This document shows positions 1-64,000 of a stretch of 64,000 bases of DNA, in pieces (positions within the stretch are counted from its first letter, which is position 1; the number at the start of each line of letters is the position of its first letter). The DNA lies in the NCBI GenBank assembly GCA_964016885.1, contig OZ024759.1, positions 5,270,001 to 5,334,000 of the forward strand, read 5' to 3'. The notes below the pieces were generated by a model. It made no database searches, was not told where the DNA came from, and saw only the letters and a list, made by a program, of their open reading frames with translations. Source of the stretch: Eledone cirrhosa (taxonomy: Eukaryota). The position numbers and the translations under genes were made by a program.

Positions 1-3000
1 TGTCTGACCTCAGCCCTTTCAGCCTCGTCCACCATACAACTTCTTTAGCCATGGCTACCACACAGAGAAAAACCGCCTCTCCTTCGTTTTTGAAAGGGGG
101 AGGCGGTTTGATCGTGACAATGGACTCGGTGGTCAACCGGATTGGTCCCACCCTCGACAGTAGTCGTTCCACATAGCCCCACAGGTCAGCAATGCCTGGG
201 CAGTGTACGAATGCGTGCGCAACGGTTTCGTCATCATGCACGCATCTCGGACAGATCTTATTCAAAGGATCTCTACCCAGGCTCCCATGTCTGTGGAGCT
301 TGTCTCGAACGGGTAGAGCCCCTCGGTAGCACTGCCAAGCCAGGGACTTTTGGAAGTTGTCCATCGGTCCAGGGCCAAACGTCCTACCGAACAGACTGGC
401 CAGTTCATCTTCCTCCATGCCTAGAGCTTCTCCGAGAGCATCGTCGCACCTGCTGCGTACCAACCCTCTATAGAATGTCGAGGTGGAGTCTCCACTGATT
501 GCCGGGTCCGCTTTCCAGAGGGCCGTGAGCGCCTGGGCACATTCAATGTGCCAGTCGCCCACTTTTCTCGGTCTTTGCTTGACCCAGGATTGCAGCTCGG
601 TGAGCGAGACGAGTCTGGGAAAGGCTCGCCTCACAAACGGGGCCCACACCGGTTGACCGGTGAGGAATACCTGGAGGTGCCGTAGCCTTAATGCGTGTTT
701 ACGCATCTGTAGCCACGGCATCCCCAGCCCTCCTTTCGAAGGGTGTTGACAGCAGATGGATCTCCTCACCAAAGGGGTCCGCTTGTTCCAAAGAAATTGG
801 AACAGCGCGCACTCCATTTTGGCGAGTCTTTTCACTGGGCAAGGCACGACGGTCAAGCGGTAGTAGATGACGGATGCTATATAAGTATTCGCCACCTCCG
901 CTCGACCTTTCAGGGATAGTTTGCACTGGGCCCACTTCTGGGTGAGTGCAAACACCCTGGCCGTTACCTCGTTCCAGTTTTTCTCCACCTGGAGGTCTGG
1001 TCCGAACCAGACCCCAAGCAGCTTCACCGGGCCCTCCGTCCAGCGTCCGACGACGTCGTTGGAGGGCATCGGTTTGCCTCTCCATGTTCCGAGTTGCAAA
1101 CCGACGGACTTGTCCCGGTTCAGCTTGGCTCCTGTAAACCTTTCATATTCCTCCAGTAAGGTGCCGATCTCACCGATTTGCGAGGTTTTCGACACCATTA
1201 CTGTCACGTCATCGGCGTAGGCCGACGCCGCTTTCTGCAATCCCGGTTCCAAAGGGATGCCCTGCAACCGCTCCAACTTCCGCAGTAGTGGCTCAAGAGC
1301 CAGCACATACAGTAGGGAGGAGAGAGGGCATCCCTGTCGGATGGATCGCATGATTTGGAACGGCTCCGAGAGGTGGCCGTTCACCTTGACCCTTGAGCAG
1401 ACGTTGCTGCTGTGCATCGCAGCAATCCAACCCCTGAAAACGGGTCCGAAGCCTGCCGCCGCGAGCACCGCATCCAGGTAACGATGGTCAACCCTATCGA
1501 AAGCTTTAGATTGATCCAAGTTGATCAGGGCCCCACCAAAGCCGGGTTCATTCCCTACCCTCTCTATGATGTATCGCATAAGGTGGAGATTGTCGTGAAT
1601 GGACCTGGACGGGATTGCGCATGTCTGCGCTTCTCCCACCAGGTTTCCAACGACAAGCGCCAACCTCTTCGCTAACACCTTGGCCAAAATCTTTAACTCT
1701 GTATTTAGCAGAGTTATGGGCCTGAAGTTACTTATGTCATCCCCCTTGTTCTCATCCTTCCTCACCAGCGTAACTACGCCCTTGGTCACAGAACTGGGAA
1801 TTCTCCCGTTCTGCTGCCAGTTGCAGTAGACCGCTTCGAGGATATCGGAGAACAAGGCCGGCATCGCTACATATAGCTCGTATGGTAGACCATCGAGACC
1901 CGGGGATTTGCGTTTGCCGCATTGGCTCAGCGCCGCCCCTATCTCAGCAGCTGAAATCGTCCTTTCGCAGGACTTCGCCTCCGCGTCCGAGAGGCGCGGC
2001 AGACCGTCGAGGTATGGATTGAAATCCATAGTCTCACCCGGCGCGCCGCCCCTCTCGAACAGTCGTGCAAAGTGCCGCTGAAAGGCCGCACACATCTGCC
2101 CAGGTTCAAGGATCACACGCCCATCCTGGTCCTTCAAAGACCGAATCGTGGACTTGTTCCCACTTTTTGCCTCTATCACTCGGGCCCAGCTTACAGCTTT
2201 GGCTCCCTCATTACCCAGAGCACGTATTTTACTCCTGACAACGCAGCCTTCATGCTTCACCTCAAAGAACTGGTCTAAGGCCATTCTTGATGCCAGCACG
2301 CCGGCTACATTGCCACTCCTAATCGCCTCTTCTACTCTATCTACTAATTCCCTTTCCGTCTTGTTCCTATCCCTTGCTAATTCCTGACTAAAACCTATCG
2401 ATTCTATTCTAATTGCTCTCTTAAGAGAGCTCCACCACCTGTTGTTGACAATTGCCCCTGTCAAATTCTGCTTAACTAACGTGCTAATCCGTTTACTGTA
2501 AGCTTTGCTTCTCGGTAAGGACAAGTTCAGCTTCCAGTAACCGGGTCCCTGTCTATGGGTTCTATCAAGGTTGGCTATGCAGGTCACTAACTTGTGATCC
2601 GAATAGTCAACCATGAACATTTTTGGACAGCTAAATGTGTCCCTATCGTTCTCTCTAACTAGGACCCTATCTAGGTACGACCTAGATGTTCCACTGCGAT
2701 TGGTCCACGTCCATAGTGGTACAGTCGGAAAATCTAGTCGATATCTATCGGCCAGGTCAAATCGGCCGATTAACCTTTTGAGGCTTTTACACCCCCCTCT
2801 ATTGGCACATGCCCCTACATAGTCCCAACGTGCATCCAGGATACCATTCCAGTCCCCCACTAAAAGCAAGGAGCGGGACGTTCCCAGAAAAGTTTCCAGA
2901 CGTTGGAAGTATTCCGGCCGCGCTGCCCAAAAAGGGGCGTACGCAGCAATTAGTCTAAGGGCTCCACTTTCACTACTGCCGACTTCTAAAACCACCAGTC

Positions 3001-3274
3001 GACCCTCCGGGTCCAGGTGCACCTTCTGTATGGTGAGGCTCAGGTATTTTCGCAGCAGAACGACAACTCCACCCCCACCCCCCGGTTGACAGAGAGATGC
3101 GAAGATCTCAAAGTCGTCGAAGAGGGGCGCCAGTTGGCGCTCGCTGCTGATCCTGGACTCGCAAATAGTCATTACATCCATTCTATGCGACCTGAGATCG
3201 TTTAAAAGTTTGCCTTGTTTCCAAGACAGTCCCAGGCCACGTACATTCAGACACCCAACTCTTATATCAGCCAT
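1..3274 (-). CDS. Tx1/L1-clade LINE ORF2 (APE endonuclease, reverse transcriptase, C-terminal zinc knuckle); runs off the window start
   Basis: ATG at 3274 gives MADIRVGCLNVRGL...VMTICES...LIAAYAP...LLVGDWN...SYLDRV...YSDHKLV (APE motifs). RT motif AYADDVT at ~1204-1222 and CPRC-x-ETVAHAFVHC at ~200-253 are in the same frame as the ATG (offsets divisible by 3). The ORF track lists nothing in this frame, consistent with no stop before the window edge. Confidence 0.92.
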   Translation of the reverse strand, partial: MADIRVGCLNVRGLGLSWKQGKLLNDLRSHRMDVMTICESRISSERQLAPLFDDFEIFASLCQPGGGGGVVVLLRKYLSLTIQKVHLDPEGRLVVLEVGSSESGALRLIAAYAPFWAARPEYFQRLETFLGTSRSLLLVGDWNGILDARWDYVGACANRGGCKSLKRLIGRFDLADRYRLDFPTVPLWTWTNRSGTSRSYLDRVLVRENDRDTFSCPKMFMVDYSDHKLVTCIANLDRTHRQGPGYWKLNLSLPRSKAYSKRISTLVKQNLTGAIVNNRWWSSLKRAIRIESIGFSQELARDRNKTERELVDRVEEAIRSGNVAGVLASRMALDQFFEVKHEGCVVRSKIRALGNEGAKAVSWARVIEAKSGNKSTIRSLKDQDGRVILEPGQMCAAFQRHFARLFERGGAPGETMDFNPYLDGLPRLSDAEAKSCERTISAAEIGAALSQCGKRKSPGLDGLPYELYVAMPALFSDILEAVYCNWQQNGRIPSSVTKGVVTLVRKDENKGDDISNFRPITLLNTELKILAKVLAKRLALVVGNLVGEAQTCAIPSRSIHDNLHLMRYIIERVGNEPGFGGALINLDQSKAFDRVDHRYLDAVLAAAGFGPVFRGWIAAMHSSNVCSRVKVNGHLSEPFQIMRSIRQGCPLSSLLYVLALEPLLRKLERLQGIPLEPGLQKAASAYADDVTVMVSKTSQIGEIGTLLEEYERFTGAKLNRDKSVGLQLGTWRGKPMPSNDVVGRWTEGPVKLLGVWFGPDLQVEKNWNEVTARVFALTQKWAQCKLSLKGRAEVANTYIASVIYYRLTVVPCPVKRLAKMECALFQFLWNKRTPLVRRSICCQHPSKGGLGMPWLQMRKHALRLRHLQVFLTGQPVWAPFVRRAFPRLVSLTELQSWVKQRPRKVGDWHIECAQALTALWKADPAISGDSTSTFYRGLVRSRCDDALGEALGMEEDELASLFGRTFGPGPMDNFQKSLAWQCYRGALPVRDKLHRHGSLGRDPLNKICPRCVHDDETVAHAFVHCPGIADLWGYVERLLSRVGPIRLTTESIVTIKPPPPFKNEGEAVFLCVVAMAKEVVWWTRLKGLRSD

Positions 3275-3279
3275 GTTGG

Positions 3280-5043
3280 TTAAAAGAGGAAGGACCTACC
3301 TGTTCGGCTCCTGAGGAGCAGGTTGCACAATATCCATGGGCGTATTGGAGGGATTGTTTGGTGGGGTGTTGTTTTGTGGTGGGGTGGGGTGGGGGTGTTT
3401 GGTGAGGTGTGGGTGGGGAAACGTTTCAAGAGGACGCGGTTATAGGGTCGAGTACATGTTTTCCCCACGTCCTCAGGAAAGTTCTCTCTTAGTTTTGCAT
3501 AGGTGTCCATTGGGAGTCTTATCATTTTTAAATGCGGTTTGTTGGCCGCGCTTGCAAAGAATTGCCCTTCAGTTTCCACCGAAGGGTCTTTGTGTATTGT
3601 TTTTACTAGTTCTCTGTTATTTGTGTTAATGTATGTATACTGTTTTATTTGTGTTGTGTTTGTTTGTTGTTCTTGTGTGTGCTTGCGTTTTGTTGTATGT
3701 GTTATGTTTTGGGGCGGGGCGGATTTTGTTTGTTCTGTTTGTTTTGTTTTTGTTGGTGGTTGTGTGTTTCTTTCATTTATGTTCGAGTGGTGCTTTCTTT
3801 TTTTCCTTTTTACAGGTTGGAAGGGTCCCCCCCTCTTCGTCACTAGGTGCTATTTCAGCTGGGTCCTCGTCCGTGCTGTCGGGTAGTGGTGTATTTTGGG
3901 GTTTTGTTGTGTTTGTGTGTGTTTTTGGAGTTGCTTTGGGTGGGGCCGTGTCTTGTGTTATTTTTCCGTGTTGTTTTTTGTTGTTGTTGTGGTGGTGGTA
4001 GTGGTGGTGGTGGCGGTGGTAGTGTGTGGGGTGTAGGCAAAAGAGCCTTTTTTTTGTCAATTGAGGGCAGGCAGCCCTTAGATGACCCCTGCTTGAACAG
4101 TAGTAACATATGGGCCTCCTACCCTGGGCTGAAATGTATATAAATGTTTCTCCATCGAGGGACACCCTCTGTGGTATTCTAGCTATTCGTTCTGGTCTCA
4201 TTTGGACCAGAACCTCCACGCTCAAACCGCAGAAAACGTCTGTGGTGACTTCTCCTACTGAAAGGATTCCGTCCTCGTCTTCTAAAAATCCTGTTAGTAC
4301 CCAGGAAATGCATTAATTTGGCCGGATTCCGGAGACTCTTATTTTCTGCGTTCTTTTCCCCAAATATGTGGGGAGAAATGTGTGTAGCTTGGAAACAATT
4401 GGCGACACAGAGTATTTCCTGGCCGTCAATTGATCCTTCATTAGCACCGTTATATTCCCATAGAGTGGCCCTTTTTGTATGAACGATATATCACTCCACA
4501 CACTTTTTAGGACCAGCTCAATTTCTTTTGGGATAATTGAGCTGGTTTCCTTGTTATGTTGGAAATTGTTCTGAAAGATATCGTTCTTAGTGTCGTGTCT
4601 CTTTTGATTTCTTGTGGGGAGGTGATTGTGAAGTCTCCTCCTTCTTTGAAAGTTACATACTGTTTTGCTTCCTTCATCTTTTCTCTCAGAGTTGTAATGT
4701 CCAGTTGCTTGCAGGTCTGTGTTTTCCGGACCGCCTGTGCAAAGGAGGCACCAGTAGTGGGTTCGCTTTGTTTGGTGTTATCGTTATTTTTTCCTTGGTT
4801 GGTGTTGTGACTATTGCTGTTGTTGATCATGCTGTTATTGTCATTGTTGTTTTTGTCTGCGTTTATGTGACTTTCTGGGTTTTCACCCATTTTTACAAAT
4901 TTTTCTTTTAATTCCGTGTTCCATGTTTCTTTATCAGAAGTGAGGAGGGAAGACTTAGAGCCTTGTGCTTCTAGCTTCTCTGTATCACCTTTCTTAGGGG
5001 GCGTGGCTTTCTTGTTAGGATGAGATGTGAAAATTCCGTCCAT
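3280..5043 (-). pseudogene. LINE ORF1 (CCHC zinc-knuckle protein), disrupted
   Basis: Pieces 4507-5136, 4313-4501, 3773-4225 and 3280-3843 lie in series upstream of ORF2. Contains CYYCSSRGHLRAAC (CX2CX4HX4C) and a Pro/Thr/Gln-rich tail. Frameshift in an A-run near 4525, in-frame TAA at 4313-4315 and further shifts near 4050/3840. Final TAA at 3280-3282 lies 5 nt before the ORF2 ATG. Confidence 0.8.
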
Positions 5044-5253
5044 TTCTATCAGTTTGCCGTAATAAATTTTTAAAAGGAAAATTCGCCCCAAAAAGGGGCG
5101 AAAATAAATAAACTCAAAGTTTGACGACCAAGGCAAGGGGTTAACGTATATTACAGTATAAAAAAATTAATCAAAACTCACTTTTGAGTAAGTAAATCCA
5201 ACTCGGTAGCCGAGCTTGTTCACACACGTCAACACACGTCTCTCGTATACGAG

Positions 5254-5768
5254 ATGTTATGTGAGATATTATGTGAGGTAAAGCCTTTACTGTGAAAATA
5301 CAATAGTATATATAGAGTAATGTAAATGTTATGTGAGATATTATGTGAGGTAAAGCCTTTACTGTGAAAATACAATAGTATATATAGAGTAATGTAAAAG
5401 CTATGTGAGATATTATGTGAGGTAAAGCCTTTACTGTGAAAATACAATAGTATATATAGAGTAATGTAAATGTTACGTGAGATATTATGTGAGGTAAAGC
5501 CTTTACTGTGAAAATACAATAGTATATATAGAGTAATGTAAATGTTACGTGAGATATTATGTGAGGTAACGCCTTTACTGTGAAAATACAATAGTATATA
5601 TAGAGTAATGTAAATGTTATGTGAGGTATTATGTGAGGTAAAGCCTTTACCACAAAAATACAATAGTATATATAGAGTAATGTAAATGTTATGTGAGGTA
5701 TTATGTGAGGTAAAGCCTTTACTGTGACAATACAATAGTATATATAGAGTAATGTAAATGCTAAAGAG
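5254..5768. repeat. 72-bp tandem array (~7 copies) from the right subterminal part of a piggyBac-type MITE
   Basis: GAGGTAAAGCC(-like) recurs at 5275, 5347, 5419, 5491, 5563, 5635 and 5707. The array ends in AATGCTAAAGAG-TTAA, matching the MITE terminus AATGCTAAAGGG-TTAA at 6270-6285. Confidence 0.92.
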
Positions 5769-5854
5769 TTAAAACATAACTTAACAAATGTTCTTACATA
5801 AAGTTAGGATAGAAGGTTTTAAGATAGTTATAAACATTTTATCATAAACTAAGA

Positions 5855-6395
5855 TGCGTGGCTCTGTGTTTAGAGTATTCGCCTCACAATCGTAAGGTCA
5901 TGAGTTTGTTTACCAGCGGAGTGTTGTGTCCTTGAGCAAGACACTTTATTTCATATTATTCCAGTTCACTCAGCTGGCAAAAATGAGTTGTACCTGTAAT
6001 TCAAAGGGTCAGCCTTGTCACACTCTGTGTCATGCTGAATCTCCCTGAGAGCTATGTTAACCCTTTAGCATTTAAACTGGCCATATCCGGCCAGAATTCT
6101 CTCACATCTTTCTGTTCAAACCAGCCATAACTGGCTGCTCATACTTATGTGAAGGTATTGTTCTCAAAATATATAATATCAAAATCTCATAGATTTGATA
6201 TTATGTGAGATAATTATGTAAGATAAAGCCTTTACCACAAAAATGTAATATTAGATATGGAGTAATGTAAATGCTAAAGGGTTAAGGGTATGCATGTCTG
6301 TGGAATACTCAGCCACTTGCACGTTAATTTCATGAACAGGCTGTTCCAGTAATAGTGTCAACTGGAACACTCATTGTTGTAACCGACAGTGCCAG
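5855..6395 (+). mobile_element. tRNA-derived CORE-like SINE, split by a MITE
   Basis: Degenerate A/B-box head followed by TTGTGTCCTTGAGCAAGACACTTTATTTCA, shared with copies at ~8280 and ~20820. SINE sequence resumes after the TTAA at 6282-6285. Confidence 0.75.
6061..6281. mobile_element. piggyBac-type MITE (221 bp)
   Basis: TTAA|CCCTTTAGCATTT ... AAATGCTAAAGGG|TTAA: perfect 13-bp TIR with a TTAA target duplication. Confidence 0.9.
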
Positions 6396-6799
6396 TTCAA
6401 GTTCAAGGGGTAGAGTTGATTCAGACAGTTTGGTATCCAAACAGTTAAACAATTAGGAACATGTGTGTTTCATGCCAATTATAAATAAATGTCTTTAGTA
6501 AATGGTGACATTCTAGAACAGAGGTTCTCAAACTTTTTCGGGCCATCGCCCCCCACACGGCCTTGTAATACCCTCTAAAACACCACACCTATTTCCAGAG
6601 AGACCTACCTACAAGCAAATTGTAAATAATATAAAAAAAAGGAACGATTGACTTTCGTCAAATCGGACCGAGGAAACAATGTTTCCGTTGGTCTTTCCAA
6701 TTGCTAATACTATCTATCGGTCGCAACTCCAGGTCGAAGGAGCAACGTGAAATAAAGTAAATAATATATAATACATAAAATGGTTGATATATAATAAAT

Positions 6800-6965
6800 A
6801 ATTCTTTCTACTTTTGGCACAAGGCCAGCAATTACTCCAGTGTATTACTGGTACTGTATTTTATCGACCCAGTAAAGGTGAAAGGCAAAATTAACCTAGG
6901 AGGGATTTAAACTCAGATAATAAAGGGCCGTAACTCTATGCTGCAAAGCATGGTGTCCTACCTTC
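6800..6965 (-). mobile_element. tRNA-derived SINE (second family), nested in the hAT element
   Basis: Similar to the full copy at 11872-12059 (TTTCTACTTTTGGCACAAGGCCAGCAATTAC...TTTTATCGACC...GAAAGGCAAA). Confidence 0.8.
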
Positions 6966-7136
6966 TATAATATATCGACAGTCGATCAACTTCCATCAAA
7001 TTGGACCACGGAATCAATGCTTCCATTGGTCTTTCCAATTGCTAATACTATCTATCAGTTGCAACTCCAGGTAGAAAGAACAAGCTCACAACCTCACGAT
7101 TGCAAATCCGATTCTCTAATCACTCAGCCTTCACTA

Positions 7137-7530
7137 TCATCATCATTATCATCATTTTACATCCGCTTTTCCCTGCTTGTAAGGGTGGGACAGGTCTTAT
7201 TAAACACAGCATCTCTCCATTTGTCACGGTTCCTTGTCATCTCCTCCATGAGCTTCAGTGATCTGAGGTCTGCTCTCACCACCTCTGCCCATGTTTTTCG
7301 TGATCTTCCTCTACTGTGTCTTCCTTCTACTGTGATTTCTTGGCAGTTCTTTACCCAGCTGTCATCCACCATGCGCATCACATGTCCATACCAACACAGT
7401 CTTCTCTCCCACACACTACAACTTATCCCTCTTATACACAGTTTCTCTCTCAACTCGTCTATACTTTGTCGTTCACACACATTGACATCACACATGCAAC
7501 AGCATATACTTGCTTCATTTCTATCCACTA
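7137..7530 (-). mobile_element. 5'-truncated RTE LINE fragment (ORF C-terminus and GAT tail)
   Basis: RRLCWYGHVMRM...GRHSRGRSRKTWAEVVRADL followed by a (GAT)n tail (TCATCATCA on +). Confidence 0.88.
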
Positions 7531-7777
7531 TATAATATATACTATGTATCAATAAATATCATATACTTTTTTTATTTTACTATATTTATATATAAAATTT
7601 ATCATTTGATATTTGATATACTATTATATCCTCTCCACCCCCATCCTTAAGCCCCAGCACCCCTCTTGGGGCAGTAGCACCCACTTTGAGAACCTCTGTT
7701 CTAGAGGGAAGTGAAATTGTAAAGTGTAACAGGCAAGAAGACAACATTTTTCCAAACAAACAAAAAAACCAACTTAC

Positions 7778-8035
7778 TATCAATATAGTTATAATATATC
7801 CTTAGTTGGGAAATATCGTATGTTTGTCTGAGTTCAAGAGTCCACAATGATGTTGGAGAGCTCATTGTATGAGAACAAGATCTGTGTTGTGGGTTTTGAT
7901 CGAAGTTACCATCTACAGCCAGGTTAGCTGACATTGAGTACATTTCATTGCGACAAACATTGTTTTTCATTAGAATTACACTGCTTGTTTTGTCTGTCGT
8001 GGTTTGTGTAGCTACTTTACCAATAGCTATATTTC
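7778..8035 (-). CDS. Internal exon: N-terminal half of an F-type lectin / galactose-binding-like domain
   Basis: TTTTTCAG acceptor, GTAAGT donor, 258 bp, phase 1-1, open: RNIAIGKVATQTT...ANLAVDGNFDQNPQHRSCSHTMSSPTSLWTLELRQTYDISQLRIYYNYID. Confidence 0.85.
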
Positions 8036-8204
8036 CTGAAAAAGAATGAAAGAAAATTTAATGAAAGTCAATTACTATGAAATGAAATGGATCTCAGTCA
8101 GTTGAAACGATGATTGATCCAGTGGGAAAAGACAAATTGTTTTCTATATACTAAACTTTTGAAATATCTTTTACGTTATCTCTAAATTATTCCATATTTC
8201 CAGT

Positions 8205-8601
8205 AGAGGCATGTGGCCTAGTGTTAAGTGTGTTGGACTTACAATCATAATGTCATGGGTTCGATTTCTGGGGTGGGTTGTGTGTTGTGTTCTTGAGCAA
8301 AACACTTCATTTCACGTTGCTCCAGTATACTCTGCTGAAAATGAGCACCAGCAATAACTGTGGAGGGTGTAACCCTGCAATGGACTGATGTCCTGTCCAG
8401 GAGGAAGTCTTGTACTCACAGTCGCTTTATGCCATGAAACCAGGATAAGCATTGGCCTAATGAGCCTTCAGGCTTGAGACAGTATAGTCCTATACGAACG
8501 AGACACGGTCACCCGACCAATCTTGCCTCAATTGGGACAACTCCTGACTAACCCATGCTAGCATGGAAGATAGATGTAAACGATGATGATGATGATGATG
8601 A
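8205..8601 (+). mobile_element. CORE-like SINE followed by an RTE-type 3' tail with (GAT)n
   Basis: TGGCCTAGTGTTAAG A-box-like and GGTTCGATTTC B-box, then the CORE-like TGTTCTTGAGCAAAACACTTCATTTC. Tail CTAACCCATGCTAGCATGGAAG...AAACGATGATGAT matches 15552-15600. Confidence 0.75.
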
Positions 8602-8666
8602 TATAGCAACCTCAGCCTCAACAGCGACAGCAACAACAACGGCATGATAATTAGAAATCTACTTAC

Positions 8667-8810
8667 TATAGGTTTTTACTTGGCAATCCGGTCCGGTCCA
8701 TCCTTCTTCACAGCCATATGGGCAAGCCCCAGTTTGTTGATGGCAGTCAGCATCGTTTAAACAATGGCATTGCTTGTTACAAGTATATCCATACCATTGA
8801 GATGCACAAC
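8667..8810 (-). CDS. Internal exon: EGF-like (MEGF10/Draper-type) repeat
   Basis: TTTAACATAG acceptor, GTAAGT donor, 144 bp, phase 1-1: GCASQWYGYTCNKQCHCLNDADCHQQTGACPYGCEEGWTGPDCQVKTY. Splices in frame to 8035. Confidence 0.9.
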
Positions 8811-8878
8811 CTATGTTAAAAGTTAGAATTTATCACACTGATGGACTACATTTCCACAGTTCTCTCTCATCTACAGTT

Positions 8879-9767
8879 AATTGTTTCTACTATTTGGCAC
8901 AAGGTACCAGTAATACACAGGGGTAATTGCTGAATTACCTCAGTGCATTACTGGAACTTTATTTTATTGACCCCCCATAAGAATGAAAGGCAAACCTTGG
9001 CGGGTTTGAAATCAGAACGTAAAGGTCCATAACTCTATGCTGCAAAGCATGGTGTCTGACACTCTACGGATTACTGCCAATCCAATAATAATAATTGTTT
9101 CTACTTTTGGCATAAGGCCAGCCAGCAATTACCCCCAGTGCATTACTGGTACTTTATTTTATCGACCTCCGTAAGAATGAAAGGCAAAGCTAACTTCAGC
9201 AGGATTTGAACTCAGAACGTAAAGGGCCATAATTCTATGCTGCAAAACATGGTGTCTGATGCTCTACGGATTACTGCCAGTCCAATCCAGCAATTACCCC
9301 CAGTGCATTACTGGTACTTTATTTTATCGACCCCTGTAAGGATGAAAGGCAAAGTTAACCTCGGCGGGATTTGAACTCAGAACATAAAGGGCCGTAAACA
9401 TGATGTCTGACACTCTACCGATTACTGCCAGTCTCACATAATTATCTCACCTAATATTATGGTCTGAGTTCAAATCCCGTCAAGGATAACTTTACCATTC
9501 ATCCTTACGGGGGTCGATAAAATAAAGTACCAGTAATACACTAGGGTATTTGCTGGTCTTGTGCCCCCAAAAGTAGAAACATAATATTGAATATATTAGA
9601 TTTTGATATTATCTATTTTGAGAACATTATCTTAACATTAATAAGGGCGGTGGGTTGGCAGTATCGGTGGAGGGTCGGACGCCATGCTTTCCAGCATAGA
9701 GTTACGGCCCTTTACGATCTGAGTAATGCACTGGGTCATTGCTGGCCTTGTGCCCAAAGTAGAAACA
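8879..9767. mobile_element. Cluster of five copies of the second tRNA-SINE family (three minus, two plus), partly inside a MITE
   Basis: Minus copies at ~8879-9085, ~9094-9282 and ~9288-9431; plus copies at ~9461-9580 and 9644-9767. The last is flanked by the 18-bp TSD ATTATCTTAACATTAATA (9626-9643 / 9768-9785). Confidence 0.85.
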
Positions 9768-9866
9768 ATTATCTTAACATTAATATGAACGGCTGGTTAC
9801 AGCCAGTTTGAACAGAAAGAGGTGAGAGAATTCTGGCCAGATACAGTCGCTTTAAATGCTAAAGGG
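9433..9866 (-). mobile_element. Inverted copy of the piggyBac-type MITE, fragmented by SINE insertions
   Basis: Terminus AAATGCTAAAGGG|TTAA at 9854-9870. Segments 9433-9459, 9581-9643 and 9786-9866 are reverse complements of parts of 6061-6220. Confidence 0.75.
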
Positions 9867-9927
9867 TTAACAGTCACAGTTTGTAGAGATTAACAACTAA
9901 AGTTTGAATGAATAAAGATCAACAGAC

Positions 9928-10077
9928 CTGATAATGATAATGTTTCGATACAGGTACCCTCTCCTTTTATAGAAATAGACCAAGCGTTTACATCCCCTGA
10001 ACAGCTCAAAGGTCTGGTTGTACATATTGATTTACAAAAGGGTTCCTTAGATTTGTCAAAAAATACCAAAACTGTCT
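9928..10077 (-). CDS. Internal exon: probable C-terminal half of a preceding lectin-like domain
   Basis: CTTCTCATTTCAG acceptor, weaker GTCTGT donor, 150 bp, phase 1-1, open: TVLVFFDKSKEPFCKSICTTRPLSCSGDVNAWSISIKGEGTCIETLSLS. Joins in frame to the EGF exon. Confidence 0.7.
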
Positions 10078-10120
10078 CTGAAATGAGAAGTGTAAATATA
10101 TATATATATATATATATATA

Positions 10121-10308
10121 TCATCATCATCATCATCAACGTTTAACGTCCGTGTTCCACGCTTGCATGGGTTTGGACGGGGGTATTCCCACTTGAGGCA
10201 AGAGTGATTGTCTTGCTCGCATAGGACTGTCTGGCAGGTTTTCTACAGTTGGATGCCCTTCCTAACACCAACCACATTTACAGTGTGGGACTGGGAGGTT
10301 TTTACCGT
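10121..10308 (-). mobile_element. RTE 3' UTR fragment containing most of the 111-bp satellite monomer
   Basis: (TCA)n tail next to (TA)n. 10223-10308 reads GGACTGTCTGGCAGGTTTTCTACAGTTGGATGCCCTTCCTAACACCAACCACATTTACAGTGTGGGACTGGGAGGTTTTTACCGT. Confidence 0.9.
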
Positions 10309-10507
10309 AATATACATATATAATATATATATAATATATATATAATATATATATATAATATACATATATAATATATATATATAATATATATATATATAAT
10401 ATACATATATAATATATATATAATATATATATATAATATATATATATAATATACATATATAATATATATATAATATATATATATAATAGATATATAATAT
10501 ATATATA
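10309..10507. repeat. TA-rich compound microsatellite
   Basis: Almost pure (TA)n/TAA with occasional ACA. Confidence 0.95.
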
Positions 10508-11834
10508 TCTATACTATAAAGCTGATGGCCGTATGTAGGTACAAACTTTCCGCCAAACGGCTAGACCAAACAGCACCAAATTTGCTCCATAGATGTAACT
10601 TTTTCCAAGTAAAAAAGTGAGGGTATTTTTGTCTACTGAATGATTAAAGACATTATTTAAATATTCACTTTTTTAAAATTTCAAACATCAACACTTCCGG
10701 TTATACGTCATTCCTCAATTTTCTTATGACGTCACACAACATTCCCCTCTTTTTCTTAGTCTGTATGTCTGGCTGTCTGCATTAGATAACGTTTTTCGAA
10801 ATATTTACTTCTGCGTTCACAGACTGATATTTTTAGTTTCAGAAGATCCCGTTAAGGGTGAAAGCAGCGATTCTTTGCTTAAACTTTAATCTGTTATTTT
10901 AATATATATATTCGTGTACAGATATTTTTGCATACACAAAAACAAAAACCTATTTATTTCATGAAAGCACAGACGGCTTATCGTCATTGTTACTGTTCGA
11001 GGTTAGAGGACCACACTCTTTCCAAGATCTGAGAACCATCAATGGCCATCAATGTTCCACTTACTGTTAGGCTTGCCAGATGCGTGGTATGTTACATGAT
11101 GACAGCCATTGACACCTCACCCTGCTAAATAGCTAAAGTCCCTTCTCAGCTGCGAAAACCTTTTGCTATTATGCTGCACAACTGCGATATCGCCGACCCT
11201 CTCGCACTGTGGAACAACCACTGCGAAAGTCTAGCTGAGGACATCCTCCACCGCACACGCAGACACAATTCAAACCTAACATACAATGTCGTTTTCAATG
11301 AGGCGCTCATTTGTCTTGAAAACAGAGTCCTGGAGATTGGTGGTCGGCCTCTAGGCCACTACAGCTTACCTGCTCCTGACAGGAGTGTCCAGAGGTCAAC
11401 GTCTACAGAGCTTCTTTGCGAGACGAGCTACGAAATCAGTGATTCTCCCATGGTCAATTGTATGTAGGATGCTCTAGGGTTAGCTCACCAAACAATCTTT
11501 GCTCCGGAGGGCTGAACAAAAAATATTTTATACTCTGAGGCTCTAACAATGTAATTTAAATATTTTCTGTTACTTGGAATTTCCATTATGGTTGTACAAA
11601 TTATTGTTTGTTAAAAAATGTGTTCTCTGTTCAGCCTTTATTGTTGTAACTATCAATTTTCTTTAATGTACTGGCTGCTGAAGTGGGGAATCTTAAAAAC
11701 TATTGAAACCCAACACCAGAGCACATTAACCCCCCCAACCCCCTCTCGCTTACTTGAGAGGGCATGCGGTATCTTTCCTGAAAAGATAAAATGCCGGTAT
11801 ACTTAGCCAGGCACCAGCCGGAAAGGCCAGCTAG
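10508..11834 (+). mobile_element. Internally deleted Helitron with a RepHel remnant
   Basis: Starts A|TCTATACTATAAAG, ends with an imperfect GC hairpin (CCAGGC-ACCA-GCCGG) and CTAG|T, no TSD. 10990-11440 translates to VRGPHSFQDLRTING...ACQMRGMLHDD...LALWNNHCESLAEDIL...EALICLENRV, the Rep-helicase linker, with stops. Confidence 0.85.
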
Positions 11835-11871
11835 TAATATATATATATAATAAATATATAATATATATATA

Positions 11872-12056
11872 ATTGTTTCTACTTTTGGCACAAGGCCAGC
11901 AATTACACAGTTCATTACTGGTACTTTATTTTATCGACCCACTAAGGATGAAAGGCAAAGTTAACCTTGACGGGATTTGAACTCAGGCCGTAAAGGGACA
12001 TAACTATGCTGGAAAGCATGGCGTCCGACCCTCTACTGATACTGTCAATTCACCGC

Positions 12057-12059
<3 letters not shown>
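11872..12059 (-). mobile_element. Full-length tRNA-derived SINE between TA tracts
   Basis: Minus strand GGGCGGTGAATTGACAG...GAGTTCAAATCCC (B box)...TTGCCTTTCATCCTTAGTGGGTCGATAAAATAAAGTACCAG. From memory the central part resembles the MetaSINE domain; not verified. Confidence 0.8.

Positions 12060-12111
<52 letters not shown>
12060..12111. repeat. (TA)n microsatellite
   Basis: ~26 perfect TA units, followed by degenerate TA/CA sequence to ~12235. Confidence 0.97.
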
Positions 12112-12114
<3 letters not shown>

Positions 12115-12235
12115 CTCACTCTTCGTGCGGCTGTTACTTAAATATAAGTATGTATACGTACATACATATATGTATACAGGCGTACAGTAGTATGTATATA
12201 TATATACATACATGCACACATATATATATGTACGT

Positions 12236-15200
12236 ATGGCACTCAATGACAATGTCACAGATAAAGACAAATTCACCTCCTGCTGCAAGACGAGAATACA
12301 AGGACCCCTCTTTATTTCAGACACAGATGACCAACAAAATCCCGTCTCCCACACCCCTCCCTGCCCCTCCAACCCATCCATCCCACCCTCCCAACTTCAG
12401 AGTTGGTACCATGAACGTAGGCACATTGAAAGGTCGCTCAAATGAGGTTGTAGAGATGCTTGAACGTAAAGAAGTTGATGTTTGTTGTATTCAAGAGACT
12501 AGGTGGAGAGGGGGATCTGCCAGATTCATCGTGGGTAAAAAACGATGCTATAAACTTTTCTGGGTGGGAAATGACAACGGACAGGGTAGTGTAGGAATTA
12601 TGTTAGCTGAAAAATGGGTAGATAAGGTAATGACGTAAATATAGTGAATGACAGAATAATTGAATTAAGACTAGTTCTAAATAGAATTACTGTGACAATA
12701 ATATCCGCTTATGCACCCCAATCTGGTCTACCTGATGTTATAAAGGACAGGTTCTATGAGATGCTAATGCACACTACCTTCCAAATAACCGACAGCGACT
12801 ACTTAATTATTGCTAGCGATCTAAACAGTCACGTTGGACAACATAGTGATGGCTATGATGGAATTCATGGAGGCTATGGGGTTGGAAATAGAAATGAGAA
12901 GGGTTTCAGAATCCTGGAATTCTGTGATGCAAATAGCCTAACTATATGTAACACAAACTTCAAAAAACGTGAAAACCACTTGATCACCTATAGATCAGGG
13001 GAACACGCCAGCCAGATAGATTATATCCTTACTAGAAGACGGGACAAAATGTCTGTTGTAAACTCTAAATCCCTCCCCCGTGAAGAATGCCCCTCCCAAC
13101 ATCGCCTAGTAGTTAGTGACCTCATAGCCAGGAATAGACGTACTCGACGACAGAGGAGGCCTACCTTGAGGAGAAGAATATGGAAGTTGAAGGACCCCAT
13201 AGCCAGTGACAAATTTAAAAGCTTATTATTTGTTGCCTTTGACAATAAGGAAGAGCAATTAGAGACGTGCAATAGAGAGGAACAGTGGCAATCCTTGAAA
13301 GTGAACCTGCTGAAAGCAACGGATGAAATCTGTGGCTGGAGCAGACCTATTGGCAGGAGGAGAGTAACTTGGTGGTGGAACAGTGAGGTGGAAGAGACAA
13401 TCAAGGGCAAAAAGCAGGCTTGGAAAGAATGGCAGGATGGGGGGCGTAGAGAGCACTATCAAGTGGCCAGGAGAGAAGCTAGGAGACAAGTGTACCTTGC
13501 AAAAAGGGTAGCAGAGGATAGAAAGTTCAAGCATGTTCTGCAACGTGAGGACCAAAAACGTGAGGTGTTCAGGATTGCTAGACAATGTGTCAAGGAAAAC
13601 CGTGATATTGTCGGGGAGAAGTGTGTCCGTAATGATAATGGTGTACTTGCGCTCACTGATACTGATAAGCCTGGAAGAGGCACTACGAGAGACTATTAAA
13701 TGAGAAGAATAAATGGGAAAAAGATAGTCTGCCCCAAATCGATCCAATGGTGCAAGGTAAAGGTAGTATAATAAGTAAGGCAATCAAAGATATGAAGACA
13801 GGCAAGGCAGCTGGGCCTTTGGAGGTAGTTGCTGAGATGCCTTCAACATCTGGTATGGTGGGACACACTATGGTCACACGTATAGTTAACCAAGTAATAC
13901 AGAATGGAGTCATACCGAAAGACTGGCGTAGCAGCATCATCATTAACTGCTACAAGGGTAAAGGGGATGCTCTAGATAGGGGAAACTATAGAGGCATTAA
14001 GTTAGTTGACCAGGTCATGAAGATCACAGAAAGAGTAATAGCGCAACTAATCAGAGAGCGAATTGATCTAGATGAAATGCAGTTTGGGTTTGTGTCAGGT
14101 AAAAGTACCACAGACGCTCTTTTCCTTGTACAACTACAAGAGAAGTACCTAGCTAAAAGTAAACCCCTCTACTTAGCTTTTGTAGACCTGGAGAAAACTT
14201 TTGACAGAGTCCCCCGCTCCATTATCTGGTGGGCTCTTAGAAAACTAGATGTAGATGAATGGCTGGTGAGAGCTATACAAGCTATGTATAATGAAACAGT
14301 CAGTAAGGTTAGAATTAACAATGAATATTGTGAAGAATTTAGTGTAAAAGTTGGCGTTCATCAAGGCTCTGTCCTTAGCCCCCTCTTATTTATTATTGCC
14401 CTTCAGGCTATAACAGAGGAGTTCAAGACCCGCTGCCCATGAGAACTCCTATACGCAGATGATCTAACGCTCATAGTTGAATCAATGGCTGAACTAGAGA
14501 AGAAATTCGAAACATGGAAGCATGGCCTAGAATCAAAAGGCCTTAAAGTTAACTTGTCTAAGACTAAAGTTCTAGTTTGTAGAAAGGAAAATAGGGCACA
14601 GGTGCCCTCAAGGAAATGGCTATGCTCAGTGTGTAGGAAAGGAGTAGGCAGAAATTCCATTTTATGTCCCAAATGCAAAGTATGGGTACATAAAAGATGT
14701 AGTGGGATCACAGGTAAACTATCTCAGAACGTAGACTTTATATGTGGCCAATGCTCAGGTGCAATAAGTAGCAAGTGTCCAAAGGATACTAGCTCCTTCC
14801 ATTGCCCAGATGGTTCTATAGAAATAGTAGACACTTTCCGTTACCTGGGTGACGAAATCAACAGTGGTGGAGGGTGTTCTGAAAGTACAGTAGCCAGAGT
14901 CAGAACGGGATGGAAAAAGTTCAGAGAGCTTATACCGTTGTTGGCCACAAAAGGTTTCTCTCTAAAAATGAAAGGCAGATTGTATGATGCCTGTTTCTCT
15001 CTAAAAATGAAAGGCAGATTGGTATGGCCATGTGATGCGCATTAAAGACGACAGTTGTATAAAAAAAGTGCAGGGCGATCAAAATTGATGGTAGTTACGG
15101 AGTAGGTAAACCCAGAAAAACCTGGGATGATCTGATAAATTCCGACCTTACATACTTACATCTCTCTAAGACAATGTCTCTGGACCGAGATCTTTGGTGC

Positions 15201-15600
15201 TATGCAGTAATACAGAAGACCCGCCTTGCCTATGTACAAAACGAAACCTACAGTCAGTAGGCACCTCTTAACCAAATATACACCCCAATCTACTACCCCT
15301 ACCCTATCCTCCCACTCCCACCAACAGCATGAGAAAATGAAATCGAGTTTGTGTAGGTGTCACGGGAAAGAAAAAAAAAACACACAGTCCACGCTGTAAT
15401 GTGGTCGTGTAGGTAACATGGTAAAAAGTTCCCAGTTCCACACTGTAAATGTGGTTGGTGTTAGGAAGGGCATCCAGCCGTAGAAAACCTGCCAGATAGT
15501 TCTATATGAGTGAGACACGGTCACCCGACCAGCCTTGCCTCAACTCCCGTCTAACCCATGCTAGCGTGGAAAATGGAGGTTAAACGAAGATGATGATGAT
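12236..15600 (+). mobile_element. Near full-length decayed RTE LINE (APE-RT-PHD-like finger, 3' UTR, GAT tail)
   Basis: APE motifs GTMNVGTL, CCIQETRW, SAYAPQ, QIDYIL, SQHRLV; RT motifs NYRGIKL, QFGFV, FVDLEKTFD, GVHQGSVLSP, LLYADDL (~14445-14465). Breaks at 12636, ~13670, 14440 and ~15000. Ends TTAAACGAAGATGATGATGAT. Confidence 0.95.
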
Positions 15601-16135
15601 ATATATAGGAAAATGTATGACCTCGACAGTAGAGCTCAAGCCGTTTCGACGGCTATTTCTGGACTAAATCAGAATTTTTAGCCTGGTAAATAAATAGCCG
15701 AACTTTTCAAGGGGTACTTCCTTATATGGGAAGATTGTAGCTGTCAAGAGGATTGGTCAAAAATTCCTGGTAAACACAATTAAGTCTATCATGGCAGTGG
15801 GTGGGAGGTGGGGATGGCTGAACTTGCCTGTAGAGCAAAGAGGGAGTGGGTGGAGCCGGTCAAGCGTTGAAAGTGAAATCTAAACAGCAAATTCTAAGGA
15901 TTGTGTAAGAAAGTAGGCCAACTTTCATACTTTCCACCATAGCGATTAAACTGCATACCCTGCTTTCCAGGTTACCCTTTGCCACTGATATATATATATT
16001 TATATATTGAGTACTCTGGTGCATTATGGTCCTTCTGGTTCCTTACCACACCTCCTTTGTTATATATATACAACGGCGGCGAAGATTGGAAACCGAATCT
16101 GAGCTTTCCCACCTCTGGGACAAGCCATGGTAAGT

Positions 16136-16470
16136 TGTTTACGCTCAAGAGACTAACCCCCTGGGGGATGCTAAACACAGGTCAGAGGTGTTTAAGCCTG
16201 ACAGAAAATAGGTCAGAGGATATATCCATCTTTCTGAGTTGTTTACGCTTGGCAAACTAATCCCTTGGGAGACTCTAACCAAAGTTCAGAGGATATATCT
16301 ATCCTTCTAACTTCAACTCTTATAAATACAGGGGTTGTTTACGCCCCGACAGAAAAGAAGTGATATACAGACAAGACAAGTGGCCTTTACAAGCTCTCGT
16401 CACGAAATACCAGTCCGTCACTAATTTCCTCTCCTGCCTGGCTGATCGATACAACCACATATTCCGTTAC
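16136..16470 (+). repeat. 5' LTR
   Basis: TG...CA boundaries, TATAAAT at 16321, immediately followed by the PBS-like motif. Confidence 0.85.
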
Positions 16471-16621
16471 AACTGGTGACCCCGTAAAACAGACACACAA
16501 CTTCTGATCATCCACTACAAACGATGTCTCTAGCACACGACGATTCATCTACGGCAGAAATGGCAGTGAGGGGGGCATTTACATTAAGAATTCCACCATT
16601 CTGGGTGCACGATCTAACACT

Positions 16622-19075
16622 GTGGTTCGCGCACATCCAAGCGCAGTTCGCATAATAACACACGACCCACCTGTCGCTGCACGACCTAGAAGGCTACCAC
16701 CAGACCGGCTGAAGTCCGTCAAACAAGAATTTCAGCACATGCTGGATCTCGGCATCATACGTCTGTCCTCACCCATACACTGTGTACCCAAGAAGTCGTC
16801 GAACGACTGGCGAATCTGTGGCGACTACCGTGCACTAAACAACTGCACCGTTCCTAACTCTTATCCAGTACCTCATCTACAGGACTTCTCTAGCTCGCTG
16901 CATGGGGCTCGCATATTTTCGAAGATCGATCTTGTCGAGCTTAACAATCAGATACCCGTTGAGCCCGCAGATATTCCAAAGACCGCAGTCACAACACCCT
17001 TTGGAATGTTCGAATTTCTGCGTATGCCTTTCGGTTTGCGAAATGCAGCGCAAACATTCCAGCGATTCATCGATACAGTCACCAGGGGTCTACCTTTTGT
17101 ATACGCATACATTGACGACTTACTGGTGGCCAGCAGCTCCGACGAAGGACATGAGAAACACCTGGATCTCCTATTCACACGTTTGCGTGAATATGGAATT
17201 GTTATCAACCCCAGCAAATGTGAGTTCGGAGTTGCGTCCCTTCATTTTCTGGGACACATCATTGACAAAGATGGTATTTGCCCACTTAAGGAGAAAGTCA
17301 AATCCATCATTGATTTTCCACAACCTATATCTCTCCGCAAACTGCGAGAATTTCTTGGCCTGGTAAACTTCTACAGAAGATTTATACCCCACTGTGCAGA
17401 GACAGCCCAACCACTCACAGATTTGCTGCGGCAGCGTACAACCAAAAACGCAAACATCAAGCTTCGCTGAGTTGAAGAAAATGTTGTCCGAGGCTACAAT
17501 GCTGAGTTACCCCAAACCTGACGCCCCAATGTGTTTATTGACTGATGCATCCGATTTCGGAGTTGGAGGTGTGCTTCAACAACTCTCTGGCGATATTTGG
17601 CGACCTGTATCTTTTTTCTCTAAGCGATTAAAACCCGCCGAAACTAAGTACAGCACATTCAGTCGTGAATTATTGGCAGCATACCTTGCTGTCAAGCATT
17701 TTCGACACATGCTAGAAGGTCGTGTGTTCTCTATATACACCGACCACAAACCACTAGTGTACGCGTTCAATGCCAAGCCTGACCGACACTCACCCAGGGA
17801 GGTCCGACATCTGGACTTCATTTCTCAGTACACTACTGATATTCGGTACATTAAGGGTGCCACCAACTCAGCAGCTGATGCCCTATCGCGCATGGAGCTT
17901 AAGGCAATCCACACCACTGCCACTATCGACCTCCAGAAGATTGCAGCGGATCAACAGAATGACGAGGAACTGCTGCAACTCCGGAAATCATCCTTGAAAT
18001 TGAAGGAATGCCTGCTGCCCTCTTCTTCGGGTTATATTTGGTGTGACATCTCCACAGGCCGCGAGCGCCCATACGTGCCCCGGAAACATCGACGCGACGT
18101 TTTCTCGACACAGCATTCTCTGGCACATCCTGGCGTCTGCGCCACGCAGAAACTGATGGTTGCCCGCTTTGTGTGGCCCAACATCAACAAGGACACCCGC
18201 GAATGGGCTAGGAACTGCATCGCGTGCCAGAAGGCGAAAATTCACCGGCACATCAAAGCCCCGATCGCTTCTTTCGCAACACCTGATGCACGGTTCCAAC
18301 ATGTGCATATAGACATAGTTGGACCTTTGCCTCCTTCTCAAAACTACACTCATCTTCTCACCTGTGTCGACCGATTTTCTCGCTGGCCAGAAGCTTTTCC
18401 CCTGACGGATATTACTGCGGAAACTGTTGCCAAAACGTTAGTGTTTCACTGGGTTTCGCGTTTCGGCACACCCGTGACCATCACTACGGATAGAGGACGT
18501 CAGTTCGATTCGAACCTATTTACCGAGCTGCCTCGTCTCCTCGGGTGCAAACACATCCATACAACAGCGTATCACCCTGCCGCTAACGGCATGGTAGAAC
18601 GCTTACACCGCCAGCTAAAATCATCTATCAAGGCTTACGAAGACTCCACTAACTAGTTCGAATACCTCCCACTCATTCTTCTTGGTATTTGTTCCACTGT
18701 TAAAGAGGGAGTCGGACATTCTCCGGCTGAAATCGTGTATGGCACCGTACTCACTCTACCCGGACAAATGATCACTCCTGTTTCGCCACAAGAACTTCCA
18801 GACCCTACAAAATATGTGCACCGTTTACGGTCATCAATGTCGCATGTCTCCTTCAGCCCCTAAACAACAGCACGTTACTTCACACATACCAAAAGACATC
18901 GATACATGTTTTCGTTAGAAATGACGGTATTCCATCGCAACTTCGTCCACCGTATTCCGTCCGGGCCCTACAAGGTGATACAGAAATGCCCTAAGTATTT
19001 CGTCCTCGACTTGAACGGGAAGCGAAATAACGTCTCCATTGATCGTTTAAAAAAAGCGTTCATAGAACAGGAATT
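16622..19075 (+). pseudogene. pol: Gypsy pol remnant (RT, RNase H, integrase)
   Basis: [34 protein letters not shown]; TDASD, RELLA, TDHKPL; HSLAHPG...CIACQ, HIDIVGP, TTDRG, NGMVER; GPY motif near 18963. Frameshift near 17465 and TAG at 18654. Confidence 0.93.
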
Positions 19076-19594
19076 GCCACCAGTACCCACCGTTTCTCCA
19101 GACTCACCAACAACTTTGCCCGACACAAACACGGCAAATATTGCACACCAAATCCGGAAGAACAGTCCGATGGCCCACGCCATGGGATACGTACAAGTTT
19201 ATCGGGTAAGTACAAATTATGCATCTGGTCGACATTTCGGCTAATTTGTACATTTCAACGAATCGGCCAATTTCTGTGGTCATGAACTACACACAAATCA
19301 ATTAACTCTGTGCATCACCCACATCAAAAGAACAGACAAAAGAACATTTTTCTGTTTCTATGAAATGAACAAACTTTTAATCAACAAACTTTTCGTACGA
19401 ACATTTTCAATATTATGTAACATCACAGTACATTTTCCTGAATGTAAATTTCTTTTGCTTTGCATGTTTTCTTCCATGTCTCCTGTTTGTAAATGACTTT
19501 CATGTGTTTTTTTATTTTTACTGATTTTCTTCAACAACACACCTAGTCATACCTATCTTCATTTCACATGCACCTAGATCATTCAATCTTAACT

Positions 19595-19918
19595 TGTTTA
19601 CGCTCAAGAGACTAACCCCTTGGGAGAGGCTAAACGCAGGTCAGAGGTGTTTACGCCTGACAGAAAATAGGTCAGAGGATATATCCATCTTTATGACTTG
19701 TTTACGCTTGGCAAACTAATCCTTGGGAGACTAACCAAAGTTTAGAGGATATATCTATCCTTCTAAATTCTACTCTTATAAAGACAGGGATTGTTTACGC
19801 CAAAAACAGAAAACAAGTGGGATACAGACAAGACAAGACGTTTTACAAGCTCTCGTCACGAAAAACCAGTCTATCACTTATTCTCACCTTCCTGGCTGAT
19901 CGCTGACTCCTGCAATAC
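19595..19918 (+). repeat. 3' LTR
   Basis: Aligns with the 5' LTR up to CCTGGCTGATCG (~19902), with visible substitutions and indels. Right end uncertain. Confidence 0.8.
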
Positions 19919-20380
19919 AAATAAGTAAATATACTAATACGCCGCACACACGCATTCATAGTGAGTCCAGCATTTGTACACGTATCATTCATTTCTGTTT
20001 ACACGTATTATAATCGTATTCTGTGATATTTGAATTTACGTGGCTCGAAGAGCCACCAAATTATTGTATGAATATTTTGTGTCAATTATTTTATCATTCA
20101 ATATTCAAATTGAATATTGTTGTAATAAAATAAACTTTGTAACAACACTCCTGGTATTTTTCTTTACACCGAAACCACCATACCAACAGTTACATCCATC
20201 CATCCACTTGTCGTTACAACCACACATAATATTCCGTTACACCTCCGTCTATATTTCAACCACTGGAACAACCTCACACAAGAAACAGTTGTCGCACCCT
20301 CAGTCAACATTTTAATGTCAAACATCGAAATAAATGTTATGAGTGTATATAGATAGATGTATATTGTGTGTGTATATATA

Positions 20381-20640
20381 CAGTAATCCCCCGCTATATT
20401 GCGGTTCACTTTTCGCGGTCCCGTTACATCGCGGATATTTCTTTGGAACGTATCTAATTTCCTATCGCGGTAATCCTCGCCACATCGCGGATTATTCGTT
20501 AGAACATATCTATTTTCTTATCGTGGTACGTCTGAGTAAAAAGTGTTTAAAATTTAAACTTATTAAATAAGTTTCGATGTTATTAAAGAGTATATCGTAA
20601 GGAAGGGACATCTTAAGGCTTTAATTATGAACAAATTTTT
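20381..20640 (+). mobile_element. Tigger/pogo-like DNA transposon left end
   Basis: TA|CAGTAATCCCCCGCTATATTGCGGTTCAC with repeated ATCGCGG subterminal motifs. No matching right end found. Confidence 0.6.
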
Positions 20641-20741
20641 ATATTTTCATTCCATTATTGTTTTACTGATTGTGTTTTGCTCTAATCTACTACAAACCCT
20701 TCATAGATTGGTCTCTCTGTAACATGGTTGTTTCTGGAACG

Positions 20742-20932
20742 TATCATGGCTTAGTGGTTAAAGCATTGGGCTTGCAATCTAAAGGTTGTGAGTTCGATTC
20801 TCGGACAGGGTGTTGTGTTGTGTCCTTGAGCAAGACACTTTATTTCACGTTACTCCAGTTTACTCAGCTGTAGAAATGAGTTGTGATGTCACTGGTGCCA
20901 AGCTATATCAGTCATAACCTTTCTCTTGGACA
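20742..20932 (+). mobile_element. tRNA-derived CORE-like SINE
   Basis: TGGCTTAGTGGTTAAAGC A box, GAGTTCGATTCTC B box, TGTCCTTGAGCAAGACACTT. The 3' part recurs at ~23503-23557 and ~23667-23850. Confidence 0.82.
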
Positions 20933-20977
20933 TATATATAGTGTATATATACTGTACACAGTGTATATATATCTATA

Positions 20978-22520
20978 TCATCATCACTGTTTTACGTCCC
21001 TTCTTCCATGGTAGTATGGGTTAGACAGGTTGTCCTGTTGTGGGCAGTGCCAGATAGGGTGACCTTGTCTTGCTCAGATGGGAACCGATTTAGGCTTGAT
21101 TTCCACAGCTGGATGCCCTTCCTAACACCAACCTCACAGTGAGTGATGGGTGTTTTTTTGTTGTGACACCTCCACGGCCACTTTACAGTGGGAGGGGGTG
21201 GGGCATATTGTCTATGTGCTTCAGCTTGTACCCAGGGGCTACAACACAACCTCCTCTGCTGCACACAGCATTTGATTCCTCTTATGTTCAGTCTCTCTCT
21301 CAATTTGTTAATGCTTTACCGTTCGCGTATATTACTATTACACGTCCATCGGAGCATGCAAGCTTCGTTTCTTTCTAATCTACGCAAGTCTTCTACAGAC
21401 AGTGCCCAGGTCTCACTACCATGTAGCATTGCTGTTCGTATGCACGTATCATACTGTCTGCCTTTCATTTTGAGGGAAAAGCCTTTTGCAGCTAGCAGTG
21501 GCAGTAGCTCCCTAAACTTCTTCAATCCTGTTACTGTACTTTCAGAACACCCACCTCCGCTGCTCCTTTCGCCACCTAGGTAGCAAAAGCTGTCTACTGT
21601 TTCTACAGATCTCTCCCAGAGTTTGGTGGTGCTTGTTTCTTTAGTTCTGCCATAGATTCAGCTATAAGTGTAAGATCATCCGCATATAGGAGTTCCTATG
21701 GGCATCAGGTCTTAAACTCCTCTGTTATAGCCTGCAATACTATTATAAACAGAAGAAGGTTAAGAACAGAGCCCTGGTGGACACCGACCTGTATGCTAGA
21801 TTCCTCGCTATAGTAATTGTTAACTCTAACTTTGCTGACTGCTCCCCTATACATGGCTTGTACAGCTTTCACAAGCCACTAATCTACTCTTAGTTTTCTA
21901 AGAGCCCACCAGATTATAGCACGGAGCACTCTGTTGAAGAATTTTTCCATATCGACAAGAGCCAGGTAGAGCGGCTTGCTTTTAGCTAGGTACTTTACCT
22001 GTAACTGCCTCACAAGGAAGAGAGCATCAGTGGTGCTTTTTCCTGGCACAAGCCCAAACTGCATCTCACCTAGTTTTACCCACTCCCTGATCAACTGTGC
22101 TATGACTCTTTCGATTACTTTCATGACCTGGTCCATCAGCTTTATATCTCTATAGTTTATTCTATCTAGTGCATCTACTTTACCCTTGTAGCAGTTGACG
22201 ATGATGCTGCTGCACCAATCCTTTGGTATGACACCCTCTAGTATTACCTGGTTAACAATATGTGTGGTTATTACTTTATCTACCCATTTGTCAGCTAATA
22301 GTATACCTACACCACCCATCCCATTGTCATTTCCCACCCAGAAAAATTTATAGCACTAACTTTTGCCTACAAGGACTCTAGCGAACTCTCCTCTCCACCT
22401 AGTCTCTTGCACACAGCATACGTCAATATCCTTTCACTCTAGCATGTCTATAATTTCTCCTTCCCTTCCTTTCATTGTGCTTATGTTGATGCTGCCAACT
22501 CAGAGTTTTGAACATTTGCC
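20978..22520 (-). mobile_element. Heavily deleted RTE LINE
   Basis: APE start fused directly to RT (ADKWVDKVI|TTHIVNQVI), then NYRDIKL, QFGLVPGKST, LLYADDL, KKFRELLPLL, 3' UTR and a GAT tail at 20978. Colinear with 12400-15600. Confidence 0.9.
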
Positions 22521-22698
22521 ATCATTTGTGGGAAAAGGTGAATTTTTGCAGGGGAGTGTGTATGCTTCCTGTCTCTGAATTAAAGCTTTGCATGGGTGCT
22601 TGGTAACTCGCAGATTCATATTCATTTATTTATTCGGGGTTGTTCCATTTATCCTTCGCTCCTCCATACATAACGGTGAACAAGAATTCTTTGGTGCA

Positions 22699-23091
22699 GG
22701 GCTAGAAGGACAGTAGTAGTAATGGCAGAGTTTGTTGGGGCTGGTAAGGGCTAGAAGGACAGTAGTAGTAATGGCAGTGTTTGTTGGGGCTGGTAAGGGC
22801 TAGAAGGACAGTAGTAGTAATGACAGAGTTTGTTGGGGCTGGTAAGGGCTAGAAGGACAGTAGTAGTAATGACAGAGTTTGTTGGGGCTGGTAAGGGCTA
22901 GAAGGACAGTAGTAGTAATGGCAGAGTTTGTTGGGGCTGGTAACGGCTAGAAGCACAGTAGTAGTAATGACAGAGTTTGTTGGGAGCTGGTAACGGCTAG
23001 AAGGACAGTAGTAGTAATGGCAGAGTTTGTTGGGGCTGGTAACGGCTAGAAGGACAGTAGTAGTAATGGCAGAGTTTGTTGGGGCTGGTAA
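22699..23091. repeat. 49-bp tandem array (8 copies)
   Basis: GGGCTAGAAGGACAGTAGTAGTAATGGCAGAGTTTGTTGGGGCTGGTAA; CTAGAAG recurs every 49 bp from 22702 to 23045. Confidence 0.95.
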
Positions 23092-23502
23092 TGGGTAAGG
23101 ACATGTTGCTGTGGTTTGATTGGTCAAATAGCCAATGGTAGTGAGTGGGAAATTGTGAGATAGGTAGCCATCATGACATATATCATCACAGGAGATTCGG
23201 GGGAAATAAGCAGATATAAGTAGGCTTATTAGACAAGGCAAGTATGCAAGAATTTCGAAGATTGTCACCTAGCTTTGAGAGAAAGGAGAGGTAATTGCAG
23301 GGGTTAGGGATGAGTTTGTAGAGAAAGACACAATGTCCAACATAGTTTATATCAAAAACAAGGTCGAAGTATATACATTGTGGAAACAAGTCAATGATAA
23401 TAATAATAATAATGTAAACAGAACATTTTGAAATTGGGGAAGAGAGATAGCTGTAGAATAGAAATAATCTATGAAAGTCTGGGATATAAGTTATATATAT
23501 AT

Positions 23503-23850
23503 GTTGTGATGTCACTTGTGCCAAGCTGTATCAGCCATTGCCTTTCCCTTGGACAACATATATAGCGTATAATATATATTGTACACATCGTATATATACT
23601 ATATATATTGTGTATATATACTGTAGACAGTGTATATATGATATATATATAGTATATATATATGTAGTGATGTAACTGGTACCAAGCTGTATCAGCCATT
23701 ACCTTTCCCTTGGACAACATCGGTGGCGTGGAGAGGGTAGACTGGTATACTTGGGTGACTGCTGGTCTTCCTCAAACAACTGGACTTGTGCCTCAGAAGG
23801 GAACTTTCTAGTTGCAAATCACATGGTCATTCTTGACCGACAGAGGTCTT
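23503..23850 (+). mobile_element. CORE-like SINE 3' fragments (duplicated)
   Basis: TGTGATGTCACTTGTGCCAAGCTGTATCAGCCATT occurs twice and matches 20882-20932. Confidence 0.7.
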
Positions 23851-23990
23851 CGATATGTTAGGTGTGTATATATAGATGTGTATTGATGTCCATGTGGGAG
23901 TCATTGATACCAATGCTAGGGATGGCTGGTCTTCTATATTACTGTATAACACCAAAGATCTCGATCCTGTGTCATTGTCTTAGAGAAGTG

Positions 23991-25519
23991 CAATTGTGTG
24001 AGGTCAGCTGTTATCACCTCATCCCAGGTCTTCCTACTTCATATCTTCCATCAATTGTGTGAGGTCAGCTTTTATCACCTCATCCCAGGTCTTCCTACTC
24101 CATAGCTTCCATCAATTGTGTCAGGTCAGCTATTATCACCTCATCCTAGGTCTTCCTACTTCATAGCTTCCATCAATTGTGTGAGGTCAGCTTTTATCAC
24201 CTCATCCCAGGTCTTCCTACTTCATAGCTTCCATCAATTGTGTCAGGTCAGCTGTTATCAACCCATCCCAGGTCTTCCTTCTCTATAGCTTCCATCAATT
24301 GTGTCAGGTCAGCTTTTATCACCTCATCCCAGGTCTTCCTACTTCATAGCTTCCATCAATTGTGTCAGGTCAGCTTTTATCACCTCATCCCAGGTCTTCC
24401 TACTTCATAGCTTCCATCAATTGTGTCAGGTCAGCTATTATCACCTCATCCCAGGTCTTCCTACTTCATAGCTTCCATCAATTGTGTCAGGTCAGCTTTT
24501 ATCACCTCATCCCAGGTCTTCCTACTTCATAGCTTCCATCAATTGTGTCAGGTCAGCTTTTATCACCTCATCCCAGGTCTTCCTACTTCATAGCTTCCAT
24601 CAATTGTGTCAGGTCAGCTTTTATCACCTCATCCCAGGTCTCCCTACTTCATAGCTTCCATCAATTGTGTCAGGTCAGCTTTTATCACCTCATCCCAGGT
24701 CTTCCTACTTCATAGCTTCCATCAATTGTGTCAGGTCAGCTATTATCACCTCATCCCAGGTCTTCCTACTTCGTAGCTTCCATCAATTGTGTCAGGTCAG
24801 CTTTTATCACCTCATCCCTATTCTTCCTACTTCATAGCTTCCATCAATTGTGTAAGGTCAGCTTTTATCACCTCATCCCAGGTCTTCCTACTTCATAGCT
24901 TCCATCAATTGTGTCAGGTCAGCTTTTATCACCTCATCCCAGGTCTTCCTACTCTATAGCTTCCATCAATTGTGTAAAGTCAGCTTTTATCACCTCATCC
25001 CAGGTCTTCCTACTTCATAGCTTCCATCAATTGTGTGAAGTCAGCTTTTATCACCTCAGACTAGGTCTTCGTACTCTATAGCTTCCATCAATTGTGTCAG
25101 GTCAGCTTTTATCACCTCAAACTAGGTCTTCCTACTCCATAGCTTCCATCAATTGTGTGAGGTCAGCTTTTATCACCTCAAACCAGGTCTTTTTACTCCA
25201 TAGGTTCCATCAATTGTGTCAGGTCAGCTATTATCACCTCATCCCAGGTCTTCCTACTTCATAGCTTCCATCAATTGTGTCAGGTCAGCTATTATCACCT
25301 CATCCCAGGTCTTCCTACTTCATAGCTTCCATCAATTGTGTCAGGTCAGCTTTTATCACCTCATCCCAGGTCTTCCTACTTCATAGCTTCCATCAATTGT
25401 GTCAGGTCAGCTATTATCACCTCATCCCAGGTCTTCCTACTTCATAGCTTCCATCAATTGTGTCAGGTCAGCTATTATCACCTCATCCCAGGTCTTCCTA
25501 CTTCATAGCTTCCATCAAT
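23991..25519. repeat. 61-bp tandem array (~25 copies) from the RTE ORF C-terminus
   Basis: Unit CAATTGTGTCAGGTCAGCTTTTATCACCTCATCCCAGGTCTTCCTACTTCATAGCTTCCAT. Its reverse complement matches RTE 15082-15150, and the left flank 23925-23990 continues as RTE 15160-15225. Confidence 0.93.
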
Positions 25520-25621
25520 TTTATAAAATGCTTGAAAACAACTTAGAAAAAATGTTACTCAAAATCAAAATTTAATCCCAAAGAGAGGAAATTGGAACAT
25601 TATCCACTGAAAGTTGCTTAA

Positions 25622-26090
25622 CCCTTTAGTGTCCAAACCAGCCAAAACTGGCCAGAATTCTCTACCTCTTTCTGTTGAAACTGGCTGTAACTGGTCGCTC
25701 AGACTGATGTTAAGGTATTGTTCTCAAAATAAATACTTTCAAAATCTGATAGATTCAATATTATGTGAGATAAAGCCTTTACCATGAAAATATAATAGTA
25801 TATATAAAATAATGTGAATGCTAAAGGGTTAACCCTTTAACATTTAAACCGGCAATAACTGGCCAGAGTTCTGTCCCCTTTTTCTTTTTAAACCACTCGT
25901 AACTGGCCACTCATACTGATGTTAAAGTATTGTTCTCAATATAAATAATATCAGATTCGATATTATGTGAGGTAAAGACTTTACCATGGAAATATAATAG
26001 TATATATAGAGTAATGTAAATGTTATGTGAGATAAAGACATTACCATGGAAATATAATAGTATATATAGAATAATGTAAATGTTAAAGGC
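25622..26090. mobile_element. Two head-to-tail piggyBac-type MITEs sharing a central TTAA
   Basis: TTAA|CCCTTTAG...CTAAAGGG|TTAA|CCCTTTAA...TTAAAGGC|TTAA (25622-25828 and 25833-26090), homologous to 6061-6281. Confidence 0.88.
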
Positions 26091-26296
26091 TTAAACCCTG
26101 AAGAAAGGACTTTTAGGTCCCGAAATATTGGACAGATAAAAGAACAACAACAAAAAAACAAAACAAAGATTACCAGGTAACTTTTACTTTTCCTTACCTC
26201 ATCTTATTGTCCATTTTGCATTGTTTAGCCTTCTATCTCTTTCAACGTTATATTTTATATAGAATGCTTCAAACAAACTACAACATTTAATTATAT

Positions 26297-26830
26297 ATCA
26301 TCATCATCATCTTCAATTAACGTCCATCTTCCACACTAGCATGTGTTAGACGGGTCCCATTTAGAGGCAAGTGTGGGCTGGATGCTTTTTTGCTGTCTTC
26401 TACACGTCCAGTGTGGGTGAGATATATATATATGTGTATGTATATATCATCACCATTTAGCGTCCATTTTTCCATTCTTGCATGGGTTAGACGGGTCATT
26501 CACACCAGGAGGCAAGTCTGGCCAGGGTTGGCCATGTGTCGCACCTTGCTCAGGTGAGGTCTGTAAATTTGGTGGGGTATTTTACAGCTGGATTCCCTTC
26601 CTAACATCAACCATGTTTACAGTGTGGAACTGGATGGCTCTGTTATGAGGAGGGACAGGCCAGTTGGCTGCACTGAACTCATCTCACAGTGGAACTATAA
26701 TTTTGGGGGGCCTGGTACTGGGTGGCACCATTGAGGAGGGGGTAGCCAGTCAGCTGCTCCAAACTCATCTCACGAGGTTACCACAGTTTTGGGGCCCTGT
26801 ACTAGGGGCTATAGTGATGGTGTAGCTAGT
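26297..26830 (-). mobile_element. Two RTE 3' tail fragments
   Basis: (TCA)n-TTAACGTCC...GCATGGGTTAGACGG tail motif at 26297 and 26447; satellite-like CAGCTGGATTCCCTTCCTAACATCAACCA at ~26585. Confidence 0.75.
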
Positions 26831-26883
26831 TTATATGAATAAGTAAATCTGACGCAGGTATATTTCTACAGTTTACCAATGTA

Positions 26884-27017
26884 CCGTACTTACTGGCGCC
26901 AATGACGACCAATTTTTGAAAAAAAATAATAATCAACCTTCGGCCTCCAGGACATATGGTAGATATTTTGGACTTATATTAGGGAAAAAGTAATGTCTTT
27001 GATGCTAGGAAATATGG
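26884..27017. mobile_element. Small pogo/Tc1-like MITE
   Basis: Imperfect TIRs CCGTACTTACTGGCGCCAATGACG / TGTCTTTGATGCTAGGAAATATGG after TA. The paralogous segment at 27235-27330 lacks it. Confidence 0.65.
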
Positions 27018-27752
27018 TGAAAATTTAAAATTTCCACTGTTAAATCTATCCCTGCATTTTAAGTATTCTCTATTATCTCATACTGTTACTTTCTTATAAG
27101 TCCTATAAGAATGCAATTTTTGCTAAACTGCCATAGAGCAGACCTCTGAAGTGATAGAAGGATATAATTTATAGAGCATGCTGGAATACCACTGCTTACA
27201 TTGGAGAGAATTTCTCTGGACAGAATGTTGATATCTACAGTTTACCAATATAGAAATATAACATTTCCACTGTTAAATCTATCTCTGCTTCTAAAGTATT
27301 CTCTATTATCTCATACTGTTTCTTTCTTATTTCAGAATATCAGATGACATTGGGATAAATTATTATTTTCAATCTTGGATACATCATCTCTATTTATCAT
27401 CATTTGAAGACTAAAACCTTCTAAACAGAACTTATATAACACTGTTTATATAAATCTATAGTTCAATTACTGTGAAATATTTCCTCAAAACTGAGTTTAT
27501 TTTCTTCACTATAAGATGGTTTTGTATTTTAACTAAACTTGGATGAAACAGAAGTTTGTATTATCTTCAGATATTAACTGAAATCACAGTTGAGGGAAAT
27601 ATAGAAGAATATTTTATAAGAAATATAATATAAAAAATATTACAAGAAAAACATCTGTATATTCTGTTGAAGAAGAAATCATTATGCCAAATAAATTGAC
27701 AAAGAAGATTAAATGTGTAACACAATCTAAAGTGTTTAGTATTGCTGGTGAG

Positions 27753-28400
27753 ATGACAAAGGTTAGAGAAGAGAAGCCATATCACTGTGATATCTGTGAT
27801 AAATCATTCTCTCAAAGTGGTACCTTAACTACTCACAAACGTATACATACAGGAGACAAGCCATATCACTGTGATATCTGTGGTATATCATTCTCTGGGA
27901 AAAGTAGCCTAACTACTCACAAATGTATACATGCAGAAGAGAAATCATAATGCATTGACATCAGTGATAAATCCTTCTCTCAAATTTGTGAATTAATGAG
28001 AATACAAATACATATCATTGTAACATCTTAGGGAAATCCTTCTCTTTGAATGTTACATTAACTATACACACACATATACATACAGCTGGGAAGCCATATC
28101 ACTTTGATATATTTGGTACATCATTCTCTAAATGTTGTGGCTTCACTAGACACCAACATCTACAGGAGAGGAACCATATCACTGTGATGTCTGTGATAAA
28201 TCCTTCTCTAAATGTTGTGGTTTCACTAGACACCAACATATACATACAGGAGAGGAACCATATCACTGTGATGTCTGTGATAAATCCTTCTCTAAATGTT
28301 GTGGTTTAATTAGACACTAACATATACAGGAGAGGAACTATATCACTGTGATGTCTGTGGTACATCTTTCTCTTATAAAGATTACTTAATGCAACACAAT
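27753..28400 (+). pseudogene. Tandem C2H2 zinc-finger pseudogene
   Basis: [54 protein letters not shown], then TAA (27948), frameshifts and ~5-6 decayed fingers. Acceptor-like TTTCTTTCTTATTTCAG ends at 27335; AATAAA at 28458. Confidence 0.85.
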
Positions 28401-28489
28401 TAGATAAAAACCATGTCACTCACCTAAAATAGTGCCATCAATGTTGTTAATATTTTGAATAAACCTGTTTTACTAAGAAATTCTCCTTT

Positions 28490-28862
28490 CATTTTATGTC
28501 TGTATAAACACAGTCTTCTCTCTTACACACCACTTCAGCTCACTCTTAAACCCAGCTTCTTCTTCAACTTGTCCAAGCTCTCCCTTTCTCTCACACTTAC
28601 ACAACATATCCTACAAAGCATGGTTGTTTCATATCTCTCCAGTCTACATAACCTCTGCAGTCACAGCCCTTATTTCGTTACCATGCATCATTGCATATCA
28701 CCCACATGTGTCATACAGTTGTCCTTTTGTACAGAGAGAGAGAAACTTTTTGTGGTCAACTGTTGCAGTAGCTCTCTAAACTTTTTCCATCCTATCCTTA
28801 TTCTAGCTATACAACTTTCAGAGCAGCCCCCTCCACTTCTAATTAACTCACCTAGATTGCAA
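28490..28862 (-). mobile_element. RTE C-terminal fragment
   Basis: LGELIRSGGGCSESCIARIRIGWKKFRELL, homologous to 14845-14960. Confidence 0.85.
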
Positions 28863-29059
28863 AATATATTTGTCAGCATACTTTATGAAGGGTCTGTTTG
28901 GAAGTGCCTCGCCTAATAAACAATGGTGCCATAACTGGACTCAGAAACCAATGGTCACACATACATGGTAAGTTAGCTAAGAACGTAGGTTTTACATTGG
29001 TTCACTGCGCTGGAGAAGTAAGCAGCAATCACGTTTAGGAGACAAGCTCTATCAAATAT

Positions 29060-30125
29060 TTAAAGGGTTCCATAGAAGCAGTTGACAGTTTCTGTTACCT
29101 GGGGTATCAAATAAGCAGTGGAGGTAGGTGTTCTGAAAGTACAGTAACAAGAGTAAGAACAAGATGGCAGAGGTTTAGGGTGTTACTACTGCTGCTAGCT
29201 ACAAAAGGTTGTTTCACCAAATTGATGTGTGCATATAAACAGCAATGCTGCATTGCAGTGAGGACCCCAGAAGATTGGATAGAAATGAAGCTTGAATTCT
29301 CCGATGGATGTGTAATATTAATATACATGAAGGGGAAAGTGTTAATAACCTGAGAGAGAACCTGGGCATGAGAGGGAAAAGATACAGTATGCAGGAGAGG
29401 AGATTGCTGTGGTATGGACATGTGATGTGTATGAAGGTAGAGATGCTGTATAAAAGGTTGACCACTTGAAATTGATGGAAGAGGAAGACCTAGGAATGCT
29501 TGGGATGTGGAGGTAAAAACTGACCTGACACCATTGTACCTCTCAAAGGTGATGACACAGGATTGAAATCTCTGGCGTTATACAGTACTGCAGGAGACCT
29601 GCATTCCCATGTGCACGGGTTGACACAACATTTAGTGGTTTGAAGTATGCTCCAATTTTCCTCCCCTTCACATCTTAACACTCCACCCCCTTACCAGCTA
29701 AGTACACCACCCTGACCTACCTCTCCAATCCCCACTCTACATACACACAACCCCACCCCCACTTTCACATCTGATACACCTCTCTTGACCAACCCATGTA
29801 TACAAGTAAGGAAAGCTTAACATTATCTCCTCCAATGCTGCTGAAATGGCTAAAAGCCCTCAGGCAACCCTGTAAGGTGGTCATGCAAGTGTCATGACAA
29901 AAGAGCACCAAGTCCTCTCTGTTAGGTAACATGACAAAAGAACACCTAACCCTCCCTGCAAGGTAGTCATGCTGATGACATGACAAATAAGCACCCAGTC
30001 CACCCTGTGAGGTAGACATGACAGAAGGCCCCTAGCCCACTCTGTAAAGTAGTCATGCTAGTGGCAAGACTGAAGGGACCCGAAGCACCCTTCAAAGTGA
30101 TCAAATTGGTGACATGACTTGACAC
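29060..30125 (+). mobile_element. RTE C-terminal fragment plus modular 3' UTR
   Basis: DSFCYLG...SSGGRCSESTVTRVRT, LLWYGHVM, GRGRPR. Then a C-rich tract and degenerate ~50-bp modules (29860-30125) related to the satellite subunit. Confidence 0.75.
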
Positions 30126-31173
30126 CATTTTTTAGTTTACTTCTAAAATATCTCATTTTTATTTTACTTCTAAAATATCTCATATATTTAAAAATTACTT
30201 ATTTTAAAAAATTATTATTTATTTCTTAAAAAAATTACTTTTTAAAGATTATTTAAAATTTTTTTATATTTTTTAATATTTTTTAAATATTTTTAAACAT
30301 TTTAAATAGTTTAAGTACTTTTTAAGTATTTTATTTTGTTAAAAGGGTTTTTTGAGTATCTTCTGAGATTAAAAAAAATTTTTTTTTTATTTTTCCAGAA
30401 ATGTTTTCCAGAACTTTTAATATTTTAATATTTTAAATATTTTTTAATTATTTAATATTAGAGTTATAACCAATAACTAATTCTGGCTATATATATCTTT
30501 CAACATTTATATCTTCGTCAAAATGGTCTCTTACTAACTAATAAATAAACAAAGCTGGGTTTTTCAGTATCTTCCTAATTTAAAACATTAAAAACATATA
30601 AATAATCTTATTAACTCAGTTAATTTAATTACTTACACTAAATATAAACCAGTATCCCTCATAACTTATTAAAACAATTATCTATAACATGATATAGCCA
30701 TTTATCCACTCATATATCTATTCTTCTATCTATTGATTCTCCTATTTTCTACTTTATATCTATTTATTTTCAATTTATTATTCAATGTCTTTATATATAT
30801 TTATTTTTTCTATATATCTATTTTTCTATATACTTATAATAGTAAATATTATATTGTATTATATTAGAATTCTAACAATAATTAGTAAATATACGTAACA
30901 TTAATATAAACGTAATACTTATTTACGTTACATGAGTTCATCCTCTATAAATGTCTTTCTTCTCTCTATCTCTCTATCTATCTCATAACAGTAATTTTTT
31001 TCTCTCTCTTTCTTCTCTTTCTTCCCTATCTTTCCCCAGCGTAATTTAAATAAACGGTTGTTTTTTCAATTTTTCATACATTCATTTGCATATTCACACA
31101 TAACTTTGAATTACCCCTAATAAGTTTCCCTTATCCAGCGAATTTCCGACCGTTATTTATAAAACAAATTTTG

Positions 31174-31238
31174 TATTTTATCTGATGAAAGAGCACCAAG
31201 ATTGACTTGGTCGCCCTTGAAATATATATAATAAAATA
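31174..31238 (+). ncRNA. Minimal type-I hammerhead ribozyme, copy 1
   Basis: Stem I TATTTTAT/ATAAAATA (8 bp perfect); core CTGATGA (31182-31188); stem II AAG.GC.ACCAAG-attga-CTTGGT.GC.CTT; GAAA (31219-31222); palindromic mini stem III TATATA; AUA cleavage triplet ending at 31230. Confidence 0.82.
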
Positions 31239-31430
31239 AATATGCAAAAGTTCTATTTAAATTGTTGGGATACAACAAGCAAATATGTTTATAACTGATA
31301 TAAAGCACTCAACAAGTATTTGGAATAAACATACGATATTAACAATCCTTTTGTATTTTATGTACTCAATTATATTATGTACTATATTGATTTATACTTC
31401 TCTCTATATGTGAGTATATATGTATATGTG

Positions 31431-31565
31431 TATATTGACATACATGTACATGTGTTCTATGCATTTTTATGAATATATTGACATACATGTACATGCGTTC
31501 TATGCATTTTTATGAATATATTGACATACATGTACATGCGTTCTATGCATTTTTATGAATATATG
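31431..31565. repeat. 43-bp tandem repeat, 3 copies
   Basis: TATATTGACATACATGTACATGYGTTCTATGCATTTTTATGAA at 31431, 31474 and 31517. Confidence 0.92.
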
Positions 31566-32421
31566 TCTGTCTGTATGTATGCATGCGTGACGCGAATCTA
31601 CCAATTGGCCGAGGATGCACACACATGTATATATATGTATATGTAAGAATTGTGTGTGTACATGTACATGTATACCCATACAATTTGATTGCAGATAGAC
31701 ATAACTAACAGCCATAAATGCATACCAGCTAATCTTATATATTTATATATATATATTAAAAACATTTTTTATAAAAAATATTTTATTTAATAACACAAAG
31801 GATGGATAACATTAAATTAAAAATTCATTTATGCTTTGTATGTATATATTATATACGTGGTTAGATATGGTGTGTATTTTGTGAGTGTGTGTATATATAT
31901 ATATTTATGTGTATTTTTGCGTGTGTGTACGTGTTATATGATATGTAGTTCTCTAGCAATATATAGATTTCTTAATGTTTAGATTCCAATTTTTAATATA
32001 TTGATCTCAATTTTTAAACTAAATATCTAATCATAGTTAAACAATGATTAATTTCTCATATTATGTATGTATATTCCATTCATGATTATTAATATTTCTA
32101 ATTTTATTTATTCATTTCATCTCAATTGTTAAGTTAACTTAATATGACATGACTTAATGTGTTCATTCTTTCCCCTCTCTCTATCTCTATATTTTTCTCT
32201 CTGTCTGGTGTTTTGATATATCTCTCTCGTTTTTCTCTCCTTTTTCTTTCTTTCTGTCTCCCTTTTCTCTCTCTCCGTCCTTTTCCTTATCTGTAACACA
32301 ACGACTTATTTTAAAAATACTAATATAAGTAAACAACTCCACTATCCCTGAGTCTTCCAAAAGTAACGGTTGCATTTTGTAAGGGTATGTCAATATTTAT
32401 TTATAAAACTGTTATATATTG

Positions 32422-32486
32422 TATTTTGTCTGATGAAAGCATACCATAATTTAACATGGTATCCTTGAAATATGTATAATGAAATA
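32422..32486 (+). ncRNA. Minimal type-I hammerhead ribozyme, copy 2
   Basis: Stem I TATTTTGT/ATGAAATA (two G-U pairs); CTGATGA (32430-32436); stem II AAG.ATACCAT-aatttaac-ATGGTAT.CTT; GAAA (32467-32470); TATGTA; AUA triplet ending at 32478. Confidence 0.78.
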
Positions 32487-32554
32487 GATATGGTTTTATA
32501 AATATAGTTTCCATTTGTTAATATCGTATAATAAAATAAATATAGTTTTATAAA

Positions 32555-32930
32555 TCATCATCACCGTTTTACGTCCGTTCTTCCATGCTAGCATGGGTTA
32601 GACGGGTTGTCCTGTTGTGGGCAGTGTCTGGTCGGCTGACCATGCCTTGCTCATACAGGAACTGATTTTGGCTTTTCTACAGCCGGATGCCCTTCCTAAC
32701 ACCAACCTCATTTACAGTGAGTGTTGCGTGCTTTTTTCCGTGGCGCCCACATGTCCACTTTACAGTGTGGGCTGGGTGCTTTTTCTGTGTGGCACCTCCA
32801 CGACCACTTTGCAGTGGGAGGGTGTGGGGGCATATTGTCTATATGCTTCATCTTGAACCCATGGAAGGTCGGGTACTCTGTATTACTGCGTGACGCCAGA
32901 GGTCACGGTCGTGTGTCATCATCGCCTTTG
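32555..32930 (-). mobile_element. RTE 3' UTR fragment
   Basis: (TCA)n tail; closely similar to 20978-21240; contains TTTTCTACAGCCGGATGCCCTTCCTAACACCAACC. Confidence 0.85.
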
Positions 32931-34093
32931 AGAGGTGTGTGTTTATATATATATATATATATATATATACAAATAAATTATCGAGAATCGGAATCTCGGC
33001 CCACGAAATAACGAAACACAATCTTCGAAAAGTGTAGCAAAGTGCTCAATAGTTTGGATAAACCAGAGCTATAACTAATATTTAAATACCAACACACTGA
33101 GATAATGCTTAAAATCATTCGCACAGCCGAAAAAACGACCAAGAAAATTCGGGTCAGACAAATAATAAATATATATATATATATTTTTTCTTTTAACATA
33201 TATGTGTATATAAAATATATACAGGAACTCCCCAAAAATGTATACACACTTCAACTACAGTCTATGTAAGTGTGTATATATTTTTGGGGGACACTGTAAT
33301 ATACATATCATTAAACGTATCTCCTACATGTGTATAAATAAATATACATGTATTTTATTAACAATTTTCTGTAGAATCTGTTAAACATGGAAGAAAATGT
33401 GGAGACTAAATAAAATTAACGTGTTGGTCACATTAACTTAATAATATAACTATATATTAATGAAATATGTCGAAATAAAAGTTGTAATTGTGACAAAAAT
33501 ATTGATTCGGTAGTTTATTATGACCAAGATTGAATATTTAATGGAATTAAGTGGAATTTATTAGGAAATAAGACAATAAAACAGTGAAATGTTGAGGTTA
33601 AAAGAGAGAAAAACAAAATGTCCTCTCTTTATAAACTTTAATGTGGTTGAATTAGTAGCGGCTCGGCTTACTAAACTCAGCTCTCTCAAGGGTTCGAATC
33701 TCACGTAGTTTACTATAGTGTCTACAGAGTTATCTCCTACTGCTTTTATATAGTATCACTGTTTATTGTAAAGAGGGCGCTACAATCATTTACTAGTGTG
33801 ACCAATGGTTTGCAGTCTGGCTTACTAACGCCAGGACTAAAGTGTTACATGGTTCCAACCGGGCTGGTTCCTTAATTTTTAAAAAGAGTTATCACCCATA
33901 GTCTTTCAGAGATTCCTCGAAAGGTGGCGTGGCGATCTGCTTTCATGAGGAGTAGTAAGAGACAATAATATATGTAAGGAGGAGGAGTGAGAGAGACAAA
34001 AACAAAACTGTGTTAATTCTCTCTCCCCCTCGCTTCTTTTACTCTATCTACCTGTTATGTCTTCATTTCACTGTTTTATTGTCTTACTAGCAG

Positions 34094-34293
34094 NNNNNNN
34101 NNNNNNNNNNNNNNNNNNNNNNNNNNNNNNNNNNNNNNNNNNNNNNNNNNNNNNNNNNNNNNNNNNNNNNNNNNNNNNNNNNNNNNNNNNNNNNNNNNNN
34201 NNNNNNNNNNNNNNNNNNNNNNNNNNNNNNNNNNNNNNNNNNNNNNNNNNNNNNNNNNNNNNNNNNNNNNNNNNNNNNNNNNNNNNNNNNNNN
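34094..34293. other. Assembly gap (200 N)
   Basis: Exactly 200 N, a fixed-size scaffolding gap. True distance and adjacency are unknown. Confidence 0.99.
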
Positions 34294-37200
34294 GTTTTTA
34301 CCGTGTTGCCTAGACGGCCACATTACAGCGTGGACTGTCTGGCGGGTTTTCTACGGCTGGATGCCCTTCCTAACACCAACCACATTTACAGTGTGGACTG
34401 TCAGGTTTTTACCGTGTTGCCTACACGGCCACATTACAGCGTGGACTGTCTGGCGGGTTTTCTACGGCTGGATGACCTTCCTAACACCAACCACATTTAC
34501 AGTGTGGACTGGGAGGTTTTTACCGTGTTGCCTACAAGGCCACATTACAGCGTGGACTGTCTGGCGGGTTTTCTACGGCTGGATGCCCTTCCTAACACCA
34601 ACCACATTTACATTTTGGACTGGGAGATTTTTACCGTGTTGCCTACACGGCCACATTACAGCATGGACTGTCTGGCGGGTTTTCTACGGCTGGATGCCCT
34701 TCCTAACACCAACCACATTTACAGTGTGGGGCTGGGAGGTTTTTACCGTGTTGCCTACACAGCCACATTACAGCGTGGACTGTCTGGCGGGTTTTCTACA
34801 GCTGGATGCCCTTCCTAACACCAACTACGTTTACAGTGTGGAACTGGGAGGTTTTTACCGTGTTGCCTACACGGCCACATTACAGCGTGGACTGTCTGGC
34901 GGGTTTTCTACGGCTGGATGCCCTTCCTAACACCAACCACATTTACAGTGTGGGCTGGGAGGTTTTTACCGTGTTGCTTACACGGCCACATTACAGCGTG
35001 GACTGTCTGGCGGGTTTTCTACAGCTGGATGCCCTTCCTAACACCAACTATGCTTACAGTGTGGAACTGGGAGGTTTTTCCGTGTTGCCTACACGGCCAC
35101 ATTACAGCGTGGACTGTCTGGCGGGTTTTCTACAGCTGGATGCCCTTCCTAACACCAACCACATTTACAGTGTGGACTGGGAGATTTTTACCGTGGTGCC
35201 CTCACGGCCACATTACATCGTGGACTGTCTGGCGGGTTTTCTACGGCTGGATGCCCTTCCTAACACCAACCACATTTACAGTGTGGGGCTGGGAGGTTTT
35301 TACCGTGTTGCCTACACGGCCACATTACAGCGTGGACTGTCTGGCGGGTTTTCTACGGCTGGATGCCCTTCCTAACACCAACCACATTTACAGTGTGGGC
35401 TGGGAGGTTTTTACCGTGTTGCCTACACGGCCACATTACAGCGTGGACTGTCTGGCGGGTTTTCTACAGCTGGATGCCCTTCCTAACACCAACCACATTT
35501 ACAGTGTGGACTGGGAGATTTTTACCGTGGTGCCTACACGGCCACATTACAGCGTGGACTGTCTGGCGGGTTTTCTACGGCTGGATGCCCTTCCTAACAC
35601 CAACCACATTTACAGTGTGGACTGGGAGGTTTTTACCGTGTTGCCTAGACGGCCACATTACAGCGTGGACTGTCTGGCGGGTTTTCTACGGCTGGATGCC
35701 CTTCCTAACACCAACCACATTTACAGTGTGGACTGTCAGGTTTTTACCGTGTTGCCTACACGGCCACATTACAGCGTGGACTGTCTGGCGGGTTTTCTAC
35801 GGCTGGATGACCTTCCTAACACCAACCACATTTACAGTGTGGACTGGGAGGTTTTTACCGTGTTGCCTACAAGGCCACATTACAGCGTGGACTGTCTGGC
35901 GGGTTTTCTACGGCTGGATGCCCTTCCTAACACCAACCACATTTACATTTTGGACTGGGAGATTTTTACCGTGTTGCCTACACGGCCACATTACAGCATG
36001 GACTGTCTGGCGGGTTTTCTACGGCTGGATGCCCTTCCTAACACCAACCACATTTACAGTGTGGGGCTGGGAGGTTTTTACCGTGTTGCCTACACAGCCA
36101 CATTACAGCGTGGACTGTCTGGCGGGTTTTCTACAGCTGGATGCCCTTCCTAACACCAACTACGTTTACAGTGTGGAACTGGGAGGTTTTTACCGTGTTG
36201 CCTACACGGCCACATTACAGCGTGGACTGTCTGGCGGGTTTTCTACGGCTGGATGCCCTTCCTAACACCAACCACATTTACAGTGTGGACTGGGAGGTTT
36301 TTACCGTGTTGCCTACAAGGCCACATTACAGCGTGGACTGTCTGTCGGGTTTTCTACGGCTGGATGCCCTTCCTAACACCAATCACATTTACAGTGTGGA
36401 CTGGGAGATTTTTACCGTGTTGCCTACACGGCCACATTACAGCGTGGACTGTCTGGCGGGTTTTCTACGGCTGGATGCCCTTCCTAACACCAACTACGTT
36501 TACAGTGTGGAACTGGGAGGTTTTTAGCGTGTTGCCTACACGGCCACATTACAGCGTGGACTGTCTGGCGGGTTTTCTACAGCTGGATGCCCTTCCTAAC
36601 ACCAACCACATTTACAGTGTGGACTGGGAGATTTTTACCGTGTTGCCTACACGGCCACATTACAGCGTGGACTGTCTGGCGGGTTTTCTACGGCTGGATG
36701 CCCTTCCTAACACCAACCACATTTACAGTGTGGACTGGGAGGTTTTTACCGTGTTGCCTACACGGCCACATTACAGCGTGGACTGTCTGGCGGGTTATCT
36801 ACGGCTTGATGCCCTTCCTAACACCAACCACACTTACAGTGTGGACTGGGAGGTTTTTACCGCGTTGCCTACACGGCCACATTACAGCATGGACTGTCTG
36901 GCGGGTTTTCTACGGCTGGATGCCCTTCCTAACACCAACCACATTTACAGTGTGGGGCTGGGAGGTTTTTACCGTGTTGCCTACACAGCCACATTACAGC
37001 GTGGACTGTCTGGCGGGTTTTCTACAGCTGGATGCCCTTCCTAACACCAACTACGTTTACAGTGTGGAACTGGGAGGTTTTTACCGTGTTGCCTACACGG
37101 CCACATTACAGCGTGGACTGTCTGGCGGGTTTTCTACGGCTGGATGCCCTTCCTAACACCAACCACATTTACAGTGTGGGCTGGGAGGTTTTTACCGTGT

Positions 37201-40200
37201 TGCTTACACGGCCACATTACAGCGTGGACTGTCTGGCGGGTTTTCTACAGCTGGATGCCCTTCCTAACACCAACTATGCTTACAGTGTGGAACTGGGAGG
37301 TTTTTCCGTGTTGCCTACACGGCCACATTACAGCGTGGACTGTCTGGCGGGTTTTCTACAGCTGGATGCCCTTCCTAACACCAACCACATTTACAGTGTG
37401 GACTGGGAGATTTTTACCGTGGTGCCCTCACGGCCACATTACATCGTGGACTGTCTGGCGGGTTTTCTACGGCTGGATGCCCTTCCTAACACCAACCACA
37501 TTTACAGTGTGGGGCTGGGAGGTTTTTACCGTGTTGCCTACACGGCCACATTACAGCGTGGACTGTCTGGCGGGTTTTCTACGGCTGGATGCCCTTCCTA
37601 ACACCAACCACATTTACAGTGTGGGCTGGGAGGTTTTTACCGTGTTGCCTACACGGCCACATTACAGCGTGGACTGTCTGGCGGGTTTTCTACAGCTGGA
37701 TGCCCTTCCTAACACCAACCACATTTACAGTGTGGACTGGGAGATTTTTACCGTGGTGCCTACACGGCCACATTACAGCGTGGACTGTCTGGCGGGTTTT
37801 CTACGGCTGGATGCCCTTCCTAACACCAACCACATTTACAGTGTGGACTGGGAGGTTTTTACCGTGTTGCCTAGACGGCCACATTACAGCGTGGACTGTC
37901 TGGCGGGTTTTCTACGGCTGGATGCCCTTCCTAACACCAACCACATTTACAGTGTGGACTGTCAGGTTTTTACCGTGTTGCCTACACGGCCACATTACAG
38001 CGTGGACTGTCTGGCGGGTTTTCTACGGCTGGATGACCTTCCTAACACCAACCACATTTACAGTGTGGACTGGGAGGTTTTTACCGTGTTGCCTACAAGG
38101 CCACATTACAGCGTGGACTGTCTGGCGGGTTTTCTACGGCTGGATGCCCTTCCTAACACCAACCACATTTACATTTTGGACTGGTAGATTTTTACCGTGT
38201 TGCCTACACGGCCACATTACAGCGTGGACTGACTGGCGGGTTTTCTACAGCTGGATGCTCTTCCTAACACCAACCACATTTACAGTGTGGACTGGGAGAT
38301 TTTTACCGTGTTGCCTACACGGCCACATTACAGCGTGGACTATCTGGCGGGTTTTCTACGGCTGGATGCCCTTCCTAACACCAACCACATTTAGTGTGTG
38401 GTTGCGAGGTTTTTACCGTGTTGCCTACACGGCCACATTACAGCGTGGACTGTCTGGCGGGTTTTCTACGGCTGGATGCCCTTCCTAACACCAACCACAT
38501 TTACAGTGTGGGGCTGGGAGGTTTTTACCGTGTTGCCTACACGGCCACATTACAGCGTGGACTGTCTGGCGGGTTTTCTACGGCTGGATGCCCTTCCTAA
38601 CACCAACCACATTTACAGTGTGGGCTGGGAGGTTTTTACCGTGTTGCCTACACGGCCACATTACAGCGTGGACTGTCTGGCGGGTTTTCTACAGCTGGAT
38701 GCCCTTCCTAACACCAACCACATTTACAGTGTGGACTGGGAGATTTTTACCGTGTTGCCTACACGGCCACGTTACAGCGTGGACTGTCTGGCGGGTTTTC
38801 TACGGCTGGATGCCCTTCCTAACACCAACTACGTTTACAGTGTGGAACTGGGAGGTTTTTAGCGTGTTGCCTACACGGCCACATTACAGCGTGGACTGTC
38901 TGGCGGGTTTTCTACAGCTGGATGCCCTTCCTAACACCAACCACATTTACAGTGTGGACTGGGAGATTTTTACCGTGTTGCCTACACGGCCACATTACAG
39001 CGTGGACTGTCTGGCGGGTTTTCTACGGCTGGATGCCCTTCCTAACACCAACCACATTTACAGTGTGGACTGGGAGGTTTTTACCGTGTTGCCTACACGG
39101 CCACATTACAGCGTGGACTGTCTGGCGGGTTATCTACGGCTGGATGCCCTTCCTAACACCAACCACATTTACAGTGTGGACTGGGAGGTTTTTACCGCGT
39201 TGCCTACACGGCCACATTACAGCGTGGACTGTCTGGCGGGTTTTCTACGGCTGGATGCCCTTCCTAACACCAACCACATTTACAGTGTGGGGCTGGGAGG
39301 TTTTTACCGTGTTGCCTACACAGCCACATTACAGCGTGGACTGTCTGGCGGGTTTTCTACAGCTGGATGCCCTTCCTAACACCAACTACGTTTACAGTGT
39401 GGAACTGGGTGGTTTTTACCGTGTTGCCTACACGGCCACATTACAGCGTGGACTGTCTGGCGGGTTTTCTACGGCTGGATGCCCTTCCTAACACCAACCA
39501 CATTTACAGTGTGGGCTGGGAGGTTTTTACCGTGTTGCTTACACGGCCACATTACAGCGTGGACTGTCTGGCGGGTTTTCTACAGCTGGATGCCCTTCCT
39601 AACACCAACTACGCTTACAGTGTGGAACTGGGAGGTTTTTTCCGTGTTGCCTACACGGCCACATTACAGCGTGGACTGTCTGGCGGGTTTTCTACAGCTG
39701 GATGCCCTTCCTAACACCAACCACATTTACAGTGTGGACTGGGAGATTTTTACCGTGTTGCCTACACGGCCACATTACAGCGTGGACTGCCTGGCGGGTT
39801 TTCTACGGCTGGATGCCCTTCCTAACACCAACCACATTTACAGTGTGGACTGGGAGGTTTTTACCGTGTTGCCTACACGGCCACATTACAGCGGGGACTG
39901 TCTGGCGGGTTTTCTACGGCTGGATGCTCTTCCTAACACCAACCACATTTACAGTGTGGACTGGGAGGTTTTTACCGTGTTGCCTACAAGGCCACATTAC
40001 AGCGTGGACTGTCTGGCGGGTTTTCTACGGCTGGATGCCCTTCCTAACACCAACCACATTTCATTGTGGACTGGGAGATTTTTACCGTGTTGCCTACACG
40101 GCCACATTACAGCGTGGACTGACTGGCGGATTTTCTACAGCTGGATGCTCTTCCTAACACCAACCACATTTACAGTGTGGACTGGGAGATTTTTACCGTG

Positions 40201-43200
40201 TTGCCTACACGGCCACATTACAGCGTGGACTGTCTGGCGGGTTTTCTACGGCTGGATGCCCTTCCTAACACCAACCACATTTACAGTGTGGGCTGGGAGG
40301 TTTTTACCGTGTTGCCTACACGGCCACAATACAGCGTGGACTGTCTGGCGGGTTTTCTACAGCTGGATGCCCTTCCTAACACCAACTACGGTTACAGTGT
40401 GGAACTGGGAGGTTTTTTCCGTGTTGCCTACACGGCCACATTACAGCGTGGACTGTCTGGCGGGTTTTCTACAGCTGGATGCCCTTCCTAACACCAACCA
40501 CATTTACAGTGTGGACTGGGAGATTTTTACCGTGTTGCCTACACGGCCACATTACAGCGTGGACTGTCTGGCGGGTTTTCTACGGCTGGATGCCCTCCCT
40601 AACACCAACCACATTTACAGTGTGGACTGGGAGGTTTTTACCGTGTTGCCTACACGGCCACATTACAGCGTGGACTGTCTGGCTGGTTTTCTACGGCTGG
40701 ATGCCATTCCTAACACCAACCACATTTACAGTGTGGACTGGGAGGTTTTTACCCTGTTGCCTACAAGGCCACATTACAGCGTGGACTGTCTGGCGGGTTT
40801 TCTACGGCTGGATGCCCTTCCTAACACCAACCACATTTACATTGTGGACTGGGAGATTTTTACCGTGTTGCCTACACGGCCACATTACAGCGTGGACTGA
40901 CTGGCGGGTTTTCTACAGCTGGATGCTCTTCCTAACACCAACCACATTTACAGTGTGGACTGGGAGATTTTTACCGTGTTGCCTACACGGCCACATTACA
41001 GCGTGGACTATCTGGCGGGTTTTCTACGGCTGGATGCCCTTCCTAACACCAACCACATTTAGTGTGTGGTTGCGAGGTTTTTACCGTGTTGCCTACACGG
41101 CCACATTACAGCGTGGACTGTCTGGCGGGTTTTCTACGGCTGGATGCCCTTCCTAACACCAACTACGTTTACAGTGTGGAACTGGGAGGTTTTTAGCGTG
41201 TTGCCTACACGGCCACATTACAGCGTGGACTGTCTGGCGGGTTTTCTACAGCTGGATACCCTTCCTAACACCAACCACATTTACAGTGTGGACTGGGAGA
41301 TTTTTACCGTGTTGCCTACACGGCCACATTACAGCGTGGACTGTCTGGCGGGTTTTCTACGGCTGGATGCCCTTCCTAACACCAACCACATTTACAGTGT
41401 GGACTGGGAGGTTTTTACCGTGTTGCCTACACGGCCACATTACAGCGTGGACTGTCTGGCGGGTTATCTACGGCTGGATGCCCTTCCTAACACCAACCAC
41501 ATTTACAGTGTGGACTGGGAGGTTTTTACCGCGTTGCCTACACGGCCACATTACAGCGTGGACTGTCTGGCGGGTTTTCTACGGCTGGATGCCCTTCCTA
41601 ACACCAACCACATTTACAGTGTGGGGCTGGGAGGTTTTTACCGTGTTGCCTACACAGCCACATTACAGCGTGGACTGTCTGGCGGGTTTTCTACAGCTGG
41701 ATGCCCTTCCTAACACCAACTACGTTTACAGTGTGGAACTGGGAGGTTTTTACCGTGTTGCCTACACGGCCACATTACAGCGTGGACTGTCTGGCGGGTT
41801 TTCTACGGCTGGATGCCCTTCCTAACACCAACCACATTTAGTGTGTGGGGCTGGGAGGTTTTTACCGTGTTGCCTGCACAGCCACATTACAGCGTGGACT
41901 GTCTGGCGGGTTTTCTACAGCTGGATGCCCTTCCTAACACCAACTACGCTTACAGTGTGGAACTGGGAGGTTTTTTCCGTGTTGCCTACACGGCCACATT
42001 ACAGCGTGGACTGTCTGGCGGGTTTTCTACAGCTGGATGCCCTTCCTAACATCAACCACATTTACAGTGTGGACTGGGAGGTTTTACCGTGTTGCCTACA
42101 CGGCCACATTACAGCGTGGACTGTCTGGCGGGTTTTCTACGGCTGGATGCCCTTCCTAACACCAACCACATTTACAGTGTGGACTGGGAGGTTTTTACCG
42201 TGTTGCCTACACGGCCACATTACAGCGTGGACTGTCTGGCGGGTTTTCTACGGCTGGATGCCCTTCGTAACACCAACCACATTTACAGTGTGGGGCTGGG
42301 AGGTTTTTACCGTGTTGCCTACACGGCCACATTACAGCGTGGACTGTCTGGCGGGTTTTCTACAGCTGGATGCCCTTCCTAACACCAACCACATTTACAG
42401 TGTGGACTGGGAGATTTTTACCGTGTTGCCTACACGGCCACATTACAGCGTGGACTGCCTGGCGGGTTTTCTACGGCTGGATGCCCTTCCTAACACCAAC
42501 CACATTTACAGTGTGGACTGGGAGGTTTTTACCGTGTTGCCTACACGGCCACATTACAGCGTGGACTGTCTGGCGGGTTTTCTACGGCTGGATGCTCTTC
42601 CTAACACCAACCACATTTACAGTGTGGACTGGGAGGTTTTTACCGTGTTGCCTACAAGGCCACATTACAGCGTGGACTGTCTGGCGGGTTTTCTACGGCT
42701 GGATGCCCTTCCTAACACCAACCACATTTCATTGTGGACTGGGAGATTTTTACCGTGTTGCCTACACGGCCACATTACAGCGTGGACTGACTGGCGGATT
42801 TTCTACAGCTGGATGCTCTTCCTAACACCAACCACATTTACAGTGTGGACTGGGAGATTTTTACCGTGTTGCCTACACGGCCACATTACAGCGTGGACTG
42901 TCTGGCGGGTTTTCTACGGCTGGATGCCCTTCCTAACACCAACCACATTTACAGTGTGGGCTGGGAGGTTTTTACCGTGTTGCCTACACGGCCACAATAC
43001 AGCGTGGACTGTCTGGCGGGTTTTCTACAGCTGGATGCCCTTCCTAACACCAACCACATTTACAGTGTGGACTGGGAGATTTTTACCGTGTTGCCTACAC
43101 GGCCACATTACAGCGTGGACTGTCTGGCGGGTTTTCTACGGCTGGATGCCCTCCCTAACACCAACCACATTTACAGTGTGGACTGGGAGGTTTTTACCGT

Positions 43201-46200
43201 GTTGCCTACACGGCCACATTACAGCGTGGACTGTCTGGCTGGTTTTCTACGGCTGGATGCCATTCCTAACACCAACCACATTTACAGTGTGGACTGGGAG
43301 GTTTTTACCGTGTTGCCTACAAGGCCACATTACAGCGTGGACTGTCTGGCGGGTTTTCTACGGCTGGATGCCCTTCCTAGCACCAACCACATTTACATTG
43401 TGGACTGGGAGATTTTTACCGTGTTGCCTACACGGCCACATTACAGCGTGGACTGACTGGCGGGTTTTCTACAGCTGGATGCTCTTCCTAACACCAACCA
43501 CATTTACAGTGTGGACTGGGAGATTTTTACCGTGTTGCCTACACGGCCACATTACAGCGTGGACTGTCTGGCGGGTCTTCTACGGCTGGATGCCCTTCCT
43601 AACACCAACCACATTTAGTGTGGAGTTGGGAGGTTTTTACCGTGTTGCCTACACGGCCACATTACAGCGTGGTCTGTCTGGCGGGTTTTCTACGGCTGGA
43701 TGCCCTTCCTAACACCAAGCACATTTACAGTGTGGGCTGGGAGGTTTTTACCGTGTTGCCTACACGGCCACATTACAGCGTGGACTGTATGGCGGGCTTT
43801 CTACGGCTGGATGCCCTTCCTAACACCAACCACATTTACATTGTGGACTGGGAGATTTTTACCGTGTTGCATACACGGCCACATTACAGCGTGGACTGAC
43901 TGGCGGGTTTTCTACAGCTGGATGCTCTTCCTAACACCAACCACATTTACAGTGTGGACTGGGAGATTTTTACCGTGTTGCCTACACGGCCACATTACAG
44001 CGTGGACTGTCTGGCGGGTTTTCTACGGCTGGATGCCCTTCCTAACACCAACCACATTTACAGTGTGGGGCTGGGAGGTTTTTACCGTGTTGCCTACACG
44101 GCCACATTACAGCGTGGACTGTCTGGCGGGTTTTCTACGGCTGGATGCCCTTCCTAACACCAACCACATTTACAGTGTGGGCTGGGAGGTTTTTACCGTG
44201 TTGCCTACACGGCCACATTACAGCGTGGACTGTCTGGCGGGTTTTCTACAGCTGGATGCCCTTCCTAACACCAACCACATTTACAGTGTGGACTGGGAGA
44301 TTTTACCGTGGTGCCTACACGGCCACATTACAGCGTGGACTGTCTGGCGGGTTTTCTACGGCTGGATGCCCTTCCTAACACCAACCACATTTACAGTGTG
44401 GACTGGGAGGTTTTTACCGTGTTGCCTACACGGCCACATTACAGCGTGGACTGTCTGGCGGGTTTTTTACGGCTGGATGCCCTTCCTAACACCAACCACA
44501 TTTACAGTGTGGACTGGGAGATTTTTACCGTGTTGCCTACACGGCCACATTACAGCGTGGACTGTCTGGCGGGTTTTCTACGGCTGGATGCCCTTCCTAA
44601 CACCAACCACATTTACAGTGTGGGCTGGGAGGTTTTTACCGTGTTGCCTACACGGCCACAATACAGCGTGGACTGTCTGGCGGGTTTTCTACAGCTGGAT
44701 GCCCTTCCTAACACCAACTACGGTTACAGTGTGGAACTGGGAGGTTTTTTCCGTGTTGCCTACACGGCCACATTACAGCGTGGACTGTCTGGCGGGTTTT
44801 CTACAGCTGGATGCCCTTCCTAACACCAACCACATTTACAGTGTGGACTGGGAGATTTTTACCGTGTTGCCTACACGGCCACATTACAGCGTGGACTGTC
44901 TGGCGGGTTTTCTACGGCTGGATGCCCTTCCTAACACCAACCACATTTACAGTGTGGACTGGGAGGTTTTTACCGTGTTGCCTACACGGCCACATTACAG
45001 CGTGGACTGTCTGGCTGGTTTTCTACGGCTGGATGCCATTCCTAACACCAACCACATTTACAGTGTGGACTGGGATGTTTTTACCGTGTTGCCTACACGG
45101 CCACATTACAGCGTGGACTGTCTGGCGGGTTTTCTACGGCTGGATGCCATTCCTAACACCAACCACATTTACAGTGTGGACTGGGAGGTTTTTACCGTGT
45201 TGCCTACAAGGCCACATTACAGCGTGGACTGTCTGGCGGGTTTTCTACGGCTGGATGCCCTTCCTAACACCAACCACATTTACATTGTGGACTGGGAGAT
45301 TTTTACCGTGTTGCCTACACGGCCACATTACAGCGTGGACTGACTGGCGGGTTTTCTACAGCTGGATGCCCTTCCTAACACCAACCACATTTACAGTGTG
45401 GACTGGGAGGTTTTTACCGTGTTGCCTACACGGCCACATTACAGCGTGGACTGTCTGGCGGGTTTTCTACGGCTGGATGCCCTTCCTAACACCAACCACA
45501 TTTACAGTGTGGACTGGGAGATTTTTACCGTGTTGCCTACACGGCCACATTACAGTGTGGATGTCTGGCGGGTTTTCTACGGCTGGATGCCCTTCCTAAC
45601 ACGAACTACGTTTACAGTGTCTAACTGGGAGGTTTTTACCGTGTTGCCTACACGGCCACATTACAGCGTGGACTGTCTGGCGGGTTTTCTACGGCTGGAT
45701 GCCCTTCCTAACACCAACCACATTTACAGTGTGGGCTGGGAGGTTTTTACCGTGTTGCCTACACGGCCACAATACAGCGTGGACTGTCTGGCGGGTTTTC
45801 TACAGCTGGATGCCCTTCCTAACACCAACTACGGTTACAGTGTGGAACTGGGAGGTTTTTTCCGTGTTGCCTACACGGCCACATTACAGCGTGGACTGTC
45901 TGGCGGGTTTTCTACAGCTGGATGCCCTTCCTAACACCAACCACATTTACAGTGTGGACTGGGAGATTTTTACCGTGTTGCCTACACGGCCACATTACAG
46001 CGTGGACTGTCTGGCGGGTTTTCTATGGCTGGATGCCCTTCCTAACACCAACCACATTTACAGTGTGGACTGGGAGGTTTTTACCGTGTTGCCTACACGG
46101 CCACATTACAGCGTGGACTGTCTGGCGGGTTTTCTACGGCTGGATGCCATTCCTAACACCAACCACATTTACAGTGTGGACTGGGAGGTTTTTACCGTGT

Positions 46201-49200
46201 TGCCTACAAGGCCACATTACAGCGTGGACTGTCTGGCGGGTTTTCTACGGCTGGATGCCCTTCCTAACACCAACCACATTTACATTGTGGACTGGGAGAT
46301 TTTTACCGTGTTGCCTACACGGCCACATTACAGCGTGGACTGACTGGCGGGTTTTCTACAGCTGGATGCCCTTCCTAACACCAACCACATTTACAGTGTG
46401 GACTGGGAGATTTTTACCGTGTTGCCTACACGGCCACATTACAGCGTGGACTGTCTGGCGGGTCTTCTACGGCTGGATGCCCTTCCTAACACCAACCACA
46501 TTTAGTGTGGGGTTGGGAGGTTTTTACCGTGTTGCCTACACGGCCACATTACAGCGTGGACTGTCTGGCGGGTTTTCTACGGCTGGATGCCCTTCCTAAC
46601 ACCAACCACATTTACAGTGTGGGCTGGGAGGTTTTTACCGTGTTGCCTACACGGCCACATTACAGCGTGGACTGTCTGGCGGGTTTTCTACGGCTGGATG
46701 CCCTTCCTAACACCAACCAGATTTAGTGTGGGTTTGCGAGGTTTTTACCGTGTTGCCTACACGGCCACATTACAGCGTGGACTCTCTGGCGGGTTTTCTA
46801 CGGCTGGATGCCCTTCCTAACTCCAACCACATTTACAGTGTGGGGCTGGGAGGTTTTTACCGTGTTGCCTACACGGCCACATTACAGCGTGGACTGTCTG
46901 GCGGGTTTTCTACAGCTGGATGCCCTTCCTAACACCAACCAGATTTACATTGTGGCGCTGGGAGGTTTTTACCGTGTTGCCTACACGCCCACATTACAGC
47001 ATGGACTGTCTGGCGGGTTTTCTACAGCTGGATGCTCTTCCTAACACCAACCGCATTTACAGTGTGGACTGAGAGGTTTTTACCGTGTTGCCTACACGGC
47101 CACATTACAGCGTGGACTGTCTGGCGGGTTTTCTACGGCTGGATGCCCTTCCTAACACCAACCACATTTACAGTGTGGGCTGGGAGGTTTTTACCGTGTT
47201 GCCTACACGGCCACATTACAGCGTGGACTGTCTGGCGGGTTTTCTACAGCTGGATGCCCTTCCTAACACCAACTACGCTTACAGTGTGGAACTGGGAGGT
47301 TTTTTCCGTGTTGCCTACACGGCCACATTACAGCGTGGACTGTCTGGCGGGTTTTCTACAGCTGGATGCCCTTCCTAACACCAACCACATTTACAGTGTG
47401 GACTGGGAGATTTTTACCGTGTTGCCTACACGGCCACATTACAGCGTGGACTGTCTGGCGGGTTTTCTACGGCTGGATGCCCTTCCTAACACCAACCACA
47501 TTTACAGTGTGGACTGGGAGGTTTTTACCGTGTTGCCTACACGGCCACATTACAGCGTGGACTGTCTGGCGGGTTTTCTACGGCTGGATGCCCTTCCTAA
47601 CACAACCACATTTACAGTGTGGACTGGGAGGTTTTTACCGTGTTGCCTACAAGGCCACATTACAGCGTGGACTGTCTGGCGGGTTTTCTACGGCTGGATG
47701 CCCTTCCTAACACCAACCACATTTACAGTGTGGAATGGGAGATTTTTACCGTGTTGCCTACACGGCCACATTACAGCGTGGACTGACTGGCGGGTTTTCT
47801 ACAGCTGGATGCTCTTCCTAACACCAACCACATTTACAGTGTGGACTGGGAGATTTTTACCGTGTTGCCTACACGGCCACATTACAGCGTGGACTGTCTG
47901 GCCGGTCTTCTACGGCTGGATGCCCTTCCTAACATCAACCACATTTAGTGTGGGGTTGCGAGGTTTTTACCGTGTTGCCTACACGGCCACATTACAGCGT
48001 GGACTGTCTGGCGGGTTTTCTACGGCTGGATGCCCTTCCTAACACCAACCACATTTACAGTGTGGGGATGGGAAGTTTTTAGCGTGTTGCCTACACGGCC
48101 ACATTACAGCGTGGACTGTCTGGCAGGTTTTCTACAGCTGGATGCCCTTCCTAACACCAACCACATTTACAGTGTGGACTGGGAGATTTTTACCGTGTTG
48201 CCTACACGGCCACATTACAGCGTGGACTGTCTGGCGGGTTTTCTATGGCTGGATGCCCTTCCTAACACCAACCACATTTACAGTGTGGACTGGGATGTTT
48301 TTACCGTGTTGCCTACACGGCCACATTACAGCGTGGACTGTCTGGCGGGTTTTCTACGGCTGGATGCCCTTCCTAACACCAACCAGATTTAGTGTGGGGT
48401 TGCGAGATTTTTACCGTGTTGCCTACACGGCCACATTACAGCGTGGACTGTCTGGCGGGTTTTCTACGGCTGGATGCCCTTCCTAACACCAACCACATTT
48501 ACAGTGTGGGCTGGGAGGTTTTTACCGTGTTGCCTACACGGCCACATTACAGCGTGGACTGTCTGGCGGGTTTTCTACGGCTGGATGCCCTTCCTAACAC
48601 CAACCAGATTTAGTGTGGGGTTGCGAGGTTTTTACCGTGTTGCCTACACGGCCACATTACAGCGTGGACTCTCTGGCGGGTTTTCTACGGCTGGATGCCC
48701 TTCCTAACTCCAACCACATTTACAGTGTGGGGCTGGGAGGTTTTTACCGTGTTGCCTACACGGCCACATTACAGCGTGGACTGTCTGGCGGGTTTTCTAC
48801 AGCTGGATGCCCTTCCTAACACCAACCAGATTTACAGTGTGGCGCTGGGAGGTTTTTACCGTGTTGCCTACACGACCACATTACAGCATGGACTGTCTGG
48901 CGGGTTTTCTACGGCTAGATGCACTTCCTAACACCAACCGCATTTACAGTGTGGACTGAGAGGTTTTTACCGTGTTGCCTACACGGCCACATTACAGCGT
49001 GGACTGTCTGGCGGGTTTTCTACGGCTGGATGCCCTTCCTAACACCAACCACATTTACAGTGTGGGCTGGGAGGTTTTTACTGTGTTGCCTACACGGCCA
49101 CATTACAGCGTGGACTGTCTGGCGGGTTTTCTACAGCTGGATGCCCTTCCTAACACCAACCACATTTAGTGTGGGGTTGCGAGGTTTTTACCGTGTTGCC

Positions 49201-52200
49201 TACACGGCCACATTACAGCGTGGACTGTCTGGCGGGTTTTCTACGGCTGGATGCCCTTCCTAACACCAACCACATTTACAGTGTGGGGATGGGAAGTTTT
49301 TAGCGTGTTGCCTACACGGCCACATTACAGCGTGGACTGTCTGGCAGGTTTTCTACAGCTGGATGCCCTTCCTAACACCAACCACATTTACAGTGTGGAC
49401 TGGGAGATTTTTACCGTGTTGCCTACACGGCCACATTACAGCGTGGACTGTCTGGCGGGTTTTCTATGGCTGGATGCCCTTCCTAACACCAACCACATTT
49501 ACAGTGTGGACTGGGATGTTTTTACCGTGTTGCCTACACGGCCACATTACAGCGTGGACTGTCTGGCGGGTTTTCTACGGCTGGATGCCCTTCCTAACAC
49601 CAACCAGATTTAGTGTGGGGTTGCGAGATTTTTACCGTGTTGCCTACACGGCCACATTACAGCGTGGACTGTCTGGCGGGTTTTCTACGGCTGGATGCCC
49701 TTCCTAACACCAACCACATTTACAGTGTGGGCTGGGAGGTTTTTACCGTGTTGCCTACACGGCCACATTACAGCGTGGACTGTCTGGCGGGTTTTCTACG
49801 GCTGGATGCCCTTCCTAACACCAACCAGATTTAGTGTGGGGTTGCGAGGTTTTTACCGTGTTGCCTACACGGCCACATTACAGCGTGGACTCTCTGGCGG
49901 GTTTTCTACGGCTGGATGCCCTTCCTAACTCCAACCACATTTACAGTGTGGGGCTGGGAGGTTTTTACCGTGTTGCCTACACGGCCACATTACAGCGTGG
50001 ACTGTCTGGCGGGTTTTCTACAGCTGGATGCCCTTCCTAACACCAACCAGATTTACAGTGTGGCGCTGGGAGGTTTTTACCGTGTTGCCTACACGACCAC
50101 ATTACAGCATGGACTGTCTGGCGGGTTTTCTACAGCTGGATGCTCTTCCTAACACCAACCGCATTTACAGTGTGGACTGAGAGGTTTTTACCGTGTTGCC
50201 TACACGGCCACATTACAGCGTGGACTGTCTGGCGGGTTTTCTACGGCTGGATGCCCTTCCTAACACCAACCACATTTACAGTGTGGGCTGGGAGGTTTTT
50301 ACCGTGTTGCCTACACGGCCACATTACAGCGTGGACTGTCTGGCGGGTTTTCTACAGCTGGATGCCCTTCCTAACACCAACTACGCTTACAGTGTGGAAC
50401 TGGGAGGTTTTTTCCGTGTTGCCTACACGGCCACATTACAGCGTGGACTGTCTGGCGGGTTTTCTACAGCTGGATGCCCTTCCTAACACCAACCACATTT
50501 ACAGTGTGGACTGGGAGATTTTTACCGTGTTGCCTACACGGCCACATTACAGCGTGGACTGTCTGGCGGGTTTTCTACGGCTGGATGCCCTTCCTAACAC
50601 CAACCACATTTACAGTGTGGACTGGGAGGTTTTTACCGTGTTGCCTACACGGCCACATTACAGCGTGGACTGTCTGGCCGGTCTTCTACGGCTGGATGCC
50701 CTTCCTAACACCAACCACATTTAGTGTGGGGTTGCGAGGTTTTTACCGTGTTGCCTACACGGCCACATTACAGCGTGGACTGTCTGGCGGGTTTTCTACG
50801 GCTGGATGCCCTTCCTAACACCAACCACATTTACAGTGTGGGGATGGCAAGTTTTTAGCGTGTTGCCTACACGGCCACATTACAGCGTGGACTGTCTGGC
50901 AGGTTTTCTACAGCTGGATGCCCTTCCTAACACCAACCACATTTACAGTGTGGACTGGGAGATTTTTACCGTGTTGCCTACACGGCCACATTACAGCGTG
51001 GACTGTCTGGCGGGTTTTCTATGGCTGGATGCCCTTCCTAACACCAACCACATTTACAGTGTGGACTGGGATGTTTTTACCGTGTTGCCTACACGGCCAC
51101 ATTACAGCGTGGACTGTCTGGCGGGTTTTCTACGGCTGGATGCCCTTCCTAACACCAACCAGACTTAGTGTGGGGTTGCGGGATTTTTACCGTGTTGCCT
51201 ACACGGCCACATTACAGCGTGGACTCTCTGGCGGGTTTTCTACGGCTGGATGCCCTTCCTAACACCAACCACATTTACAGTGTGGGGCTGGGAGGTTTTT
51301 ACAGTGTTGCCTACACGGCCACATTACAGCGTGTACTGTCTGGCGGGTTTTCTACAGCTGGATGCCCTTCCTAACACCAACCACATTTACAGTGTGGGGC
51401 TGGGAGGTTTTTACCGTGTTGCCTACACGGCCACATTACAACGTGGATTGTCTGGCGGGTTTTCTACAGCTGGATGCCCTTCCTAACACCAACCACATTT
51501 ACAGTGTGGACTGGGAGATTTTTACCGTGTTGCCTACACGGCCACATTACAGCGTGGACTGTCTGGCGGGTTTTCTACGGCTGGATGCCCTTCCTAACAC
51601 CAACCACATTTACAGTGTGGACTGGGAGGTTTTTACCGTGTTGCCTACACGGCCACATTACAGCGTGGACTGTCTGGCGGGTTTTCTACGGCTGGATGCT
51701 CTTCCTAACACCAACCACATTTACAGTGTGGACTGGGAGATTTTTACCGTGTTGCCTACAAGGCCACATTACAGCGTGGACTGTCTGGCGGGTTTTCTAC
51801 GGCTGGATGCCCTTCCTAACACCAACCACATTTCATTGTGGACTGGGAGATTTTTACCGTGTTGCCTACACGGCCACATTACAGCGTGGACTGACTGGCG
51901 GGTTTTCTACAGCTGGATGCTCTTCCTAACACCAACCACATTTACAGTGTGGACTGGGAGATTTTTACCGTGTTGCCTACACGGCCACATTACAGCGTGG
52001 ACTGTCTGGCGGGTTTTCTACGGCTGGATGCCCTTCCTAACACCAACCACATTTACAGTGTGGGGCTGGGAGGTTTTTACCGTGTTGCCTACACGGCCAC
52101 ATTACAGCGTGGACTGTCTGGCGGGTTTTCTACGGCTGGATGCCCTTCCTAACACCAACCACATTTACAGTGTGGGCTGGGAGGTTTTTACCGTGTTGCC

Positions 52201-55200
52201 TACACGGCCACATTACAGCGTGGACTGTCTGGCGGGTTTTCTACAGCTGGATGCCCTTCCTAACACCAACCACATTTACAGTGTGGACTGGGAGATTTTT
52301 ACCGTGGTGCCTACACGGCCACATTACAGCGTGGACTGTCTGGCGGGTTTTCTACAGCTGGATGCCCTTCCTAACACCAACCACATTTACAGTGTGGACT
52401 GGGAGGTTTTTACCGTGTTGCCTACACGGCCACATTACAGCGTGGACTGTCTGGCGGGTTTTCTACGGCTGGATGCCCTTCCTAACACCAACCACATTTA
52501 CAGTGTGGACTGGGAGGTTTTTACCGTGTTGCCTACACGGCCACATTACAGCGTGGACTGTCTGGCGGGTTTTCTACGGCTGGATGCCCTTCCTAACACC
52601 AACCACATTTACAGTGTGGACTGGGAGATTTTTACCGTGTTGCCTACACGGCCACATTACAGTGTGGATGTCTGGCGGGTTTTCTACGGCTGGATGCCCT
52701 TCCTAACACGAACTACGTTTACAGTGTCTAACTGGGAGGTTTTTACCGTGTTGCCTACACGGCCACATTACAGCGTGGACTGTCTGGCGGGTTTTCTACG
52801 GCTGGATGCCCTTCCTAACACCAACCACATTTACAGTGTGGGCTGGGAGGTTTTTACCGTGGTGCCTACACGGCCACAATACAGCGTGGACTGTCTGGCG
52901 GGTTTTCTACAGCTGGATGCCCTTCCTAACACCAACTACGGTTACAGTGTGGAACTGGGAGGTTTTTTCCGTGTTGCCTACACGGCCACATTACAGCGTG
53001 GACTGTCTGGCGGGTTTTCTACAGCTGGATGCCCTTCCTAACACCAACCACATTTACAGTGTGGACTGGGAGATTTTTACCGTGTTGCCTACACGGCCAC
53101 ATTACAGCGTGGACTGTCTGGCGGGTTTTCTACGGCTGGATGCCCTTCCTAACACAAACCACATTTACAGTGTGGACTGGGAGGTTTTTACCGTGTTGCC
53201 TACACGGCCACATTACAGCTTGGACTGTCTGGCGGGTTTTCTACGGCTGGATGCCATTCCTAACACCAACCACATTTACAGTGTGGACTGGGAGGTTTTT
53301 ACCGTGTTGCCTACAAGGCCACATTACAGCGTGGACTGTCTGGCGGGTTTTCTACGGCTGGATGCCCTTCCTAACACCAACCACATTTACATTGTGAACT
53401 GGGAGATTTTTACCGTGTTGCCTACACGGCCACATTACAGCGTGGACTGACTGGCGGGTTTTCTACAGCTGGATGCTCTTCCTAACACCAACCACATTTA
53501 CAGTGTGGACTGGGAGATTTTTACCGTGTTGCCTACACGGCCACATTACAGCGTGGACTGTCTGGCGGGTCTTCTACGGCTGGATGCCCTTCCTAACACC
53601 AACCACATTTAGTGTGGGGTTGGGAGGTTTTTACCGTGTTGCCTACACGGCCACATTACAGCGTGGACTGTCTGGCGGGTTTTCTACGGCTGGATGCCCT
53701 TCCTAACACCAACCACATTTACAGTGTGGGCTGGGACGTTTTTACCGTGTTGCCTACACGGCCACATTACAGCGTGGACTGTCTGGCGGGTTTTCTACGG
53801 CTGGATGCCCTTCCTAACACCAACCAGATTTAGTGTGGGGTTGCGAGGTTTTTACCGTGTTGCCTACACGGCCACATTACAGCGTGGACTCTCTGGCGGG
53901 TTTTCTACGGCTGGATGCCCTTCCTAACACCAACCACATTTACAGTGTGGGGCTGGGAGGTTTTTACCGTGTTGCCTACACGGCCACATTACAGCGTGGA
54001 CTGTCTGGCGGGTTTTCTACAGCTGGATGCCCTTCCTAACACCAACCAGATTTACAGTGTGGCGCTGGGAGGTTTTTACCGTGTTGCCTACACGACCACA
54101 TTACAGCATGGACTGTCTGGCGGGTTTTCTACAGCTGGATGCTCTTCCTAACACCAACCGCATTTACAGTGTGGACTGAGAGGTTTTTACCGTGTTGCCT
54201 ACACGGCCACATTACAGCGTGGACTGTCTGGCGGGTTTTCTACGGCTGGATGCCCTTCCTAACACCAACCACATTTACAGTGTGGGCTGGGAGGTTTTTA
54301 CCGTGTTGCCTACACGGCCACATTACAGCGTGGACTGTCTGGCGGGTTTTCTACAGCTGGATGCCCTTCCTAACACCAACTACGCTTACAGTGTGGAACT
54401 GGGAGGTTTTTTCCGTGTTGCCTACACGGCCACATTACAGCGTGGACTGTCTGGCGGGTTTTCTACAGCTGGATGCCCTTCCTAACACCAACCACATTTA
54501 CAGTGTGGACTGGGAGATTTTTACCGTGTTGCCTACACGGCCACATTACAGCGTGGACTGTCTGGCGGGTTTTCTACGGCTAGATGCCCTTCCTAACACC
54601 AACCACATTTACAGTGTGGACTGGGAGGTTTTTACCGTGTTGCCTACACGGCCACATTACAGCGTGGACTGTCTGGCGGGTTTTCTACGGCTGGATGCCC
54701 TTCCTAACACAACCACATTTACAGTGTGGACTGGGAGGTTTTTACCGTGTTGCCTACAAGGCCACATTACAGCGTGGACTGTCTGGCGGGTTTTCTACGG
54801 CTGGATGCCCTTCCTAACACCAACCACATTTACATTGTGGAATGGGAGATTTTTACCGTGTTGCCTACACGGCCACATTACAGCGTGGACTGACTGGCGG
54901 GTTTTCTACAGCTTGATGCTCTTCCTAACACCAACCACATTTACAGTGTGGACTGGGAGATTTTTACCGTGTTGCCTACACGGCCACATTACAGCGTGGA
55001 CTGTCTGGCGGGTCTTCTACGGCTGGATGCCCTTCCTAACACCAACCACATTTAGTGTGGGGTTGCGAGGTTTTTACCGTGTTGCCTACACGGCCACATT
55101 ACAGCGTGGACTGTCTGGCGGGTTTTCTACGGCTGGATGCCCTTCCTAACACCAACCACATTTACAGTGTGGGGCTGGGAAGTTTTTAGCGTGTTGCCTA

Positions 55201-58200
55201 CACGGCCACATTACAGCGTGGACTGTCTGGCAGGTTTTCTACAGCTGGATGCCCTTCCTAACACCAACCACATTTACAGTGTGGACTGGGAGATTTTTAC
55301 CGTGTTGCCTACACGGCCACATTACAGCGTGGACTGTCTGGCGGGTTTTCTATGGCTGGATGCCCTTCCTAACACCAACCACATTTACAGTGTGGACTGG
55401 GATGTTTTTACCGTGTTGCCTACACGGCCACATTACAGCGTGGACTGTCTGGCGGGTTTTCTACGGCTGGATGCCCTTCCTAACACCAACCAGATTTAGT
55501 GTGGGGTTGCGAGATTTTTACCGTGTTGCCTACACGGCCACATTACAGCGTGGACTCTCTGGCGGGTTTTCTACGGCTGGATGCCCTTCCTAACACCAAC
55601 CACATTTACAGTGTGGGGCTGGGAGGTTTTTACCGTGTTGCCTACACGGCCACATTACAGCGTGGACTGTCTGGCGGGTTTTCTACAGCTGGATGCCCTT
55701 CCTAACACCAACCACATTTACAGTGTGGCGCTGGGAGGTTTTTACCGTGTTGCCTACACGACCACATTACAGCATGGACTGTCTGGCGGGTTTTCTACAG
55801 CTGGATGCTCTTCCTAACACCAACCACATTTACAGTGTGGACTGAGAGGTTTTTACCGTGTTGCCTACACGGCCACATTACAGCGTGGACTGTCTGGCAG
55901 GTTTTCTACGGCTGGATGCCTTTCCTAACACCAACCACATTTACAGTGTGGGGCTGGGAGGTTTTTACCGTGTTGCCTACACGGCCACATTACAACGTGG
56001 ATTGTCTGGCGGGTTTTCTACAGCTGGATGCCCTTCCTAACACCAACCACATTTACAGTGTGGACTGGGAGATTTTTACCGTGTTGCCTACACGGCCACA
56101 TTACAGCGTGGACTGTCTGGCGGGTTTTCTACGGCTGGATGCCCTTCCTAACACCAACCACATTTACAGTGTGGACTGGGAGGTTTTTACCGTGTTGCCT
56201 ACACGGCCATATTATAGCGTGGACTGTCTGGCGGGTTTTCTACAGCTGGATGCTCTTCCTAACACCAACCACATTTACAGTGTGGACTGAGAGGTTTTTA
56301 CCGTGTTACCTACACGGCCACATTACAGCGTGGACTGACTGGCGAGTTTTCTACAGCTGGATGCCCTTCCTAACACCAACCACATTTACAGTGTGGACTG
56401 GGAGGTTTTTACCGTGTTGCCTACACGGCCACATTACAGCGTGGACTGTCTGGCGGGTTTTCTACGGCTGGATGCCCTTCCTAACACCAACCAGATTTAG
56501 TGTGGGGTTGCGAGGTTTTTACCGTGTTGCCTACACGGCCACATTACAGCGTGGACTGTCTGGCGGGTTTTCTACGGCTGGATACCCTTCCTAACACCAA
56601 CCACATTTACAGTGTGGGGCTGGGAGGTTTTTACCGTGTTGCCTACACGGCCACATTACAGCGTGGACTCTCTGGCGGGTTTTCTACGGCTGGATGCCCT
56701 TCCTAACACCAACCACATTTATAGTGTGGGGCTGGGAGGTTTTTACCGTGTTGCCTACACGGCCACATTACAGCGTGGACTGTCTGGCGGGTTTTCTACG
56801 GCTGGATGCCCTTCCTAACACCAACCAGATTTAGTGTGGGGTTGCGAGATTTTTACCGTGTTGCCTACACGGCCACATTACAGCGTGGACTGTCTGGCGG
56901 GTTTTCTACGGCTGGATGCCCTTCCTAACACCAACCACATTTACAGTGTGGGCTGGGAGGTTTTTACCGTGTTGCCTACACGGCCACATTACAGCGTGGA
57001 CTGTCTGGCGGGTTTTCTACGGCTGGATGCCCTTCCTAACACCAACCAGATTTAGTGTGGGGTTGCGAGGTTTTTACCGTGTTGCCTACACGGCCACATT
57101 ACAGCGTGGACTCTCTGGCGGGTTTTCTACGGCTGGATGCCCTTCCTAACTCCAACCACATTTACAGTGTGGGGCTGGGAGGTTTTTACCGTGTTGCCTA
57201 CACGGCCACATTACAGCGTGGACTGTCTGGCGGGTTTTCTACAGCTGGATGCCCTTCCTAACACCAACCAGATTTACAGTGTGGCGCTGGGAGGTTTTTA
57301 CCGTGTTGCCTACACGACCACATTACAGCATGGACTGTCTGGCGGGTTTTCTACAGCTGGATGCTCTTCCTAACACCAACCGCATTTACAGTGTGGACTG
57401 AGAGGTTTTTACCGTGTTGCCTACACGGCCACATTACAGCGTGGACTGTCTGGCGGGTTTTCTACGGCTGGATGCCCTTCCTAACACCAACCACATTTAC
57501 AGTGTGGGCTGGGAGGTTTTTACCGTGTTGCCTACACGGCCACATTACAGCGTGGACTGTCTGGCGGGTTTTCTACAGCTGGATGCCCTTCCTAACACCA
57601 ACTACGCTTACAGTGTGGAACTGGGAGGTTTTTTCCGTGTTGCCTACACGGCCACATTACAGCGTGGACTGTCTGGCGGGTTTTCTACAGCTGGATGCCC
57701 TTCCTAACACCAACCACATTTACAGTGTGGACTGGGAGATTTTTACCGTGTTGCCTACACGGCCACATTACAGCGTGGACTGTCTGGCGGGTTTTCTACG
57801 GCTGGATGCCCTTCCTAACACCAACCACATTTACAGTGTGGACTGGGAGGTTTTTACCGTGTTGCCTACACGGCCACATTACAGCGTGGACTGTCTGGCG
57901 GGTTTTCTACGGCTGGATGCCCTTCCTAACACAACCACATTTACAGTGTGGACTGGGAGGTTTTTACCGTGTTGCCTACAAGGCCACATTACAGCGTGGA
58001 CTGTCTGGCGGGTTTTCTACGGCTGGATGCCCTTCCTAACACCAACCACATTTACAGTGTGGAATGGGAGATTTTTACCGTGTTGCCTACACGGCCACAT
58101 TACAGCGTGGACTGTCTGGCCGGTCTTCTACGGCTGGATGCCCTTCCTAACACCAACCACATTTAGTGTGGGGTTGCGAGGTTTTTACCGTGTTGCCTAC

Positions 58201-61200
58201 ACGGCCACATTACAGCGTGGACTGTCTGGCGGGTTTTCTACGGCTGGATGCCCTTCCTAACACCAACCACATTTACAGTGTGGGTATGGCAAGTTTTTAG
58301 CGTGTTGCCTACACGGCCACATTACAGCGTGGACTGTCTGGCAGGTTTTCTACAGCTGGATGCCCTTCCTAACACCAACCACATTTACAGTGTGGACTGG
58401 GAGATTTTTACCGTGTTGCCTACACGGCCACATTACAGCGTGGACTGTCTGGCGGGTTTTCTATGGCTGGATGCCCTTCCTAACACCAACCACATTTACA
58501 GTGTGGACTGGGATGTTTTTACCGTGTTGCCTACACGGCCACATTACAGCGTGGACTGTCTGGCGGGTTTTCTACGGCTGGATGCCCTTCCTAACACCAA
58601 CCACATTTACAGTGTGGGCTGGGAGGTTTTTACCGTGGTGCCTACACGGCCACAATACAGCGTGGACTGTCTGGCGGGTTTTCTACAGCTGGATGCCCTT
58701 CCTAACACCAACTACGGTTACAGTGTGGAACTGGGAGGTTTTTTCCGTGTTGCCTACACGGCCACATTACAGCGTGGACTGTCTGGCGGGTTTTCTACAG
58801 CTGGATGCCCTTCCTAACACCAACCACATTTACAGTGTGGACTGGGAGATTTTTACCGTGTTGCCTACACGGCCACATTACAGCGTGGACTGTCTGGCGG
58901 GTTTTCTACGGCTGGATGCCCTTCCTAACACAAACCACATTTACAGTGTGGACTGGGAGGTTTTTACCGTGTTGCCTACACGGCCACATTACAGCTTGGA
59001 CTGTCTGGCGGGTTTTCTACGGCTGGATGCCATTCCTAACACCAACCACATTTACAGTGTGGACTGGGAGGTTTTTACCGTGTTGCCTACAAGGCCACAT
59101 TACAGCGTGGACTGTCTGGCGGGTTTTCTACGGCTGGATGCCCTTCCTAACACCAACCACATTTACATTGTGGACTGGGAGATTTTTACCGTGTTGCCTA
59201 CACGGCCACATTACAGCGTGGACTGACTGGCGGGTTTTCTACAGCTGGATGCTCTTCCTAACACCAACCACATTTACAGTGTGGACTGGGAGATTTTTAC
59301 CGTGTTGCCTACACGGCCACATTACAGCGTGGACTGTCTGGCGGGTCTTCTACGGCTGGATGCCCTTCCTAACACCAACCACATTTAGTGTGGGGTTGGG
59401 AGGTTTTTACCGTGTTGCCTACACGGCCACATTATAGCGTGGACTGTCTGGCGGGTTTTCTACGGCTGGATGCCCTTCCTAACACCAACCACATTTACAG
59501 TGTGGGCTGGGACGTTTTTACCGTGTTGCCTACACGGCCACATTACAGCGTGGACTGTCTGGCGGGTTTTCTACGGCTGGATGCCCTTCCTAACACCAAC
59601 CAGATTTAGTGTGGGGTTGCGAGGTTTTTACCGTGTTGCCTACACGGCCACATTACAGCGTGGACTCTCTGGCGGGTTTTCTACGGCTGGATGCCCTTCC
59701 TAACACCAACCACATTTACAGTGTGGGGCTGGGAGGTTTTTACCGTGTTGCCTACACGGCCACATTACAGCGTGGACTGTCTGGCGGGTTTTCTACAGCT
59801 GGATGCCCTTCCTAACACCAACCAGATTTACAGTGTGGCGCTGGGAGGTTTTTACCGTGTTGCCTACACGACCACATTACAGCATGGACTGTCTGGCGGG
59901 TTTTCTACAGCTGGATGCTCTTCCTAACACCAACCGCATTTACAGTGTGGACTGAGAGGTTTTTACCGTGTTGCCTACACGGCCACATTACAGCGTGGAC
60001 TGTCTGGCGGGTTTTCTACGGCTGGATGCCCTTCCTAACACCAACCACATTTACAGTGTGGGCTGGGAGGTTTTTACCGTGTTGCCTACACGGCCACATT
60101 ACAGCGTGGACTGTCTGGCGGGTTTTCTACAGCTGGATGCCCTTCCTAACACCAACTACGCTTACAGTGTGGAACTGGGAGGTTTTTTCCGTGTTGCCTA
60201 CACGGCCACATTACAGCGTGGACTGTCTGGCGGGTTTTCTACAGCTGGATGCCCTTCCTAACACCAACCACATTTACAGTGTGGACTGGGAGATTTTTAC
60301 CGTGTTGCCTACACGGCCACATTACAGCGTGGACTGTCTGGCGGGTTTTCTACGGCTAGATGCCCTTCCTAACACCAACCACATTTACAGTGTGGACTGG
60401 GAGGTTTTTACCGTGTTGCCTACACGGCCACATTACAGCGTGGACTGTCTGGCGGGTTTTCTACGGCTGGATGCCCTTCCTAACACAACCACATTTACAG
60501 TGTGGACTGGGAGGTTTTTACCGTGTTGCCTACAAGGCCACATTACAGCGTGGACTGTCTGGCGGGTTTTCTACGGCTGGATGCCCTTCCTAACACCAAC
60601 CACATTTACATTGTGGAATGGGAGATTTTTACCGTGTTGCCTACACGGCCACATTACAGCGTGGACTGACTGGCGGGTTTTCTACAGCTTGATGCTCTTC
60701 CTAACACCAACCACATTTACAGTGTGGACTGGGAGATTTTTACCGTGTTGCCTACACGGCCACATTACAGCGTGGACTGTCTGGCGGGTCTTCTACGGCT
60801 GGATGCCCTTCCTAACACCAACCACATTTAGTGTGGGGTTGCGAGGTTTTTACCGTGTTGCCTACACGGCCACATTACAGCGTGGACTGTCTGGCGGGTT
60901 TTCTACGGCTGGATGCCCTTCCTAACACCAACCACATTTACAGTGTGGGGCTGGGAAGTTTTTAGCGTGTTGCCTACACGGCCACATTACAGCGTGGACT
61001 GTCTGGCAGGTTTTCTACAGCTGGATGCCCTTCCTAACACCAACCACATTTACAGTGTGGACTGGGAGATTTTTACCGTGTTGCCTACACGGCCACATTA
61101 CAGCGTGGACTGTCTGGCGGGTTTTCTATGGCTGGATGCCCTTCCTAACACCAACCACATTTACAGTGTGGACTGGGATGTTTTTACCGTGTTGCCTACA

Positions 61201-64000
61201 CGGCCACATTACAGCGTGGACTGTCTGGCGGGTTTTCTACGGCTGGATGCCCTTCCTAACACCAACCAGATTTAGTGTGGGGTTGCGAGATTTTTACCGT
61301 GTTGCCTACACGGCCACATTACAGCGTGGACTCTCTGGCGGGTTTTCTACGGCTGGATGCCCTTCCTAACACCAACCACATTTACAGTGTGGGGCTGGGA
61401 GGTTTTTACCGTGTTGCCTACACGGCCACATTACAGCGTGGACTGTCTGGCGGGTTTTCTACAGCTGGATGCCCTTCCTAACACCAACCACATTTACAGT
61501 GTGGCGCTGGGAGGTTTTTACCGTGTTGCCTACACGACCACATTACAGCATGGACTGTCTGGCGGGTTTTCTACAGCTGGATGCTCTTCCTAACACCAAC
61601 CACATTTACAGTGTGGACTGAGAGGTTTTTACCGTGTTGCCTACACGGCCACATTACAGCGTGGACTGTCTGGCAGGTTTTCTACGGCTGGATGCCTTTC
61701 CTAACACCAACCACATTTACAGTGTGGGGCTGGGAGGTTTTTACCGTGTTGCCTACACGGCCACATTACAACGTGGATTGTCTGGCGGGTTTTCTACAGC
61801 TGGATGCCCTTCCTAACACCAACCACATTTACAGTGTGGACTGGGAGATTTTTACCGTGTTGCCTACACGGCCACATTACAGCGTGGACTGTCTGGCGGG
61901 TTTTCTACGGCTGGATGCCCTTCCTAACACCAACCACATTTACAGTGTGGACTGGGAGGTTTTTACCGTGTTGCCTACACGGCCATATTATAGCGTGGAC
62001 TGTCTGGCGGGTTTTCTACAGCTGGATGCTCTTCCTAACACCAACCACATTTACAGTGTGGACTGAGAGGTTTTTACCGTGTTACCTACACGGCCACATT
62101 ACAGCGTGGACTGACTGGCGAGTTTTCTACAGCTGGATGCCCTTCCTAACACCAACCACATTTACAGTGTGGACTGGGAGGTTTTTACCGTGTTGCCTAC
62201 ACGGCCACATTACAGCGTGGACTGTCTGGCGGGTTTTCTACGGCTGGATGCCCTTCCTAACACCAACCAGATTTAGTGTGGGGTTGCGAGGTTTTTACCG
62301 TGTTGCCTACACGGCCACATTACAGCGTGGACTGTCTGGCGGGTTTTCTACGGCTGGATACCCTTCCTAACACCAACCACATTTACAGTGTGGGGCTGGG
62401 AGGTTTTTACCGTGTTGCCTACACGGCCACATTACAGCGTGGACTCTCTGGCGGGTTTTCTACGGCTGGATGCCCTTCCTAACACCAACCACATTTATAG
62501 TGTGGGGCTGGGAGGTTTTTACCGTGTTGCCTACACGGCCACATTACAGCGTGGACTGTCTGGCGGGTTTTCTACGGCTGGATGCCCTTCCTAACACCAA
62601 CCAGATTTAGTGTGGGGTTGCGAGATTTTTACCGTGTTGCCTACACGGCCACATTACAGCGTGGACTGTCTGGCGGGTTTTCTACGGCTGGATGCCCTTC
62701 CTAACACCAACCACATTTACAGTGTGGGCTGGGAGGTTTTTACCGTGTTGCCTACACGGCCACATTACAGCGTGGACTGTCTGGCGGGTTTTCTACGGCT
62801 GGATGCCCTTCCTAACACCAACCAGATTTAGTGTGGGGTTGCGAGGTTTTTACCGTGTTGCCTACACGGCCACATTACAGCGTGGACTCTCTGGCGGGTT
62901 TTCTACGGCTGGATGCCCTTCCTAACTCCAACCACATTTACAGTGTGGGGCTGGGAGGTTTTTACCGTGTTGCCTACACGGCCACATTACAGCGTGGACT
63001 GTCTGGCGGGTTTTCTACAGCTGGATGCCCTTCCTAACACCAACCAGATTTACAGTGTGGCGCTGGGAGGTTTTTACCGTGTTGCCTACACGACCACATT
63101 ACAGCATGGACTGTCTGGCGGGTTTTCTACAGCTGGATGCTCTTCCTAACACCAACCGCATTTACAGTGTGGACTGAGAGGTTTTTACCGTGTTGCCTAC
63201 ACGGCCACATTACAGCGTGGACTGTCTGGCGGGTTTTCTACGGCTGGATGCCCTTCCTAACACCAACCACATTTACAGTGTGGGCTGGGAGGTTTTTACC
63301 GTGTTGCCTACACGGCCACATTACAGCGTGGACTGTCTGGCGGGTTTTCTACAGCTGGATGCCCTTCCTAACACCAACTACGCTTACAGTGTGGAACTGG
63401 GAGGTTTTTTCCGTGTTGCCTACACGGCCACATTACAGCGTGGACTGTCTGGCGGGTTTTCTACAGCTGGATGCCCTTCCTAACACCAACCACATTTACA
63501 GTGTGGACTGGGAGATTTTTACCGTGTTGCCTACACGGCCACATTACAGCGTGGACTGTCTGGCGGGTTTTCTACGGCTGGATGCCCTTCCTAACACCAA
63601 CCACATTTACAGTGTGGACTGGGAGGTTTTTACCGTGTTGCCTACACGGCCACATTACAGCGTGGACTGTCTGGCGGGTTTTCTACGGCTGGATGCCCTT
63701 CCTAACACAACCACATTTACAGTGTGGACTGGGAGGTTTTTACCGTGTTGCCTACAAGGCCACATTACAGCGTGGACTGTCTGGCGGGTTTTCTACGGCT
63801 GGATGCCCTTCCTAACACCAACCACATTTACAGTGTGGAATGGGAGATTTTTACCGTGTTGCCTACACGGCCACATTACAGCGTGGACTGTCTGGCCGGT
63901 CTTCTACGGCTGGATGCCCTTCCTAACACCAACCACATTTAGTGTGGGGTTGCGAGGTTTTTACCGTGTTGCCTACACGGCCACATTACAGCGTGGACTG
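34294..64000. repeat. 111-bp satellite DNA array (~267 monomers, continues past the window) with higher-order duplications
   Basis: Consensus GTTTTTACCGTGTTGCCTACACGGCCACATTACAGCGTGGACTGTCTGGCGGGTTTTCTACGGCTGGATGCCCTTCCTAACACCAACCACATTTACAGTGTGGACTGGGAG. Monomers are 109-112 bp, head-to-tail, with no insertions seen. Confidence 0.99.

Follow-up and report, generated by a model that had tools for sequence, protein, structure and literature searches.

The window (the whole stretch of DNA analysed here, 64,000 nt from Eledone cirrhosa) holds two hammerhead motifs, HHR1 and HHR2, surrounded by pieces of mobile elements (Table 1). The earlier note on this DNA had read them as two complete hammerhead cores of 65 nt each, 1248 bp apart on the same strand, and both lie where it had placed them. 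In HHR1, the CTGATGA core occupies 31182-88 and GAA 31219-21, followed by the palindrome ATATATAT at 31222-29 and A17 at 31230; in HHR2, the core lies at 32430-36, the palindrome ATATGTAT at 32470-77 and A17 at 32478.

Table 1. Features of the hammerhead locus, in window coordinates.
Feature	Position	Strand	Basis or remark
Element 1, 5′-truncated copy of a Hydra-type PLE (3′UTR, HHR1, start of tail), no ORF left	30131-31243	+	similarity
HHR1, minimal type-I hammerhead	31174-31238	+	predicted cut 31230/31231; sequence, covariation
Left copy of target-site duplication, made by element 2	31227-31243	+	17 bp exact
Element 2, inverted 5′ piece (long tail of the family, reverse-complemented)	31244-31345	-	96-98% to tails in L033, L029 and L003
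Element 2, body (3′UTR of a second subfamily, HHR2, short tail end)	31346-32526	+	83.7% to L002/L035
HHR2, minimal type-I hammerhead	32422-32486	+	predicted cut 32478/32479; polymorphic among duplicates
Right copy of target-site duplication and displaced rest of element 1 tail	32527-32555	+	duplication 32527-32543
Unrelated dispersed repeat, SINE-like by appearance, interrupting element 1 tail	32554-32938	+	~91-93% to copies in L005, L134 and L135

Beyond this locus, the window contains a LINE remnant with endonuclease and RT (12626-15045, +), a frameshifted LTR-retroelement pol with RT, RNase H and integrase (16508-18656, +), and a partial tRNA match of 33.9 bits (20747-20804, +) that probably represents the head of a tRNA-derived SINE. 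At ~34094-34293, a run of N precedes a ~30-kb satellite (34294-64000; 111-bp unit, 267 copies, 94% matches, higher-order period of 334 bp). The satellite unit has a 23-bp motif in common with the dispersed repeat at 32554-32938, and the satellite may therefore derive from that repeat.

Both motifs carry the core C3 U4 G5 A6 N7 G8 A9 / G12 A13 A14, together with A15.1-U16.1 and H17, but the usual G10.1-C11.1 closing pair is absent from both, with A-U in its place. Stem II consists of a 3-bp basal helix starting with this A-U pair, then a mismatch, for a total of 10-11 bp. The earlier note was thus right that stem II differs between the motifs yet pairs in each, although it had made the stem too short, and the differences in stem I do resolve as G-U pairs, as it had proposed. 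It had also contrasted a conserved core with diverged flanks; the core is indeed kept, but ~555 bp upstream of each core can be aligned at 60% identity.

As a monomer, neither motif can close stem III, which would be left with a 2-nt loop. The minimum-energy folds of the monomers contain stem II but not the full hammerhead, which makes up <2% of the computed ensemble, and the folding z-scores are -2.3 for HHR1 and -0.6 for HHR2. Lunse et al. are said to have reported that PLE hammerheads cleave as dimers. The profile search that the earlier note had proposed as a check came back empty: at the gathering score on the window, and at E<=10 on 30000-34000, Rfam gave no hammerhead family match. That Rfam misses both motifs matters for annotation.

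The motifs nevertheless belong to a very large family. Searching the 3.0-Gb genome with the core pattern gave 17,281 exact matches, compared with 0 for the reversed control, a lower bound for the HHR matches of the family; a related variant pattern added 5,292 matches, the downstream tail motif was found 45,152 times, and a pattern search recovered 34,901 copies that read intact through the cleavage site. For the homologue and covariation analysis suggested in the earlier note, we hand-picked 20 variants from 114 extracted motifs so as to cover the subfamilies, and scored the 16 pairs that stay in register across all 20; the distal part of stem II, where bulges move the pairs out of register, was not scored. 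Covariation is seen in both stems: 97.5% of cells were paired and 9/16 pairs change on both sides, a level reached by 0/500 shuffles, while slid controls gave at most 3 two-sided pairs (these controls do not amount to a p-value, since the sequences are related). The closing pair 10.1-11.1 was A-U in 14 variants, G-U in 5 and G-C in 1.

We then looked at core conservation in copies chosen by their tail or protein rather than by their core. Of 84 tail-anchored copies, 18 were dropped as truncated before the count and 66 span the whole motif. At the 11 invariant core positions, only 11/726 cells deviate (1.5%), compared with 14.6% in stem II and its loop and 17.3% in the 5′ flank, gaps counted. 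Position N7 is T, G or A, and the core is intact in 57/66 copies. Core and pairing kept no better than the flanks were one part of what the earlier note had named as refuting it; this is not what the copies display. The presence of several diverged subfamilies with a conserved core makes selection on the ribozyme visible, and a hammerhead selected in master lineages, with copies then decaying neutrally, would give such a core pattern. We consider it confirmed that both motifs are real and not chance resemblances; their catalysis is predicted from sequence.

The ATATRTAT palindrome recurs in further hammerhead families that are more diverged, at L106-L117, L086:5833-5905(-), L092:453-521(-), L112:890-958(+) and L088:1232-1320(+). 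One of them has 5,292 pattern matches, another is G/C-rich in stem I, and in a third stem II is very long. As the palindrome is common to these families, dimers across families would be allowed.

The earlier note had called the motifs minimal hammerheads of type I whose stem III is palindromic, of the kind found in Penelope-like element (PLE) repeats, and this identification holds. It had also suggested a search for a linked Penelope RT/GIY-YIG ORF, which we found in two full-length parent copies, L031 and L086, the copies in the window being truncated within the 3′UTR. Each full-length copy is made up of an HHR, ~190 nt, a single ORF, a 3′UTR of 1.3-2 kb, a second HHR and a tail, so that one RT + GIY-YIG ORF stands between HHR-bearing direct repeats, as in EN+ PLEs. 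The HHR-to-HHR unit measures 3,676 bp in L031 and ~3,860 bp in L086, and the ORF encodes, in order, RT, a CxCX5C linker and, C-terminally, GIY-YIG. In L086 the frame is open for 743 aa, but its RT site reads YRDY, where other copies have YRDD, and its linker carries a deletion; no fully intact ORF was seen among the family copies examined. In a tandem array at L090-L091 (G000:C4 316.575-316.595 Mb), 4 family copies lie head-to-tail with a period of ~4.0 kb, and every one of them terminates in a long tail followed by (TA)n.

The family's protein motifs are RWR, DKT, CNCRNKSNC, YVG, CSLC and CKH, with CxCX5CP present in 27/30 EN loci and no CCHH as judged by eye on the alignment. We obtained 31 protein homologues at E<=1e-10 (31-42% identity), all but one without a name; those that were aligned have the family's motifs too, with either RWK or RWR. 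The EN pieces match Pfam GIY-YIG at E 1.5e-4 and 2.7e-4, just below the curated cut-off, and a Pfam search of the whole L086 protein gave no match. The Hydra clade is defined by RWK, DKT, CxCX5C, CxxC and CxH around the conserved E and N, a lack of CCHH and a C-terminal EN, and its elements are generally <3 kb (Craig et al. 2021, PMC8557442). Our family has DKT, the CxCX5C linker, CxxC and CxH, a C-terminal EN and no CCHH, with RWR for RWK, and, by eye, (TA)n adjoins most of its ends of either length, in line with the clade's target preference. Its unit of 3.7-3.9 kb is larger than usual, size being a tendency of the clade and not a strict criterion. The family therefore fits the Hydra-clade definition, an assignment made by protein motifs and not by a tree. 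An N-terminal motif had first made us suspect the Naiad clade, which has an N-terminal GIY-YIG, a DKA motif and no known canonical HHR; the C-terminal EN, DKT and the presence of HHRs ruled this out. This particular family was not found in the Hydra-clade and PLE-hammerhead literature searched.

With the parent element in hand, the locus can be read as one element nested in another. Element 1 has 62% identity to the 3′UTR of full-length L031 and 81% to a subfamily relative, L164, whose GIY-YIG coding end stands upstream. The 3′UTR that matches the body of element 2 has an EN C-terminus (GIY-YIG) upstream of it in L035; this body contains a 43-bp tandem repeat at 31431-31564 and ends ~50 nt past the cleavage site. 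Element 2 thus has the standard PLE form of an inverted long tail, a truncated body and a short tail, and inverted pieces are typical of PLEs (PMC8557442), copies of which also insert into or beside earlier copies (PMC6765202). No ORF was found between or around the HHRs in six frames, nor any match to the family protein in window 1-34290 by tblastn.

Element 2 is flanked by an exact 17-bp repeat (31227-31243 = 32527-32543), from which we estimate a target duplication of 10-17 bp, because up to 7 bases could be AT microhomology at the element's ends. The left copy includes the cleavage triplet of HHR1 and the 3′ strand of its stem I. Older paralogues (L158-L160, 89-93% identical upstream) are without element 2 and contain a single copy of the 17-mer, which in L159 and L160 follows an intact HHR1 with nothing in between. 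In these empty-site paralogues the sequence now displaced to the right of element 2 follows HHR1 directly, and the dispersed repeat at 32554-32938 is already in place. Element 2 (31244-32526) therefore inserted into the cleavage-site region of HHR1, and the duplication left HHR1 whole. Whereas (TA)n targets usually hide the target duplication in the Hydra clade, here it is readable and confirmed by empty sites.

The HHR1-HHR2 pair is present ~27 times in the genome, and every copy checked lies within a large duplicated segment. A pattern for the junction, covering one junction form only, had 26 matches, distributed over 4 contigs; 15 of these form an array on the contig of the window at intervals of ~80-210 kb, and exact HHR1 occurs in 27 duplicates plus one dispersed copy. 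All 20/20 fetched loci (the window itself being one) match on the element-1 side, and 19 continue into the flank beyond; 4/4 loci that were extended have collinear flanks in common for 5-18 kb upstream at 95-98% identity. The duplicated segments measure 16-20 kb or more and have outside flanks in common. HHR spacing among them is mostly ~1.2-1.3 kb, but 1.8 or 3.8 kb in others. The duplication extends over G000:C20 at ~3.52-5.30 Mb, C27 at 13.1-15.4 Mb, C16 and C19, with older copies on C18 and C370; C20 carries at least 15 tandem units ~80-210 kb apart that are 95-99% identical where compared. Two candidate genes of the duplicated unit lie in the window: an exon-like piece at 7701-8057 (-), with a weak match to the F5/F8 type C galactose-binding domain (E 1e-4, below cut-off), and C2H2 zinc-finger repeats with frameshifts at 27594-28373 (+).

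Among 19 duplicates, 3.0% of sites segregate, none of them in HHR1 and two in HHR2, where T32466C breaks the 10.1-11.1 pair in 6/19. The pair is not kept better than its surroundings, because 44% of 43-nt windows are also invariant, and we saw no selection on the pair among these 19 duplicates.

We also examined where insertions of the family end. Among 103 tail-bearing ends, 61 stop ~55 nt and 37 ~142 nt past the cleavage site, both lengths being slightly inflated by chance TA matches of a few bases; another 3 run on into the ORF, and the remaining 2 are of other kinds. In 14/16 outward-facing pairs of ends, one is short and one long. The tail is accordingly ~90 nt, compared with the 30-40 bp described, and the copies have the PLE features of 5′ truncation, partial tandems, an inverted 5′ copy and a tail at one end only. 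Consensus ends of Hydra elements in File S2 of PMC8557442 lie ~100 or ~170-210 nt after the HHR start, two classes that may mean that long tails are widespread among Hydra elements in general.

If cleaved RNA served as the insertion template, junctions should pile up at the cleavage site. Taking the 34,901 intact copies as reference, the base just before the site differs from the family in 563 copies, that at +1 in 586 and that at -3 in 267. Samples of 30 loci per set, the first among the matches listed and nearly all on contig C1, contained 1 true junction just before the cleavage site, 5 at +1 and 7 at -3. We rejected the cleaved template on this result (1/30 against 7/30 and 5/30 at control positions): in the sampled loci, where (TA)n junctions could hide by microhomology, genomic 5′ ends did not accumulate at the cleavage site. 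Since insertions end downstream of the cleavage site of the 3′ HHR, the template RNA would have been uncut there, and uncut RNA is likely the template of family insertions. That insertions end past this site, with no pile-up at it, agrees with the single in vitro study. Single inverted insertions at L192/L193 and L196-L198 have G at position 17 in each of their two arms, a base expected to prevent cleavage, which hints that insertion can proceed from templates whose ribozyme is dead.

Given these results, how should the pair of hammerheads be explained? In the proposal of the earlier note, HHR1 and HHR2 would bound a retrozyme-like element, non-autonomous and with no ORF, from which dimer cleavage would release a mobile 1.25-kb RNA. 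The two intact cores on one strand, their complementary palindromes (duplex -3.2 kcal/mol) and the recurrence of the junction in 26 copies would all suit this proposal, and a cis dimer at the locus is geometrically possible. Yet the interval consists of the inverted tail and 3′UTR of an ORF-bearing PLE, inserted with a target duplication into an existing HHR1 copy; the empty-site paralogues point to a single nested insertion; the copies have outside flanks in common, as segmental duplicates do; the HHR spacing is not kept; and the released piece would be without the downstream tail in which family insertions end. Known animal retrozymes, moreover, are 170-400-nt tandem repeats (PMC7229834). 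Empty sites and common flanks largely refute the proposal, which we now regard as scarcely credible. We likewise rejected the HHR as an insertion hot spot or mobile composite unit, all copies examined being segmental duplicates of one event.

A pair of nested origin could still have been co-opted, such that a cis dimer cuts host read-through transcripts into a ~1.2-kb linear or circular RNA, or ends transcription; were this so, a retrozyme-like RNA would have been born from PLE debris and its cassette carried to ~27 loci by duplication. It would fit that the target duplication rebuilt HHR1 completely, that HHR1 is identical in the 27 duplicates found, that the inverted tail can pair with the tail of HHR2 (31331-45 with 32513-29), and that C2H2 zinc-finger remnants lie ~3 kb upstream on the same strand. 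We nonetheless think co-option quite improbable, as the duplicates have no excess conservation, 6/19 carry the pair-breaking change in HHR2, a fold of the 1.44-kb stretch in which stem III is forced between the two HHRs lies 9.6 kcal/mol above the minimum-energy one, and minimal PLE HHRs are slow even as dimers (PMC4209133). Somewhat less improbable, though still unlikely, is that the motifs are non-catalytic structures resembling hammerheads, for instance a protein-binding PLE hairpin. The replacement of G-C by A10.1-U11.1, the AU-rich stem I, the rarity of the hammerhead fold in the monomer ensemble, the silence of Rfam and the missing 5′-end pile-up at the cleavage site could all be taken in this sense. 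However, invariance falls exactly on the catalytic positions and leaves N7 free, stems I and II covary across diverged families, published Hydra HHRs often have U at 11.1 too (File S2, PMC8557442), and the HHR of the related PAc does cleave in the presence of its protein (PMC11167929).

We therefore favor, with a probability of about 0.92, the reading in which HHR1 and HHR2 are the 3′ ends of two 5′-truncated copies of one abundant PLE family, of Hydra type by its motifs, the one nested in the other and the two segmentally duplicated ~27 times, likely as a neutral passenger. On this reading the locus is a remnant of an ordinary kind, and no new mobile RNA without a protein has to be assumed. 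By analogy with PAc biochemistry (PMC11167929), the element's protein would nick AT-rich DNA, and reverse transcription of uncleaved RNA would start internally, at either of two sites that lie downstream of the HHR, giving the two ends. The HHR, presumably kept by selection in master lineages, would cleave slowly, either by dimerizing through the ATATRTAT palindrome or with help from the protein, and its job would probably be to trim tandem or read-through transcripts at the 5′ repeat. The earlier note's statement that such hammerheads cleave efficiently as dimers was too strong, given low dimer activity in one study (PMC4209133) and cleavage only with the element's protein in another (PMC11167929). 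With tens of thousands of ends, the family is useful material for learning what PLE hammerheads do.

Hammerheads in PLE repeats, those of the Hydra clade included, have already been published, and our additions, a ~90-nt tail and a ~3.7-kb unit, are minor. Craig et al. (2021, PMC8557442) list canonical HHRs for Hydra families, among them an octopus one of different sequence. In common with Hydra-clade PLEs such as Penelope-n_HM, Hydra-1_Obim and Hydra-1_Crog, our family has RW(K/R), DKT, CxCX5C, a C-terminal GIY-YIG without CCHH, CxxC and CxH; an HHR of type I close to the 3′ end, frequently with U11.1; insertion into (TA)n; and truncated, tandem and inverted copies. It differs from them in an HHR sequence that matches none listed in the part of File S2 compared, Hydra-1_oBim included, in a unit of 3.7-3.9 kb as opposed to generally <3 kb, in RWR rather than RWK, and in a tail of ~90 nt as opposed to 30-40 bp. 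Further distinctions are a stem II of 10-11 bp with an internal mismatch, a stem III that is a pure ATATRTAT palindrome, and the tens of thousands of ends.

The minimal PLE hammerheads of Cervera and de la Pena (2014, PMC4209133), inactive as monomers and of low activity as dimers, are likewise type-I with a long helix II and a palindromic helix III, are mostly single motifs from truncated PLEs with some close inverted pairs, and fall into many subfamilies with compensatory changes; ours have A-U or G-U for G10.1-C11.1, no unpaired base after A9 and a helix I of 8 bp. The non-LTR retrozymes of metazoans (Cervera and de la Pena 2020, PMC7229834) also carry type-I HHRs in direct orientation in AT-rich sequence, with no ORF between them, as at our locus. 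However, they are non-coding head-to-tail repeats of 170-400 nt that give abundant linear and circular RNAs, short tandem HHR repeats mobile as a unit, whereas ours is a 1.25-kb nested PLE fragment whose copies are segmental duplicates. A further close parallel is PAc, a Poseidon PLE of Anolis and thus of a different clade, in which two ends reflect two internal starts of reverse transcription (Frangieh et al. 2024, PMC11167929). PAc nicks AT-rich DNA, its own repeat included; its insertion does not need HHR cleavage, and its HHR cuts only with protein present. Our family has, in the same manner, two genomic end points in the tail downstream of the HHR, AT-rich targets that include the element's own repeat, and no sign of cleaved RNA as a template. 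Unlike in PAc, its ORF starts ~190 nt after the cleavage site and not inside the HHR, and its tail is ~90 nt long rather than 30-40 bp.
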